From Synechococcus sp. (lineage in GTDB: Bacteria > Cyanobacteriota > Cyanobacteriia > PCC-6307 > Cyanobiaceae), in contig JBJBEO010000001.1 of NCBI GenBank assembly GCA_047284725.1, positions 256,001 through 320,000 on the forward strand: DNA of 64,000 bases. The letters run 5' to 3'. Positions 1 to 64,000 of the stretch are shown here, one piece after another. The notes below the pieces were generated by a model. The model made no database searches and was not told where the DNA came from. It worked only from the letters and a program-made list of their open reading frames with translations. The position numbers and the translations under genes are program-made. Positions within the stretch are counted from its first letter, which is position 1; the number at the start of each line of letters is the position of its first letter.

Positions 1-470
1 GGAATCGGGGTGGACGTCACATCAGGCTTGTCCCCCTCAGCGCTGAAGCGACCGCTGGTGTCACCGCGCTGAATGGCTTCCACGAAAAGCGGAAGGGTGA
101 TCTCCCCTTCATCCAACACCTTGAAATCGGCTTGGGCGATTTCCGGAGCATCGGGGGTGGAGCTGGCATAAGGACCGCCAACGGCCACGGTGAGGCCCCG
201 CCGTTTCGCCTCTCCGATCAAGCTCTGCATGTCGTCCTTCTGGACGATCATGCCCGAGATCACCACTAGTTCCGCCCATTGCCATTCCGCTTCGGTAACT
301 TCCCGCACATTGCGGTCGACCAACTTCATCTCCCACTCTTGGGGAAGCAGCGCAGCCACCGTGGCCAGGCCCAGCGGAGGTAGGAGGACCTTCCGATTCA
401 CCAGTTCGAGGATCTTCTCGTAGCTCCAGAAGGTTTTCGGGAACTGGGGATAAAGGAACAGGGTGCGCAT
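1..470 (-). CDS. B12-binding-domain radical SAM protein (DUF4070 type), 5' part; runs off the window
   Basis: Hand translation from ATG at 470: MRTLFLYPQFPKTFWSYEKILELVNRKVLLPPLGLATVAALLP...VAVGGPYAS...VLDEGE, typical of the cobalamin-binding N-terminus. Absent from the ORF track because it has no stop in the window. Confidence 0.85.
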   Translation of the reverse strand, partial: MRTLFLYPQFPKTFWSYEKILELVNRKVLLPPLGLATVAALLPQEWEMKLVDRNVREVTEAEWQWAELVVISGMIVQKDDMQSLIGEAKRRGLTVAVGGPYASSTPDAPEIAQADFKVLDEGEITLPLFVEAIQRGDTSGRFSAEGDKPDVTSTPI

Positions 471-645
471 GGGAACGTCGTGACGGGTTGATGGTGAGAA
501 CGGTGAGCTGCAGAGGAGGGAGCAGGTGGCCGACCGTGGTGCGGACCCGTCTGAGTTCGGGGCAAACAATGCATCAACCTTAGGGGGTATCCGGTGAAGA
601 CAGCCCCAAGGTCTGATCTAATAGGGAGGTCTTTCCATCAGTGCC

Positions 646-738
646 GTGGGCGTTGTCTTTTATCTGGGTCTTGTCGGTGCCGGTCTGGTGACGGCCGCTG
701 TGATCGGTGCGGTGCTGCGTGGCATCAAGCTGATCTGA
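646..738 (+). CDS. petL: cytochrome b6f complex subunit 6 (PetL)
   Basis: Hand translation MGVVFYLGLVGAGLVTAAVIGAVLRGIKLI*: 30 aa, one TM helix, PetL-type C-terminus LRxIKLI. Below the ORF track cutoff. Confidence 0.85.
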   Translation: MGVVFYLGLVGAGLVTAAVIGAVLRGIKLI

Positions 739-741
739 TTG

Positions 742-1986
742 TCATTGCAGCTTTGGAACGGTGCTCCCCACCTCGGGTAGCACTGTTCCACCGCGTCTCC
801 AGATTTCCCAAGACGCCACCAGCAAACCAACGCCTCCAGCGGTGGCGAATGTGGCCTGAAGCCCGAGTGTGCTGGCAATCATTGCGGCAATTAATCCGCT
901 CATTCCGCCTCCGCCCAGAAAGGCGATCTGACTCAGACCGGCCATCCGGCCGCGAATCACCTGGGGAGTTCCTATCTGGGTGATCAGATTGGCTGCGCTC
1001 AGCAGCCCTGCTGTTCCAGCACCGATCAGAAAGGCCATCGCCAGCACCCACCCGATTGCCTTGCTGCTGGCCATCCCGAGTTGGGCCAGAGCTGTGATCA
1101 AACCAAAACACCCCAGGGTCATGGCCGGCAAACGGCTGAAACGATGACTGTTGCGCTGCAACACGATTCCGCCAGCGATGCTTCCTGCCGCCAGAACGCT
1201 GGTGAACAGCCCAAGGTCTTGAGGGCTTTCTCCCAAGGTTTTGGCGGCAATCAGCGGGGCGAGCCCAGGGTGGAAAAAGCCGACCACGCAGATCAGTGCC
1301 GTGAATTTCAGCGCATGGCGCAGGATCGGTCCACAGTCTCGCCATGCCGACTGCAGGGATGTTGTGCCGGCCTGGGTGCTGCGTTGTTCCAGGGCGCGGT
1401 TGGGGTTCAGCAACCAGATCACGCTGGCGATCGGCAGCAGGTAGCTCAGGGCGTCGAGGCTGAGGGCTGTTGCAGGACCTGTCAAGGCCACGAGCCAGCC
1501 CCCCAGAGGTGGTCCCACCAGTTTTCCGACGTTGAACACCACCGAGAAACTGGTCAGGTAAGGCGCCAGCTGTTTTGGTTCGTCCACAAGGAGTGCGCAG
1601 TATTTGTTGCGGGCGGTGAGCTCATAGGAACTGGCAATGCCCATCAACAGCGTGCTCAGCAGCAGAATCAGAACCTGTGCCTGACCGCTGAGCAGCGGGA
1701 TGGCCATGGCGGCCAGCAACCCTGCACCCAAGAGGGCCCACTGGGCCTGCACCAGAACCCGCTCACATCCCAGCCGGTCGGTGCGGACTCCGGCCGGACC
1801 GCTCACCAACAGGGTCGGCAGGGACAGCGCTGCAAAGTGCAACGCCAGCAGCATGGCGTTCTGGGTGCCGCTCATCAGGATCCAGCCCTTGGCTGTGAGC
1901 CCGGCGAAGGATCCCGCCGTGCTCAGGCCTGAGGCGATCAAAAACAGTGTGCGCTGCTGCTGAAGACTGAACGATCGATCACTCAC
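742..1986 (-). CDS. MFS transporter
   Basis: 414 aa, about 12 hydrophobic segments, GVRTDRLG motif-A-like loop, IRGRMAGL motif. Confidence 0.85.
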
Positions 1987-3380
1987 GAGCCGTGACGCAC
2001 CGCCGCCACCATGGCAGCTGCACCCACGACTTTTCCGGTGAGGTCGTAGACATCGGAGCCGGTGATCAGCACGGGCACCATCGTGCCGGGGCTGGCCTGA
2101 AGTCCGTTGTCGCCTGGATGGACAAGCACCTCTCCGTCCACTTCGGGGGCGAACCGGGAGCAGCGACCGATCATCTCTCCGGTGCTGGGGTTGTGCTGCT
2201 CGATCAGGACATCAACGGTGCGGCCCACCCAACGGCTGTTGCCGGCGGCGGAGATGGGTTGCTGCAGGGTCATCAGCCGGTCTTTGCGGGCGATGGCGAT
2301 CTCTTCCGGAACGTGATCGGGGAGGGTCGCCGCCGGCGTGCCGTCTTCAGGGGAGAACGTGAACACGCCCACATGGTCAAAACGCTGGCGCTCGATGAAC
2401 GAAGCAAGGTGCTCGAACTGCTCTTCGGTTTCCCCTGGGAAGCCCACGATCAAGGTGGTGCGGAGCACCGCGTCGGGGAGCTGGTCACGAATCTGGTCGA
2501 GCAGACGCTCATTCACATCCGCTTGCCAGGGCCGATTCATCGCCCGCAGCACATCCGGGTGGCTGTGCTGCAAGGGCAGATCGAGATAGGGCAGCACATT
2601 CGGCACGTCGCGGTATGCAGCCAGCACCTCTGGTGTCAGTCCAGTGGGGTAGGCGTAGTGGACACGGATCCAAGGGATTTCCACCTCACCCAGGGCCCTG
2701 AGCAGATCCGCCAGTCGCGGTTTTCCGTAGAGATCAAGGCCGTAATTGGTCGTGATCTGACTGATCAGGATGAGCTCCTGCACGCCCTGGGCAGCAAGCT
2801 GATGGGCTTCCGCCACGATCGACTCAATCGGTCTTGATCGTTGATTGCCCCGCAGGTGGGGAATGATGCAGAAAGCGCAGCGGTAGTCGCAGCCTTCCGC
2901 CACCTTGAGGTAGGCCACCGCTTCGCCGGTGGTGCGATAGCGAGGCAGGTTCTCATCGCCCACGAATGTCGGGGTCTGGCTCACCCGGTTGACGCGTTCG
3001 CCGGCTTCCACCCGTTGAAGCACATCGACGATGTGTTGATAGTCGCCGGTGCCCACGATCGCCTTGGCTTCAGGCAGCGACTCCAGCAGTTCCTCTTGAA
3101 AATGCTGAGCCAAGCAGCCAGCAATGATGAGCTCCTTGCCCTGTTCCGCGAGGCCCACCAGGGTGCGGACGGATTCTTCGCGGGCATCTTGAATGAAGCT
3201 GCAGGTATTGACCACAACCACATTGGCGTCGTTCTCATCGCTGCTGACGCCATAGCCAGCCTCTGAGAGAAGGCCGAGCATATGCTCGGTGTCAACACGG
3301 TTCTTTTCACAGCCCAGGTGTGAGAACGCCACGGTGGGTCGTGTGTTCTGGGCGCTGACGCGCGTCGCCTCTGCGGCCAT
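1983..3380 (-). CDS. rimO: ribosomal protein S12 methylthiotransferase RimO
   Basis: [15 protein letters not shown], radical [12 protein letters not shown] motif, C-terminal TRAM region with APEVDG. Confidence 0.95.
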
Positions 3381-3516
3381 GGGCTGACCAATAATTCTTC
3401 ACCATACGGTTGCACCCGCAGCCAGGCCCTGAGGGTCACCCTGCGTGAGTGCTGAATCTGCCCCGCTGAACCCTGCGGCGATTCCTGTCACACTGGCTCT
3501 GATTTCACCAGCTTCC

Positions 3517-4488
3517 ATGGCCGCCACGCGCCTCACCAGTCGTCGCCGTCAAGATCCGGGGTCCAAATGGGTTCGCATCGCCATGGCCGTTCTGGCCACG
3601 GTTGGCGTGATTGATACCGGTTCGATCACCCTCAAACGGTGGGGACTGTTTGGTGATCTCACCTGCCCTGCGGGTGGAGATGGGTGCGATCAGGTGCTGA
3701 GCAGTGCCTGGGGGACCCTGTTCAAGGGCGATGGGTTCACGATTCCGCTGTCGTTTGCTGGTCTGCTCGCCTACGCGGTCGTGCTGGTGATGGCGATCCT
3801 GCCGCTTCTTCCCGGATTGGCTGAGAACAAGACCGACCTGTCCCGCCGTACCTGGTGGGGGATGTTTTCGGCGTCTTTGGGGATGACGGTGTTCAGCCTG
3901 GTGCTGATGGGGATCATGGTCTTCAAGATTCCTCTGACCTTGCCTGATCCCCAGGCGATTGGCTCCGTTTGGTGTTTCTTCTGCGTCTTGTCCGCGGTCA
4001 TCTCTTTGTCATTGCTGGTGCTGTCGGTGCTGGGTGGTGGTTGGGACGACATCAGCCAGTTGCTGTTCCGTGGCGTGTTGCTGGCCTTGGCTGTGCTGCT
4101 GGGCAGCTTGATCTGGGCATCGGTGGTGGATCCAGACCGCCCGGCTCAGACACCAGACGGAAAAACTGCTCCTCGCGTCACTACCAGAAGTTCTGAGGCG
4201 AAGGTGGCCCTTGCCGATCACCTCACAGCCGAAGGTGCTGTTCTGTACACCGCGTATTGGTGTCCCCACTGCCATGACCAGAAGCAGCTGTTCGGCAAGG
4301 AGGCTTCATCCAAGCTGAACATCGTGGAGTGTGCTGCCGATGGGGTGAACGGTCAGCCCAAGCTCTGTGCCAGCAAAGGTATTGAGGGTTTCCCCTCCTG
4401 GGAGATCGAAGGCAAGCTTGATTCCGGTGTCAAACCGTTGGATGCGTTGGCCGATCTGTCGGGTTACAAGGGTTCAAAGGCCTTCTGA
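3517..4488 (+). CDS. vitamin K epoxide reductase-thioredoxin fusion (VKOR/LTO1-like disulfide formation protein)
   Basis: TC...GCDQVLSS loop cysteines, membrane CFFC, C-terminal Trx-like WCPHC...GFPSW. Start taken at ATG 3517. Confidence 0.92.
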   Translation: MAATRLTSRRRQDPGSKWVRIAMAVLATVGVIDTGSITLKRWGLFGDLTCPAGGDGCDQVLSSAWGTLFKGDGFTIPLSFAGLLAYAVVLVMAILPLLPGLAENKTDLSRRTWWGMFSASLGMTVFSLVLMGIMVFKIPLTLPDPQAIGSVWCFFCVLSAVISLSLLVLSVLGGGWDDISQLLFRGVLLALAVLLGSLIWASVVDPDRPAQTPDGKTAPRVTTRSSEAKVALADHLTAEGAVLYTAYWCPHCHDQKQLFGKEASSKLNIVECAADGVNGQPKLCASKGIEGFPSWEIEGKLDSGVKPLDALADLSGYKGSKAF

Positions 4489-4499
4489 AGCTTTGGTTG

Positions 4500-6179
4500 T
4501 TAGGTGTTGACCGGCCGGGTGTGGATGCTGCGTCCACGCTGCTGCCTGGAATGGCATTGCCATTGCGGCATAGCCAAGGGGGCGTCACCACGGAAATGAC
4601 CACCCCGGCTTTCTTGCCGAAACAGGCAGGCTTCCAGGAGCAGGGCACTGCTGCGATGGCGGTGGTGGAGGTCGAGCAGCAAATTCAGATCCCGCCGACT
4701 GGGCTCCTCGAGAAGATAGTCCTGGTCGCAGGCTTGATTGTTCAGCAGCGTCAGGGCCGCTTCAGCCTCCAAGACCGGCATTGTCTGCAGGGTCTCTCTC
4801 AGGAGGTCACACATGCCGCGCACCGACCGGTCCACTCCAGCCACTGCCCAGCACTGACCGCGCAGCTGGTTGATGGCCTTTGTCATGTCCTCGGTGTTCA
4901 TGCTGCTGCGCAGGTTGGAGCGCAGTGGCTGACGCATTTGGACGGAGGGAAGCGGTGCGAGGTCGCCCCAGGCCGGCAAGTCGATTTGCCTCAGTTGCCT
5001 GGCGTAGACGAGGCATTCCATCAGTGAATTGCTGGCCAGGCGATTGGCCCCATGGACGCCCGTACACGCTGCTTCCCCAACCGCATAGAGACCGGGCACG
5101 TTGGTGGCGGCGTGGTGATCCGTGGCAATGCCCCCCATCCAGTAGTGGGCGGCTGGGGCCACGGGAATGGGCCGTTCGAGGGGGTGCAGTCCGAACGCAC
5201 GGCAGCGTTCCAGGATTGTGGGGAACCGACGCTCTGCTGTTTCGCGGGGGATTGGCCTGAGGTCGAGGCCAGTGTGGTCCGTGCGGAGCCGGCGCATGCT
5301 GTGTACCAGGGCACGACTGACTTGGTCCCTGGGGGCCAGATCGCCCCCAGGCAGTCCGGCGACAGGGCTTCCACCCTCACGATCAATCAGCACCCCTCCC
5401 TCGCCGCGCACAGCTTCGGAAATCAGGAAGCAGGGAGCCCCCGGCACATGAAGAGCGGTGGGATGGAACTGCACGAACTCGAGATCTTCGATGGCAGCAC
5501 CGGCTTGCCAGGCCAGTGCAATGCCTTCCCCTGCCGCCTGGGCTGGGTTCGTGGTGTTGGTGTAGAGATGCCCTCCCCCGCCGGTGGCCAGCACCACCGC
5601 CCTGGCTCTGATCCAGTGCAGCAGGGGCCCGTCCAGGACCTGTACGCCGCAACAGCGTCCGTTGTCGACCCAAAGCTTGCTGACCCGTACACCGCGTCGA
5701 TGCAGCAGGCCAGGCCGTTGTTCGACCTGGTCCCGCAGCACATCCACAAGGGCTCGGCCGGTTTGATCCTGCACATGCAGCACCCGGTGATGGCTGTGGG
5801 CCGCCTCCAGGGTGGTGGCCAGGCTGCCATCACTGTTGCGGTCAAAGGCCATGCCCACTTGCAGCAGCCTCTCAACGCACTGTGGTGCCTGGTCCACGAG
5901 CAGTCGAACGGCATCCCCGTCACAGAGGCCAGCGCCTGCCTGAATCGTGTCGCTGGCGTGGCTGGCCGCGCTGTCGTTCTCACGGGTGACCGACGCGATT
6001 CCCCCTTGCGCCCAGCGACTCGAGGAGCGACGGCTGGTGTTGCGATTGAGCAGCAGAACTTTCAGGCCCTCTGGAAGTTCCAGGCAGGTCATCAAGCCAG
6101 CGGCACCGGCTCCGACGACCACCACATCCCAGGGGCCACTTGGAATCGGGGCTTGACGCCCAGCATGGGAGCTCATCAT
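4500..6179 (-). CDS. nadB: L-aspartate oxidase
   Basis: GAGAAG, AQGGIA, EFVQFHPT, SEAVRGEG, HGANRLASNSL, ESRGGHFR. Confidence 0.95.
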   Translation of the reverse strand: MMSSHAGRQAPIPSGPWDVVVVGAGAAGLMTCLELPEGLKVLLLNRNTSRRSSSRWAQGGIASVTRENDSAASHASDTIQAGAGLCDGDAVRLLVDQAPQCVERLLQVGMAFDRNSDGSLATTLEAAHSHHRVLHVQDQTGRALVDVLRDQVEQRPGLLHRRGVRVSKLWVDNGRCCGVQVLDGPLLHWIRARAVVLATGGGGHLYTNTTNPAQAAGEGIALAWQAGAAIEDLEFVQFHPTALHVPGAPCFLISEAVRGEGGVLIDREGGSPVAGLPGGDLAPRDQVSRALVHSMRRLRTDHTGLDLRPIPRETAERRFPTILERCRAFGLHPLERPIPVAPAAHYWMGGIATDHHAATNVPGLYAVGEAACTGVHGANRLASNSLMECLVYARQLRQIDLPAWGDLAPLPSVQMRQPLRSNLRSSMNTEDMTKAINQLRGQCWAVAGVDRSVRGMCDLLRETLQTMPVLEAEAALTLLNNQACDQDYLLEEPSRRDLNLLLDLHHRHRSSALLLEACLFRQESRGGHFRGDAPLAMPQWQCHSRQQRGRSIHTRPVNT

Positions 6180-6259
6180 TCCACCAAAAAAACCGTCGGC
6201 ATCGCCGACGGTTTGACTTGGGACCTTTCAGCTCGGAACGATGGGTTCAGAACAGACCC

Positions 6260-6637
6260 TCAGCGGTACTGACCATCGTTGATGCGGTCAAAGCCCTCAT
6301 TCAGAGCAATCGAGGGGGCTGTCACGACGAAATTGTCGCGGTACTTGGAGAACAATTCCTTTTGTCGATCGGTGAGATCGAGGCTGAGAACATCGTCCAC
6401 GCTGTCGTAAGGGCCACCCAGCACGATCTTGCCGGCGAGGGTTGGATACATGCCTGGGAATTGCTGGAACCGCCGCACAGACGAGTTGTTGAGGTCGACC
6501 TTGTCGCCACGCTCAGCGATCTTGTCGTCGACCACGTTGCGAATCTCATCGGCATAGGTGGCCTGCGGAAGCATCAGCCCCAGCACTAGGCCTGCCATCA
6601 AAACAACACCAGTCAGCCAGGAGACCAGCCGCTTCAT
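6260..6637 (-). CDS. psbU: photosystem II extrinsic protein PsbU
   Basis: Signal peptide, then KVDLNN...PGMYPTLA...GPYDSVDDVL...DRINDGQY. Confidence 0.95.
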   Translation of the reverse strand: MKRLVSWLTGVVLMAGLVLGLMLPQATYADEIRNVVDDKIAERGDKVDLNNSSVRRFQQFPGMYPTLAGKIVLGGPYDSVDDVLSLDLTDRQKELFSKYRDNFVVTAPSIALNEGFDRINDGQYR

Positions 6638-6749
6638 CGGAACACTCCGTCGGGAATCGGAACGAGACTTCCGGCATTGCCGGTAGGGGCACCTTACAAG
6701 TGAGCAATGGCCAATCTCCTGCTCTTGATGCGACCTTTTGCAGTTCGTT

Positions 6750-7511
6750 TCAGATCAGGCCGCTGAAGCTGGGATGAACGAGGGCCATCAGCAGGAACAA
6801 TCCATCCACCATCACGGTGGTCACCAGCACAGAGGCACCGACAGCCCAGCATTCGGAATGCATCAAGGACCATCGGCTGCGGCTTTGCATGCTGTTGGCC
6901 ATGGAGAGAATCGCAGCGGCCAATCCGATCATCACCAGCAGTGGCAGCGGATGACGCAGAGATGCGGCGGCGGTGTTGAGCATGGGCCCCGCTTCTGCAA
7001 GCTCTGCTTGCACCACCTCCGGCCAGAAGCGCATCACCCCAGTCAGTGCCATGGCGAGATCGGTGATCGCGGTACCCACCAATGAGGCGAGATAGAAGGC
7101 GCATCCCAGTCGCCAGCGACTGCTCAGACCGGTCAGTGCCAGGGGAAGGGCGATCGCTTCCACCGGTAGATGCCAGCTGGGGTGCGCTCTCAGCCACCCC
7201 CAGAACAGACTCCCCGCCAGCCAGCTCCCGCTGAATCCCAGGAGCAGGGAACCTCCCAGGCGCAGTGGCGGTTGCTGCTGCAACTCCAGACTGATGGCCA
7301 GAGCCAGCAGCACTGCTGTGAAAACACAGGCACTGAAAGGATGCAGCCGTACCCAGGGTGCCTGAAGAAACACTGGCAACACCACAAGAACAGCCGCCCA
7401 GATCTGCAAGCCCCGATGCTGACCGCTGCCGGGACCTGCGTTTGCCAGTGTCGATGGAGTCTCGAGCCTGGGGTGATCCAGCGCATTGGGTTGGATCAGA
7501 CCGCTGGGCAA
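6750..7511 (-). CDS. conserved cyanobacterial membrane protein (DUF3120 family)
   Basis: PVFLQAPWVR, GSLFWGWLR..P.WHLPVEA and ASLVGTAITD motifs; adjacent to psbU. Start uncertain. Confidence 0.8.
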   Translation of the reverse strand: MPSGLIQPNALDHPRLETPSTLANAGPGSGQHRGLQIWAAVLVVLPVFLQAPWVRLHPFSACVFTAVLLALAISLELQQQPPLRLGGSLLLGFSGSWLAGSLFWGWLRAHPSWHLPVEAIALPLALTGLSSRWRLGCAFYLASLVGTAITDLAMALTGVMRFWPEVVQAELAEAGPMLNTAAASLRHPLPLLVMIGLAAAILSMANSMQSRSRWSLMHSECWAVGASVLVTTVMVDGLFLLMALVHPSFSGLI

Positions 7512-7627
7512 GGGGGATGACTCCTGAACTGTGAAGAAAGAACCGAAACCTTAGAAGAGTCTTGTGCAGAAGGGGGTGGCGCCATGGCCTGAATCGACAT
7601 AGCGTCACTGCGCTGTTGCCCTTTTCG

Positions 7628-8488
7628 ATGACTGACGTTGTGGCGACACCCGGGTTGTTGGAAGCCTGTTGGCGCAATTTCATCCTTGGCGTGGTGCAGG
7701 GGCTGACGGAGTTTCTGCCGATAAGCAGTACGGCCCATCTCAAGGTGGTGCCTGTCCTGGCTGGATGGGGGGATCCCGGGGTCTCGGTGACCGCTGTGAT
7801 TCAACTGGGGAGCATTGCTGCGGTGATCGCTTATTTCCGCTCTGATCTCCAGCAAGTGCTGCGGGGGATTGGACAGGCCGTTGGGCGGGGGCAATGGCGC
7901 GAACCTGAGGCGCGCCTCGGCCTCGCGATGGCGGTGGGAACCGTGCCGATTCTGGTCGCGGGTTTCCTGATCAAGGGGTTCTGGCCTGGCTATTCCTCCT
8001 CTCCCCTGAGGAGCGTGCCTTCGATCGCGGTTGTCTCGATCTTGATGGCGTTGCTGCTGGCTCTCGCGGAGAGGCTGGGCCCAAGACTGAAAACGTTGCC
8101 GCAGGTTCAGGGTCGCGATGGCTTCGTTGTGGGTTTGGCCCAGGCCCTCGCCATCATTCCTGGCGTCTCCCGCTCTGGCAGCACCCTCACAGCATCGTTG
8201 TTTGATGGCTGGCAGCGGGCCGATGCCGCGCGCTTTTCCTTTCTGCTCGGGATCCCAGCGATCACGATTGCTGGCTTGGTCGAGTTGAAAGATGCCCTTG
8301 CCGATCCCAATGCCGGTGGCGTGGTTCCTCTGCTGGTGGGGATCGTCTCCGCCGCTGTGGTGTCGTGGCTGGCGATTGATTGGTTGATTCGTTACCTGCA
8401 GCGCCATAGCACGTGGATCTTCGTCGCCTATCGGCTCCTGTTTGGTGTGGCGTTGCTGGCCTGGTGGGCGACCGCGGCTTCAGACTGA
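7628..8488 (+). CDS. uppP: undecaprenyl-diphosphate phosphatase
   Basis: GVVQGLTEFLPISSTAH and PGVSRSGST motifs. Confidence 0.95.
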   Translation: MTDVVATPGLLEACWRNFILGVVQGLTEFLPISSTAHLKVVPVLAGWGDPGVSVTAVIQLGSIAAVIAYFRSDLQQVLRGIGQAVGRGQWREPEARLGLAMAVGTVPILVAGFLIKGFWPGYSSSPLRSVPSIAVVSILMALLLALAERLGPRLKTLPQVQGRDGFVVGLAQALAIIPGVSRSGSTLTASLFDGWQRADAARFSFLLGIPAITIAGLVELKDALADPNAGGVVPLLVGIVSAAVVSWLAIDWLIRYLQRHSTWIFVAYRLLFGVALLAWWATAASD

Positions 8489-8507
8489 GTTCAGAAGCGG
8501 TTTCGCC

Positions 8508-9905
8508 GTGTGGAATGAACCCTCTGCGGGCGTCGCCGTCGCGGCGCTCGATTCGGAGTCATCAGCGCGTCAGCCGGCGCCCGCTGTGGTTGTGGCTGTG
8601 GAGCCAGGCTCGATTGGTGAAGACCTGGGATTTGAACCGGGTGATCAGTTGCTCAGCATCAATGGCGTCAGGCCCCGTGACCTGATCGATTACCGCTACC
8701 TCTGTGTCGAGGAGGAGTTGCATCTTGAAGTGCGTGATGCGGCTGGGGTCCTTCACCAGGTCGCTTTCGAAAAAGACGCCGACGACGGGCTTGGCCTGGA
8801 GTTCAGTGAGGCCCTCTTTGATGGGTTGCGTCAGTGCAATAACGCCTGCCCGTTCTGCTTCATCGATCAACAACCGCCCGGACGGCGAAGCAGTCTGTAT
8901 CTCAAGGATGATGACTATCGCCTCAGCTTCCTCTATGGGTCGTATCTGACCCTGACCAATCTCACTGACGCGGACTGGCAACGGATCGAACAGCAGCGCC
9001 TGTCGCCCTTGTTTGTCTCGGTGCATGCCACGGCACCGGAATTAAGGACACGGCTGTTGAAGAATCCACGCGCTGGCCAGTTGATGGAGCAGTTGCACTG
9101 GTTCGCCCAGCGGCAGTTGCAGATCCACGCTCAGGTGGTGGTCTGTCCAGGCATCAACGACGGGGAGGCTCTGGAACACACTCTGACGGATCTGGCCGGT
9201 TTCGCGGATGGGGAGAGGCCTGCCGTGCTGTCTGCGGCAGTGGTTCCTGTTGGTTTGACCCGCTTCCGCCCCGCAGATGATGGCCTTGTGCCTGTGTCAC
9301 CGGGGGATGCGCGCGCTGTGATCGCGCGGGTGGAGCCCATGCAGCAGCAGTTTCAGCGCCGCTTGGGCAGTCGATTTGCCTGGTTGTCGGATGAGTGGTA
9401 TCTGATGGCAGGGCTTCCGCTGCCGCCGAGGGCCAGTTACGAAGACTTGCCCCAGCAGGAAAATGGTGTGGGCAGCATTCGCGCCTTTCTGGAGTCGCTT
9501 GATCAAGCCAGCATTCAGTTGCCGGAACGCATTGATGGGCCGTTACACAGCAGCTGGGTCGTCGGCCGCCTCGTGGATGGAGCGCTTGCACCAGTGACCA
9601 CGCGACTGAACGCAGTGGATGGGGTGACGCTGAATCTTTATGGGTTACCCAGCCCTTATTGGGGGCAAGATCAGGTCGTCACTGGACTCTTAACGGGACA
9701 GGATCTCCTCCAAGGTCTGGAGGGCTGCGATCTTGGTGACCAATTGCTTTTGCCTTCAGTGATGCTGCGTCAGGGAGATCCCGTGTTTCTCGACGATATG
9801 ACTCTGGCTGAATTGGAGGGGAAATTGTCTGTTCCGATTCGAATTGTGAATGGAGCAGCTGACATCGTGGCTTCAGTTCTGGGCCAAACCGCTGAAAGCC
9901 ACTAA
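8508..9905 (+). CDS. PDZ-containing radical SAM protein (TIGR03279/DUF512 family)
   Basis: N-terminal PDZ (PGDQLLSING), CNNACPFCFIDQ, KDDDYRLSFLYG, QENGVG. Confidence 0.9.
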   Translation: MWNEPSAGVAVAALDSESSARQPAPAVVVAVEPGSIGEDLGFEPGDQLLSINGVRPRDLIDYRYLCVEEELHLEVRDAAGVLHQVAFEKDADDGLGLEFSEALFDGLRQCNNACPFCFIDQQPPGRRSSLYLKDDDYRLSFLYGSYLTLTNLTDADWQRIEQQRLSPLFVSVHATAPELRTRLLKNPRAGQLMEQLHWFAQRQLQIHAQVVVCPGINDGEALEHTLTDLAGFADGERPAVLSAAVVPVGLTRFRPADDGLVPVSPGDARAVIARVEPMQQQFQRRLGSRFAWLSDEWYLMAGLPLPPRASYEDLPQQENGVGSIRAFLESLDQASIQLPERIDGPLHSSWVVGRLVDGALAPVTTRLNAVDGVTLNLYGLPSPYWGQDQVVTGLLTGQDLLQGLEGCDLGDQLLLPSVMLRQGDPVFLDDMTLAELEGKLSVPIRIVNGAADIVASVLGQTAESH

Positions 9906-9929
9906 GCTCCGACAAGATTTGATGATGCT

Positions 9930-11729
9930 GTGAGACAGCTTGCCGCTCCTCTCCTGTTGATTGCCGGGGCCCTGACAGTTGACCATGCTCATCTCGTCCG
10001 TGCTGAAGCACTCGACAAGCAGTCATCATCGGCGCCTGAGCAAGCCACCAATGTTGGCCCTCAGGATCAAACAGATCTCCCCAGCGCCATCGAGGTCCAT
10101 GGGTCACGTCCAAAGGCCGACGACTCCGTCCTGCCCCCGGCGGCCACCTCGTTGCCTCCAGAACTTGTTCCCCTGACGGCTCCCCCACCGCTGGCCTTGC
10201 CGGATCAACCTGACCAGGTCAAGATTCGCGAGTTGCGTCCTCTGACACTTGAGGAAGCTGAGCAACTGGCCGAAGTCAACAATCCGAGTTTGAAGGCAGC
10301 CGCCAGCCAGGTCGAGCAGGCCAAGTCAGGGCTGCTAGCGGCTATTTCGGCCTGGTATCCCACGGTGAATCTCACGGCCAATGGCCTTCCTCAGTACCTG
10401 GCGGCAGACCAGTACCGCAATCCCGATTTTCTGAAAGTTCGCAATAAAGACAATCCCGCATTTGGGGAGACGCGCATTGACCCTGATACCGGAAAGCCAC
10501 TCAGTCCTTACACCTCCAGCACCCAGTGGTCAGCCAATTTTCAGGCTCAGGTGCAGTGGAATCTGATTGATCCAGCCCGGGTCCCTGCAATCGCTGCAGC
10601 TCGGGACACCTACGAGAAAGCGAGAGACACGTATCTGATCAGTCTTCGTGAGTTGAGGCTCAATACGGCCACTGAGTATTTCAATTTGCAGCGCCAAGAT
10701 GAGCAGGTGCGCATCGGTCAGCAATCCGTGCGTGTTTCGCTCGTCAGTCTCCGCGATGCACGGGCTCGGTTCGAAGCAGGTGTGGCCACCAAGCTGGAAG
10801 TGCTTGAAGCTGAAACACAGCTTGCACGTGACCGACTGCTTCTCAGCCGTGGACTTGGTAGCCAAGCCAAGGCGCGACGAAGCCTGGCAGCACTTCTGGA
10901 CTTGCCACAAGACATCACACCAACAGCGGCCTCGCCAGCAAGGATCACTGGGATCTGGCAGCCCTCCCTTCAAGAAAGCATTGTTGCGGCCTATGCCTTC
11001 CGCGAAGAGCTTGATCGCTTCATTCTCGACATTTCGATCAACAACAGCAATGCCAACGTGGCTCTGGCGGCAGTGCAACCGATTCTCAGCTTGGTGAACA
11101 CGTTCTCAACTTCCCGCACCCAAGGGCAGACAAACGTTCAGGGGAACCCTGATATGGCTGATTACTCCTGGAATGCCAATAATGTTGTGGCCTTGAATGC
11201 AACTTGGAATATTTTCGATGGTGGACGTGCCCGTGCCAATTATCGTCGGAATAAGCAAGCTGCACAGGAAAGCGAATTTAATTTCGCAACGGAGCGCGAT
11301 CGAATTCGTCAGGAAGTGGAAGACAGTTTTTATGATCTACGAACGTCTAATCAAAACATTCAGACGACGACGCGCGAAGTTTTGTCGTCACGTGAATCAT
11401 TACGCTTGTCACGTCTTCGTTTCCAGGCTGGCGTGACGACACAACGAGAAGTTGTTGATACGCAGCGCGATCTGACGCAGGCTGAGGTTCGCTACGCCGA
11501 TGCGATCACCACTTACAACGTGTCTCTGGCTCAATTGCGCCGACGTACGGGTCTTGACCAGGTGAAGGCTTGCCCTGCTGTTTCGCTCAGTGCAATCAAG
11601 CCGGTTGAAGATACTGACTACACAATCCCCATTGAACCCATACCGAACTTGCCGGCTTGTCAGGCCCCTGCCGTTGTCTCCACTCCTGCCCCGGCTCCTG
11701 TGTCCACCCCTATCCGTGGTCTTTGGTAA
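9930..11729 (+). CDS. tolC: TolC family outer membrane efflux protein
   Basis: Signal peptide; two OEP repeats (ARFEAGVATKLEVLEAE and LRFQAGVTTQREVVDTQ); Pro-rich tail ending PIRGLW. Confidence 0.9.
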   Translation: MRQLAAPLLLIAGALTVDHAHLVRAEALDKQSSSAPEQATNVGPQDQTDLPSAIEVHGSRPKADDSVLPPAATSLPPELVPLTAPPPLALPDQPDQVKIRELRPLTLEEAEQLAEVNNPSLKAAASQVEQAKSGLLAAISAWYPTVNLTANGLPQYLAADQYRNPDFLKVRNKDNPAFGETRIDPDTGKPLSPYTSSTQWSANFQAQVQWNLIDPARVPAIAAARDTYEKARDTYLISLRELRLNTATEYFNLQRQDEQVRIGQQSVRVSLVSLRDARARFEAGVATKLEVLEAETQLARDRLLLSRGLGSQAKARRSLAALLDLPQDITPTAASPARITGIWQPSLQESIVAAYAFREELDRFILDISINNSNANVALAAVQPILSLVNTFSTSRTQGQTNVQGNPDMADYSWNANNVVALNATWNIFDGGRARANYRRNKQAAQESEFNFATERDRIRQEVEDSFYDLRTSNQNIQTTTREVLSSRESLRLSRLRFQAGVTTQREVVDTQRDLTQAEVRYADAITTYNVSLAQLRRRTGLDQVKACPAVSLSAIKPVEDTDYTIPIEPIPNLPACQAPAVVSTPAPAPVSTPIRGLW

Positions 11730-12538
11730 TTCAAGGCACTCCGCTGCAGTTAAGTGAGCAACAGCTCACTGCCGTTCATCAGCTGCTCGACCGAGTGGCT
11801 GAACGGCAACGACAAGATTTTGGCAGCAGCTCCTCTGAACTCAAATCCGACGGCACCCTGATCACCACCTGTGACCGTTGGAGCGATGCAGAGATTCTCT
11901 CGGGCTTGACTGCAATCGCTCCGGGTGAAGGGGTTCTGAGCGAGGAAGGGTCTCAGCGTGTTCCCTCAACCAGGGCGTTCTGGGTGGTGGATCCCCTCGA
12001 CGGCACGACCAATTTTGCGGCAGGGATTCCTTACTGGGCCATCTCTGTTGCGCGTTGGGTCGATGGTGCTCCAGCAGAGGTCTTTCTCGATGTGCCTTCG
12101 TTGCGCCAGAGGATTGTTGCGATTCGGGGTCAAGGGGCTTGGCGGAATGGCAAGCGTCTGACCGCTTTGATGCGATCCAATGCCAACAGCGCCTGTATTT
12201 CCCTGTGCAGTCGCTCCATCCGTGTGCTGCAGCAACGTCCTGACCGTCGTTTCCCTGGAAAGATCCGATTGCTGGGAGTGGCGAGTCTGAATTTGCTCAG
12301 CGTCGCGATGGGACAAACCGTGGGTGCTCTTGAGGCGACCCCGAAAATCTGGGATCTGGCGGCTGCCTGGTTGGTCCTCAGCGAATTGGGCTGCCCTGTG
12401 ATTTGGCTCAACAAGCATCCGACCACCATTGCGCCCGGCGAGGATCTTTCGGCCACTGATTTTCCTGTCGTCGTGGCAGGCAATGACCCCATGCTGGAAC
12501 GCTTGCGTGAATGGGGTGAAGCGCTCGTGGATCGCTAG
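11723..12538 (+). CDS. inositol monophosphatase family protein
   Basis: SEE, WVVDPLDGTTNF and WDLAAA motifs. Start uncertain; TTG 11723 overlaps the tolC stop. Confidence 0.9.
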   Translation: MVIQGTPLQLSEQQLTAVHQLLDRVAERQRQDFGSSSSELKSDGTLITTCDRWSDAEILSGLTAIAPGEGVLSEEGSQRVPSTRAFWVVDPLDGTTNFAAGIPYWAISVARWVDGAPAEVFLDVPSLRQRIVAIRGQGAWRNGKRLTALMRSNANSACISLCSRSIRVLQQRPDRRFPGKIRLLGVASLNLLSVAMGQTVGALEATPKIWDLAAAWLVLSELGCPVIWLNKHPTTIAPGEDLSATDFPVVVAGNDPMLERLREWGEALVDR

Positions 12539-12717
12539 CTGGCTTTTGCTGGCTTCATGACTGTTGGTCTGATGGCAACGGGAAAGGGTTGCGTGTAGGG
12601 GGATGTATGGGTTATGGTTTTGGACTGCGCGGGAGCCGAGAGGCGAGCGTGCGGACTGCTGGAAGCGAGTACGCGAGTGCTTGTTTGACGGTAGTGAGCC
12701 GAGAGCGGAAGGGGAGC

Positions 12718-12826
12718 GATCCCACGATGTTGTAGGTTCATCAAGCGGTTGAGAGACCGCGTCACTTATGAGGCCGGGAGAGAGATCCCACGGTGTTGTA
12801 AGTTCAACAAGCGGCCGCGAGGCTGC
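12718..12826 (+). promoter_or_regulatory. two tandem rrn promoter-like modules
   Basis: gatcccacgatgttgtaggttcatcaagcgg and gatcccacggtgttgtaagttcaacaagcgg; each has a -10-like TAGGTT/TAAGTT and is followed by a small hairpin. Confidence 0.5.
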
Positions 12827-12863
12827 AGCGCTGAACGACTCCTGAGAGGGAGAAGGGAGGCGA

Positions 12864-12875
12864 GAACCTGGACAA
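12864..12875 (+). promoter_or_regulatory. rrn leader boxA antitermination element
   Basis: GAACCTGGACAA; the related GAACCTTGACAA is in the ITS at 15240-15251. Confidence 0.65.
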
Positions 12876-13242
12876 TTGAAAAGTTTAGGAACTGACGCTT
12901 TTATCGCGTTTAATGTTGAGCCAAGCCGCGAGGTGAGGGGAGAGATTAAATGAAATTGCGATAAAGGTGTGAGGTCCCGTCAAACAATTTCGTTGCGAAG
13001 AAGTCATTTGCTGCAACGAGGAGGTTTTCACGAGCCTCTTTGTTGCCGGTGTGCAAATGGTGGAGCAACAACCGGATCTGAGATCCTGGAAAGTCATGGA
13101 TAGAGAGATCTAGAAGTGCACTCTTAAGAACCCTTTCTGTGTCAGCGGAGAGGAGGCGACAACTGCACTGAGCGGAAGCTTGCAGTGTGGGTGAAGCAAA
13201 TCAATTTGAGGATATGAGAATGTCCGAGAGGAATTGATCTAC

Positions 13243-14724
<1,482 letters not shown>

Positions 14725-14909
14725 ACAGGGAGACAACACAATGATTTTGATGCCTGAGTGCTTTTATTCTTAGGCCGAAATCCTGTCACCTTAGGTCGAT
14801 CGGTACCTCAGCTTTGAAGTCAAGAACTTGCAGCGATGTGAGTTGCTTGATGGAGATTTTCAGTTCCTAAACTTTGTCTAGGTCACACCCCAAAAGGGAT
14901 GAGACTCCT

Positions 14910-14983
<74 letters not shown>

Positions 14984-14992
14984 TTCGGTGTT

Positions 14993-15065
14993 GGGGGTTT
15001 AGCTCAGTTGGTAGAGCGCCTGCTTTGCAAGCAGGATGTCAGGAGTTCGAGTCTCCTAACCTCCA
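14993..15065 (+). tRNA. trnA: tRNA-Ala(TGC)
   Basis: GGGGGTTTAGCTCAG...TTTGCAA...GTTCGAGTC...CCTCCA. Confidence 0.97.
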
Positions 15066-15450
15066 CTGACCGAACTTTGTCCCCAACTTCAGAGTATGGA
15101 GTTGAGCTCGAATGGAGTGTGATTTAGATGTGTCCGCTGGACGATCCCAGCTTCCTGTCATTCCAAGTCAGAAAACAACTTTGATTTTGGTTGATAAGAT
15201 GCTGGGCTCAAACTGATCAATCAGTTTGAAGTTCTAGCAGAACCTTGACAACTGCATAGGTGAGTCTGGAAAGAATAAAGCATCTCATGGATGCATCATT
15301 CTTTTTTGGATGATGTTTGATTCTTGAGCAAGAGCCGAGACTCCATCACGTTCTTCTGATTGTGTCGAGCAATTGGGAGTTTGATTTCTGATTCAGCAAT
15401 GAATCAGAAAGAATCCGTTTCAACGACGGCAAGCGTGTTGGATGTTAATT

Positions 15451-18315
<2,865 letters not shown>

Positions 18316-18425
18316 ACATTTTGGTTCTTGCCTTTTGAAGCAAGCTTGATTCTTTTCATGATGTGATTACGACAGTAATCAGAACCTATGCAGTTCTCAG
18401 GGTTCATCCTTGAGAATTGAGACTA

Positions 18426-18542
18426 TCCTGGTGTCCATAGCGCTGTGGTCCCACTCCGATCCATCTCGAACTCGGTTGTGAAACGCAGCAGCGGTGACGA
18501 TATTTGGGGGGTAGCCCCCTGAGAAAATAACTCGATGCCAGG
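18426..18542 (+). rRNA. rrf: 5S rRNA (copy 1)
   Basis: TCCTGGTG...CCATCTCGAACTCGGTTGTGAAACG...ATGCCAGG. Confidence 0.96.
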
Positions 18543-18611
18543 TAAAACCAATTCTTGACTAACTGTTGGATTCAGATTGAACAACACAATTGTTGTCTGA
18601 CTCCCGCGAAG

Positions 18612-18641
18612 AAAGCCGTTCCTGATGGGGCGGCTTTTTTT
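18612..18641 (+). terminator. rho-independent terminator of rrn copy 1
   Basis: aaagccgttcc-tgat-ggggcggcttt hairpin followed by a T run. Confidence 0.85.
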
Positions 18642-18856
18642 GTGTTCTGGTTTGCTGCGTGTTGATGAGAGATCGCCCTCTGGTTCTGAACAAGCGGTAC
18701 TGAAACTGCCGCCGGACTCGGTCTCGCTGCTTGCGGCATTGCACTCGGTCTGCTTCTCACCCATGAAGGTGAGTCTCTCCAACCCGCCGCAGTGCAGCGC
18801 TTGATAACGACGCCGCCCTCCCATCACTTCGGGCGGAGTCGTTGTTGATGGCAAGT

Positions 18857-19144
18857 TCAGGATCGGTGAACGTGCACTTGCTGCCATTTATGCTCCAGAC
18901 GCTGCCTGACGCGCGTTTCACTGCACGTTGCTGTGGTCGGGGTTCCGTTGTTGATCTTTTGAGTCAGCCGTGTGTAGCTAATTACCACAGCGTTGTCGTT
19001 CAGCCAACGCAGATGTGGCCTTGCCATGGTCACAGTGATGGGAGATCGAGTCGCACTGTTGTCGGCATCTAAGTCAAAGTAGAAGTGATGAAAGGGCAGA
19101 CCTTCGACAAGGTGTCCTTCGCTCTCCGCTTCAAAGCAGCTCAC
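18857..19144 (-). pseudogene. 5'-truncated CaMKII association (hub) domain / NTF2-like gene
   Basis: SCFEAESEGHLVEGLPFHHFYF...PHL...ISYTRLTQ...ETRV...WQQVHVHRS parallels the CaMKII hub ([22 protein letters not shown]...ETRVW...WQIVHFHRS). The N-terminal helix is missing at the repeat junction. Confidence 0.8.
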
Positions 19145-19920
19145 GTCGTCGTGGCAGGCAATGACCCCATGCTGGAACGCTTGCGTGAATGGGGTGAAGC
19201 GCTCGTGGATCGCTAGCTGGCTTTTGCTGGCTTCATGACTGTTGGTCTGATGGCAACGGGAAAGGGTTGCGTGTAGGGGGATGTATGGGTTATGGTTTTG
19301 GACTGCGCGGGAGCCGAGAGGCGAGCGTGCGGACTGCTGGAAGCGAGTACGCGAGTGCTTGTTTGACGGTAGTGAGCCGAGAGCGGAAGGGGAGCGATCC
19401 CACGATGTTGTAGGTTCATCAAGCGGTTGAGAGACCGCGTCACTTATGAGGCCGGGAGAGAGATCCCACGGTGTTGTAAGTTCAACAAGCGGCCGCGAGG
19501 CTGCAGCGCTGAACGACTCCTGAGAGGGAGAAGGGAGGCGAGAACCTGGACAATTGAAAAGTTTAGGAACTGACGCTTTTATCGCGTTTAATGTTGAGCC
19601 AAGCCGCGAGGTGAGGGGAGAGATTAAATGAAATTGCGATAAAGGTGTGAGGTCCCGTCAAACAATTTCGTTGCGAAGAAGTCATTTGCTGCAACGAGGA
19701 GGTTTTCACGAGCCTCTTTGTTGCCGGTGTGCAAATGGTGGAGCAACAACCGGATCTGAGATCCTGGAAAGTCATGGATAGAGAGATCTAGAAGTGCACT
19801 CTTAAGAACCCTTTCTGTGTCAGCGGAGAGGAGGCGACAACTGCACTGAGCGGAAGCTTGCAGTGTGGGTGAAGCAAATCAATTTGAGGATATGAGAATG
19901 TCCGAGAGGAATTGATCTAC

Positions 19921-21402
<1,482 letters not shown>

Positions 21403-21587
21403 ACAGGGAGACAACACAATGATTTTGATGCCTGAGTGCTTTTATTCTTAGGCCGAAATCCTGTCACCTTAGGTCGATCGGTACCTCAGCTTTGAAGTCA
21501 AGAACTTGCAGCGATGTGAGTTGCTTGATGGAGATTTTCAGTTCCTAAACTTTGTCTAGGTCACACCCCAAAAGGGATGAGACTCCT

Positions 21588-21661
<74 letters not shown>

Positions 21662-21670
21662 TTCGGTGTT

Positions 21671-21743
21671 GGGGGTTTAGCTCAGTTGGTAGAGCGCCTG
21701 CTTTGCAAGCAGGATGTCAGGAGTTCGAGTCTCCTAACCTCCA
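21671..21743 (+). tRNA. trnA: tRNA-Ala(TGC)
   Basis: Same sequence as copy 1. Confidence 0.97.
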
Positions 21744-22128
21744 CTGACCGAACTTTGTCCCCAACTTCAGAGTATGGAGTTGAGCTCGAATGGAGTGTGA
21801 TTTAGATGTGTCCGCTGGACGATCCCAGCTTCCTGTCATTCCAAGTCAGAAAACAACTTTGATTTTGGTTGATAAGATGCTGGGCTCAAACTGATCAATC
21901 AGTTTGAAGTTCTAGCAGAACCTTGACAACTGCATAGGTGAGTCTGGAAAGAATAAAGCATCTCATGGATGCATCATTCTTTTTTGGATGATGTTTGATT
22001 CTTGAGCAAGAGCCGAGACTCCATCACGTTCTTCTGATTGTGTCGAGCAATTGGGAGTTTGATTTCTGATTCAGCAATGAATCAGAAAGAATCCGTTTCA
22101 ACGACGGCAAGCGTGTTGGATGTTAATT

Positions 22129-24993
<2,865 letters not shown>

Positions 24994-25103
24994 ACATTTT
25001 GGTTCTTGCCTTTTGAAGCAAGCTTGATTCTTTTCATGATGTGATTACGACAGTAATCAGAACCTATGCAGTTCTCAGGGTTCATCCTTGAGAATTGAGA
25101 CTA

Positions 25104-25220
25104 TCCTGGTGTCCATAGCGCTGTGGTCCCACTCCGATCCATCTCGAACTCGGTTGTGAAACGCAGCAGCGGTGACGATATTTGGGGGGTAGCCCCCTGA
25201 GAAAATAACTCGATGCCAGG
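25104..25220 (+). rRNA. rrf: 5S rRNA (copy 2)
   Basis: Same sequence as copy 1. Confidence 0.96.
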
Positions 25221-25289
25221 TAAAACCAATTCTTGACTAACTGTTGGATTCAGATTGAACAACACAATTGTTGTCTGACTCCCGCGAAG

Positions 25290-25319
25290 AAAGCCGTTCC
25301 TGATGGGGCGGCTTTTTTT
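25290..25319 (+). terminator. rho-independent terminator of rrn copy 2
   Basis: Same hairpin and T run as copy 1. Confidence 0.85.
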
Positions 25320-25433
25320 GTGTTCTGTGCCTTGGCAAGGAGTGTAAGTCAAAGAGGTTTCCAGGCCAATCCTGAGATTCGTTGAAGCGTGCTCGGGGTG
25401 TATTGCTAGCGTTGCTCATAGAAACTCATTGTC

Positions 25434-26399
25434 TTGATGGGCCGGCGATCTGCCATGAAGCGTTTTGTCGTTTCGCTGTGGCGGGCTTATCTGCGCTGGT
25501 GTCAATATGATTGTGTCGATCTCAGTGCAGCCTTTGCGTACTACACGCTTCAGTCGATCTTTCCCTTGATCCTGATCATTCTCTCAATTGCGTCTTGGCT
25601 TCTTGGTCGTCAGGTGGGATTGAGTGAACAGATCGTCAGTTATACGGCTGGTGTTTTTCCTCCGACTGTTGTCGACTTGGTCAGAGCAACATTGGAAAAG
25701 CTTGTTCGCCAAGGTTTCGGCGCAGGCTTGCTTGGCGCCGGTGCGTTACTTGTCACTGCTGGGAATGTTTATCTCACGTTGCAAAGGGGAGCGGATCGGA
25801 TTTGGCATGGCGTCTTGCCGCAGAAGCAAGGGGATGCGCCTTGGAAGTACCAGGTTTGGCAATTTATCAAGGTGCGCCTCGAGGCTTTTGTTCTGGTTCT
25901 GTTGATTGGAGTACTGATTGTGCTTGATCAGATTAGTGCGAACTTGCGTATGATCCCCGCCGCGGCCCTTGCAGGCTTTGTGCAGTCTTTGCCCTGGTTA
26001 GAAGGCATTTTGCGTTTTGTTCCTGTTCTGACGTTCGGTCGGTTGTTGATGTCTTGTCTTGGTTTTGCGGCGATGTCGTTGATGCTGCAATTTCTTTTGC
26101 CAACGAGGAGAGTTCCGCTTAAGCCGTTGATTCCAGGTGCATTTCTGATTGGTTTTTTGCTGACGGTTTTGAATTTGGCTGTGAGTCGAAGCATCCTTTC
26201 TTTGGGTTCCCGATTCCAGGCTTATGGAGTGATCGGAAGCGTGCTTGTGCTCACGCTGTGGGTGTGGATGATTGGAGTCGTGATTTATTTTGGTCAATGT
26301 TGGAGTGTTGTCCTGGCTCGTCGACGTCTGCAGCGCAACGGTGATCCGTACGCATTGACGGCTGCTACGAGTGCGGGAATCAGCGAAACTGGTCTGTAA
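25434..26399 (+). CDS. YihY/BrkB family membrane protein
   Basis: DLSAAFAYYTLQSIFPL and YGVIGSVLVLTLWVW motifs; multiple TM segments. Confidence 0.9.
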   Translation: MMGRRSAMKRFVVSLWRAYLRWCQYDCVDLSAAFAYYTLQSIFPLILIILSIASWLLGRQVGLSEQIVSYTAGVFPPTVVDLVRATLEKLVRQGFGAGLLGAGALLVTAGNVYLTLQRGADRIWHGVLPQKQGDAPWKYQVWQFIKVRLEAFVLVLLIGVLIVLDQISANLRMIPAAALAGFVQSLPWLEGILRFVPVLTFGRLLMSCLGFAAMSLMLQFLLPTRRVPLKPLIPGAFLIGFLLTVLNLAVSRSILSLGSRFQAYGVIGSVLVLTLWVWMIGVVIYFGQCWSVVLARRRLQRNGDPYALTAATSAGISETGL

Positions 26400-26414
26400 T
26401 CGAAGTAGGGGCTC

Positions 26415-26765
26415 TTGCGTTCTCCGATTCCTTGGCTTTGGATTGCAGCTCTCTGCTTGCTGCTGCTGCCAACAGCTGCCGGCAGAGTGCTGTTGGATGT
26501 GGCAGGTGGTCTGGTGCTGTTTGCATTGGCTCTGCCTGTCATCCTTGGAGGAGTCGGCTGGCTTGGTTGGAGGATTCTTCAGAGTCGTATGTGTAGGTGC
26601 CCTGCCTGTGGCACAGTCGCACTGGCCAATTCTGGTCAGTGTCAAATCTGTGGAGCCGATCTCTCTGGGGTCATGCCGAACCAGGCCAATGACAACAACC
26701 AGGATGATGGTTCAGTGCCGGCAAGCGAAGTGACAATCGATATCAATGCTGAAGATATCGATTGA
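26415..26765 (+). CDS. hypothetical membrane protein with zinc-ribbon-like motif
   Basis: Two hydrophobic segments, CPACG...CQICG, acidic tail TIDINAE. Confidence 0.75.
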   Translation: MRSPIPWLWIAALCLLLLPTAAGRVLLDVAGGLVLFALALPVILGGVGWLGWRILQSRMCRCPACGTVALANSGQCQICGADLSGVMPNQANDNNQDDGSVPASEVTIDINAEDID

Positions 26766-26774
26766 TGTTCAGTT

Positions 26775-27134
26775 TTAAGGTTCAGTCTGTTCGCTTTTCT
26801 TCATTTCGTCCAGACGGCATTCACGCAAATAGAGAAATAGTGGCGCGCCGCAGGCGAAAGAAATGCTCACACTCGTGATCAGTGCTATCCACCAGTGCTT
26901 GATGTGTAGACGACGCCCTTCCACAACCATCCAGATGCTGATGGCCGTGGCTCCAATCACCAGATCTCGACTCAAGGATCGAGCTGCTGCATTGATGTTT
27001 GCATCACGGATGAAGAGTTGAATGTCGAAGCTGTTGAACCCATGGTCTTCCATGAAATCAAGATTGGCTTGCCAGGGGAGCACAGCTCCTGCGATTGCCA
27101 GGAAGAGATAGATCCAGCGCAAGCCATTAGCCAT
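26775..27134 (-). CDS. DUF2834-like membrane protein
   Basis: YLFLAIAGAVLPW...N.AARSLSRDL...PLFLYLRE. Confidence 0.75.
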   Translation of the reverse strand: MANGLRWIYLFLAIAGAVLPWQANLDFMEDHGFNSFDIQLFIRDANINAAARSLSRDLVIGATAISIWMVVEGRRLHIKHWWIALITSVSISFACGAPLFLYLRECRLDEMKKSEQTEP

Positions 27135-27399
27135 GGTTTGTGTTGTCCATAAGTGACGTCGTCATTGTGTCGGGATCCAGTTGAAGCACGGATTGCTCCA
27201 CCTCCTGCAGCAATGCTTCACAGCGTTCCAGATAAATCTGTCCGCGTTGATAGGTCTGCTGCAGTTCCGCTAACGGCGTGCTCTCGTTCTGAAGCTGGTT
27301 CAGCAACATGTCAGCGGCTTGCAAGGCTTCCTCATAGGTCAGGGTCTGAGCATCCTTTCGCCATTGTTTGATGGGGTCTTTTGCTGCCCTAGGGGCCAT
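27127..27399 (-). CDS. xseB: exodeoxyribonuclease VII small subunit
   Basis: LTYEEAL...YQRG...CEALLQEVEQ; downstream of xseA. Confidence 0.9.
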   Translation of the reverse strand: MAPRAAKDPIKQWRKDAQTLTYEEALQAADMLLNQLQNESTPLAELQQTYQRGQIYLERCEALLQEVEQSVLQLDPDTMTTSLMDNTNHG

Positions 27400-27423
27400 T
27401 GTCTGATCTCCGGTTGTGAAACC

Positions 27424-28584
27424 CTACGGGCTTGCACGGTCCAAGGCTTCAGTAGCTCGTGCTTCGACCTTCACAGCACCGTCACTCAGTCGCACGATCA
27501 GAGGGTCGTTCGTTTTGACCTGGTCAATGCTGCGAATCACTGTTCCCGACGGGGATTCCAGAATGGCAAATCCCCTTGCCAGCCAGCGTTGAGGAGAGAG
27601 TGCCATCAGGAGTTGCTGGCGTTGAGCGAACTGGCTGCGTCGCTGCTGCAGCAGCGTTGTCGGTGTGATCGTTTTCCAGCGCTCGAGTCGGTCGTTGATT
27701 CGCTGGCGGTGTCGTTGCAACCAGGCATGCAGAACGCCAGTGAGTTGTCGTTGTCGCTCACTCAGGAGCAGCGCTGTGGTCTCACGAGACGGCAGCAAGC
27801 TTACGATCGCCGCTGTTGGCGTCGCTGCTCGATGATCCGCCACGAGATCGGCAACCGTGAGGTCATCCTCATGCCCGATCCCGGTCACGACTGGTACTGG
27901 ATAGTGGGCAAGTTGGCGGCAGACGCATTCGTCGTCGAACACCATCAGGTCTTCCCTGTTTCCACCTCCCCTGGCAATGACGAGGGCATCGGCTTGGAGT
28001 GTGGGTGGTGCTTCACGAAGGCGCTGCAGCACTGCGTTGATGCGATCGGAGACGTCTCCCTGCACGGGAATGGGCACCACCAGCAACTCGGTTAACGGCC
28101 AGCGTTCCCGGGCAGTCCGCAACATATCCGCCAGGGCGGAGCTGGGAATGCTGGTGAGAATCGCCAGTCGTTGCGGCGATGCTGGGAGTGGTCTCCGGCG
28201 CGAGGGGTCGATCAAACCCTCTTGTCCCATTGTTGCCTTCACAGCCTCAAACCTGCGCAAGACGGTCGAGAGGCTGGGCCGCATGTCGACAACCTGGACC
28301 GCCAATGTGGCCCTGGCCGCCCAGAAGTTGATTTTCCCCACCACCGTGACGCCCTCGCCATCGGCGGGGATGTAATTCAATTGCCTGAGCTTGGAGGCCC
28401 AGGCCACGGCAGTGATGCTCGCCTCTCCATCTGTGAGAGTGAGCCAGAGATGCCCCTTCTTGATCTGCGGCTTCGACGCCGTGGCCTGAACCAGAAAACG
28501 GGGCGCAAAGCCTCGTTCCAGCAGTGAGCCAATCGCACTGTTGAGTTCCGCAACGGAATAGGTGGGTGGAGCGTCAGCGGTCAA
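27424..28584 (-). CDS. xseA: exodeoxyribonuclease VII large subunit
   Basis: YSVAELN, GHLWLTLTD, ARGGG, GIGHEDD, AATPTAA, LARGFA. Start taken at TTG 28584. Confidence 0.93.
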   Translation of the reverse strand: MTADAPPTYSVAELNSAIGSLLERGFAPRFLVQATASKPQIKKGHLWLTLTDGEASITAVAWASKLRQLNYIPADGEGVTVVGKINFWAARATLAVQVVDMRPSLSTVLRRFEAVKATMGQEGLIDPSRRRPLPASPQRLAILTSIPSSALADMLRTARERWPLTELLVVPIPVQGDVSDRINAVLQRLREAPPTLQADALVIARGGGNREDLMVFDDECVCRQLAHYPVPVVTGIGHEDDLTVADLVADHRAATPTAAIVSLLPSRETTALLLSERQRQLTGVLHAWLQRHRQRINDRLERWKTITPTTLLQQRRSQFAQRQQLLMALSPQRWLARGFAILESPSGTVIRSIDQVKTNDPLIVRLSDGAVKVEARATEALDRASP

Positions 28585-28759
28585 GACGTCGGTAGGCCAT
28601 GCCCCAGTAGAGGCACAGCACAGTGAAGAACAGGGTGAAGGGTGGCCCCCAGGCTTGACCAAGCTGGGTGGCGCTGATCGTGAAGAGCACCAGGGCGCTG
28701 CTGATCAGGCGTGCACCATCTCGACGGTTGTCGACGAACAGTCTTGGCAAAAGCGGCAA
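28574..28759 (-). CDS. small membrane protein
   Basis: 61 aa with two hydrophobic segments; stop overlaps the xseA start. Confidence 0.65.
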   Translation of the reverse strand: MPLLPRLFVDNRRDGARLISSALVLFTISATQLGQAWGPPFTLFFTVLCLYWGMAYRRLDR

Positions 28760-28803
28760 AGCAGATCACCCCACTTTTGCGCAGTGGGGTGAGACAGCTC
28801 AAT

Positions 28804-28834
28804 AAAAAACCCCGTCATCACTGACGGGGTTTTT
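28804..28834. terminator. bidirectional-looking rho-independent terminator downstream of hli
   Basis: aaaaaaccccgtca-tcac-tgacggggttttt. Confidence 0.85.
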
Positions 28835-28863
28835 CTTGTGCAGTGGTGCGGGACTGTCCAGAT

Positions 28864-29004
28864 TCAACCGAGGCCGATCTGGGTGAGGATGCCCTGGCCT
28901 GTGAGCAATTCGGTGCCGAGGCCGATCACAAAGCCCAGCATGGCGAGACGGCCATTCCAGGTCTCAGCGAAGTTCACGAAGCCGAAGCGGGAGTTGTCAG
29001 ACAT
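28864..29004 (-). CDS. hli: high-light-inducible protein (CAB/ELIP/HLIP)
   Basis: Hand translation MSDNSRFGFVNFAETWNGRLAMLGFVIGLGTELLTGQGILTQIGLG; contains the ExxNGRxAMxG chlorophyll-binding motif. Confidence 0.95.
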   Translation of the reverse strand: MSDNSRFGFVNFAETWNGRLAMLGFVIGLGTELLTGQGILTQIGLG

Positions 29005-29096
29005 GGGAGTAACTTCAAGACTTGCCAATAGTAACAAAAGATTGAGTTTTGTTGAGCTTTTAGGCGCTCGTTCCGCGGGTCGGGCGTCGGTGTCGC

Positions 29097-31712
29097 TCAG
29101 CCCTTGTGGTGCGGGCCTTTGCCAGGGACCCTGTTGCTGTGTCTGTTTTTGGTCTTGGCGGTGGCTTCGCTGCTGCGGGGATCCTCAGGCCAAGGGTGCT
29201 TGGGGTAGCGACCACGCATTTCACGGCGGACGGCTTGGTAGCTGCCTTGCCAGAAGCCGGCGAGGTCTTGGGTGCGTTGAAGTGGTCTGCCGGCGGGGGA
29301 CAGCAGCTCCAAGGTGACGGGGAGCTCTCCATCGAGCACCGAAGGTCCCTGTTCGCATCCGAACATCTCCTGCAGTTTCACGGCCAGCAGAACGTTGTCG
29401 TCGCTGTAGTGAAGGCGGGCGTAACGGCCGGTTGGGATCTGGATCCGCTCGGGCAGAAGGCGGTCAACGCGTTGACGTGTTGTCCAGGGGAGGTCGCCCC
29501 AGAGCGCTTCGATCAGCATGTCTTCGGAGACATCGCGCCAGGCCAGGCAGCCAGACAGTGCGTTGGCGAGCCAGGTCTCAGGTGCCAGGCCAAGGTGGTT
29601 GAGGTCGCGACAGGGCCAGTCTTCCTGCTGCCCACGTTTGCTGTACAGCAGCTGCATGCGGGCTCGCAGTTGCTGGCTGCGATCACTCCAGGGCAGGGGG
29701 CTCAGGCCACCTTCGCGAAGTTGCTCCAGCAGAAGCTCACAGGCTGCTTCGGAGGGAGGCCTTGGCTCCGTTCGTGTTGCCACTGTCAACGCCCCCAGTA
29801 CCAGCGTGCTGCGAGCGCGGACGCTGCCGCCGGCGGCATGCCAAAAAACATCGGTTTGCCATTCGCCTTCGAGTTCTGCGCGTTCCCGTAACCATTCCGC
29901 TGGGAGAGGAAGGGCGAGTTGAATGCGTGCATTGCTCTGCCCTAAATCAAGCCGTGCAACGGCTAGGACCTGTTCCCCTATGAGGGCATCCTCCGCGTGC
30001 AGCAAGGCTCCTCGTCCTTGGCGCAGTTGATAACGCCCCGGTTGCCCGGGTCGTTGAAGCGCCAACCATTCCGGGAATGCGCAAGCCACCAGGCGCGCCG
30101 CCACAGCGGCATCGGTGTCATGGCAGGAGGGGCCCTCATCCCAATCGTCCAGCGTTGAATCAGGTGATGCCGCCACACCCTTGAGTTGGCTTCTAAATTG
30201 CCGGCTCAGCCTTTGAATCACGCTCAGCCGTTCCCCGATGTGGTGCTTGAGCCTGTCAAGGCGGGCGCCGATATCGACACCATCGTTCCGGGTATTGAGA
30301 GGGTCTCTTTCGCTCAGCAGGGCTGCAAGATCGGCCCCCAGCTGGTCGTAACCCCAGGCTCGCGCCTGCAGCAGAAGCATGGCCAGACGCGGGTGAGTGC
30401 CGAGGCCCGTGAGCTGTTTCCCGGCCGCTGTGAGGGATCCAGCTTTGGTCAGCACCCCAAGCTGCTCCAGCTGTTGACGGCCCTCGCGCAGTGCGGGGGC
30501 GGACGGGGGGTCCAGCCATGGCAGCTCCTCGCCCAGGCCGGCGCCCCAAGCGGCCAGGTCGAGCACCAACGGCTGTGGGTCACATCGCAACAGCTCGGGC
30601 GGATCATGCCGAGGTCTGCGCTGCTGCTCTGCTGGAGACCAGAGGCGCACGCACTGGCCAGGACCCTGGCGGCCCGCCCTCCCCCGTCTCTGGTCTGCAC
30701 TGGCCAGGCTGGAGGGGACGGTCACGAGGCCTTCCATGCCGCTGCCTGGGGCGTAGCGGTTCTGGCGGCTGAGGCCGCTATCGATCACGAGACGCACGCC
30801 ATCGATGGTGAGAGAGCTTTCAGCGATGGCCGTGGCGAGAACGACGCGACCATCGACGCCGCTGCGGCAAGGCCTGAGGGCTTGGGCCTGGGCGGACAGG
30901 GACTGCTGGCCGTGGAGGCAGCAGATCTCCCAATCAAGGAGTGAGGAGGCCTTTTCCAGCAGCTCCCGGCATCGCTCGACCTCTCTGAGGCCTGGGAGAA
31001 ACACCAGCACCGTGGGGACATCGTCGGCGCCGGGCTGGCCTTGAGGCGCTGTCAACGCGAGACCGTGCTCTTCGATCGCGCGCAGCACCGTGCGGTGGAG
31101 GGGTTCGTCGGGCCTGGGAGGGAGATGCTGAGTCTCCACAGGAAATGAACGCCCCTCGCTGGTGACGACGGCTGCATGGGGAAGCCGTCCCTGAAGATGG
31201 CTGATGTCAAGGGTGGCTGACATCAGCAGCAGGCTCAGGTCGGGGCGTAACAGTGCCTGGGTGTCGCGCACCAGGGTGAGGGCGAGATCGCTGTCTCGGC
31301 CCCGTTCGTGAAATTCATCAAAGATCACGCAGCCAACCCCCTTCAATTCAGGGTCGGCCTGCAGGCGGCGAAGGAAAAGCCCGGCTGTGATTACCTCCAG
31401 CTCAGTCCGGTTGCTGCGCTGGTGTTCGTGGCGAACGGCGTAGCCAACGCGCTCGCCGACCGCCTCGCCCAGTTGTTGGGCGAGGCGTGACGCCGCCGCT
31501 TTGGTGGCGAGACGTCTGGGCTCGAGCATCAGCAGCATCCCTTCCATCACTGGAATCGTCGGCCAATGCCCAAGAAGTGCCAGAGGGACGCGCGTGGTTT
31601 TTCCTGCCCCCGGTGGGGCTTGCAACAACACCAGGGATCCTGGCGTGAGGCTCTCGCGTAAGGCGGGTAGGACGGGGTCGATCGGGAAGGCTCCCGATGG
31701 ATCGGAGCTCAA
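29097..31712 (-). CDS. hrpB: ATP-dependent helicase HrpB
   Basis: GAGKTT, DEFHER, MSAT, QRRGRAGR, and the HrpB C-terminus GRYPKHPWPEDP. Confidence 0.95.
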   Translation of the reverse strand: MSSDPSGAFPIDPVLPALRESLTPGSLVLLQAPPGAGKTTRVPLALLGHWPTIPVMEGMLLMLEPRRLATKAAASRLAQQLGEAVGERVGYAVRHEHQRSNRTELEVITAGLFLRRLQADPELKGVGCVIFDEFHERGRDSDLALTLVRDTQALLRPDLSLLLMSATLDISHLQGRLPHAAVVTSEGRSFPVETQHLPPRPDEPLHRTVLRAIEEHGLALTAPQGQPGADDVPTVLVFLPGLREVERCRELLEKASSLLDWEICCLHGQQSLSAQAQALRPCRSGVDGRVVLATAIAESSLTIDGVRLVIDSGLSRQNRYAPGSGMEGLVTVPSSLASADQRRGRAGRQGPGQCVRLWSPAEQQRRPRHDPPELLRCDPQPLVLDLAAWGAGLGEELPWLDPPSAPALREGRQQLEQLGVLTKAGSLTAAGKQLTGLGTHPRLAMLLLQARAWGYDQLGADLAALLSERDPLNTRNDGVDIGARLDRLKHHIGERLSVIQRLSRQFRSQLKGVAASPDSTLDDWDEGPSCHDTDAAVAARLVACAFPEWLALQRPGQPGRYQLRQGRGALLHAEDALIGEQVLAVARLDLGQSNARIQLALPLPAEWLRERAELEGEWQTDVFWHAAGGSVRARSTLVLGALTVATRTEPRPPSEAACELLLEQLREGGLSPLPWSDRSQQLRARMQLLYSKRGQQEDWPCRDLNHLGLAPETWLANALSGCLAWRDVSEDMLIEALWGDLPWTTRQRVDRLLPERIQIPTGRYARLHYSDDNVLLAVKLQEMFGCEQGPSVLDGELPVTLELLSPAGRPLQRTQDLAGFWQGSYQAVRREMRGRYPKHPWPEDPRSSEATAKTKNRHSNRVPGKGPHHKG

Positions 31713-31723
31713 TGCACGCTGAC

Positions 31724-31828
31724 TCAGCTGAACAGGTTAAGAAGGCCGAGCAGCAAGAGACTGCTCACAGTGCCGAAGGCTGCGAGCAGCCGCACAAATG
31801 ACCCGAAGGAAGCAACTCGAGTGGCCAT
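31724..31828 (-). CDS. putative 34-aa single-TM small protein
   Basis: MATRVASFGSFVRLLAAFGTVSSLLLLGLLNLFS*; fills the gap just upstream of hrpB. Confidence 0.45.
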   Translation of the reverse strand: MATRVASFGSFVRLLAAFGTVSSLLLLGLLNLFS

Positions 31829-31939
31829 AAAGAAAACCTTAAGGGCCGAACTCGTTCTGTCTAACTCAGCTTGGGTCGGTGGCTGCTGTGGGTTTGCATG
31901 CCTTCACAACCGCGGTCGTCAAGGCTGTGTCCAGCAGGG

Positions 31940-32323
31940 TCAGCGCACATGTCGGGCGCCGTCAACGGGGTGGTACTCCTCGCCCGTGAGTTCTTCGTAA
32001 ACGATGGCGGGCAGGCCGGTTTCGAACATCGTCTGAAGTGCTTCCTTCAAATAGGGGTTCCAGCCACCGGTGCTCACCTTGCCGTGCCTCACGGTCCAAT
32101 CCCAGGTGCCCTGCAAATCACGGGGGATGCGGCCCTCGCGGTCTCTTCGGGCCACGAGGTCGAGGGATTCGACGAGTCCCACCACCACGGGTTGCTTGCC
32201 GTAGGCGGGTGTAAGGCTCAGCTCCAGCCGTACAGGGTCGTCCTTCAGCATGCGCAGGCGGAAGCGCGGAGGTAATTTCACGGATTTGATCACCGCCGCC
32301 ACGATCCGTGTTCGTTGATCCAC
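31940..32323 (-). CDS. conserved hypothetical protein
   Basis: 127 aa, protein-like composition, non-overlapping slot. Confidence 0.8.
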   Translation of the reverse strand: MDQRTRIVAAVIKSVKLPPRFRLRMLKDDPVRLELSLTPAYGKQPVVVGLVESLDLVARRDREGRIPRDLQGTWDWTVRHGKVSTGGWNPYLKEALQTMFETGLPAIVYEELTGEEYHPVDGARHVR

Positions 32324-32383
32324 CTGGGAGTCCCCCTACGAGTCCAATCGGCGCTGTCATGGCCGCCGTGGCACCAACCTTAT

Positions 32384-32614
32384 TCAGTCGGGGTTCGCGG
32401 GGGAATCCTGATCGCCTCCGAATCGCACAGTGAGCAGATCCTCTTCGGTGAGGCGACCGTCTTGATCGAGCAATTCCGGGTGAACGGTGACTTTGCCGGT
32501 TCGATCCTTGTCTGGCCGGACTGCCTTGAAGCCAGTTCCCATCACTTTGAACGCTTGCCACAGCAGCAGCACAAACACTGCGCCATACATCAGTGGAAAC
32601 AGGCTGTTCAGCAT
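32384..32614 (-). CDS. DUF2973-like membrane protein
   Basis: TM segment, then TVHPELLD..G....EDLLTVRF. Confidence 0.8.
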   Translation of the reverse strand: MLNSLFPLMYGAVFVLLLWQAFKVMGTGFKAVRPDKDRTGKVTVHPELLDQDGRLTEEDLLTVRFGGDQDSPANPD

Positions 32615-32778
32615 GGTGGAGTGCCAGTTGAGTGGGCGTCGTCGGCTGTGCCAGGTCTGGAGCGTTCCCCAATCATCGCTGGTCTGGTTGCATCTGGTCA
32701 TCGATGGGCACTGTTTGCCTGCTGACCGGGGGGTGCATCTTGCCTACGGTCTGTGAGCTGTGTTCATCGCTCACGGTC

Positions 32779-33897
32779 ATGACGAGACGCTCTTCCGCTG
32801 CTTGGCTTGTCTCGATGGCTGCTCTTGCGATCCCTCTGCTCCCTCCTCGACCCGTGCTGGCAGCGTCTGCCGCTCAAGCCCTCCTGGCCCCGCGATCGTT
32901 CGTGGCGGAAGCGGTGAAGCGGAGCGGACCTGCTGTGGTGACCTTGGAAACCAGTCGGACGGTGTCCAGCGCCCGTTCGCGAGGTGTCCCAACCGGGCTG
33001 ATGCAGGATCCCTTCTTCCGGCGTTTGTTTGGCCTGCAGGCTCCTCGGCCTCAGTCAGCTCGCATTGAGCGGAATCAGGGCAGTGGAGTGATCTTTGATG
33101 CGTCTGGCCTGGTGCTAACCAATGCGCACGTCGTGGAGAACATTGATCAAGTGATGGTGGGCCTCCCCGATGGTCGCCGTGTGTCGGGGCAAGTGGTGGG
33201 TCAGGACAGCCTCACCGATCTGGCTGTGATTCGACTTGATCAACAGGGGCCGTGGCCCCTGGCTCCCCTGGGTGACTCCGATCAGTTGGAGGTGGGTGAT
33301 TGGGCGATTGCTGTTGGCAACCCATTCGGCTTGGAAAACACGGTGACGCTTGGAATCATCAGCAATCTCAACCGCAATGTGTCGCAGCTGGGAATCGCTG
33401 GGAAGCGATTGGATTTGATTCAGACCGATGCGGCCATCAATCCGGGCAATTCCGGTGGTCCTCTTCTCAATGCTGCTGGCGAGGTGATCGGCATCAACAC
33501 CTTGGTGCGTTCAGGCCCCGGAGCCGGCCTGGGGTTTGCGATCCCGATCAACCGAGCTCGCGCCATTGCTCGGCAACTGGTTGACTCCGGCAGGGCGAGC
33601 CATCCGATGGTGGGCGTCGGCTTGTCGCCTGTGCCTTCCATCCAGCCCGGTGGCAGTGCACCTCCTGGGGCTGTTGTGCGCACCTTGGTGCCCGGCGGCC
33701 CCGCTGTCCTGGCGGGACTTCAAGTGAAAGACGTGATCATCTCCATCGGTGGAGCGTTGGTGGAGGGGCCGCAAGATGTGGTGACGGCCATCGATCGCCA
33801 AGGGGTCGGTGAGCCTTTGGACCTTGTGGTTCGGCGTGCCGATCGGCGTCTGCAGTTAACAATTATCCCTGTGGACATGCGTGCGCTTCAGCGTTGA
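32779..33897 (+). CDS. HtrA/Deg serine protease with PDZ domain
   Basis: [25 protein letters not shown] and a C-terminal PDZ. Confidence 0.95.
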
Positions 33898-34092
33898 TTA
33901 GTCGTCTGAATTGCGAAGTTGATCAACACAGCGGGTGATGCATTCACCATCATCTAGCGAGCAAGTCGTAATGCACTCGAAGTAGGTCTCGACCGAGTCC
34001 CACGTTTGTTCGTGCTTCTGGTCGTCGCCATGGCTGCGTTCCGTGGTGGCGTCCTGATTCAGGTCTTCATGGAGTGATTGGTTGCTTTCCAT
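33898..34092 (-). CDS. small acidic four-cysteine protein
   Basis: 64 aa; YFECITTCSLDDGECITRC. Confidence 0.75.
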   Translation of the reverse strand: MESNQSLHEDLNQDATTERSHGDDQKHEQTWDSVETYFECITTCSLDDGECITRCVDQLRNSDD

Positions 34093-34207
34093 GGCAGTCC
34101 TGAATCAGTGAAGTCAGCATATGCACACAAAAATTCTGGGTAAAGCGAAATGAGTTTTCCTGCTTAACCCAGTGTGAAGTTTCGTCTCGTCCAGGCGCTG
34201 TCTTGCG

Positions 34208-35932
<1,725 letters not shown>

Positions 35933-36013
35933 AGGGATGGGGGCAGGCGTTCTTCATCATCCCGTGTGACGGTGCGAGGCAGACTGGTGGGACGTGAATG
36001 GAGTCCCTGGGCC

Positions 36014-36175
36014 ATGCGGCGACTCGAACAGGTCACGGCTCTGGTTGTGGCGGCAGGTCTGGCGATCGTGAGTTATTGGCTGTTCTTCAGCTGGGCGGAT
36101 GGAGGTGGATACAGCCCGCAGAGGCAGTCGCCCAGCCCGGCCGATGCACGGGTCCAGTCCAGGCAGTCTCCCTGA
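36014..36175 (+). CDS. small single-TM hypothetical protein
   Basis: MRRLEQVTALVVAAGLAIVSYWLFFSWADGGG...; 53 aa in an intergenic slot. Confidence 0.65.
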   Translation: MRRLEQVTALVVAAGLAIVSYWLFFSWADGGGYSPQRQSPSPADARVQSRQSP

Positions 36176-36224
36176 ACCTGCCAGCCCTCAGTCAGGTTGA
36201 GCTGGGGTGGAAGCGAAGAGAGCC

Positions 36225-36452
36225 TCAGAGCCCCCCTCGCGCCTTGATCAACCATTGCTTGGTGAGGTCATCATCAAGACTGCCCAGATGCGCTTTCACC
36301 TCGTCTGAGGACACTGGAAGCCCCAGTGACTGACCGATCTCGCAGATGGCAGCGATGGCGCCGGAAGGATTCTGCAGGGCTTGGCGGAAAAGCCCGTTGG
36401 TGAGCTCACGGTCGCTTTCGATCCGGCGATAAAGCTCAGCGGCGTTGCTCAT
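36225..36452 (-). CDS. hypothetical protein (Nif11-leader-like)
   Basis: 75 aa from ATG 36452, helical pattern, GLPVSSDEV, ends ARGGL. Confidence 0.7.
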   Translation of the reverse strand: MSNAAELYRRIESDRELTNGLFRQALQNPSGAIAAICEIGQSLGLPVSSDEVKAHLGSLDDDLTKQWLIKARGGL

Positions 36453-36523
36453 GGAGACGGTGCGTCCTGGTTCAACGCTAATTCCGGAGGGAAGGATGTC
36501 GATGGCGGCTGTTGCGATCTCTT

Positions 36524-36958
36524 TCAAGCTGCAAGATCGAGGTCAGCCTCGCGAAGGCCTGTTGCCGAGGCGTCTTCCATGCTGCGTGCATCCATGCACA
36601 GCACTTTCCGCAATTGGGCGTAGTTGGCGGCCTGCGAGCTGCGTCCATCTTGGACGGCGCTGAATTCAGCCCGCTGCAGCACGTGGTGAAGGTGCGTCAG
36701 CAAATAGGTGCTGATCACCGCTGAAACGAGCACATCGCTGTTGTCTTGGCTGAGCTGCCGGCGTCGCGCCGCGCCAGGCTTGGTGCGCCCTGATGGCTTG
36801 CTGCGCGGCTGGCGTCGTCGTGGAGCAGGGTTCGGCAGGTCCGGCATCTGCAGGCTGTCGCCTGCAGATGGCTTGCCAGCGAACGACTTGGCCGCATCGG
36901 TGCTGGTTTGTGTTGCGGGTTCCCCGGCACGGGACGTCTTGCTGGCTGAACGGGGCAT
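36524..36958 (-). CDS. conserved hypothetical protein
   Basis: Disordered basic N-terminus plus helical SDVLVSAVISTYLLTHLHHVLQRAE...LRKVLCMDARSM. Start uncertain. Confidence 0.7.
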   Translation of the reverse strand: MPRSASKTSRAGEPATQTSTDAAKSFAGKPSAGDSLQMPDLPNPAPRRRQPRSKPSGRTKPGAARRRQLSQDNSDVLVSAVISTYLLTHLHHVLQRAEFSAVQDGRSSQAANYAQLRKVLCMDARSMEDASATGLREADLDLAA

Positions 36959-37069
36959 GGGCTCTCCGGCTGGGTGAGCGAAGTGCTGAAGCGTGACCAC
37001 AGCATAGTGCTGGATACTATCCTTGCGCATCTCAGTACACTTTGCTGTAGCTCTGACGCTTACAGGGGC

Positions 37070-37417
37070 ATGGCCACACGCCAAACCTCATCCAGTGGCA
37101 AGCCGAAGTCCCCTCGGATTCAGGTGGTGCTGCCTGAAGATCTCTGTGAGCGTTTGTCTGCCCTCGCCGCAGCTGAATCCCGCACCGTCAGCAATATGGC
37201 CAAGGTGTTGATCCAGCAGGGGGTGCAGCGGATGGAGCAGGGCAAGCCTGCTGCTGCATCCCAGTTGCAGGCTCAACCGCCTGCGCAACCAGCCGCATCG
37301 ATGTCTGCGCAGGACCTGTCCCGCAGTGCCGATCAGATCCGTTCCAAGCTGGAGTCACAGCCGCCCCGGCGTTTGCGGGGAGCGCCTCGTCGTCTGCGGC
37401 TCTACCGGCCCGGCTGA
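37070..37417 (+). CDS. ribbon-helix-helix (CopG-like) DNA-binding protein
   Basis: PRIQVVLPEDLCERLSALAAAESRTVSNMAKVLI strand-helix-helix pattern. Confidence 0.85.
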   Translation: MATRQTSSSGKPKSPRIQVVLPEDLCERLSALAAAESRTVSNMAKVLIQQGVQRMEQGKPAAASQLQAQPPAQPAASMSAQDLSRSADQIRSKLESQPPRRLRGAPRRLRLYRPG

Positions 37418-38583
37418 CACCGTTGTATCCCGGGAGGATTGACGGTCACCCCAAGAATGCTGGGTCGTGAGGCGCCTGTCACCGCCGGCGCATTGCCCGG
37501 ATGCCCACACTGATTCCACCAGGCCAGCAGGGCAAAGACCAGGGCTTCGCGGCTGATGGCTGGCAGGGAAAACGCGTCGCTGCGGCGCACGCGCAGTCCG
37601 CGGCAGCGGTGTTCGAGTTGCCTCATCAGCACTGGGTTGTGGCATCCGCCACCGGCGACCACCAGTTCCACTGGCCTGGGATGTCCACGGCGAACGACAT
37701 GGTCGAGGTCTTGGGCGACGACCGCTGCGGTGTAGGCGGTGAGAGTCGCGATGCAGTCGTTGGGCGACTGGTTGCCGAGCATCTGCAGACGTCGTTTGAG
37801 ATCGCTGCGGCCAAACAACTCTCGGCCAGTGGATTTGGGAGGTGGTTGGAGCAGGTAGGGCTCTTCCAGCCAGCGCTGCAGTGCTGTTTCATCGACCCGC
37901 CCGGCCGCGGCTCGCTCCCCATTGCGGTCCACCCGTTCCTCACCGCCGCTGAAGTGTTCCACCGCCAGGTCGATCAGTGTGTTGGCGGGTCCGCAGTCCC
38001 AGCCCAAGACAGCGGCATGGCGATCGGGGCCGACGCGGGGAGGGATCAGGGTGAGGTTGGCGATTCCTCCCAGATTCAGCAGTGCTCTCCAGAAAGGACC
38101 TGCTCCGAGGAGAGCCGCATCGGCCATCGGCACCAGGGGGGCTCCCTGGCCTCCGAGAGCCAGGTCAGCAGCGCGGAAGTCGTGCACCACTGGTCGTCGC
38201 AACAGCTCTGCCAACAGGGGAGCCTGCAGCATCTGCCAGCTCGCTCCTCGACGGATCAGGTCGTGGCCTGTGTGCTCCGGAGGGCGATGCCAGACCGTTT
38301 GGCCATGGCATCCCACCAGATCTGCGGTGGCATCGGGATCGCAGGCCCTGGCTGCCGCGGCTTGGTAGTCGGTGATGGTTTCCGCCAGCTCCAGCAGAGC
38401 GGCGGCGGAGTGCGACAGTCCCTGCCCCACAGCCAGAATCCGTTCCTGAAGACAGGTGGGGTAGGGCACGGTCGCGTGGCGCAGCAGGGACCATCGCGGC
38501 CGGTGAGGTGAGCCGTTGAAACTGGCCAGAACAGCATCAACGCCATCGGCACTGGTGCCGCTCATCAATCCCACAACGCGCAT
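37402..38583 (-). CDS. anmK: anhydro-N-acetylmuramic acid kinase
   Basis: GLMSGTSADGVD, HGQT, GGQGAPL, NLGGIAN, PKSTGRELF. Confidence 0.95.
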   Translation of the reverse strand: MRVVGLMSGTSADGVDAVLASFNGSPHRPRWSLLRHATVPYPTCLQERILAVGQGLSHSAAALLELAETITDYQAAAARACDPDATADLVGCHGQTVWHRPPEHTGHDLIRRGASWQMLQAPLLAELLRRPVVHDFRAADLALGGQGAPLVPMADAALLGAGPFWRALLNLGGIANLTLIPPRVGPDRHAAVLGWDCGPANTLIDLAVEHFSGGEERVDRNGERAAAGRVDETALQRWLEEPYLLQPPPKSTGRELFGRSDLKRRLQMLGNQSPNDCIATLTAYTAAVVAQDLDHVVRRGHPRPVELVVAGGGCHNPVLMRQLEHRCRGLRVRRSDAFSLPAISREALVFALLAWWNQCGHPGNAPAVTGASRPSILGVTVNPPGIQRCQPGR

Positions 38584-38588
38584 GGAGC

Positions 38589-39293
38589 TCAGTCCTTGGG
38601 CAGGTTCTGGAGATCGTCGATCAGGCCCATCACCACCAGCACATTGCCCTCCACGAGCATGTGGGACGCCGGGGGGTTGACGGTGAGTTCCTTCGCCGGG
38701 CCAGCTGCCAGGACATTCACCCTGAAATTTTTGCGCAGATTCAAGTCGCGCAGAGAGCGCCCCACAAATCTGCTGGGCACCTTGATTTCCTCGATGCAGT
38801 GGCGCTCATCCAGCTCCAGCCGCTCCATCAGGTTGGGACGCACCAGTTCAAGGCCCAGACGTTCCCCCTGCATGCGGGAGGGAAACACCACGCGGTCGGC
38901 TCCGACACGCTTCAGCATCTTTTCGTGCAGATCGCTCGTGGCACGAGCGATGACGCGCCGTACACGCGTGCCCTTCCCATCTTTGGCAATCAAGGTGGCG
39001 GTAATGCTGGCCTCGATCGGTTCGCTGATGGCGACGACCACGGTTTCCATGTCGAGGATGCCAGCCTCCCGAAGGGACTCTTCATCGGTGCAGTCCACAA
39101 CCCTGGCTTCAGCGGATGGGAGTTGTTGGCGCAGCTCTTCGATCGCTCGAGCGGAGCGATCCACCGCCAGCACTTCGGCGCCGTTCTGCAGCAGTTGTTG
39201 ACAGACCGCACTGCCGAAGCGGCCCACGCCCACGATGCCAAAACTCTGCAGTCGCTCGCCTTGACTGGGGGACCAATGCCACCACTCCCTCAT
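38589..39293 (-). CDS. trkA: TrkA/KtrA potassium uptake RCK subunit
   Basis: GVGRFG Rossmann motif plus TrkA-C domain. Confidence 0.9.
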   Translation of the reverse strand: MREWWHWSPSQGERLQSFGIVGVGRFGSAVCQQLLQNGAEVLAVDRSARAIEELRQQLPSAEARVVDCTDEESLREAGILDMETVVVAISEPIEASITATLIAKDGKGTRVRRVIARATSDLHEKMLKRVGADRVVFPSRMQGERLGLELVRPNLMERLELDERHCIEEIKVPSRFVGRSLRDLNLRKNFRVNVLAAGPAKELTVNPPASHMLVEGNVLVVMGLIDDLQNLPKD

Positions 39294-39308
39294 GCCCGCC
39301 CCTCCTGA

Positions 39309-40712
39309 TCAGACATAGAGATCTTCGCGCGGAAACCCAATGCGATTCTGACGATTGAGCCGGTCACGGTTGAGGCTCTCCCAGATTGCGCTGAGAAGCA
39401 GAAGAATGCCAAGCCGTCCGACGAACATGCCGACCACAAGCACAAGCTGACCGAAATGACTGAGGTTTTCGGTCACCCCCAGATCAAGGCCGACGGTTGC
39501 AAAGGCTGAGATGCAGGTGAACAGCAGCTCAAGAAAGGTGAAGGGTTCATCTCCCTTGAGGTTGCTGCTCAGTGCCAGCAGGAGCGCCATGGCCAGCACA
39601 AACAGCAAGGACGCCACGGTGATGCTCACGGCCCTCAGCACCACCTTGTCGGAGATCTGGCGGTTGCGAATCACCACTTCCTCCCGACCCCTCAGGGTGG
39701 AACGGGTGGCTGCCATCAGGGCCACCACCGTGGTGGTTTTGACGCCGCCACCGGTGCCTCCAGGGCTGGCGCCGATGAACATCAGGGTCATCATCAGCAG
39801 CAGGCCGGAATCGGAGATGCTGTTCAGCGACAGGTGCACGGTGGTGAACCCTGCTGTCCGCGCACTCACCGATTCGAACAACGCACTCATCAATCGTTCC
39901 GGCCAGGCCAGCTTGGTGAGCAACTGACCTTGGGTCAGGCTTTCGGTGACCAGCAGCCCCAGGGTTCCGATCGCAATCAACAGCAGGCTCGCCCTGAGGA
40001 CGAGCCGTGTATGCAGGCTGAGGTTGCGTCGCCGCAACCGTTGTCGATTGATCCACAGGTCATTGGTCACGCGCCAGCCGAGGCCGCCCAGCACGATCAG
40101 CAGGATGACCACGGCGTTGACAATCCCATTGGTGCGATAACGCTCGAGACTGTCGCTCCAAAGACCGAAACCAGCATTGTTGTAGGCCGAAATGCTGTGG
40201 AACAGGGCGGCCCAAAGCCGGCCGCCGCCAAGGGGAAGGTCTGTGAACCCGAAGAAGTAGAGAACGATGGCTCCGAGAAGGATCAGCACCGTCGCGGTGA
40301 GGGCAATGCCTCTGAAGGTCGTGCCAACCCCCCCCACGCCGAATTCATCCAGGGTCTGCCCACGGTCGAGACGGCGGCGCAACGCTGTGCCACGCACCAC
40401 AAAGCCTTGCAGGAAGGTGGTGATGGCCATCAACCCGAGGCCTCCCACCAGGATCATCAGCGCCAGGACCCCCTGGCCGAAGCCGGTGAGATCGCGGCCC
40501 ACATCAATCACACTGAGTCCGGTTACCGTCACTGCTGAGGCAGCTGTGAAGAAAGCCTCCCAGAGCCCCACCCTGGGGCCGGAACACAATGGTGTGGCCA
40601 GAATCAAGCTGCCGGCGGCCACCACAAGGAAACCAGTGACCACGGTGAACTGCGGAACCGTGAGCTTGCGGTACCAGGCCTGGGTGCGGTGGAGAGCAGA
40701 AGGAATCGGCAT
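39309..40712 (-). CDS. trkH: TrkH/KtrB potassium uptake membrane subunit
   Basis: Four pore loops VTGL, NAGF, TAGF, TVGL; GGGVKTTT; MFVGRLG. Confidence 0.92.
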   Translation of the reverse strand: MPIPSALHRTQAWYRKLTVPQFTVVTGFLVVAAGSLILATPLCSGPRVGLWEAFFTAASAVTVTGLSVIDVGRDLTGFGQGVLALMILVGGLGLMAITTFLQGFVVRGTALRRRLDRGQTLDEFGVGGVGTTFRGIALTATVLILLGAIVLYFFGFTDLPLGGGRLWAALFHSISAYNNAGFGLWSDSLERYRTNGIVNAVVILLIVLGGLGWRVTNDLWINRQRLRRRNLSLHTRLVLRASLLLIAIGTLGLLVTESLTQGQLLTKLAWPERLMSALFESVSARTAGFTTVHLSLNSISDSGLLLMMTLMFIGASPGGTGGGVKTTTVVALMAATRSTLRGREEVVIRNRQISDKVVLRAVSITVASLLFVLAMALLLALSSNLKGDEPFTFLELLFTCISAFATVGLDLGVTENLSHFGQLVLVVGMFVGRLGILLLLSAIWESLNRDRLNRQNRIGFPREDLYV

Positions 40713-40715
40713 CGT

Positions 40716-42560
40716 CTACCCGGCGCCGTACTGCCAGAGAATCAAAGCTGGAACAAGCAGTGTCATCAAGACTGTGAGCCCGACGCCATAGCGAGGCACA
40801 TCGAGGAAGCGATAACGGCCCGGGCCGAACACCATCAGATTGGTCTGGTATCCCATCGGTGTGAGAAAAGACTGGCTGGCCCCAAACAACACCACCAACA
40901 GCAGGGCTTGAGGGGCAATGGCCAGCGGGATAGCCAATTGGGTCGCCACAGGGATGAGCAAGGCCACCGAGGCGGCGTTGCTCATCACGCTGGTGATCAC
41001 GTTGGTGACTAGGAAGATCACCACCAGGGCCCAATAGGGCTGCCAGTGCAACAGCAACCGCTCCATGGCGGAGGCGAGACCCTGGGCCAGACCACTGGTC
41101 TGGAGCGCCACACTGAAGCACGACAGCGAACCGAGCAGAAGGATCACATCCAGTCGGATTGATCGCTGAACCTCGCCAGCACGCAGGCAGTCCCCCAGCA
41201 CCAGAGCCACCACTGCAAACAGCACCGACGCCACCAACGGAATGGGGGTGAGCGAGGGCACCATCAGCATCAGCAGGGTGATGCTGATGGCGAGAGGTTT
41301 GCGTCGCACCGTGGGCAGGTCGTTTTCCAGTTGATCCAGCACGAGCAGATCGTTGCTGGCCTGCAGGCCCCGGATGGCGTCGAGGGGTGCTTGAAGCAGC
41401 AAGACATCACCTTCACGAAGCACTGCCTGGCCGAGACGTTCCTGCACCGTTTGCTGGCCGCGACGTAAGGCCAGAACAGTGGCGTTGTGGCGTTGACGGA
41501 AACGCAGTTCCCTCAGGCTCGCGCCCGCCAGGGTGGAGCCAGCCGGCAGCAACACTTCAACTGTTTTTTGGCCAGTGGCTTCGCTGCCGAACAGGGTGGA
41601 GTCACCGCCGCCGAGGCCGATGGGCTGTTTCGCTGGTTGCTTGGCTGCCGCCAATTGCACCGTGTGTTCCTGTTGAAGCCTGAGCAGATCGGAACGGGTG
41701 ACGCGGAGAAGCAGGCGATCACCCGCTTCGATGCCTCGATCCGCAAGGGGGGGCAGCATGCGCTCGCTGCCGCGTTGGAGTTCGAGAACATCCACATCAA
41801 AGCGCCTCTGCAGACGGCTGTGGCGCAAGGTCTGGCCCACCAGCATTGAGTTGGCGGGGATGGTCACTTCCGTGAAGTAACCGCTTTGTGCCGGGTCGCT
41901 GCTGAGTTGATCAGGAGGGGGGCTGCGGTCGGGAAGGAACGAACGCGGGGCGAGCAGCATGTAGGCCGACCCTGCCAGCCACACCGGAATGCCGATGGCT
42001 GTGAAGCTGAACAGATCAAGGGCGCCATAGCCGAGTTGTCGGCTCACATCACTGGCCAACAGATTCACCGAGCTGCCCAGAAGGGTGAGCGTGCCCCCCA
42101 GCAAGGTGGCGAAGGAAAGGGGGAGCAGCACACGGGAGGGAGGCACCTGGCGGCGTTGACACCAGGTCTCAAGCACTGGCAACAGGCTTGCCACGATCGG
42201 GGTGTTGGGAACCACACCGGAGATCGGTGCCACCACCATGGTGAGCAGGGCGACCATCCGGCGCGGCGAGCGAATTCGCTCGGAGGCAATCAGTTCGCGC
42301 AGTCGATCAAGGGCCCCACTGCGAAAGAGGGCCGCCGAGACGGCAAACAATCCCATCAAGGTGATCAGTGCTGGGCTCCCGAATCCAGCCAGCCCCTGTT
42401 CAGGGGTGAGCACACCCGTGCTCACCAGGAGCGCCACACTCAGCAGGCCTGTCAATTCAGGGGCAAGGGCACCGGTGACGAACAACACGATCGCCAGCAA
42501 AAGCACAGCCAGGGTGATCAGGGCCTGTGGGTTCTGAAGCGCCGCACTCAGTTCGGCCAT
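40716..42560 (-). CDS. SLC13 family permease with TrkA-C domains
   Basis: TLLGSSVNL, two central TrkA-C repeats, TPMGYQTNLMVFGPGRY. Confidence 0.9.
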   Translation of the reverse strand: MAELSAALQNPQALITLAVLLLAIVLFVTGALAPELTGLLSVALLVSTGVLTPEQGLAGFGSPALITLMGLFAVSAALFRSGALDRLRELIASERIRSPRRMVALLTMVVAPISGVVPNTPIVASLLPVLETWCQRRQVPPSRVLLPLSFATLLGGTLTLLGSSVNLLASDVSRQLGYGALDLFSFTAIGIPVWLAGSAYMLLAPRSFLPDRSPPPDQLSSDPAQSGYFTEVTIPANSMLVGQTLRHSRLQRRFDVDVLELQRGSERMLPPLADRGIEAGDRLLLRVTRSDLLRLQQEHTVQLAAAKQPAKQPIGLGGGDSTLFGSEATGQKTVEVLLPAGSTLAGASLRELRFRQRHNATVLALRRGQQTVQERLGQAVLREGDVLLLQAPLDAIRGLQASNDLLVLDQLENDLPTVRRKPLAISITLLMLMVPSLTPIPLVASVLFAVVALVLGDCLRAGEVQRSIRLDVILLLGSLSCFSVALQTSGLAQGLASAMERLLLHWQPYWALVVIFLVTNVITSVMSNAASVALLIPVATQLAIPLAIAPQALLLVVLFGASQSFLTPMGYQTNLMVFGPGRYRFLDVPRYGVGLTVLMTLLVPALILWQYGAG

Positions 42561-44293
42561 GGAGGGGCGTGATCGGTCGGACTCAGCTGTGACACCGTAT
42601 CTGTATCGGTGCCTGGGGTCATGTCCAGGCTTCCGGGGGCATCCCAGAATTCCAGCTCGAGCCGTTGCTTGAGCCTCTGAAGCCCTGTTCCATCAGTCGC
42701 GGAGATGAAGATGGCGTCCGGCTCCAGATCGGTGATGGCCTGGATCGCTTCTGCGGGGCAGCGGTCGATCTGGTTGGCGACCACCAGTCTGGGCTTGTCG
42801 CCGCCAAGATCATCCAGCAGCCGCTGGACGGCGCAGAGTTGAGCCTGCCAGTCGGGATCGGCCAGATCCACCACCAGCAGCAAACGATCCGCGTCGAGTG
42901 CTTCCTCAAGGGTGGCTCTGAAGGCTTCCACCAGGGCCTCCGGCAGGTCGCGGATGAACCCCACGGTGTCGGTCAGCAAGAGCTCCCTAGCGGCAGAGCC
43001 CGGCTGGGGCAGCGACAGTCGACGGGTGGTGGGATCAAGGGTGGCGAACAATTTGTTCTCCGCCAACACGGCTTTGTGGTTCCCTTTGGTGCAGAGAGCA
43101 TTCAGCAAGGACGACTTCCCTGCGTTGGTGTAGCCGACCAGGGCCAGTCTGGGTAAGCCGTCGCGACGGTCGCGCAAACGGGCGCGGTGTTCTTCCAGCT
43201 GCCGGGTTGAACGTCTCAAGGCTTCAATCCGACGGCTGATGGCGCGCCGATCTTTTTCAAGCTGGGTCTCTCCGGGCCCGCGGGTGCCAATCCCCCCCCC
43301 CTGTCTCGACAGGCTCCGGCCACGCCCCAGCAGGCGCGGCAGGCGATAGCGCAGCTGGGCCAGCTCCACTTGAATGCGCCCAGCCGCACTGGCGGCCCGC
43401 TGGGCAAAAATATCGAGAATCAGCTCGCTGCGATCCATCACAGGGCAATCAAGCCAGCGTTCGAGGTTCCGGGCCTGAACGGGCGACAGTTCTCGGTCGG
43501 TGATCACCAGCGATGCACGATGGCGGCGCACCTCCAGGGCGGCTTCCTGCAGTTTTCCTGTTCCCCAGAGGGTCTGGGGGTTGGCCGTGCCTTGCTTCTG
43601 ATGGCACACCATGACTGGACGGGCCCCAGCGCTGCGCACCAGACCTTCCAGTTCCGCCAGGTCGCGGGCATTGCGATGGGGATCGGTGCCGATCAAGGTG
43701 AGCAACAGCACGCGTTCTTCGCTGCTGGCGGCTGGGGCTGCATGCGGTTGTGAGCCAGTGTCGTTGTTCACCGGCAGGAGCTCTTCCTGGCACAGGGTTA
43801 AGAGCTGGTCGCTGCCGACGGCCGACCAGCCCTGGTCGGCGCTGGCGTCTGGTCGCCATGCCCCTGCTCGCCAGCGTCCTCCCGGCAGGGGTCGGCAGGG
43901 ATACCGCATCCAGCTTTCCGGTTGCAGATCGAGAGCAACCACCGCTTCTCTCGACTCGGGGGTCAGGTTGGCGTCAGCTGTGGCTTTCAGACAGCTGATC
44001 AGGCGCCAGCGGCGTTGGTCTGCGTTGCGTCGTTTGGATGGGCCCTGAAGATGCGACAGCAGTTGACCTGACTCCGTCAGGGGACCCACCCAGAGCAATC
44101 GGCAGAGGCCACGGCCATCGATCAATAAATGCAGAGGCTGCTCCACATCGATCACCAGCTCGGCGAGCCGCTCAAGGGCGAGCGGGTCGGCCCCCATGGC
44201 CTGGGGATGGCGACGGTGCCCCAGGCGTTCTGCCCGCCGTAGTTGAGAGGGGCGCAATCCTTTGGTGCGGCCGGCCAGATGGGTCTGTTTCAA
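42548..44293 (-). CDS. hflX: GTPase HflX (long cyanobacterial form)
   Basis: LILDIFAQRA, GTRGPGET, GYTNAGKS, FATLDPT, DTVGF. Confidence 0.95.
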   Translation of the reverse strand: MKQTHLAGRTKGLRPSQLRRAERLGHRRHPQAMGADPLALERLAELVIDVEQPLHLLIDGRGLCRLLWVGPLTESGQLLSHLQGPSKRRNADQRRWRLISCLKATADANLTPESREAVVALDLQPESWMRYPCRPLPGGRWRAGAWRPDASADQGWSAVGSDQLLTLCQEELLPVNNDTGSQPHAAPAASSEERVLLLTLIGTDPHRNARDLAELEGLVRSAGARPVMVCHQKQGTANPQTLWGTGKLQEAALEVRRHRASLVITDRELSPVQARNLERWLDCPVMDRSELILDIFAQRAASAAGRIQVELAQLRYRLPRLLGRGRSLSRQGGGIGTRGPGETQLEKDRRAISRRIEALRRSTRQLEEHRARLRDRRDGLPRLALVGYTNAGKSSLLNALCTKGNHKAVLAENKLFATLDPTTRRLSLPQPGSAARELLLTDTVGFIRDLPEALVEAFRATLEEALDADRLLLVVDLADPDWQAQLCAVQRLLDDLGGDKPRLVVANQIDRCPAEAIQAITDLEPDAIFISATDGTGLQRLKQRLELEFWDAPGSLDMTPGTDTDTVSQLSPTDHAPPWPN

Positions 44294-45489
44294 CGACTCA
44301 GCAACCAGGCTCCTGCCGACCGCAGGCCCAATGATGCCTTGGGCAGGCGGGCTAAGTAGGTGAGACGCCGGAGCTTGAACGCAAGGGGGCCGGACAGGGT
44401 CATGCCCATGCCTGTGAGGGTGGCGTTACCTTTGCCGAGGCTCAACATCTCACCGAGATCGTTGAAGTGGAAGGCTGGCGGTTCTTGGTTTCGGCGCATG
44501 GCCATCACCGTCGCCATCGCAGCCTCTCCCTGCTGCATGGCGACCTGGGCGGTGCTGGGCCAAGGCTTGGAATGGCCATCAGCCGGCTGATGGATGCCTA
44601 GGTCGCCAATGACGACGCAATCGGGCAGGTCCTCGCTGCGCAGCTGTTCATCCACGGCTAAGCGCCCCTCGGTTTGGGAGAGCTCAGGGACGCAAGGAGG
44701 TCGTCGCGGCTTGCTGCCGGCGGTCCAGATCAGGCCCTTGTGATGCAGGGTGGTCTTCCGTCCATTCTCAGAGAAGAGGACGTTGTCGGCACTGATCGTT
44801 TCCACCCGCGCCTGGAGGTGGCAATGGATCTTCAGTCGTTTGAGAGTGACCAGGGCCTGTTCACGGTTGAAGGCACGCGCCAACGGCAGCACCTGATCAC
44901 CCTGCTCGATCAGGTGGATGCTGGCCCGGCCTTCGAGCAGGTCGGCCAGTTTGCAGGCCAACTCCACGCCGGTCGCCCCTGCTCCCACGATGACCAGGGC
45001 CGGGGTTGGATCTTCATCCGTTGAGCCGGTTCTGCTCAGGGTTCTGACAAGCTGTCGCACCCTGGACACATCCTCGAGGCTGTGGAAGTGGAGGGCATGT
45101 TCCTTCACCCCGGGAACACCGAAATCGTTGGGTTCCGAGCCTGTCGCCAGCACCAATTGCCCGTAGGTCAACCGTTGGCCTCCGAGGGTCACCACAGCGT
45201 GGTCCTGCCAGTGAATGGCGCTGACGCGATCCTGAATCAGAGCGATGCCTGAGCTCTGCAGAATGTCGTCGTAGCGGGGGGCCACTTCCCAGGCTTGGAG
45301 TTCGCCACTGAGCAGCTCATAGAGCAAGGGAAGGAATGCGAACTGTGGTTGAGGCTCCACAAGCACGATGGGGGGCCTGGGACGTTGACGACTCAGTTGC
45401 AGGGCCAGGGTCAGGCCTGCAAACCCTCCGCCAACGATCACGACCGGCGGAGCATCTGCCGATGCATGGCCGGTGGATGGGGCTGACAT
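44290..45489 (-). CDS. type-2 NADH dehydrogenase-like FAD oxidoreductase
   Basis: GGGFAG, FLPLLYE, GAGATGVELA, TAQVAMQQG. Start taken at ATG 45489. Confidence 0.88.
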   Translation of the reverse strand: MSAPSTGHASADAPPVVIVGGGFAGLTLALQLSRQRPRPPIVLVEPQPQFAFLPLLYELLSGELQAWEVAPRYDDILQSSGIALIQDRVSAIHWQDHAVVTLGGQRLTYGQLVLATGSEPNDFGVPGVKEHALHFHSLEDVSRVRQLVRTLSRTGSTDEDPTPALVIVGAGATGVELACKLADLLEGRASIHLIEQGDQVLPLARAFNREQALVTLKRLKIHCHLQARVETISADNVLFSENGRKTTLHHKGLIWTAGSKPRRPPCVPELSQTEGRLAVDEQLRSEDLPDCVVIGDLGIHQPADGHSKPWPSTAQVAMQQGEAAMATVMAMRRNQEPPAFHFNDLGEMLSLGKGNATLTGMGMTLSGPLAFKLRRLTYLARLPKASLGLRSAGAWLLSR

Positions 45490-45558
45490 GACAACGGCCG
45501 GACACTGATTGCGACCATAGACACCGCATCCCGACCGGCGACATTGGAGGATGGATGC

Positions 45559-46290
45559 ATGACTGATGCCCCCTCCGCAGCGACTGTCGCCGACGATTCC
45601 CTGGCTCTTGAGGCCCTGACGCCTCTTCAACGCCTTGATTGGGCCCGTCAGCGCTTCGGCGAGGGATTCGCGCTGACCACAAGCTTCGGCATTCAGTCGT
45701 CGGTGTTGCTGCACATGCTCAGCACCCTGGAGGGGGCTGAGCATGTGCCAGTGATCTGGGTCGATACGGGCTATCTGCCGGCCGAGACCTATCGCTACGC
45801 CGATCAGTTGTGTCAGCGCTTCGAGCTCAATTTGCAGATCGCCCAAAGTGTGATCTCACCAGCCCGGATGGAGGCTCTGCATGGCCGTCTGTGGGAAACC
45901 GGCAAGGTGGAGGACTTGGAGCTCTATCACCAATTACGCAAGGTGGAGCCCCTCGAAGCCACCATGGACGCCCTCAAGATCACCTGCTGGGCCAGTGGTG
46001 TACGCCGGGGACAGACCGATCACCGCAGCACCATGGGATGGCTGGAGCCGATCCGCGGCAGATTGTCCTTGCGACCAGTGCTCAGCTGGACGCCAAGAGA
46101 CGTTTTTTATTACATGCAGGAGCATGAGTTGCCGCAGCATCCCCTGTTCGAGCAGGGTTATTCCACTGTCGGTGACTGGCATTCCAGTGCCCCTGATGGT
46201 GGGGACCAGTCAGGGCGCCAGACCCGTTTTGGTGGCCTGAAACAGGAATGTGGCATTCATCTGCCGGGTGTGATGGGTGACGGAATCTAG
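45559..46290 (+). CDS. cysH: phosphoadenylyl-sulfate reductase
   Basis: TSFG, DTGY, RKVEP, GYSTVGD, ECGIH. Confidence 0.95.
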   Translation: MTDAPSAATVADDSLALEALTPLQRLDWARQRFGEGFALTTSFGIQSSVLLHMLSTLEGAEHVPVIWVDTGYLPAETYRYADQLCQRFELNLQIAQSVISPARMEALHGRLWETGKVEDLELYHQLRKVEPLEATMDALKITCWASGVRRGQTDHRSTMGWLEPIRGRLSLRPVLSWTPRDVFYYMQEHELPQHPLFEQGYSTVGDWHSSAPDGGDQSGRQTRFGGLKQECGIHLPGVMGDGI

Positions 46291-46292
46291 GT

Positions 46293-46988
46293 ATGTCTGA
46301 CGGCGGCATCTGTCTGCTGATCGGCAACAGCCGCTGGCACTGGGCAACGCGCACGGACGCAGGGTGGAGGTTCGACCACACCGCCCCTGATCCTTGTCGC
46401 CTCGACCGACTGCCTCTCGACCGCTGGGCGGCCGTGGGGCCGGTCCCTGACCATGGTTCTCTGACCGCACCCAAGCAGTTGGGTCTGACCCATGTCCCGC
46501 TGCAAGGGATGCCTCCTTGGCTTGGTGTTGACCGTGCCTTGGCTGGGTGGGCCGCATGGCGGGCTGCTGCACCGTTGTCGTCTGGCGCTGGTGTGATCGT
46601 TGCCGATGCCGGCACTGTGCTCAGCCTCACCCGGGTGACGGCTGACGGAGGGTTCGCGGGGGGGCAGCTGGCTGCAGGACTGCGCTTGCAACTGAAGGCG
46701 ATGGCTGCTGGCACCCGCGATTTACCTCAGTCGGATGGCTGTGACCCATGGCCTGAGGAGGTGTTTCCGCAGGACACGTTGGCGGCCATGCAGCAGGGCT
46801 GTCTTCAGGCACTCCTGGGCCTGTTGCTGGAAGCCCAGCGCCACTGCCAATGGCCACTGTGGCTCTGTGGTGGCGATGCCCCCGTGCTGGTCAACGCGCT
46901 TGAACAGCGGGGGATCGCTGTGGTGCATGCCCCTGATCTTGTGATGCAGGGGATGGTGGGTTTGCTTAGCCCAGGCCCAGATCGCTGA
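46293..46988 (+). CDS. coaX: type III pantothenate kinase
   Basis: IGNSR, LGVDR, DAGT, CGGDA. Confidence 0.9.
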   Translation: MSDGGICLLIGNSRWHWATRTDAGWRFDHTAPDPCRLDRLPLDRWAAVGPVPDHGSLTAPKQLGLTHVPLQGMPPWLGVDRALAGWAAWRAAAPLSSGAGVIVADAGTVLSLTRVTADGGFAGGQLAAGLRLQLKAMAAGTRDLPQSDGCDPWPEEVFPQDTLAAMQQGCLQALLGLLLEAQRHCQWPLWLCGGDAPVLVNALEQRGIAVVHAPDLVMQGMVGLLSPGPDR

Positions 46989-47433
46989 GGATCTGATCAG
47001 CCATGCTGTCGGCTTTCACTTTTCGATAAATCAACTCCAACTGGCCGTTGGCATCGACCACAAAGGTGTGGCGCATCATGCCCATGTATTCGCGACCCAT
47101 GAATTTCTTCAGGCCATAACTCTCATAGCTGCTTGCCACCGCACAGGGTTCCTCATCGGTGAGCAGGGTGAAGGGCAGCTCCTGTTTGGCAATGAAGCGC
47201 AGGTGGGAGGCTGCGTTGTCTTTGCTGATGCCCAGAACGGTGATGTCATGAGCCTTGAAGGCATCCCAGCGATCCCGGAAATTGCAGGCTTCCTTCGTAC
47301 AGCCCGGAGTGGCATCTTTCGGATAGAAGTAGATCACGACCCGTTTCCCTCTCAGGGATGACAGCTGCAACGATGCACCGTTCTGGTCCGGGAGTTTGAA
47401 ATCTGGTGCGGGATCACCGATCTGAAGTGCCAT
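46966..47433 (-). CDS. bcp: thioredoxin-dependent peroxiredoxin Bcp/PrxQ
   Basis: YFYPKDATPGCTKEACNFRD. Confidence 0.95.
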   Translation of the reverse strand: MALQIGDPAPDFKLPDQNGASLQLSSLRGKRVVIYFYPKDATPGCTKEACNFRDRWDAFKAHDITVLGISKDNAASHLRFIAKQELPFTLLTDEEPCAVASSYESYGLKKFMGREYMGMMRHTFVVDANGQLELIYRKVKADSMADQILSDLGLG

Positions 47434-48113
47434 GGCGACAAGCTGAAAGGCCGCGGCGCAGCGTACCTGCGCTCTGGCTGGTGCCGCAGTGCCGTCCGCT
47501 TCCGGTTGTTTCGCTATCGGCACAAGAGCAGGCCTGGGGGAACGCCTTGCCTGATCCCAGGTGCGCTCAGTTCACCTGGTCACGCCAATGGATGCGTGCC
47601 TTGCTGGCTTCTCTGTTGCAGGTGTCCCCAGCGGCTCTTCCGCTCGTTGCGCCTCCCGGGGAGCCTCCTCGCTTGGCTGACGGCTGGGGTTTTGTCAGCC
47701 TCAGCCACTGCCGGGACGCGCTTGCAGTGGCTTGGGCACCGTGGCGGATCGGGGTGGATCTGGAACGGACCGATCGGGCCCTGTCCGTGACCGCCCTGGT
47801 GAAGCGCTTTTTCTGTGCTCACGAGCGCGATGCGCTGCTCGCAATGGAGCCCCCACGTCAGCGGGAAGCAGTGCTCGAGCACTGGTTGCTGAAGGAAGCA
47901 GCCATCAAGTGGCAAAGGGGCAGTCTCGGTCGAGATCTCAGCGACTGGTGCTGCAAAGCGGATCGCAGCGCTGTGATCCATCGCGTTCATGGCATGGAGT
48001 TACAGGCCCAACGCTGGAGACAGGCCGATTGGTCCCTTGCCCTGGTGGGAGAGGCGGCGGACATGGGCGAGAGTGCCAATCCCATGCATTCGGCCTTGCT
48101 CTGCCTAGCGTGA
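47406..48113 (+). CDS. Sfp/HetI-type 4'-phosphopantetheinyl transferase
   Basis: SLSH, IGVDLE, WLLKEAAIK. True start probably downstream of 47406. Confidence 0.88.
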   Translation: MRDHRSEVPWRQAERPRRSVPALWLVPQCRPLPVVSLSAQEQAWGNALPDPRCAQFTWSRQWMRALLASLLQVSPAALPLVAPPGEPPRLADGWGFVSLSHCRDALAVAWAPWRIGVDLERTDRALSVTALVKRFFCAHERDALLAMEPPRQREAVLEHWLLKEAAIKWQRGSLGRDLSDWCCKADRSAVIHRVHGMELQAQRWRQADWSLALVGEAADMGESANPMHSALLCLA

Positions 48114-48116
48114 ACG

Positions 48117-48650
48117 GTGGCTTCCGTTGGGGTGGTTGTGATGGGGTTCGGTGCGCATGCAATGCCGTCTTGTGTGGCCGCTGCTGCGCTGATCGGTCTC
48201 GGATTGTTGGGCATGCGGCAGCCTTTGTCGCCCTCCCAGGTTCCGTTTGTGTCTGCGGCGCCGCCGCCGGATTGGGCTGCGATTGACGAGGCATTGCATC
48301 ACCGCGAAACCACCCTGCATCAGCGTCGTGAAGCGGAGGAACTGCTGGGTCAGTTCATTCGTGGACAAATGACGCGTCACTATTGGGGACATTTCGCCTC
48401 GTCTTTGGCCGATCTGGGGATCAGCAGTGGTTCTCAACTACGGGCCCGGGTCGTCTCAAGCCCTGAAGGCAGTGAGTTGTTGCTGATGCCTAAACGTGGC
48501 AAAGAGGCCTATGCCGCTGTCGTTCGGCAACAGGGGCCACGCTTGGCCCGTTGGCAGTGCAGGGGCCCTGTCCCGATGCCTGGGGAGGAGCTGCGCATCG
48601 ACACGGGATGCCCGCAGGGATGGCAAACCATTGCCAATGACCAGGGCTGA
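48117..48650 (+). CDS. hypothetical protein, possibly pilin-like
   Basis: N-terminal hydrophobic helix; RGQ..HY..HFASSLADLGI; C-terminal C...CP.GW pair. Confidence 0.6.
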   Translation: MASVGVVVMGFGAHAMPSCVAAAALIGLGLLGMRQPLSPSQVPFVSAAPPPDWAAIDEALHHRETTLHQRREAEELLGQFIRGQMTRHYWGHFASSLADLGISSGSQLRARVVSSPEGSELLLMPKRGKEAYAAVVRQQGPRLARWQCRGPVPMPGEELRIDTGCPQGWQTIANDQG

Positions 48651-48860
48651 TTCGTCTCCAAAGCAGTTGATTTGGTGTTGTCTTTTGGAGTGAGGCATTG
48701 AAGTTCTGCGTTTGTTGCAAACGCAAAAACCTTGATGTGGGAATTGATTCCAGGCAGCGAAGATCCCTGCCGGATCATTGTTGGCCGTCTTGATGACAGA
48801 AGTGTTGGCAGTTTTTTTTGTGTTGTCTAAAAAAGGGTTGACGTCCTCTTTTTGCCGTCC

Positions 48861-49487
48861 GTGTTCAATCGTCTCGCAGCCGGCCTCCTCGCTGGCGCAA
48901 CTCTTTCCACCTTCGCTCTTGCAGCTGAAGCCGGCACCATGCGCCCTGTGCGTTGGAAGACCGGTGGCGCTGTTTGGACCACTACCTCCTCTGCTTTCAA
49001 CACCTTCTTCGAAGATGGTGAGATCACCGATCGTGGTCTTGAAGCAGGCATCAACGGTTCCGGCTGGACCGCGGATGAAATCCGCGACGGCATGACCGAA
49101 AACTATGACGTGGATCTGATCGGCGTTTCTCGCTTCCTCTATTCCGAGGAAGGCGAGCAGTTCCTCGACGAGCAGACCCGCAGCTACTTCCCCTACTGGA
49201 TGAAGAAGAAGACAGCTGTGGTCGCCCTGCGTTCCGCCATCATCGCCGACTCCGTCGATGGTCAGCTGTCGTCCGCCGGCATCATGCGCAATCTGCCTGT
49301 TGATTTCGCTCTGGCAGACAACGGTGCCTCCGATGGGGCTCAGAATGTCTGTAAGCCTGGTCTGGATGCGCCTCGCGACACCTCCCTGCTGTCTTGGTAT
49401 GTGTTCCTGCCCGCTTGCGTGCAGGCCAATCAGGTGGTCGACCCCGCTCCCGTGCGTCCTTCTGCACCGGTTCGTGGCCTCTGGTGA
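48861..49487 (+). CDS. exported protein (DUF1400-like)
   Basis: Signal peptide ending AEA; FLYSEEGEQFL and ALRSAII motifs; ends PVRGLW; followed by a terminator. Confidence 0.75.
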   Translation: MFNRLAAGLLAGATLSTFALAAEAGTMRPVRWKTGGAVWTTTSSAFNTFFEDGEITDRGLEAGINGSGWTADEIRDGMTENYDVDLIGVSRFLYSEEGEQFLDEQTRSYFPYWMKKKTAVVALRSAIIADSVDGQLSSAGIMRNLPVDFALADNGASDGAQNVCKPGLDAPRDTSLLSWYVFLPACVQANQVVDPAPVRPSAPVRGLW

Positions 49488-49514
49488 TTGGCGCAAGCGC
49501 CATTACCATTCTGC

Positions 49515-49541
49515 AGCCTCGGCATCGCCGGGGCTTTTTTT
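49515..49541 (+). terminator. rho-independent terminator
   Basis: agcctcggc-atc-gccggggct followed by a T run. Confidence 0.8.
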
Positions 49542-49550
49542 ATGTCGGCT

Positions 49551-51764
49551 TTATGTAGGCGATGGTGGCTTGATGCCGACGATGCGTTGATGATTCAGCA
49601 CTTGTGGCAGTTGTTGTGAGCCGGCCTGGTTCAACAGCCTGGTCAGCAAGGCGACTTCGCGCTTGCCTTGTGTCCCTGCGGCAAGCAGCTGACGGTAGGG
49701 ACGATCCTTCCCCAGCCAACGCTCCTTAAGTGCGCTGTCGACCGGCAGGCTGAGTCGTTCCTCCCACTGGTCATGCTGCAGTTGCCAACCCTGATGTTGT
49801 AGTGCTTCCAGGAAGCTCGCCTGAGTGCCCGGTGGCTTCAGCCAGGTCTGCTCTCGTTGCAGGAGCTGGTGCAGGAGTTCCTGCTCCTCGGTGTTGAGAG
49901 GAGAGAGTCCCTTGAGTTGACGCAGGGCTGCGGCTGGTCCAAGGCCGGCGTTGGTGAACAACAGGCGCAGTTGGCAACCTGCGCCGCATCGTCTCTGCAG
50001 CTGCTTGAGCATCGCCGGATGGCTGAGTCGCTCGAGATCCTGCCGATTCAGCCTTCCGCCAACGATTTCAAAGCAGTGATCAGGTGGGAGTGTTTCCAGA
50101 TCCCGGTGATCGCCGACCAAGTTTGGGCGTTGAAGGGGGTCGAGCAGCTGCAGTTGTGCCTTGAGGCGATTGATGGCGTTGTCGGTTGGACAGAGGATGG
50201 TGAGCCCGCCCTCAGCAACGTTGGCCAGGGGATCGAGGCTCCAGAGCAAGGAGGTTCCCCCCAACATCAGGACCCGGTCCGTGCGCTTCCAGCGCAGGTC
50301 TTGCCAGAGCTTGCTGCGTAAATCCTGCAGTCGTTCGCCATCTTGACTGAGTTGGCGCTGCAGCCACCGCTCCATCTCTGGCACCTCGGGACCGCTGCTC
50401 ACCAGCAGGGGGTGCTCTTCGACAGCTTCGGCCGCGGCAGCCAGCTGGGCTGCACGGCGTTCCAGCATCCGTTGCCGTCGCTGGCCTTCCCAGCCTTGCT
50501 GACTGGGGGTCCAGAACACTTCTCCCTGTAGCGCAGTCGGGAGGTATTGCTGTGCAACCCAATGCTCCCGAAAGGCGTGGGGGTAGCGGTAGCCCTTGCC
50601 ATCGCCGAAGGCGTCGCCGTCGCGGTGGGCATCGCGTAGATGGCTTGGGACGTCCTGCCGGTCGCTGGCGCGGACGTGTTTAATCGCTTCGAAAAGACCG
50701 ATGGTGCTGTTGCTTTTCTCCGTGTTGGCGAGATACAGCGCTGCTTGGGCCAAGGGGTAAAGCCCCTCCGGAAGACCGATGCGTTCGAAAGCGGCTGCAC
50801 AGGCCTCCACCACCACAACGGCCTGAGGGTCGGCGAGACCGACGTCTTCTCCAGCTGCGATCAACATCCGCCGGAAGATGAAGCGCGGGTTTTCCCCTGC
50901 TTCCACCATGCGTGCCAGCCAGAAGAGGGCAGCGTCAGGATCGGAACCTCGCAGGGATTTGATGAAGGCGCTGATGGTGTCGAAATGGGCGTCGCCCTGT
51001 TTGTCGTACAGAACCGCCCGCTCCTGGATCGACTCCTCGGCGATGGTGAGGTTGATCTGAATGCTGTTGTCGTCATGGGGCGGTGTGCTCTCCACTGCCA
51101 ACTCGAGGGCGTTGAGGAGGCTCCGGGCATCACCGTTGGCGACGTTCACAAGATGATCGCTCGCTTCGTCGCTGATGTGCACCTGACGTTCGCCGTAACC
51201 CCGTTCTTGGTCGTTCAGGGCGCGCTGCAACAGATCGCGCAGATCGTTGGGGGCAAGGGTTTGCAGACGGAACAGGCGTGAACGGCTCACAAGGGCCTTG
51301 TTCACTTCGAAATAGGGGTTTTCGGTGGTCGCTCCGATCAGCGTCAGGGTGCCGTTTTCAACCCAGGGCAACAGTGCATCCTGCTGGGCGCTGTTGAAGC
51401 GATGCACTTCATCAATGAAGAGGATGGTGCGCAGACCATGGCGCTCGAGCCGTTGCCGGGCGTCATCCACTTCGTTGCGGAGATCCTTCACCCCCGCCAG
51501 AACGGCATTGAGACTGCTGAAGTGAGCGCGGGTGTGGTTGGCGATGATGCGCGCCAGGGTTGTTTTGCCGACTCCTGGTGGGCCATGGAGAAGGAGATTG
51601 CCAACGCGATCGGCGGCAATGGCGCGTCGGAGTAGGCGTCCCTCCGCCAGGATCGCGCCCTGACCGACGAATTCATCGAGGGTGCGCGGCCGCATCCGAT
51701 CCGCCAGTGGAGCCTGGCGTTGGCGCAGCTGATCGCCCTGATGGGAGAACAGGTCTGCCGTCAT
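49551..51764 (-). CDS. rarA: replication-associated recombination AAA+ ATPase (RarA/MgsA) with C-terminal extension
   Basis: [46 protein letters not shown]. Confidence 0.92.
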
Positions 51765-51852
51765 GGCGAGATTTCCATTCACCAATTTTGACCCTGTTCG
51801 GATCATTTTTTTTGTTTTGCATACCCATAATTCGATTGGACATGGAGTGCCT

Positions 51853-52989
51853 GTGAACCGTTCCGTTCGAGCCGTGGGTCTGTTGTCGCTGGGACTCGTG
51901 CTCACGGCCTGTGGCCCTTCCGACCCGCAGCGTCCACCCGTGGCGGTGGAACAGGCTCCTGTGCAGAACGCCACATTCACGGATGACGTGGATACGGTGA
52001 GCACGCTTGAGGCCTATGAGCTGGTGCAGCTGGCCGCTCAGACCTCCGGCAGGGTGCTGGAGCTCAAGATCAGCCAGGGCGATCAGATTGAACCTGGCCA
52101 GCTGTTGGTGGTGCTGGATCAGACCCAACTGCGAGCCGACCTGGCCGCGCAGAAAGCCAAGGCGGCCACGGCCAAGCTCGACTGGCAGCGGGAGGAGTTC
52201 CTGGCGCGGGTTGGCGCCTCGTCGCTGCGACAGCGGGACAGCTACCGCACGCGATACATCTCCGCCGCCGAGGAGGTGAAATCGCTTGAGGCCACGCTGA
52301 GTTACAGCAACCTCCGCTCCCCTACGGGCGGCACTGTGGCCGATGTGCAGGTGAAAGTGGGCGATGTGGTGCAACGCAACCAGCCGTTCACCAGCGTGGT
52401 GAAGAACAACAGGCTGGAAGCACGGGTCGAAGTGCCGGCGGTGTTTGGTGAGCGTCTCGCCATCGGCCAGCCCGTTCTGCTCACGGCTCCAGGCAGCTCC
52501 AAGGTGCTGGCCACCGGCACAGTCGATTCGATTGACCCCCAGGTGAATGCTCTGACCCAGGGGCTCCTGGTGAAGGCTTTGTTTGCGAATGACGATGGCA
52601 AGTTGCGCAGCGGCCAGCGGCTGCGCACGCGTGTGCAGTTGCAGTCTCAGCAGAAGATGTCGGTGCCGTTTGCGGCCGTGACGCAGACCTCCGGACAGAG
52701 TTTCGTGTTCCGGATGGGCAGCTTTGAGGACCTGAAGTCCGATCCCGGTAAAGCCGACATCGAACGGATCAGCAAGGGCATTGAACTGGGCAAGTTGCCG
52801 GCCAATACGCTCTTCGCGCTGCAGACCCCCGTCACGGTGGGCGAGTTGCAAAACAATCGTTACCCCATCACCAAAGGGCTGAGCCTGAATCAGAAGGTGA
52901 TCACCACCAACCTGCTCAATCTCAAACATGGGATGCCGGTGCAGCTCAAACCGGCTGGGGCCTCCTCAGCCTCTGCTCCTAAGAACTGA
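51853..52989 (+). CDS. RND efflux periplasmic adaptor lipoprotein
   Basis: Lipobox LTAC, lipoyl halves (SGRV...GD; SPTGGTV), LRSGQ; upstream of the RND permease. Confidence 0.92.
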   Translation: MNRSVRAVGLLSLGLVLTACGPSDPQRPPVAVEQAPVQNATFTDDVDTVSTLEAYELVQLAAQTSGRVLELKISQGDQIEPGQLLVVLDQTQLRADLAAQKAKAATAKLDWQREEFLARVGASSLRQRDSYRTRYISAAEEVKSLEATLSYSNLRSPTGGTVADVQVKVGDVVQRNQPFTSVVKNNRLEARVEVPAVFGERLAIGQPVLLTAPGSSKVLATGTVDSIDPQVNALTQGLLVKALFANDDGKLRSGQRLRTRVQLQSQQKMSVPFAAVTQTSGQSFVFRMGSFEDLKSDPGKADIERISKGIELGKLPANTLFALQTPVTVGELQNNRYPITKGLSLNQKVITTNLLNLKHGMPVQLKPAGASSASAPKN

Positions 52990-52998
52990 GGCTGAGGC

Positions 52999-55900
52999 AT
53001 GTCTGCATCCAATAACTTCATCACCAGACCGGTCCTGAGCACGGTCTGCAGTCTTCTGATCGTGATCGTTGGCTTGATCGCGATTCCGATCCTGCCGATT
53101 GAGAATCTGCCGGATATTGCGCCGCCTACGGTGAAGGTCCAGGCCACCTACGTAGGGGCTGATGCTGTGTCGGTTGAACAGGGCGTCACCACCGTTTTGG
53201 AACAGCAGATCAACGGTGTCGAGGAGATGGATTTCATTACCTCCAATAGTTCATCGGATGGTGTGAGTTCGATCTCGGTGTCATTCAACAGTGGCACCGA
53301 TGGCAACATCAACCAAGTGAATGTTCAGAACCGCGTTTCGCTGGCTGAGCCGCAACTTCCGGAAGAGGTGCGCAAAGCCGGTGTCACGGTGAACAAGGCT
53401 TCGAATTCCATTCTGCTTGTTTATAACTTCGTTAATTCCGATCCTGACAAGACGGAATACAGCGTTGAGACCATCAGCGGTTACCTCGATAAGAACCTCA
53501 CGGACAACATCAAGCGGGTCCCAGGTGTGGGCGAGGTTACCTACTTCGGTAATCGCAAGGTGGCATTCCGTCTTTGGCTTGACCCCGAAAAGCTCGCCGC
53601 CAACGGCCTTACTCCCACCGATGTGGTGAACCAGCTCAGGAGCCAGAACCGACTGGTCCCTGCCGGCAAAGTGGGAGGTGCTCCCGCACCTGACGGCCAG
53701 GAGTTCACCTTCACGGTGCAACTGCAGGGGCGCCTCACCTCAGAGACGGAGTTTGAGAACATCGTGCTCAGGACCACTGCGGATGGTGGACTGATCAAGC
53801 TCCGCGATGTGGGTCGCGTCAGCCTCGGCGGTGAGACCTACGGCATCGATGCCATGGATCTCAATGGCATTCCATCGGTTGGTGTGGCTGTTTATCAGCT
53901 TTCCGGTAGTAACGCAATCCAAGTGTCGAACGGCGTCAAGGAGGTGATCGCTGACTTCGAGCAAACCCTGCCGGTGGGGCTTGAGTCCGAGGTGATTTAC
54001 GACACGACGGACTTCATTAACCAGTCGATTAAGGGGGTCACCAACTCTCTGCGCGATGCAGTGATTCTGGTCGTCCTCATTCTGTTCCTCTTTCTTCAGA
54101 ACTGGAAGGCAACGCTGGTTCCTGCCATTGCCATTCCAGTGGCACTGATCGGCACCTTCGCTCTCGTCCTGGCCTTCGGCTTCTCTCTCAACCAGCTCAC
54201 CTTGTTCGGGTTGGTTCTGGCGACTGGACTGGTGGTGGATGACGCCATCACCGTGGTTGAAGATACATCGGCGAAGAAGGCAGAAGGCCTGACATCGGTG
54301 CAGGCGGCCATGGCCACTATGGATGAACTGTTCAGCGCTGTGATCGCCACGTCATTGGTGAAGATGGCCGTGTTTCTGCCGGTTCTCTTTTTCCCTGGAG
54401 CGACAGGAACGATCTACAAGCAGTTTGCGGCCACGATTCTGTTTTCGATCGGTATCTCCACCTTCAATGCCCTGACGTTCTCTCCGATGCTGGCGGCGCT
54501 TCTGCTCTCACGGGAGACCAAGGAGCTCACCAAGCAGCAATACGCCACGGCAGGTGTCTGTCTCGGGTTTGTGTACGGCTTGCTCAGTGCCGGTGACGGT
54601 GCCGCCGTGGTGATCCTTCCTGCAGTGGTTGGAGCCCTGCTGGGCTTTGTGCTTTCAAAGCTCACTGGACTTTCCCTGCGTCTGCCTGGTGCCGTTGGAG
54701 GCGCTGTTGTCGGATTGGTGGTGGTGGGTGTCACCAATCTGATCCCTGTGGTGTTGTTCACCGCGATCGGGGGTGGTGTGGGTTGGTTTGTTCCTGTGAT
54801 CTTTGCCCGCTTCAACATCCTTTATGCCGCGTTTGAACAGCGGTATTCCAAACTGCTGGATCTGGTGCTGAAGGCACGCCCCGTGGTGATGGGAGCGTTG
54901 GCGGTGGGCATCTTGCTCACGGGCTTCGCCTTCACCCGAATCCCCGGAGGTTTTGTCCCGATCGAAGACCAGGGTTATGCCATTGGTTTTGTTCAGGCAC
55001 CGGATGGCGTGTCCAACGAAACGACTCTGGCCATCAACAGAAAGGTCGCAGAGGTGCTGCGCAGTGAAGACGACATCAAAGCGGCTGCATTGTTCAGTGG
55101 GGCTAGCCTCGATGGCAATGCTCCCAACAAGGGTCTGTTTTTCTTCGGTACCAAACACTGGGATGAGCGATCCGGCAATGAGCAAAGCGTCAAGGCGATC
55201 GTTGAACGTCTGAACAAAAAGCTGTTCATGACGGTGGATGGTGGTCGGGTGTTTGTGGTGGAGCCCCCGTCCATTCCCGGCTATGGCGCTGGGGGTGGCT
55301 TTGAATTCCAGTTGCTCGATCAGAGCAGCGGTGCCTATGCCCTCAATCAGTTCTTCGCATCTGCCGGTCAGATCATTCAGGCCGGTAATGCCAACCCGCT
55401 GCTGAATCGCGTCTACACCTTGTTCTCGCCTGAATCTCCTCAGATTGAGATCAAGGTGGACCGCGACAGAATGGCCTCGCTCGGCGTTGACTTCGGCACG
55501 GCGATGCAGGCCTTCAGTGTCAATTTTGGTGGGGCTTATGTCAATGACACGTTCCAGGAAGGCAAGGTACGCCGCGTCTATGTGCAGTCAGATGAGGCCA
55601 ATCGCGCCACGCCTGAACAGTTGTCCACCCTGTATGTGAAGAACATCAAGGGCGATCAGATTCCCCTTGCTGAATTCTTCACGGTGAAGCCCACCAATGG
55701 CCCAAGTGTGATTCCCCACTTCAATCTGTACCGCTCGATCAAGATTGAAGGGACGCCAGCGGCTGGGAGGAGTTCCGGTCAGGCGATTGGGACGATGAAG
55801 ACCCTGTTCACCGATGGCAACTTCCAAGGGCTTGGTTTTGACTGGACCGGGATCTCAAGAGAGGAGGTGAAGGCAGGATCTCTGGCTGTGGTGATCTTTG

Positions 55901-56409
55901 CCCTTGGCATTCTTGCGGTGTTTCTTGTTCTCTCGGCGCAGTACGAGAGTTACACCGACCCCATCATCATTCTGCTCACGGTTCCCACAGCGTTGCTCGG
56001 TGCACTGGTGTTCCTTGGGGCAGCTGGCCAGGTGCTCAACATCTACGCCCAGGTCGGTCTTGTGATGCTGATCGGTTTGGCAGGCGGGAACGCGATTTTG
56101 ATCGTCGACCTCGCCAATCAGCAGATGGGTGAAGGGGCTTCTGCGCTGGAGGCGGCGCGGTTTGCCGCCCAGTCGCGATTGCGGCCGATCTTGATGACAG
56201 CGATTTCATCGCTGACAGGATTTCTGCCGTTGATGCTGGCCAGCGGAGCCGGTGCCCAGAGTCAGTCTTCGCTTGGTCTGGTGGTGTTCGGGGGGTTGTT
56301 GGTCGCCACCTTCCTGTCCACCTTGGTGGTTCCGGTGTTTTACGTGGTGATGAAGTCCTTGACAGGTCAGGCTGAAGCCAGGCCAGCTGCTGACACTGAG
56401 GTGGGTTGA
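52999..56409 (+). CDS. RND efflux permease (AcrB/HAE1-like)
   Basis: FITRPV, PDIAPP, GLVVDDAI, RLRPILMT. Confidence 0.95.
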   Translation: MSASNNFITRPVLSTVCSLLIVIVGLIAIPILPIENLPDIAPPTVKVQATYVGADAVSVEQGVTTVLEQQINGVEEMDFITSNSSSDGVSSISVSFNSGTDGNINQVNVQNRVSLAEPQLPEEVRKAGVTVNKASNSILLVYNFVNSDPDKTEYSVETISGYLDKNLTDNIKRVPGVGEVTYFGNRKVAFRLWLDPEKLAANGLTPTDVVNQLRSQNRLVPAGKVGGAPAPDGQEFTFTVQLQGRLTSETEFENIVLRTTADGGLIKLRDVGRVSLGGETYGIDAMDLNGIPSVGVAVYQLSGSNAIQVSNGVKEVIADFEQTLPVGLESEVIYDTTDFINQSIKGVTNSLRDAVILVVLILFLFLQNWKATLVPAIAIPVALIGTFALVLAFGFSLNQLTLFGLVLATGLVVDDAITVVEDTSAKKAEGLTSVQAAMATMDELFSAVIATSLVKMAVFLPVLFFPGATGTIYKQFAATILFSIGISTFNALTFSPMLAALLLSRETKELTKQQYATAGVCLGFVYGLLSAGDGAAVVILPAVVGALLGFVLSKLTGLSLRLPGAVGGAVVGLVVVGVTNLIPVVLFTAIGGGVGWFVPVIFARFNILYAAFEQRYSKLLDLVLKARPVVMGALAVGILLTGFAFTRIPGGFVPIEDQGYAIGFVQAPDGVSNETTLAINRKVAEVLRSEDDIKAAALFSGASLDGNAPNKGLFFFGTKHWDERSGNEQSVKAIVERLNKKLFMTVDGGRVFVVEPPSIPGYGAGGGFEFQLLDQSSGAYALNQFFASAGQIIQAGNANPLLNRVYTLFSPESPQIEIKVDRDRMASLGVDFGTAMQAFSVNFGGAYVNDTFQEGKVRRVYVQSDEANRATPEQLSTLYVKNIKGDQIPLAEFFTVKPTNGPSVIPHFNLYRSIKIEGTPAAGRSSGQAIGTMKTLFTDGNFQGLGFDWTGISREEVKAGSLAVVIFALGILAVFLVLSAQYESYTDPIIILLTVPTALLGALVFLGAAGQVLNIYAQVGLVMLIGLAGGNAILIVDLANQQMGEGASALEAARFAAQSRLRPILMTAISSLTGFLPLMLASGAGAQSQSSLGLVVFGGLLVATFLSTLVVPVFYVVMKSLTGQAEARPAADTEVG

Positions 56410-56720
56410 TGCTTGATCGCAGCTCTTCGGTTCAACAGACCGAGAAGTCCTCAAAACAACGCTTTAACGGTTCGCGAGTGCTGGTGGCCATCGCGATCGG
56501 TGCTGCGGTGGGCGCGTTACTCGCGTACTTCCTCAAAGTGTTGATCGACAACACGCCGGCGGAGATTGATATCCGCCGGATGCGCTTGTTCTTCCTCATG
56601 GTGATCACCTCCTGTGGCTTGGCCGGATTCGCGATTGAATCAACCCGTCAGCTGCAGGAGCAGGCGACAGACCCTGTCTATCGCCATCCCAACCGTCACC
56701 GTGGTCGGCGTGTCAAGTGA
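56409..56720 (+). CDS. two-TM hypothetical protein
   Basis: ATG overlaps the permease stop; two hydrophobic helices. Confidence 0.7.
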   Translation: MLDRSSSVQQTEKSSKQRFNGSRVLVAIAIGAAVGALLAYFLKVLIDNTPAEIDIRRMRLFFLMVITSCGLAGFAIESTRQLQEQATDPVYRHPNRHRGRRVK

Positions 56721-56726
56721 CCGTGA

Positions 56727-58430
<1,704 letters not shown>

Positions 58431-58502
58431 TCAGCACCATGGCCATGACCACTTCTCGTAGCTATTGCTCAGAGAGAAACGTTCCAGCACCAGGAGCCCA
58501 AG

Positions 58503-58745
58503 GTGATGCAGATCGATCATCCCAATGCAGCCCCCCTCACTGCAGAGCAGGTGGAGGTTCTGGATCGCTTTCGTTTGCGGCTCGAGCAGATGGTGTCCAG
58601 CCATGGCCTCACGCCGTCAAACGTGGATGATCTGGTGCACGAGTTGAAGGCACATCCTCTGATCAGCGTTGAGCTGATGCAGAAGATTCGGGACGAGGTG
58701 GGGCGGCTCCTGCCCGGGCAACGGTTCACGTTTGATTGGGACTGA
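58503..58745 (+). CDS. hypothetical protein
   Basis: 80 aa, helical pattern, GGAG upstream. Confidence 0.6.
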   Translation: MMQIDHPNAAPLTAEQVEVLDRFRLRLEQMVSSHGLTPSNVDDLVHELKAHPLISVELMQKIRDEVGRLLPGQRFTFDWD

Positions 58746-59118
58746 CGCCCCCTGGTGTAGTGGGTGCCGGTTGTGCGGGTTCCTTGGGACCACAGACCAC
58801 CGACAACCTGCGGGCCGGACGATCGATGCTGTCGCGGCGTCTGTAGCTGTTCAGGGAGACGACCGTGGCGACCTGGAGCAGTTCCCAGACGGTGTCTTTG
58901 CAGGCTGCTGATAGGCGCGGGTGATCCATCAGCGGGTTGCTGAGGGTTCTGGTCTGATCACAGGATGCCTTTTTGTTTTCTCTGGAGCAGGCGTAGGCCT
59001 TGAGTTCGATTTGCCTGAGGGCATCCCGTGTGGGAAGAGGCACGGAGACCGGTTTGGCGTGAAGATCAGCTGGCACCGCCATCAGCACACAGATCAGGGC
59101 GGGCACCGTTGGTCGCAT
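58726..59118 (-). CDS. exported cysteine-containing hypothetical protein
   Basis: Signal-like N-terminus; CSREN...C...PLMDHPRL...CKD...C. Start uncertain (59118 or 59133). Confidence 0.75.
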   Translation of the reverse strand: MRPTVPALICVLMAVPADLHAKPVSVPLPTRDALRQIELKAYACSRENKKASCDQTRTLSNPLMDHPRLSAACKDTVWELLQVATVVSLNSYRRRDSIDRPARRLSVVCGPKEPAQPAPTTPGGVSPNQT

Positions 59119-60433
59119 GGGAATTGCAGTCATGCCGTCATCATGCACTGATTCTGGACTGCCTGGATGGGTCTTGAGACAGCCCATGTCAGATGTCAAC
59201 CTCATGGCGACGCAGAGCACAAACCATTGCATTGAAATAAGGAGGTGAAAATCCAGATGCCCTCATGGTGGAAAGCTCACTCTGTGTTCTTCGGAGGACG
59301 TGATTGATTGAATTGATTGATCTTTGCTCAGAGTTTTCAGCAGTGTTGGGAACTTGTTGTTGGCCCCAAGCTTGCTTCCCATGTTTAGTCAAGGATGATT
59401 CGGGTGGCTAAAAGTGCTTTCCCATTGCAGACTGTGTGATGTTTTACGGTGAGATCCGATCGTTTGTTTTTCTTGATTTGACTTCTTGGAGATGCTTCCA
59501 TGCATTCTTTCGTGGCTGTTCGCGCTGCCTGATTTGGTACCAATAAAAAACCGCAGAGGCTTTTGGTCGGAGCAGATGGAGGCCTTTTTGTTGGTTCTCT
59601 TGGTAAGAAGTGTGGAAATGCTGCCTTTGTCTTCCTTCAGGCATCACGGTGATGAAGTTTCAATTCCCCCCTTTCTAAACTCTTGGGAAAAATAAAGCTC
59701 GGTGCGATGGCACTGCCTTTGAAAACGCTGCATGGAGATCTGCCAGATATCTTGTTGCAGTCCCTTAGAAGGAGGAGGTGTCGTTCTCTCTTTCATCTCA
59801 AGGTCAAAGTGTTGCTGAGTTAGGGGTCGTGCATTGAAATCATTGTTGTCTGGATCAAGCTTCTGCAAGGAGATATCAATTCCTTGTTGAAGAGGGCTTT
59901 GCTTTCGCCCTGGGATTTCATTCCCTGGGTACGCTTAAAGGCTTTTGATCTTGGCACGATTACTTCTTTTCATGCACCATGCAAGGCCAGGTAATTCCTG
60001 GATGGTTTGTTTTTTTTGTTGATGGAAAGTGTATGCTTTTCGTTGGATGCGGAGCCCATGGGGCTTAGGGCTGGTCTTGCCAGGTCGCCTTGCGGCAAGG
60101 TCGCCAAGAATGACATTGGCTTAAAGTGCTGACTAGTGCCATGACTAGTAATGGCAAAAACCTCGTAAAACTCGCTGATAGGAGAGGTTGAGAATGTATG
60201 GATGCTATGCCTTAGTAGAGACAGCTTTCGTAAAAGTGCCCAAATATTTTTTGTGTTGTGGAGTATGAGCCTTGTTCGAGTTTCGATTTATTGGCAACGA
60301 GCCAATTGCAAGTGAATGTCGATTGCTTGCTGTTTGGCTTAGGCATTGCTGCGTACTCTATTGGTTGCAATTTTATATAAAGCGACCATTGCTCTTGCGG
60401 TCACTTTAAAATTCATCAGATCAGTTTTTTGAG

Positions 60434-61444
60434 ATGGAAGAGAGCTTGCAGGAATGCCTAGGACGCTTTGAAGCATTGGGAGGTGTTGCAGAAAATGTTT
60501 GCCAAAGAGAAGGGGACTTTGGGCGCGGCATGTTTCCCGTTGATGCATCGCGCAGTGCGAAAATCATGGCCCCCAAGAACCTTCTTGTTGACAGCGGCAA
60601 TCTGGGGATTTGTGGCGGTGAAATTATGATCAAAGACAAAGCTCGTTATACGGCCCAGGAGGCGGCATTTTTGGGAGATTACTATAATAATTATTCGTGG
60701 GGTAATAATGGAAACAGTGACTCTGCTTCTTTCCTGAAGTTTATTGCTTCTTTGTCAAGCACGATCAAGAAACAGCTTCTTGTCAATGGATTTGTTGATC
60801 GCAAGCTTCTTGGCTACTGTGACGATAGCGATCATTTATTAAAACGATTTATTGATGAGAGGGTCGTCGAATTTCATGGCCGTAATGTGCTTGCTCCTGT
60901 ATGGGAATTTGTGAATCACAGTTCGTTTGTGCCTCCGCTTAGAGTAACTCCTCATGGAGTCGAAACACCACCAATGGAGCGGGGTTCAGGAGAGATTCTT
61001 TTTAAATATAGTGCAAAAAATAGCCCTATGGGCATGTGGAGAAAATATGGATTTGCGTGCAGTTGCGTTGTGGCTTATAGCATTCCTTTTGAAATGACTG
61101 TTGACAATCAACCTCTCTCGGTCAGTTGCTCCGGTCAGCTTGGTTCAGATTCTAAGGATGGGAAAAACTTCTCTGTTGTTGGCAACAGGCTATTGATTAA
61201 GTCTTTGCCGGTGGGTTGTTTATCCGTTGGCCTTCCATTTTCTAACTTTTCTTCGATTTTAGCTTCGGTTGGCTTATCGCAAGCGACTGCGAATAAGTTG
61301 TTCTCAAGAATCCTCGAAGCCAATATTAAGGCCCGCTGCGATCTGATTGGTCTGTTTCAAGGGCCTGGGTTGGGCGCCCAAGCTCAATTGCACAAAGCCT
61401 TGTCCTATGAGATTAGTCTTATTGAGAGCTCTTCGCTTGATTAA
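60434..61444 (+). CDS. putative SET-domain (LSMT/SETD3-like) methyltransferase
   Basis: GRGMF...APKNLLV, VLAPVWEFVNHS and GEILFKYSAKNSPMGMWRKYGF occur in canonical SET motif order. CDS is solid; function is inferred. Confidence 0.65.
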   Translation: MEESLQECLGRFEALGGVAENVCQREGDFGRGMFPVDASRSAKIMAPKNLLVDSGNLGICGGEIMIKDKARYTAQEAAFLGDYYNNYSWGNNGNSDSASFLKFIASLSSTIKKQLLVNGFVDRKLLGYCDDSDHLLKRFIDERVVEFHGRNVLAPVWEFVNHSSFVPPLRVTPHGVETPPMERGSGEILFKYSAKNSPMGMWRKYGFACSCVVAYSIPFEMTVDNQPLSVSCSGQLGSDSKDGKNFSVVGNRLLIKSLPVGCLSVGLPFSNFSSILASVGLSQATANKLFSRILEANIKARCDLIGLFQGPGLGAQAQLHKALSYEISLIESSSLD

Positions 61445-63158
61445 TCGATCTGTCTGTGCAGGCTATGTCTTTGATGAATTGTTCACCGAGGGATGAGATA
61501 GCCTCTACGTAGGTTAAGTTGTTGAGATTATTTTTATTCTGACTGATTGCTTCTTGGGCGAATTCTCTAAGGTTTTTCATGTCTCCTTCGTTGTAGATGC
61601 TCACTAGATTTGATAGTGCTTCGGGATTGTCAGGATTGATTTCGAGTGATTTGAGGGTAGAAGCAAGTGCTTCGTCAAGATTGCCAAGTTCTTTGTAGAT
61701 GCTGCCCAGGTTCATGTGGGCAGCAGGGTTGTCGGGCTTGAGCTCCAGGGATTGGAGAGTGGAGGCAAGTGCTTGGTCAAGCTTGCCGAGGTCTTTGTAG
61801 ATGTTGCCCAGGTTTATGTGGGCAACAGGGTTGTCGGGCTTGAGCTCCAGGGATTGGAGAGTGGAGGCAAGTGCTTGGTCAAGGTTGCCAAGGGATTTGT
61901 AGATGTTACCCAGGTTCATGTGGGCATCGGGGTTATTGGGCTTGATCTCGAGTGATTTGAGTGTTGAAGTAAGTGCATGATCAAGGTTGCCGAGATCTTC
62001 GTAGATGCAGCCCAGGTTCATGTAGGCAGCAGGGTTGTCAGGCTTGATTTCGATTGATTTGAGTGTTGAAGCAAGTGCTTGATTAAGGCTGCCGAGGTCT
62101 TTGTAGATGTTCCCCAAATTTACGAGAGCAGCAGGGTTGTCGGGCTTGATTTCGATTGATTTGAGTGTTGAGGCAAGTGCTTGATCGAAGTTGCCGAGGT
62201 CTTTATAAATGCTTCCCAGATTCATGTGGGCATCAGCGTTGTCAGACTTAATTTCGAGTGATTTGAGTGTTGAGGCAAGTGCTTGATCGAAGTTGCCGAG
62301 GTCTTTATAAATGCAGCCCAAGTTCATGTGGGCATCGGGGTTATCAGGATTAAGCTCCAGGGATTGACGGGTGGAAGTCAGTGCTTGATTGAAGTTGCCG
62401 AGGTCTTTATAAATGCTGCTCAGGAACATGTGGGCGTCAATATTATTGGGATTGAGCTCCAGGGACTGAAGGACGGAATTAATCGCTTGATCAAGGTTGC
62501 CGAGTTCTTTATAGATGCTGCCCAGGTAGATGTATGCATCAGCGTTGCCAGGTTTGAGTTTGAGTGATTCAAGGACGCAGTCAATCGCTTTCTCGAAGTT
62601 TCCAAGTGTTTTGTAAAAGCTGGCCAGGTTCGTGTACGCATCAGGGTTGTCAGGCTTGAGCTCTAAGTACTGAATGGTGGAGGCAATTGCTTGCTCGAGC
62701 TTGCCAAGATCTTTGTAGATGCTGCTTAAATTGAGGTGATAAACTGCGAAAGCAGGATCGAGATTGCGAGCCCTTTTGACTAACTCTTTTGCGGTGCCAA
62801 GGTCTCCCTGGTCTTTGTAGATCAAGCCAAGGTTGTTGAGTGCTGGTGCATAGTCTGGATCAATCAATAGAGCTGCCTTGTAATATTTTATTGCTTCCGC
62901 TTGGTTCTGTAGGGCTTTGAAGATGTTGCCAAGATCCTTGAGTGTCTCGGGATCGTTGTTGTCTAGATTGTGAGCTTTGGATAGGCACTCTTGAGCCTTT
63001 TCAAGTTGCCCCAAAGCGCGTAATGATTTTGCGGCGAACTTCCAGGCGTCAATATTATTGGGCTCGCTTTGAAGCAGTTGTTGGCAAGCCTGGAGGCACT
63101 CTGGATGGCGTCCAGTGGTTGATAATTCCTGAATGATCTTTTTGTCCACCGAGTGCAA
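61419..63158 (-). CDS. tetratricopeptide repeat protein (about 15 TPRs, no catalytic domain)
   Basis: 34-aa periodicity xxAHMNLGxIYKDLGNLDQALASTLKSLELKPDN. Confidence 0.95.
   Translation of the reverse strand: MHSVDKKIIQELSTTGRHPECLQACQQLLQSEPNNIDAWKFAAKSLRALGQLEKAQECLSKAHNLDNNDPETLKDLGNIFKALQNQAEAIKYYKAALLIDPDYAPALNNLGLIYKDQGDLGTAKELVKRARNLDPAFAVYHLNLSSIYKDLGKLEQAIASTIQYLELKPDNPDAYTNLASFYKTLGNFEKAIDCVLESLKLKPGNADAYIYLGSIYKELGNLDQAINSVLQSLELNPNNIDAHMFLSSIYKDLGNFNQALTSTRQSLELNPDNPDAHMNLGCIYKDLGNFDQALASTLKSLEIKSDNADAHMNLGSIYKDLGNFDQALASTLKSIEIKPDNPAALVNLGNIYKDLGSLNQALASTLKSIEIKPDNPAAYMNLGCIYEDLGNLDHALTSTLKSLEIKPNNPDAHMNLGNIYKSLGNLDQALASTLQSLELKPDNPVAHINLGNIYKDLGKLDQALASTLQSLELKPDNPAAHMNLGSIYKELGNLDEALASTLKSLEINPDNPEALSNLVSIYNEGDMKNLREFAQEAISQNKNNLNNLTYVEAISSLGEQFIKDIACTDRSINQAKSSQ
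61626..62747 (-). repeat. 11 tandem 102-bp coding repeats within the TPR gene
   Basis: Recurring gcaagtgcttg..caaggttgcc and gggttgtcgggcttga blocks at 102-bp spacing. Confidence 0.9.
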
Positions 63159-63241
63159 TTGGCGTTGCTCAAGATCGATTCTACTGTGATTGAGCGATTT
63201 CTCCAGGTACCTCTAAAGCAAACTTCTGATTGCTCAGCCGC

Positions 63242-63483
63242 TCAGTCTCTCTGTATTCCCTCTCCACATCGCCCTGTCTGACGGTCAAGCTTTCTCTGCA
63301 TGTAAGGCGTGATCCCCAGTTCACCATTACGCCAGAGGCGATCCATCTCACGGGTGAAATGGGCTGCCACCTGAGGTGAATCGATCACCAGCAGGGTTTA
63401 ATCGTTGGTGTGGGCTGCGGACGGGCTCCAGTTGAACGATCCTGTGACCACTGTTTTGTTGTCGATCACGGCGAACTTGTGGT
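63242..63483 (-). pseudogene. 3' remnant of a phospholipase D-family (HKD) nuclease, ComA-like
   Basis: HKFAVIDNKTVVTGSFNWSPSAAHTND*TLLVIDSPQVAAHFTREMDRLW...RCGEGIQRD*; in-frame TAA at 63398-63400; 5' part absent. Confidence 0.82.
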
Positions 63484-63648
63484 CGACATCCCTGAGATGC
63501 TCCTGGTGATGGGAGGTTTCAGAGCAGCTGAGGATGAGTGAGCCAAAAGACGAGCCAACCAGGGGTGTTTTGGAGGGTTCAGATGGGGTTTTGGCTTGGC
63601 TTGCGGTGGTGGAGCTGATAGGCCGGATTGCAGTTGTGGAGCTGGATC

Positions 63649-64000
63649 TTGAGTAACAAGCCGGCGTTGCGGCGGAACAACGGCAGCATTGTGATCCGGG
63701 TGCGGATCGATGGGGAAGACAAGCGGATCTATCGGTTATGCCGCTGGGATGATCCGGTAGCGGTTGCCAGAGCCCAGGCGATTGCTGCTGAGATCTGGAG
63801 CGATATCCATCGGGGTGAACTGGATGCATCGTTGAGCCGGTATCGCCCTTTGGTGGAGGAAGAGGAGTCCGATTTGATCCGAGGCCTCAAGCACTTGATG
63901 GAGATCAAGCGTCAGGGCCGGGTGACCCACGCGTATCGGACAGTTCAGAGATATGGCCGCTCGATCAGAACCAGCACAGAAGCGGAGGGGGTCGTGGTTT
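63649..64000 (+). CDS. tyrosine recombinase/integrase, N-terminal part; runs off the window
   Basis: Hand translation MSNKPALRRNNGSIVIRVRIDGEDKRIYRLCRWDDPVAVARAQAIAAEIWSDIHRGELDASLSRY...: three-strand-plus-helix arm-binding pattern of cyanobacterial integrases; GGAG 7 nt before the TTG. Catalytic residues are not in the window. Confidence 0.72.
   Translation, partial: MSNKPALRRNNGSIVIRVRIDGEDKRIYRLCRWDDPVAVARAQAIAAEIWSDIHRGELDASLSRYRPLVEEEESDLIRGLKHLMEIKRQGRVTHAYRTVQRYGRSIRTSTEAEGVVV

Follow-up and report, generated by a model that had tools for sequence, protein, structure and literature searches.

A C-terminal P[VI]RGLW tag on unrelated exported proteins of cyanobacteria, a candidate wall-anchoring box

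Results

Two exported proteins with the same ending

The window, a stretch of 64,000 nucleotides from Synechococcus sp. (genome G000, contig C1), encodes two exported proteins whose last six residues read P[IV]RGLW. This likeness was noticed in the initial annotation and is evident at the ends of both open reading frames (ORFs). The features concerned, with a Deg gene of the window and two further tag-ending ORFs of the genome, are the following.

9930-11729, plus strand: TolC-family outer-membrane channel gene, 599 amino acids with signal peptide, carrier of the tag
11661-11708, plus strand: Pro/Ala-rich spacer QAPAVVSTPAPAPVST of TolC, residues 578-593, after a conserved ...LPAC
11709-11729, plus strand: TolC tag PIRGLW (11709-11726) followed by the stop codon TAA; G000:C1:267709-267729
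32632-33894: Deg gene
48861-49487, plus strand: gene for a small exported DUF1400 protein, 208 amino acids from the GTG at 48861
49419-49466, plus strand: DUF1400 spacer VQANQVVDPAPVRPSA after ...FLPAC, variable between orthologues
49467-49487, plus strand: DUF1400 tag PVRGLW (49467-49484) followed by the stop codon TGA; G000:C1:305467-305487
genome 2209226-2209771, minus strand: third ORF ending in P[VI]RGLW, small Synechococcus family
genome 2436830-2437387, minus strand: fourth ORF ending in P[VI]RGLW, small Synechococcus family

The first ORF matches the Pfam family OEP (PF02321) over two stretches with an E-value of 1.3e-54. Its matches to the NCBIfam models of TolC subfamilies, including TIGR01844, fall below the cut-offs of those models; the two OEP repeats and an N-terminus that resembles a signal peptide (MRQLAAPLLLIAGALTV...) place it in the TolC family. 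The ORF at 48861-49487 is also open from a TTG at 48852, matches DUF1400 (PF07176) with an E-value of 1.8e-5 and has a signal-peptide-like N-terminus. TolC ends in ...STPAPAPVSTPIRGLW, encoded in its last positions by CCT ATC CGT GGT CTT TGG TAA, and the DUF1400 protein ends in ...DPAPVRPSAPVRGLW, with the codons CCG GTT CGT GGC CTC TGG TGA. The tag codons thus differ between the two genes, in agreement with the earlier view that no recent DNA duplication is involved. The two proteins were also said to be otherwise dissimilar. BLASTP found no similarity outside the tails, but the common stretch is longer than described: it covers the last 26 residues, from LPAC to P[IV]RGLW, with 14 of 26 identical. 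This stretch includes a cysteine.

A terminal tag under selection

Across the whole 2.58-Mb genome of this marine Synechococcus, P[VI]RGLW ends four of 28,063 ORFs (stop to stop, at least 50 amino acids), compared to 0.0035 expected from composition. Within the same ORFs the motif occurs internally in no case, with 0.41 expected. The proposal of a C-terminal signal for cyanobacterial envelope proteins holds: the ending recurs on exported proteins and is under selection. The tag takes up the six C-terminal positions, and the tryptophan codon is followed at once by the stop codon. A looser form, P-x-[RQP]-[GAP]-L-W, describes the variants, among which Leu-Trp and the free end are invariant. Proline and alanine make up 39% of the linkers before the tag versus 17% in controls, as expected from the Pro-rich linkers first noted. 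Lysine accounts for 0.6% of spacer residues and is absent from the tag itself. The hydrophobic helix and basic tail that follow sortase (LPXTG) and exosortase motifs are absent after P[VI]RGLW.

The short, modular tag P[VI]RGLW-COOH was undescribed until now. The initial annotation knew of no named family for it, and no Pfam or NCBIfam model covers the tail when whole proteins are searched. Six tails of 40-50 residues compared with NCBIfam at E-values up to 10 returned only low-complexity noise (OmpA hinge, TonB, SslE). A literature search found no published description of an RGLW-ending tag in cyanobacteria, and searches of the literature on envelope tethers and on L,D-transpeptidases returned nothing on the motif.

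Distribution and carriers

The DNA pattern of motif plus stop codon matches all 24 other genomes of the genus, and the reversed control pattern matches none. A relaxed pattern matches 129 of 401 genomes of Cyanobacteriia. By a hand reading, its control gave about 35 matches, and a minority of the relaxed matches end in TGG instead of a stop codon and are therefore chance matches. The tag was not found in 216 non-photosynthetic relatives, and the non-cyanobacterial pattern matches, among those listed, are all short out-of-frame ORFs or lack a stop codon.

The DUF1400 protein is the conserved carrier of the genus. Among its 120 closest homologues, 112 keep PVRGLW while their spacers differ, and the remaining eight end in PARPLW, PAQPLW or PVPGLW, each with Leu-Trp retained. 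TolC is an atypical and recent carrier: the tag is present on only two of its 120 closest homologues (P0001 and P0004), and the relatives instead end in ...PACQASVLSSEG or ...PACEAPVPVVQG.

Across the class Cyanobacteriia, the same ending is shared by signal-peptide proteins of at least 24 unrelated families. The carriers fall into 28 BLAST clusters, three of which are chance ORFs. Besides TolC, the Pfam names among them are DUF1400, Fasciclin, Opacity barrels, MliC, FecR and Ferritin_2. By one crude heuristic, a signal-peptide-like N-terminus is present in 81 of 92 carriers versus 316 of 1619 control ORFs, which confirms the enrichment anticipated for exported proteins. Like Lpp-box sequences, the tag is a short C-terminal box on otherwise unrelated proteins exposed to the periplasm. 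In Cyanobium, the Opacity-type barrels end their barrel in ...RFRFGG, continue with a Pro-rich hinge of about 30 residues and close with PIRGLW. In OmpA, the wall-binding domain follows the barrel at the position where these carriers bear the tag. MliC is a lipoprotein; the signal peptide of the tagged MliC protein is of the ordinary type and lacks a lipobox.

Association with YkuD L,D-transpeptidases

Seventy-eight carrier loci were taken with 4-kb flanks (630 kb in total). A YkuD gene lies within about 1.4 kb of the carrier in 11 of them, with 17 YkuD ORFs found in all. In eight of the 11 loci the YkuD gene directly follows the carrier on its own strand, in one it follows on that strand at a distance of about 0.6 kb, and in two the genes are divergent. 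Locus L110 is a further case of adjacency. The adjacency involves four unrelated carrier families; most cases belong to one conserved fasciclin-YkuD operon of family f8, so that the independent associations number about four or five and not eleven. By comparison, five of the genomes with adjacency contain 17 YkuD genes in 28.8 Mb. The carrier's neighbour is the single YkuD gene of genome G249, and two of the three YkuD genes in each of G589 and G712 adjoin carriers. The other 67 loci have no YkuD neighbour. Of the notable neighbour families, only YkuD is found repeatedly with different carrier families. The apparent recurrence of an ABC transporter reflects paralogy of nucleotide-binding domains and one orthologous pair. 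YkuD L,D-transpeptidases were not among the partners considered in the initial annotation.

The association is also seen in the reverse direction. At 12 of 40 loci upstream of type-2-like YkuD genes, an ORF on the same strand carries the tag or a variant of it (PVPGLW, PVQGLW or AVRALW), and four of these 12 come from genomes in which the strict pattern gave no match or only chance matches (G481, G031, G663 and G690). The type-2 enzymes form a small YkuD subfamily in which the active-site SHGC is replaced by SNGC. The YkuD enzymes that adjoin carriers keep the catalytic histidine and cysteine and have signal peptides. The YkuD proteins themselves do not carry the tag, as none of 150 representatives ends in tryptophan.

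Within the Cyanobiaceae, YkuD is present in 39 of 61 genomes. Neither YkuD nor the tag was found in the sampled small-genome genera of this family. Genus g27 has YkuD and the variant tags PARPLW and PVQGLW. In G195 and G277, which are free of YkuD, the only DUF1400 homologue is distant and has neither spacer nor tag, and two genomes of family f3 lack both YkuD and tag. Among the genomes of Cyanobacteriia that the YkuD searches covered, no genome with a true tag proved to be free of YkuD homologues; this phyletic inclusion is weak evidence, since YkuD is widespread in cyanobacteria. The lineages free of both YkuD and tag are few clades with reduced genomes.

No YkuD gene lies beside a carrier in the window's own family (10 Cyanobiaceae genomes with about 25 carriers, coordinates compared by hand), and the four carriers and four YkuD genes of the present genome are far apart. 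This genome encodes no protein with a PG_binding_1 domain. Type-2 (SNGC) YkuD was considered as the sole partner and rejected, as it fails to track the tag across the 401 genomes. In family f2 and most of family f37 the type-2 enzyme is present, yet the strict tag is absent and no gene upstream of the enzyme is tagged. Conversely, many tag-bearing genomes have no type-2 YkuD, so the distribution of the tag does not follow that of any one enzyme subfamily.

For a type-2 YkuD domain and the 33 C-terminal residues of the protein encoded next to it, complex prediction gave an ipSAE of 0.50 (0.49-0.51 in three runs); the best control scored 0.02. At least 96% of contacts are common to the runs, and the pLDDT of the partner is at least 54. 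The prediction was graded as weak support, and no interface is reported. The ipSAE mark is reached by 116 of 157 solved complexes and by two of 215 mismatched pairs; of these, only 18 solved complexes and both mismatched pairs score 0.60 or under. The counts hold only roughly here because the complex was predicted from an alignment of our own.

Discussion

The best explanation of these results, which we rate at about an even chance, is that the tag is an element recognised by YkuD enzymes that fastens exported proteins to peptidoglycan, an analogue of the Lpp box. Placed at the end of a flexible Pro/Ala-rich spacer, the tag would be presented by Sec-exported periplasmic and outer-membrane proteins of photosynthetic cyanobacteria to periplasmic L,D-transpeptidases of the YkuD type, which would recognise it and fasten its bearers to the wall. 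Tagged outer-membrane proteins, such as TolC here and the Opacity-type barrels of Cyanobium, would tether the outer membrane to the wall, and tagged soluble domains, such as DUF1400, fasciclin and MliC, would be held at the wall. We infer that in this Synechococcus genome, too, YkuD enzymes would bind and anchor the tagged proteins. Among the roles first suggested for the ending (sorting, anchoring or docking), a peptidoglycan tether fits best, and a PDZ ligand is improbable.

The tag contains no lysine, and the chemistry therefore cannot be that of Lpp. The Leu-Trp end may serve as an acyl donor, with tryptophan released and leucine joined to the amine of diaminopimelate in a sortase-like manner. 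Alternatively, the tag may dock non-covalently on the enzyme or on the wall. It is possible, if on balance unlikely, that the first option represents a general cyanobacterial ligation of proteins to peptidoglycan, in which YkuD cysteine transpeptidases, including those with SNGC, take ...Leu-Trp-COOH as the acyl donor. Such a sortase-like L,D-transpeptidase reaction, with loss of tryptophan, would provide a second outer-membrane tether beside the SLH porins, and any exported protein, for example TolC, could gain a tether by the addition of approximately 10 to 20 codons. We know of no precedent for a protein acyl donor of YkuD, and the only proven chemistry of YkuD-mediated protein attachment known to us needs an amine, which the tag does not have.

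Non-covalent docking on a partner other than YkuD retains a small share of the probability. The partner could be peptidoglycan or its attached polysaccharide, the stalk of an SLH porin or an inner-membrane protein, and the adjacency to YkuD would then reflect a common cell-wall theme. A spacer that ends in a hook would suit a tether of any kind, no nucleophile is present in the tag, most carrier loci have no YkuD neighbour, and those compared in the Cyanobiaceae all lack one. Nevertheless, none of the other notable neighbour families is found repeatedly with different carrier families, and the YkuD association spans four unrelated ones and involves the only YkuD gene of one genome. The strict conservation of the six residues and their obligatory free end also argue for a protein pocket rather than a glycan, and the predicted fold placed the tail on YkuD with controls near zero, at the level of weak support noted above. 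The same association and the same fold would suit a regulator of YkuD, a competitive mimic of the stem peptide, whose end the free C-terminal carboxylate resembles, that tunes 3-3 cross-linking near tagged proteins without anchoring them. That role is quite improbable, as it leaves unexplained why the tag sits on the hinge of barrels and on TolC, at the position of the OmpA wall domain, and why more than 20 unrelated soluble domains would regulate one enzyme.

The tag was also proposed to be a ligand for a PDZ-like receptor. PDZ domains classically bind free hydrophobic C-termini, a preference that the tag would suit, and the genome encodes three Deg/HtrA proteins, two Ctp proteins and one RseP-like PDZ protein, for which the tag could serve in docking, in allosteric activation or as a degron. 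These are ordinary Deg, Ctp and RseP types, families that we take to be present in the tag-free small-genome relatives as well. A periplasmic PDZ domain (Deg/HtrA, Ctp/S41 or RseP-type) is an improbable partner, given that no PDZ, S41 or trypsin-like gene recurs beside carriers (about 110 loci of 3 kb and 78 of 8 kb) and that a constitutively exposed degron or activator on a long spacer is hard to rationalise for more than 20 families that include outer-membrane channels. A β-signal for the BAM machinery, or a signal for secretion across the outer membrane, is very improbable. A C-terminal aromatic residue is typical of barrel β-signals, and both TolC and the Opacity barrels are outer-membrane proteins. 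However, the barrels have an ...RFRF end of their own, separated from the tag by a 30-residue Pro-rich hinge, and the tag is not part of the last strand; most carriers are soluble domains (fasciclin, DUF1400, MliC, Ferritin_2), 118 of the 120 closest TolC homologues do without the tag, and the spacing of its glycine does not suit the β-signal consensus. That two Pro-rich tails coincide by chance or composition has only the low complexity of the spacers in its favour. It is refuted by the excess of terminal occurrences over expectation with control patterns near zero, by the retention of PVRGLW in DUF1400 orthologues and by the nature of the listed non-cyanobacterial matches.

To our knowledge, the means by which cyanobacteria, and by descent plastids, hold the outer membrane and periplasmic proteins to the wall are known only for SLH-domain porins. 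If the tag is a YkuD-recognised anchor, it would reveal a second principle of tethering, based on a transferable tag of six residues on more than 20 protein families. It would also offer a simple handle to localise or immobilise proteins in the cyanobacterial periplasm, and may define a new class of substrates for L,D-transpeptidases. Several families of unknown function would become open to tests of wall association: DUF1400, the small Synechococcus families encoded at 2.209 Mb and 2.437 Mb of the genome, and the fasciclin proteins that filamentous forms carry.

Comparison with known systems

The closest parallel is the Lpp box of Lpp and of OutB of Dickeya dadantii, which is reported to be a C-terminal peptidoglycan anchor joined to the wall by YkuD L,D-transpeptidases (PMC12274547). 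In the same study, a box of six C-terminal residues after a dispensable extension suffices for YkuD-dependent attachment of a reporter to the wall (PMC12274547). The Lpp box resembles the cyanobacterial tag in its size of about six residues, its position at the extreme C-terminus behind a low-complexity extension, its modularity and its presence on unrelated envelope proteins. Dependence on YkuD is proven there for the Lpp box, whereas for the tag it is suggested by genomic and phyletic association and by the weakly supported fold. The Lpp box ends in a lysine whose ε-amine is the nucleophile and belongs to γ-proteobacteria; the tag ends in Leu-Trp, has no lysine and belongs to Cyanobacteriia. 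Lacking a C-terminal lysine, the tag is not a member of the Lpp box, though it may work alike.

The LPXTG signal of sortases is likewise a short C-terminal motif of many unrelated exported proteins, preceded by a Pro-rich spacer that spans the wall. Sortase is a cysteine transpeptidase that cleaves inside the motif and joins the new C-terminus to an amine of the wall. In LPXTG proteins a hydrophobic segment and a charged tail follow the motif, whereas the cyanobacterial tag itself forms the C-terminus. Nothing links the tag to a sortase, and YkuD has a different fold from sortase. The exosortase (PEP-CTERM) and GlyGly-CTERM signals are lineage-specific C-terminal tags with a transmembrane helix and a basic cluster that are removed by membrane proteases. 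Like them, the tag is common to many unrelated exported proteins, but it has neither helix nor basic cluster, and no NCBIfam model of the exosortase or CTERM kind matched the tag tails.

The tethers of OmpA, Pal and OmpM (SLH) are folded wall-binding domains of 50 to 130 residues. The Opacity-type carriers of Cyanobium follow the OmpA order of barrel, Pro-rich hinge and wall-directed element, with a hexapeptide in place of the folded domain. The present Synechococcus genome also encodes two SLH porins. The tag is thus a candidate for an additional outer-membrane tether in a phylum in which the SLH-porin tether is known.

A strictly C-terminal tag on exported proteins

The hexapeptide P[VI]RGLW, which ends proteins after a flexible Pro/Ala-rich spacer, is a selected, strictly C-terminal tag of exported cyanobacterial proteins and is associated with genes for L,D-transpeptidases of the YkuD family (PF03734). 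The tag is almost certainly real and functional. In the source genome, G000 (a single contig of 2,581,549 bp with 59% G+C), it closes 4 of the 28,063 ORFs that measure 50 aa or more from stop to stop, where composition predicts 0.0035; this is the excess over chance expected of the signal proposed in the initial annotation. No internal copy was found in the ORFs of the whole genome, against 0.41 expected. The carriers of G000 and one look-alike are:

Window 9930-11729, + strand: TolC-family ORF (PF02321, E 1.3e-54), ending ...LPACQAPAVVSTPAPAPVSTPIRGLW and stop
Window 48852/48861-49487, + strand: small DUF1400 ORF (PF07176), ending ...FLPACVQANQVVDPAPVRPSAPVRGLW and stop
Genome 2209226-2209771, - strand: small protein ending P[VI]RGLW, no Pfam family
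Genome 2436830-2437387, - strand: small protein ending P[VI]RGLW, no Pfam family
G000:C1:1152009-1152797, outside the window, + strand: COP23-family (PF14218) exported protein, ending ...TSTQPTTPLW

The COP23-family protein, with its look-alike PTTPLW, is possibly a fifth, degenerate carrier. The N-terminus of each window carrier resembles a signal peptide. BLASTP aligns them over the last 26 residues only (14 of 26 identical), and the two genes encode the tag with the differing codons read in the initial annotation, which had described similar tails on otherwise dissimilar proteins. Both also have a Cys pair just ahead of the spacer (window 11598-11672 and 49356-49430), arranged ...KAC-x29-LPAC in TolC and ...NVC-x21-LPAC in the DUF1400 protein, that may close a disulphide loop at the spacer base; LPAC is kept in all TolC homologues, tag-bearing or not. 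The DUF1400 gene is convergent with an 817-aa ORF (window 49551-52004, - strand), its neighbor throughout the genus, in which an MgsA/RarA AAA+ ATPase part (about residues 100-515) precedes some 300 residues without a Pfam match.

Among the closest 120 DUF1400 homologues the spacer varies freely, while 112 end in PVRGLW, four in PARPLW, three in PAQPLW and one in PVPGLW. Among the closest 120 TolC homologues the tag occurs only in the query cluster and in one further protein, P0004 (...PACKASDIISAPVRGLW), the others ending ...PACQASVLSSEG or ...PACEAPVPVVQG; TolC therefore acquired the tag recently, as a short extension, and is not a usual carrier of what behaves as a transferable module. Variants at other loci are PVQGLW, PVPGLW, AVRALW, SDRGLW and possibly SPRALW, and every variant seen keeps Leu-Trp and the free end. 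The last comes from a Thr/Pro/Ser-rich ORF (L291, 311-706, + strand) that ends ...NSPRALW, which may be another form of the tag; it lies at a contig end, convergent with two tandem YkuD genes of the SHGC type.

Carrier families and distribution

Comparison of 114 carrier ORFs after removal of the last 25 residues gave 28 BLAST clusters, three of them singletons that are chance ORFs. DUF1400 spans several clusters in several cyanobacterial families; the other Pfam names are Fasciclin, Opacity-type 8-stranded barrels, MliC, FecR and Ferritin_2, and the majority of clusters have no Pfam family. One crude heuristic scored the N-terminus as signal-peptide-like in 81 of 92 complete carriers, compared to 316 of 1619 control ORFs from G000, and several of the 11 carriers missed have visible signal peptides. 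A possible lipobox occurs in only one carrier. The 24 residues ahead of the tag are 21% Pro, 18% Ala and 0.6% Lys, with mean P+A of 39% versus 17% in control C-termini. The enrichment of both signal peptides and Pro-rich linkers, which the initial annotation proposed to test, is found. In Cyanobium barrels, the barrel end ...RFRFGG is followed by a Pro-rich hinge, some 30 residues long, and PIRGLW, the place where OmpA has its wall-binding domain.

The DNA pattern for P-[VI]-R-G-[LF]-W followed by a stop-like codon (the strict pattern) matched every one of the 24 other genomes in the genus, with no match to the reversed-pattern control. Across the phylum it matched 42 of 401 sampled genomes, all but one in class Cyanobacteriia, with nine control matches counted by hand from the listing; the single match in 216 genomes of non-photosynthetic classes ends in TGG instead of a stop. 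Allowing AGR arginine codons raised the count to 129 of 401 Cyanobacteriia genomes, a figure to be read with about 35 control matches (hand reading) and a minority of chance matches ending in TGG. In a scan of a whole species-genome collection, with at least 119 matched stretches, the listed matches from cyanobacteria-titled records close long ORFs at genuine stop codons, and those listed from other records fall in short ORFs out of frame or have TGG after them. Carriers among the listed matches include Synechococcus, Cyanobium, Aphanothece, Halomicronema, Lyngbya, Planktothrix and Tumidithrix. The names borne by the closest TolC homologues indicate a marine Synechococcus as the source of the window. 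Three longer matches among the others (Mesorhizobium, an actinomycete and one untitled locus), the source of the three singletons, were read as out-of-frame junk. A Chitinophaga-titled MAG (L124) encodes a true long ORF ending PVRGLW, of the 'PWRTxDxxNGF' carrier family of cyanobacteria, and is probably a mis-binned cyanobacterial contig.

YkuD genes adjoin some carrier genes

Extending 80 pattern matches by 4 kb in both directions gave 78 loci with 79 carriers (630 kb). A YkuD gene lies within about 1.4 kb of the carrier in 11 of the 78 loci, and the 630 kb hold 17 YkuD ORFs in total; about 0.4 would be expected at the density of five carrier genomes of 4.4 to 7.3 Mb (1, 3, 3, 4 and 6 genes, 17 in 28.8 Mb). 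In eight of the 11 loci the YkuD gene is directly downstream on the same strand, overlapping or separated by up to about 105 nt; two are divergent neighbors of the carrier, and in L247 YkuD is likewise downstream on the same strand, the nearer YkuD gene about 0.6 kb from the carrier's end. Neighbor clustering, which first found YkuD as the next downstream same-strand gene of two unrelated carriers from two lineages (L033 and L110), returned YkuD, when repeated on the 8-kb loci, as the only notable family recurring across carrier clusters (10 loci, four clusters). An apparent recurrence of ABC transporters is paralogy. The carriers beside YkuD are:

Fasciclin carriers: two sub-lineages
Carrier family without a Pfam match: L251, L255, L331
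'LSQL...GHDTY' carrier family: L258
L067 carrier family: L209, L211

Judging by coordinates, the divergent layout of the L067 family recurs in four more genomes of its genus. The only YkuD gene of one genome (G249) is the carrier's neighbor, as are two of three in each of two others (G589 and G712). G000 has four YkuD genes, none near a carrier, among them one SNGC and one SHGC gene with signal peptides; here the link to the tag is solely one of co-occurrence.

Carrier-adjoining enzymes have either the usual active-site motif SHGC[VI]R (type 1) or SNGCVR (type 2), with Asn in place of the His beside the catalytic Cys. In both types the catalytic His and Cys are conserved and a signal peptide is present. 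The closest solved relatives of the neighboring enzyme are 8da2 (an L,D-transpeptidase family protein, E 5e-15) and B. subtilis YkuD (1y7m, 4a1i). Type 2 is a small subfamily, with NGC in 8 of the best 150 representatives at 50% identity, closest matches included. Four loci of one family (L239, L242, L247 and L252) share the operon fasciclin-tag, SNGC-type YkuD, SHGC-type YkuD.

In the reverse direction, 40 loci upstream of type-2-like YkuD genes were collected with A1, an alignment of type-2 YkuD. A same-strand upstream ORF with the tag or a variant is present in 12 (PVRGLW seven, PVPGLW two, PVQGLW two, AVRALW one), 11 of them fasciclin proteins; for comparison, among the 9,654 G000 ORFs that reach 100 aa, 22 end in LW. 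In four of these genomes the strict pattern had found nothing or only chance matches (AGT or TGG). None of the loci from families f2 and f37 among the 40 has an upstream tagged gene, and in the A1 search many tag-bearing genomes (Cyanobiaceae, f4, g32, f23) lack type 2, which argues against a simple one-to-one link.

The phyletic pattern is one of inclusion. In Cyanobiaceae, YkuD is present in 39 of 61 genomes, and neither YkuD nor the tag was found in the sampled small-genome genera (g20, g21, g23, g24, g161, g162 and others). Genus g27, tag-negative by the strict pattern, has YkuD genes, DUF1400 orthologues ending PARPLW and a paralogue ending PVQGLW. Two YkuD-free genomes (G195 and G277) have only a DUF1400-like gene (24% identity) with neither spacer nor tag, and both YkuD and tag are missing from a 2.1-Mb genome (G657) whose genus otherwise bears the tag, as also from two genomes of family f3. 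Outside Cyanobiaceae, every true strict-tag genome has a YkuD homologue (A1, E <= 1e-38; G613 by PF03734); an apparent exception, G562, is a chance match ending in TGG. This inclusion is weakly consistent with dependence on YkuD, since YkuD is common and the YkuD-free clades are few, with reduced genomes.

The YkuD domain of L239 (type 2; P0241 residues 75-207, with alignment A1) was folded with the last 33 residues of the upstream fasciclin protein, P0243. The ipSAE was 0.49, 0.51 and 0.50 in three runs, compared to 0.02 for the best of three controls, and was graded as weak support; partner pLDDT did not fall below 54 and the runs shared 96% or more of their contacts, the interface not being reported. 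In calibration, 116 of 157 solved complexes reached the mark, as did 2 of 215 mismatched pairs (18 of these complexes and both mismatches at 0.60 or under), counts that apply only roughly here because our own alignment was used in the fold.

How the tag may act

The initial annotation proposed a sorting, anchoring or docking signal, for example a ligand for a PDZ-like receptor or an outer-membrane/peptidoglycan tether. The general proposal is borne out, with the tether favored. In G000, PDZ domains occur in three Deg/HtrA and two Ctp proteins, an RseP-like protease, an M61-like protein and a PDZ-radical-SAM-DUF512 protein; no PDZ gene recurs next to carriers in the neighborhoods, leaving the ligand reading unsupported. 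Two lie in the window:

Window 8442-9905, + strand: PDZ_6 + Radical_SAM_2 + DUF512 protein, directly upstream of TolC
Window 32632-33894, + strand: Deg/HtrA-type serine protease with PDZ domain and signal/anchor sequence, one of the three that G000 encodes

The radical-SAM part suggests that the former is cytoplasmic and hence an unlikely receptor for a periplasmic tail; its position beside the tagged TolC is a curious coincidence.

Judging from the TolC and 8-stranded-barrel families, the C-termini of tagged outer-membrane proteins probably face the periplasm. YkuD enzymes may recognize the tag there and fix its bearer to peptidoglycan; the chances that the tag works through these enzymes are about even. 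As the tag has no Lys, covalent attachment would need the protein as acyl donor: the YkuD Cys would attack the Leu-Trp bond rather than the one between diaminopimelate and D-Ala, releasing Trp, and the thioester would then be resolved by a diaminopimelate amine. Such chemistry with Trp release is speculation, and we know of no precedent for a protein acyl donor for YkuD. A covalent link to the wall is judged rather unlikely, and the sober alternative is that the tag docks non-covalently.

Relation to known anchoring signals

Neither Pfam nor NCBIfam models cover the tail, in keeping with the initial annotation, which knew of no named family, and a literature search found no mention of the tag; it appears to be undescribed. 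The nearest likeness is the Lpp box. In Dickeya, a six-residue C-terminal Lpp box that ends a dispensable extension is necessary and sufficient for OutB, and for a beta-lactamase reporter, to be attached to diaminopimelate; two YkuD enzymes make the link through the terminal Lys (PMC12274547). The logic and enzyme family are the same as proposed for the tag, but the terminal residue and chemistry differ, and without Lys the tag lacks the defining feature of the Lpp-box family. The sortase signal LPXTG shares the proposed chemistry but differs in enzyme and signal anatomy, whereas the OmpA, Pal and OmpM tethers have the same role but are folded domains. We place the tag among the C-terminal anchoring boxes of exported proteins, with a sizeable chance that it uses a new chemistry.

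Follow-up and report, generated by a model that had tools for sequence, protein, structure and literature searches.

Prochlorococcus and marine Synechococcus are the most abundant phototrophs of the ocean, and small genomic islands of unknown function account for much of the variation among their strains. SET enzymes of the Rubisco LSMT/SETD3/SETD6 class are known mainly from eukaryotes, and the described bacterial SET proteins have short canonical domains recognised by Pfam, with many being secreted effectors that act on host histones. TPR-fused 2OG dioxygenases have been described in cyanophage by Iyer et al. (2010; PMC2938197), and the enzyme family considered here is absent from the available part of that account. 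A literature search, the coverage of which excluded most subscription journals, found no paper on this family, nor on a SET-like/TPR gene pair in picocyanobacteria. Here we describe such a pair from a Synechococcus sp. genome, within a window of 64,000 nt that comprises the whole stretch of DNA analysed. We put the probability at roughly 60% that it encodes a protein methyltransferase of two subunits, with the TPR protein docking through its C-terminal tail and serving as a targeting or regulatory subunit.

The SET-like gene (60434..61444, forward strand) encodes 336 aa, and its identification draws on the open reading frame, homologues, a fold match and a profile match to LSMT. The first-pass annotation had recognised four motifs in the translation, all of which are present: GRGMF at residues 30-34, LAPVWEFVNHS at 153-163, GEILFKYS at 186-193 and KYGF at 204-207. 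However, the spacer between the last two is ten residues, rather than the nine originally counted. The motif residues are G30-R31-G32, R143, W157, N161-H162, E187, Y192 and Y205-G206-F207. An exhaustive search matched the protein to 311 representative clusters at E<=0.001, and 95 relatives, counted as 90% clusters, were found at E<=1e-52. As these relatives are numerous, and the motif residues almost invariant among them, the motifs represent more than chance resemblance: in the 50 rows that could be scored for conservation, which include duplicate loci, R143, N161 and Y192 were each found in 50, and H162 and G206 in 49. Every source name seen for the family was "hypothetical protein". One relative, P0116, carries the domain in duplicate, with an altered NH motif.

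The enzyme went unrecognised by the sequence libraries. No family was matched in Pfam at E<=1 (including PF00856, SET, and PF09273, Rubis-subs-bind), NCBIfam or PADLOC, and a search with the Pfam model found PF00856 in none of the six frames of the genome. The single 336-aa sequence returned no phmmer hits among PDB sequences, and a 30-row profile of the family produced only chance matches to the same collection (E>=0.11), none of them to a SET protein. A 69-row family profile (alignment A4), run against 177,635 PDB sequences, weakly matched LSMT (E 0.004, 19 bits), followed by pTAC14 (E 0.24) and SETD6 (E 0.32). The alignment to LSMT placed R143 on LRSRAFS, N161-H162-S on LINHS, Y192 on GEQVYIQY and the YGF on DYGF.

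Structural comparisons used an AlphaFold monomer model with a pLDDT of 78 and a pTM of 0.70, in which the active-site loops at 161-167 and 187-196 fell below a pLDDT of 50. When this model was searched against the PDB with Foldseek, ranks 1-36 were all pTAC14, LSMT, SETD3 or SETD6 (best E 2.2e-5, probability 1.00). The VIA comparison placed 27 entries of the SETD3/SETD6/LSMT/pTAC14 class first, with Z scores of 10.4-7.1 and the next entry at 5.3, and aligned 255-297 residues over positions 1-336 of the model. A search of 48,161 chains conducted without Foldseek had SETD6 (10.1), SETD3 (9.7), pTAC14 (7.4) and LSMT (7.0) as its top four. Over these comparisons, Z was 10.1-10.4 for SETD6, about 10 for SETD3, 7.4-8.4 for pTAC14 and 7.0-7.6 for LSMT, and the match was loose, with TM scores of 0.33-0.41 and an rmsd of about 5.5-8.3 Å. 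Among the named clusters of the ESM Atlas, the nearest are annotated with SET, Ctm1 or Rubis-subs-bind (scores of 0.92-0.94). The modelled protein has a SET fold that harbours a helical insertion, as well as a C-terminal lobe, and only the LSMT/SETD3/SETD6 class scored highly in all three structure comparisons; the enzyme would share the architecture of this class, with its SET domain split around the insertion. The initial proposal of a Rubisco LSMT/SETD3/SETD6-type enzyme is thereby upheld, with the structural search returning only this class and pTAC14, and the family profile aligning the motifs to LSMT. On the modelled fold and the motif residues, the 336-aa gene product is a divergent bacterial member of the Rubisco LSMT/SETD3/SETD6/pTAC14(PAP7) SET class.

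The AdoHcy contacts of SETD3 include Arg254, Asn278, His279, Tyr313 and Phe327, with Asn278, His279 and Phe327 common to LSMT and SETD6, according to the available part of the SETD3 account (PMC6400499). When roles are assigned through these residues, as that part describes them, the SAM-binding and catalytic positions (Arg, Asn-His, Tyr and the Phe of YGF) are present in the enzyme, which probably carries out SAM-dependent N-methylation of a protein side chain. Columns 145 and 157 correspond to Phe and Ala of LSMT in the A4 alignment, and by motif offset to Asn256 and Trp274 of SETD3, as numbered in the accessible text of PMC6400499. These columns co-vary: W157 occurs in none of the 12 rows with F145, and position 145 is V or I in each of the 31 rows with W157. 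Judged from sequence, the pocket of the enzyme pairs a SETD3-like Trp with Val or Ile, which may confer an unusual acceptor specificity; an alternative state of Phe with Leu or Met also exists. It is very improbable that the protein is a pseudoenzyme, devoid of catalysis and with a structural role alongside the TPR protein. Such a role would suit the presence among its matches of pTAC14/PAP7, which in the matched entries belongs as a subunit to the plastid RNA polymerase complex, and the altered NH motifs of P0116. However, R143, N161, H162, E187, Y192 and YGF are retained in 49-50 of the 50 rows, and the co-variation of the 145/157 pocket pair points to selection on the active site.

The partner gene (61419..63158, reverse strand) encodes a 579-aa protein, in which 14 TPR repeats precede a non-repeat C-terminal tail. 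It had been described at first pass as almost entirely TPR, and this is what both the Pfam TPR_1 model (E 1.1e-104, 14 stretches) and the register of the repeats show, the latter comprising fourteen gap-free units of 34 aa in perfect register. At the nucleotide level, the array is a run of 102-nt tandem units (61486..62945, reverse strand), with 13 copies at 102-nt spacing that are 63-100% identical to the reference copy. Across genomes, the array ranges from 3 to 14 repeats. At E<1e-4, the TPR repeat model picked out only three of the 6795 ORFs of at least 100 aa in this 2.58-Mb genome, with the partners of its two SET-like genes scoring highest, the second of these being a 35%-identical enzyme paralogue that lies elsewhere with its own TPR partner. 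The tail (residues 541-579, ...NLNNLTYVEAISSLGEQFIKD..., encoded at 61422..61538 on the reverse strand) is conserved among TPR partners in alignments A2, A3 and A6, and is the predicted docking element, since it falls within the predicted interface.

The pairing recurs widely. A convergent TPR-containing gene sits beside 35 of the 37 testable main-family enzyme genes of Synechococcus, Cyanobium and Prochlorococcus, with kin loci being non-independent, such that fewer independent observations underlie these counts than the figures imply. The partners comprise 33 TPR-only proteins and two TPR-sulfotransferase fusions, and their 3' ends overlap those of the enzyme genes by 4-88 nt at 29 loci, are separated by 3-39 nt at four and by about 970 nt at one, the remaining locus being visible only as a tail fragment at a contig start. 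Relatives L049 and L051, from one subclade, have no downstream TPR gene, and a distant enzyme subfamily has neighbours that differ from the TPR gene. One subfamily lies beside Asn-synthase-like genes. When 46 genomes of the genus were searched, the tail model matched eight places in seven genomes, every one beside a SET-like gene; the SET-like gene itself was found in the same seven genomes, and in one other that has a TPR-sulfotransferase partner. The exhaustive search identified two proteins, P0182 and P0192, that fuse TPR, Glyco_transf_41 (GT41) and SET-like domains, and a word-index search found no fused or longer forms of the enzyme. The TPR link was surveyed in picocyanobacteria, with the two fusion proteins representing it beyond them. 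Hence the association suspected from this one locus reappears as convergent neighbours, as exclusive co-occurrence with the tail, and as fusions. It is extremely improbable that the two genes merely co-travel in a small cassette with no functional link, even though they are convergent rather than co-transcribed, and TPR genes are common in Prochlorococcus islands, as the pairing persists among enzymes of about 27-65% identity and recurs in at least three different genomic contexts, the tail and enzyme co-occur exclusively in the genus, fusion proteins exist, and the predicted complex passes its controls.

The genes converge with an antisense overlap of 26 nt between their 3' ends (61419..61444), exactly as first annotated; both stop codons, read directly, lie inside it. 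Being convergent, they cannot form one operon, and this near-universal overlap, which is unusual for functionally linked bacterial genes, may itself be regulatory. Promoter and terminator counts were not above those of shuffles. The pair occupies a low-GC patch (59000..63240), delimited by composition and Pfam matches, which runs from the phosphoglucomutase (PGM) side to the displaced 3' end of a PLD gene. GC content is 0.448-0.473 over 59500-62999, against 0.55-0.63 in the flanks, and these values (45-47% versus 55-63%) agree with the earlier description of AT-richer, island-like DNA. A repeat of the PLD 3' end lies at 63241-63483. An integrase island was considered as the carrier of the pair and rejected, as its 243-nt repeats bound 63241-70663, leaving the pair outside. 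In other genomes, the pair is inserted as a bare two-gene cassette of about 1.7 kb between high-GC genes, and its distribution among genomes is patchy. The low GC, the patchiness and the insertions elsewhere all fit the suggestion made at first pass that these genes are horizontally carried, and we infer that they spread as a two-gene cassette. Searches for repeats flanking the cassette found only short two-copy matches of the kind expected by chance. There were no relatives of the enzyme in viral_contigs, or by tblastn in GenBank phages, and the high-GC relative P0172 had no match in plasmids or in a metagenome scan.

Co-folding of the enzyme with the C-terminal 204 residues of its partner, a combination suggested at first pass, yielded an ipSAE of 0.88 in each of three runs, compared with 0.23 for the best of three controls. 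Of 157 solved complexes, 116 attain the mark applied to ipSAE, as do 2 of 215 mismatched pairs, which is a rough calibration only, given that our own alignments were used and SAM was included. The runs shared at least 92% of contacts, with a partner pLDDT of at least 84. The predicted interface involves N543-L548, V551, E552, S555-E559, I562, K563 and A566 of the TPR protein; the conserved residues within it would be F165, R170, P179, P180, K191, C262 and L267 of the enzyme, and G492 and S556 of the partner. A stable complex of the two proteins is thus suggested by the confidence of the co-fold model. Within it, the conserved tail and last repeats would dock on two surfaces of the enzyme, one made of the loops flanking the NH motif and catalytic Tyr192, and the other a conserved PVGC..L patch in the C-terminal lobe. 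The TPR array would be left free, either to bind the protein or peptide to be methylated, probably as an adaptor, or to gate access to the active site.

The same model informs two further readings. One is that the TPR protein is itself the substrate, methylated either in a Lys-rich N-terminal stretch behind an MxGFG start or on lysines of the array, with the pair forming a self-contained modification unit. The tail is modelled beside the catalytic Tyr, with S556 touching F165-P168 and K191; in 11 of 22 partners, an M[TAK]GFG start leads into a Lys-rich stretch; and every repeat of the 579-aa protein carries the lysine of an IYK[DES]LG motif. Nevertheless we judge this reading unlikely. The tail contributes conserved Ser and Gly to the interface, and neither Lys nor His is conserved there; because it is Ser and Gly that lie closest to the catalytic Tyr among the conserved tail positions, the tail offers no hint of the methyl acceptor. 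Moreover, the 579-aa partner lacks the MxGFG start, the N-termini and repeat numbers of partners vary (172 to 579 aa), and the co-fold covered only the C-terminal 204 residues.

The other is that the tail acts as a pseudo-substrate lodged in the groove, keeping the enzyme inactive until a ligand, for instance a phage or stress protein, is bound by the array, in a defence or stress switch. The modelled interface does surround the groove (164-168, K191, A194 and K195), and K195 lies three residues after the Tyr, like SETD3 Arg316, which contacts the substrate backbone in the portion of PMC6400499 available; the island location and patchy distribution of the pair would also be in keeping. Yet such a switch appears quite unlikely, as neither the enzyme nor its paralogue matches a PADLOC family, the TPR proteins match only generic TPR-bearing models there, no defence genes were seen among the neighbours, and the effector logic is not evident for a methyltransferase. 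The first-pass annotation was right to call a defence role unsupported, with the enzyme lacking a PADLOC match and not being found in phage or viral collections. The arrangement is equally well explained by a stable holoenzyme.

Neighbouring picocyanobacterial genes encode TPRs fused to sulfotransferase, 2OG-Fe(II) oxygenase, radical SAM/SPASM, class I methyltransferase and PrmA-like domains. We tentatively entertain the doubtful but broader idea that the pair is a trans-acting member of an island-borne picocyanobacterial toolkit, in which interchangeable TPR arrays aim different protein-modifying enzymes at shared targets, such as envelope or phage proteins, and the gain, loss and repeat expansion of modules diversify phenotype under phage or grazer pressure. 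Its enzymes would include the SET-like methyltransferase, sulfotransferase, 2OG-Fe(II) oxygenase, radical SAM, GT41, and class I and PrmA-like methyltransferases. More immediately, this work provides a fold and a probable chemistry for a family that carried no annotation beyond "hypothetical", indicates a bacterial branch of the LSMT/SETD3/SETD6 class with a probable dedicated TPR subunit, and offers a simple two-protein system for understanding how TPR arrays may direct protein modification in picocyanobacteria.

The enzyme resembles LSMT, SETD3, SETD6 and pTAC14 over its whole modelled length, with residues 1-336 aligning to 72-483 of SETD3 and 19-473 of SETD6, and it has in common with the LSMT/SETD3/SETD6 class the Gly-x-Gly loop, the Arg, the NH(S), the catalytic Tyr and the YGF. 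Like SETD3 Trp274, its Trp lies four residues before the Asn by motif offset, whereas the position two after Arg143 is Val, Ile or Phe in the family, rather than Asn256, as far as the available part of PMC6400499 allows the comparison. Identity to this class is only 10-15%, the Pfam SET and Rubis-subs-bind models find no match, and the enzyme is about 100 residues shorter; it is also bacterial, being found in picocyanobacteria and high-GC, non-cyanobacterial organisms, and is tied to a separate TPR subunit, whereas the matched solved entries show none. With the described bacterial SET proteins it shares a bacterial host and a SET domain, and such proteins are often discussed as horizontally acquired (PMC3980110, in the part available). 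However, it is missed by PF00856, is LSMT-like with a C-terminal lobe, and comes from free-living phototrophs. Finally, proteins of the TPR-GT41 O-GlcNAc-transferase type likewise join a TPR array to a protein-modifying enzyme, and P0182 and P0192 combine TPR, GT41 and SET-like domains in one chain. Here, by contrast, array and enzyme reside on separate polypeptides, whose convergent genes overlap at their 3' ends, and the two are predicted to be joined by a dedicated C-terminal tail.

The locus consists of two convergent genes, one encoding a 336-aa SET-like enzyme (60434-61444, + strand) and the other its 579-aa TPR partner (61419-63158, - strand). In the ORF listing they have 26 nt in common, including both directly read stop codons, and GC content over 59500-62999 is 0.448-0.473, against 0.55-0.63 on both sides; the overlapping arrangement and the AT-richer DNA described in the first-pass annotation are both borne out. 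The same is true of the TPR assignment, as Pfam TPR_1 matches 14 stretches of the partner (E 1.1e-104), which form gap-free repeats of 34 residues in perfect register; in the DNA a 102-nt tandem unit, present 13 times, encodes them, and a non-repeat tail of ~55 residues lies C-terminal to them. All the motifs previously listed for the enzyme are present (GRGMF, 30-34; LAPVWEFVNHS, 153-163; GEILFKYS, 186-193; KYGF, 204-207), but the spacer between the last two is 10 residues, rather than 9. We give a probability of roughly 60% to the locus encoding a SET-fold protein methyltransferase of two subunits, in which the TPR protein is dedicated to targeting or regulating the enzyme; overall, the original observation is confirmed, and the interpretation attached to it is supported.

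The proposed linkage of enzyme homologues to TPR genes was upheld in a survey of all fetchable relatives from genome and contig searches, the loci being annotated with Pfam and with HMMs from the window's own repeats and the enzyme alignment. Firstly, of the 37 main-family genes whose downstream DNA could be read (L026, which ends too early to judge, is outside this count), 35 have a convergent TPR-containing gene at the 3' end; 33 of these partners are TPR-only, and the other two (L017, L050) are TPR-sulfotransferase fusions. In 29 loci the two genes overlap at their 3' ends by 4-88 nt and in four they are separated by 3-39 nt, with a gap of ~970 nt in L012, and only a fragment of the partner's tail visible at a contig start in genome G022; beside the enzyme genes of L049 and L051, from one subclade, a TPR gene was sought and is absent. 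Secondly, the partner's tail, searched as a 60-residue model, has eight matches in seven of the 46 genomes of the genus, all eight beside a SET-like gene, and SET-like genes occur in the same seven genomes plus G013, where the partner is a sulfotransferase fusion. Thirdly, two long relatives, P0182 and P0192, join TPR, Glyco_transf_41 and enzyme domains in a single chain. The partner looks obligate, and the conserved antisense gene overlap is unusual. These loci are kin, not independent, but their identities range over ~27-65%, and they come from three named genera and several genomic contexts; that the two genes are neighbours without a functional link is very unlikely.

The window's own genome has a second such pair (C1:91643-93742; L003 7644-9742), in which an enzyme copy with 35% identity (C1:92662-93663) converges on its own 336-aa TPR-only gene, the two sharing 4 nt; this pair occupies a low-GC patch of its own, adjacent to argJ. 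Among the 6795 ORFs of at least 100 aa in this genome, only three reach E<1e-4 with the repeat model, and the two SET partners head that list. In three other genomes (G002, G004, G031) high-GC genes flank a low-GC insert of ~1.7 kb that consists of nothing but the pair. Loci with two pairs were also seen: two complete pairs stand in tandem in one island of Synechococcus sp. TMED19 (L022 1384-7166), and L031 (2306-8321) has, close to its first pair, another whose enzyme gene is broken into two ORFs.

Downstream, two copies of a 243-nt direct repeat from a PLD-family gene's 3' end (63241-63483 and 70421-70663; 76% identical, 7180 nt apart) flank an integrase together with CHASE4, GGDEF-EAL and GGDEF proteins. 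This segment, of ~40% GC (63241-64000 and beyond; L018 6241-13663), is an integrative island whose insertion site is the end of the PLD gene. Its bounds therefore place the SET/TPR pair just outside, ruling out the integrase island as the home of the pair. PADLOC and searches of phage and viral collections tied nothing in the pair to defence, a role that had already been called unsupported. Elsewhere in the window, two identical-looking tRNA-Ile(GAT)/tRNA-Ala(TGC) pairs (14909-15066 and 21587-21744) stand 6.7 kb apart and are probably the spacers of a pair of adjacent rRNA operons.

The enzyme was modelled with AlphaFold2 on a 30-row alignment (pLDDT 78, pTM 0.70), and Foldseek ranks 1-36 against the PDB were all pTAC14/PAP7, Rubisco LSMT, SETD3 or SETD6 (best E 2.2e-5). 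VIA comparison of nearly the full model gave Z-scores of 10.4 for SETD6, ~10 for SETD3, 8.4-7.3 for pTAC14 and 7.6-7.1 for LSMT, with the first entry after this class at 5.3, while a Foldseek-independent search of 48,161 representative chains gave 10.1, 9.7, 7.4 and 7.0 respectively, then 5.3. The fold matches are loose, with TM-scores of 0.33-0.41 and rmsd of ~6-8 Å; the closest named ESM Atlas clusters bear SET, Ctm1 or Rubis-subs-bind. A 69-row profile (22-53% identity to the query) matched PDB sequences of Rubisco LSMT (E 0.004), pTAC14 (0.24) and SETD6 (0.32), aligning R143 with LSMT 'LRSRAFS', N161-H162-S163 with 'LINHS', Y192 with 'GEQVYIQY' and Y205-G206-F207 with 'DYGF'. The SET class first suggested is supported by all the structure comparisons, this LSMT match and the aligned motifs, from which the enzyme is predicted to belong to a bacterial branch of the LSMT/SETD3/SETD6 class that is invisible to Pfam. 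The AdoHcy contacts of SETD3 include Arg254, Asn278, His279, Tyr313 and Phe327 (PMC6400499). In 50 scorable rows, drawn from the fetched loci with some loci represented twice, R143, N161 and Y192 are kept in 50, and H162 and G206 in 49. With these residues so conserved, we regard a pseudoenzyme as very improbable. The fold evidence is limited in that the monomer model has pLDDT <50 in the active-site loops (161-167 and 187-196).

The family itself comprises 95 relatives at E<=1e-52 (90%-identity clusters); where a name is given, it is 'hypothetical protein' alone, the sources being Prochlorococcus and an unclassified bacterium, and an additional member is named from Synechococcus MIT S9220. 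An exhaustive search matched 311 representative clusters at E<=0.001. The enzyme hit no family in Pfam, NCBIfam or PADLOC, and had no meaningful match to PDB sequences by phmmer or the 30-row profile; a literature search, with most subscription journals outside its reach, found no published account. One relative, P0116 (695 aa), duplicates the SET-like domain in tandem, with 'NN' (first copy) and 'NR' (second copy) in place of NH. A distant high-GC subfamily (L054 3542-6309; L055 2524-5225; L056 2864-5483; L057 3643-4476) aligns to only the C-terminal two thirds (E 1e-11 to 1e-21), keeping R, NH and Y, and its neighbours differ from those of the main family: two copies converge, with 4-nt overlaps, on an asparagine-synthase-like gene, one adjoins an NTP_transf_5 gene and one cobN. 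The distribution is patchy, with the family in seven of 45 other genomes of the genus, 24 of 250 genomes and 12 of 46 genera of the taxonomic family (including four weak, distant matches), and none of the 24 genomes that represent 24 other families in the class.

Co-folding the enzyme with the C-terminal 204 residues of its partner and SAM, each protein with its own family alignment, scored 0.88 in all three runs, against 0.23 for the best of three controls. This mark was attained by 116 of 157 solved complexes and two of 215 mismatched pairs, a calibration that is only approximate because our own alignments and a ligand were used. The runs share at least 92% of contacts, with partner pLDDT of at least 84. 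The modelled interface joins enzyme residues 164-168, 170, 172-173, 179-182, K191, A194 and K195 and, in the C-terminal lobe, 259 and 262-271 to partner residues 516-527 and tail residues 543-566; the interface loops are those disordered in the enzyme monomer model, and many of the interface residues are conserved. Enzyme G261-C262 versus A-D and tail 'SSLG' versus 'GSYS' change together between Synechococcus-type and Prochlorococcus-type pairs, a switch that may merely reflect shared ancestry. The modelling supports a predicted enzyme-TPR interaction. In it, partner S556 contacts enzyme F165-P168 and K191, beside Y192, a placement that would also suit a TPR protein that is itself the methylation substrate, which we think unlikely, or one acting as a pseudo-substrate gate or sensor, which is a shade less likely again.

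In other TPR genes of the fetched loci, N-terminal TPR arrays are fused to C-terminal enzymes. Twelve were scanned, yielding sulfotransferase (three), 2OG-Fe(II) oxygenase (two) and radical SAM/SPASM (one) domains, and TPR matches only in six; the sulfotransferase fusions of L017 and L050 are additional, and L016 has fusions to a class I methyltransferase and a PrmA/PRMT-like domain. Such genes are neighbours at L016 576-5613, L041 309-2828, L044 6222-7928, L035 3190-4875, L026 1752-3461, L031 4457-6328 and L032 6917-8554, and TPR-tethered modifying enzymes form a family in picocyanobacterial islands. Two recurrent motifs precede the arrays, M[TAKR]GFG followed by a Lys-rich stretch and 'KKKxxExxTFPVP' (L013-L016, L022, L030-L033, L037, L042 and L047; also L025, L028, L034, L035, L038-L040, L044 and L045), alike on SET partners and TPR-enzyme fusions; the window's TPR protein has neither. 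This suggests, by inference, that picocyanobacterial TPR arrays are targeting modules for protein-modifying enzymes, with the SET-like enzyme the member recruited in trans.

Within the enzyme, positions 145 and 157 co-vary: none of the 12 rows with F145 carries W157, having L, M, V or I there, and wherever W157 is present (31 rows), position 145 is V or I. Each state is found in loci of Synechococcus as well as of Prochlorococcus. On the alignment, such co-variation fits a selected active-site pocket, and does not indicate which residue is methylated. By motif offset, W157 stands four residues before N161, as Trp274 stands before Asn278 in SETD3, whereas LSMT has Ala at that column. V145, two residues after R143, falls where LSMT has Phe and SETD3 has Asn256, and it is Trp274 and Asn256, with Tyr313 and Arg316, that PMC6400499 places around SETD3's target histidine.
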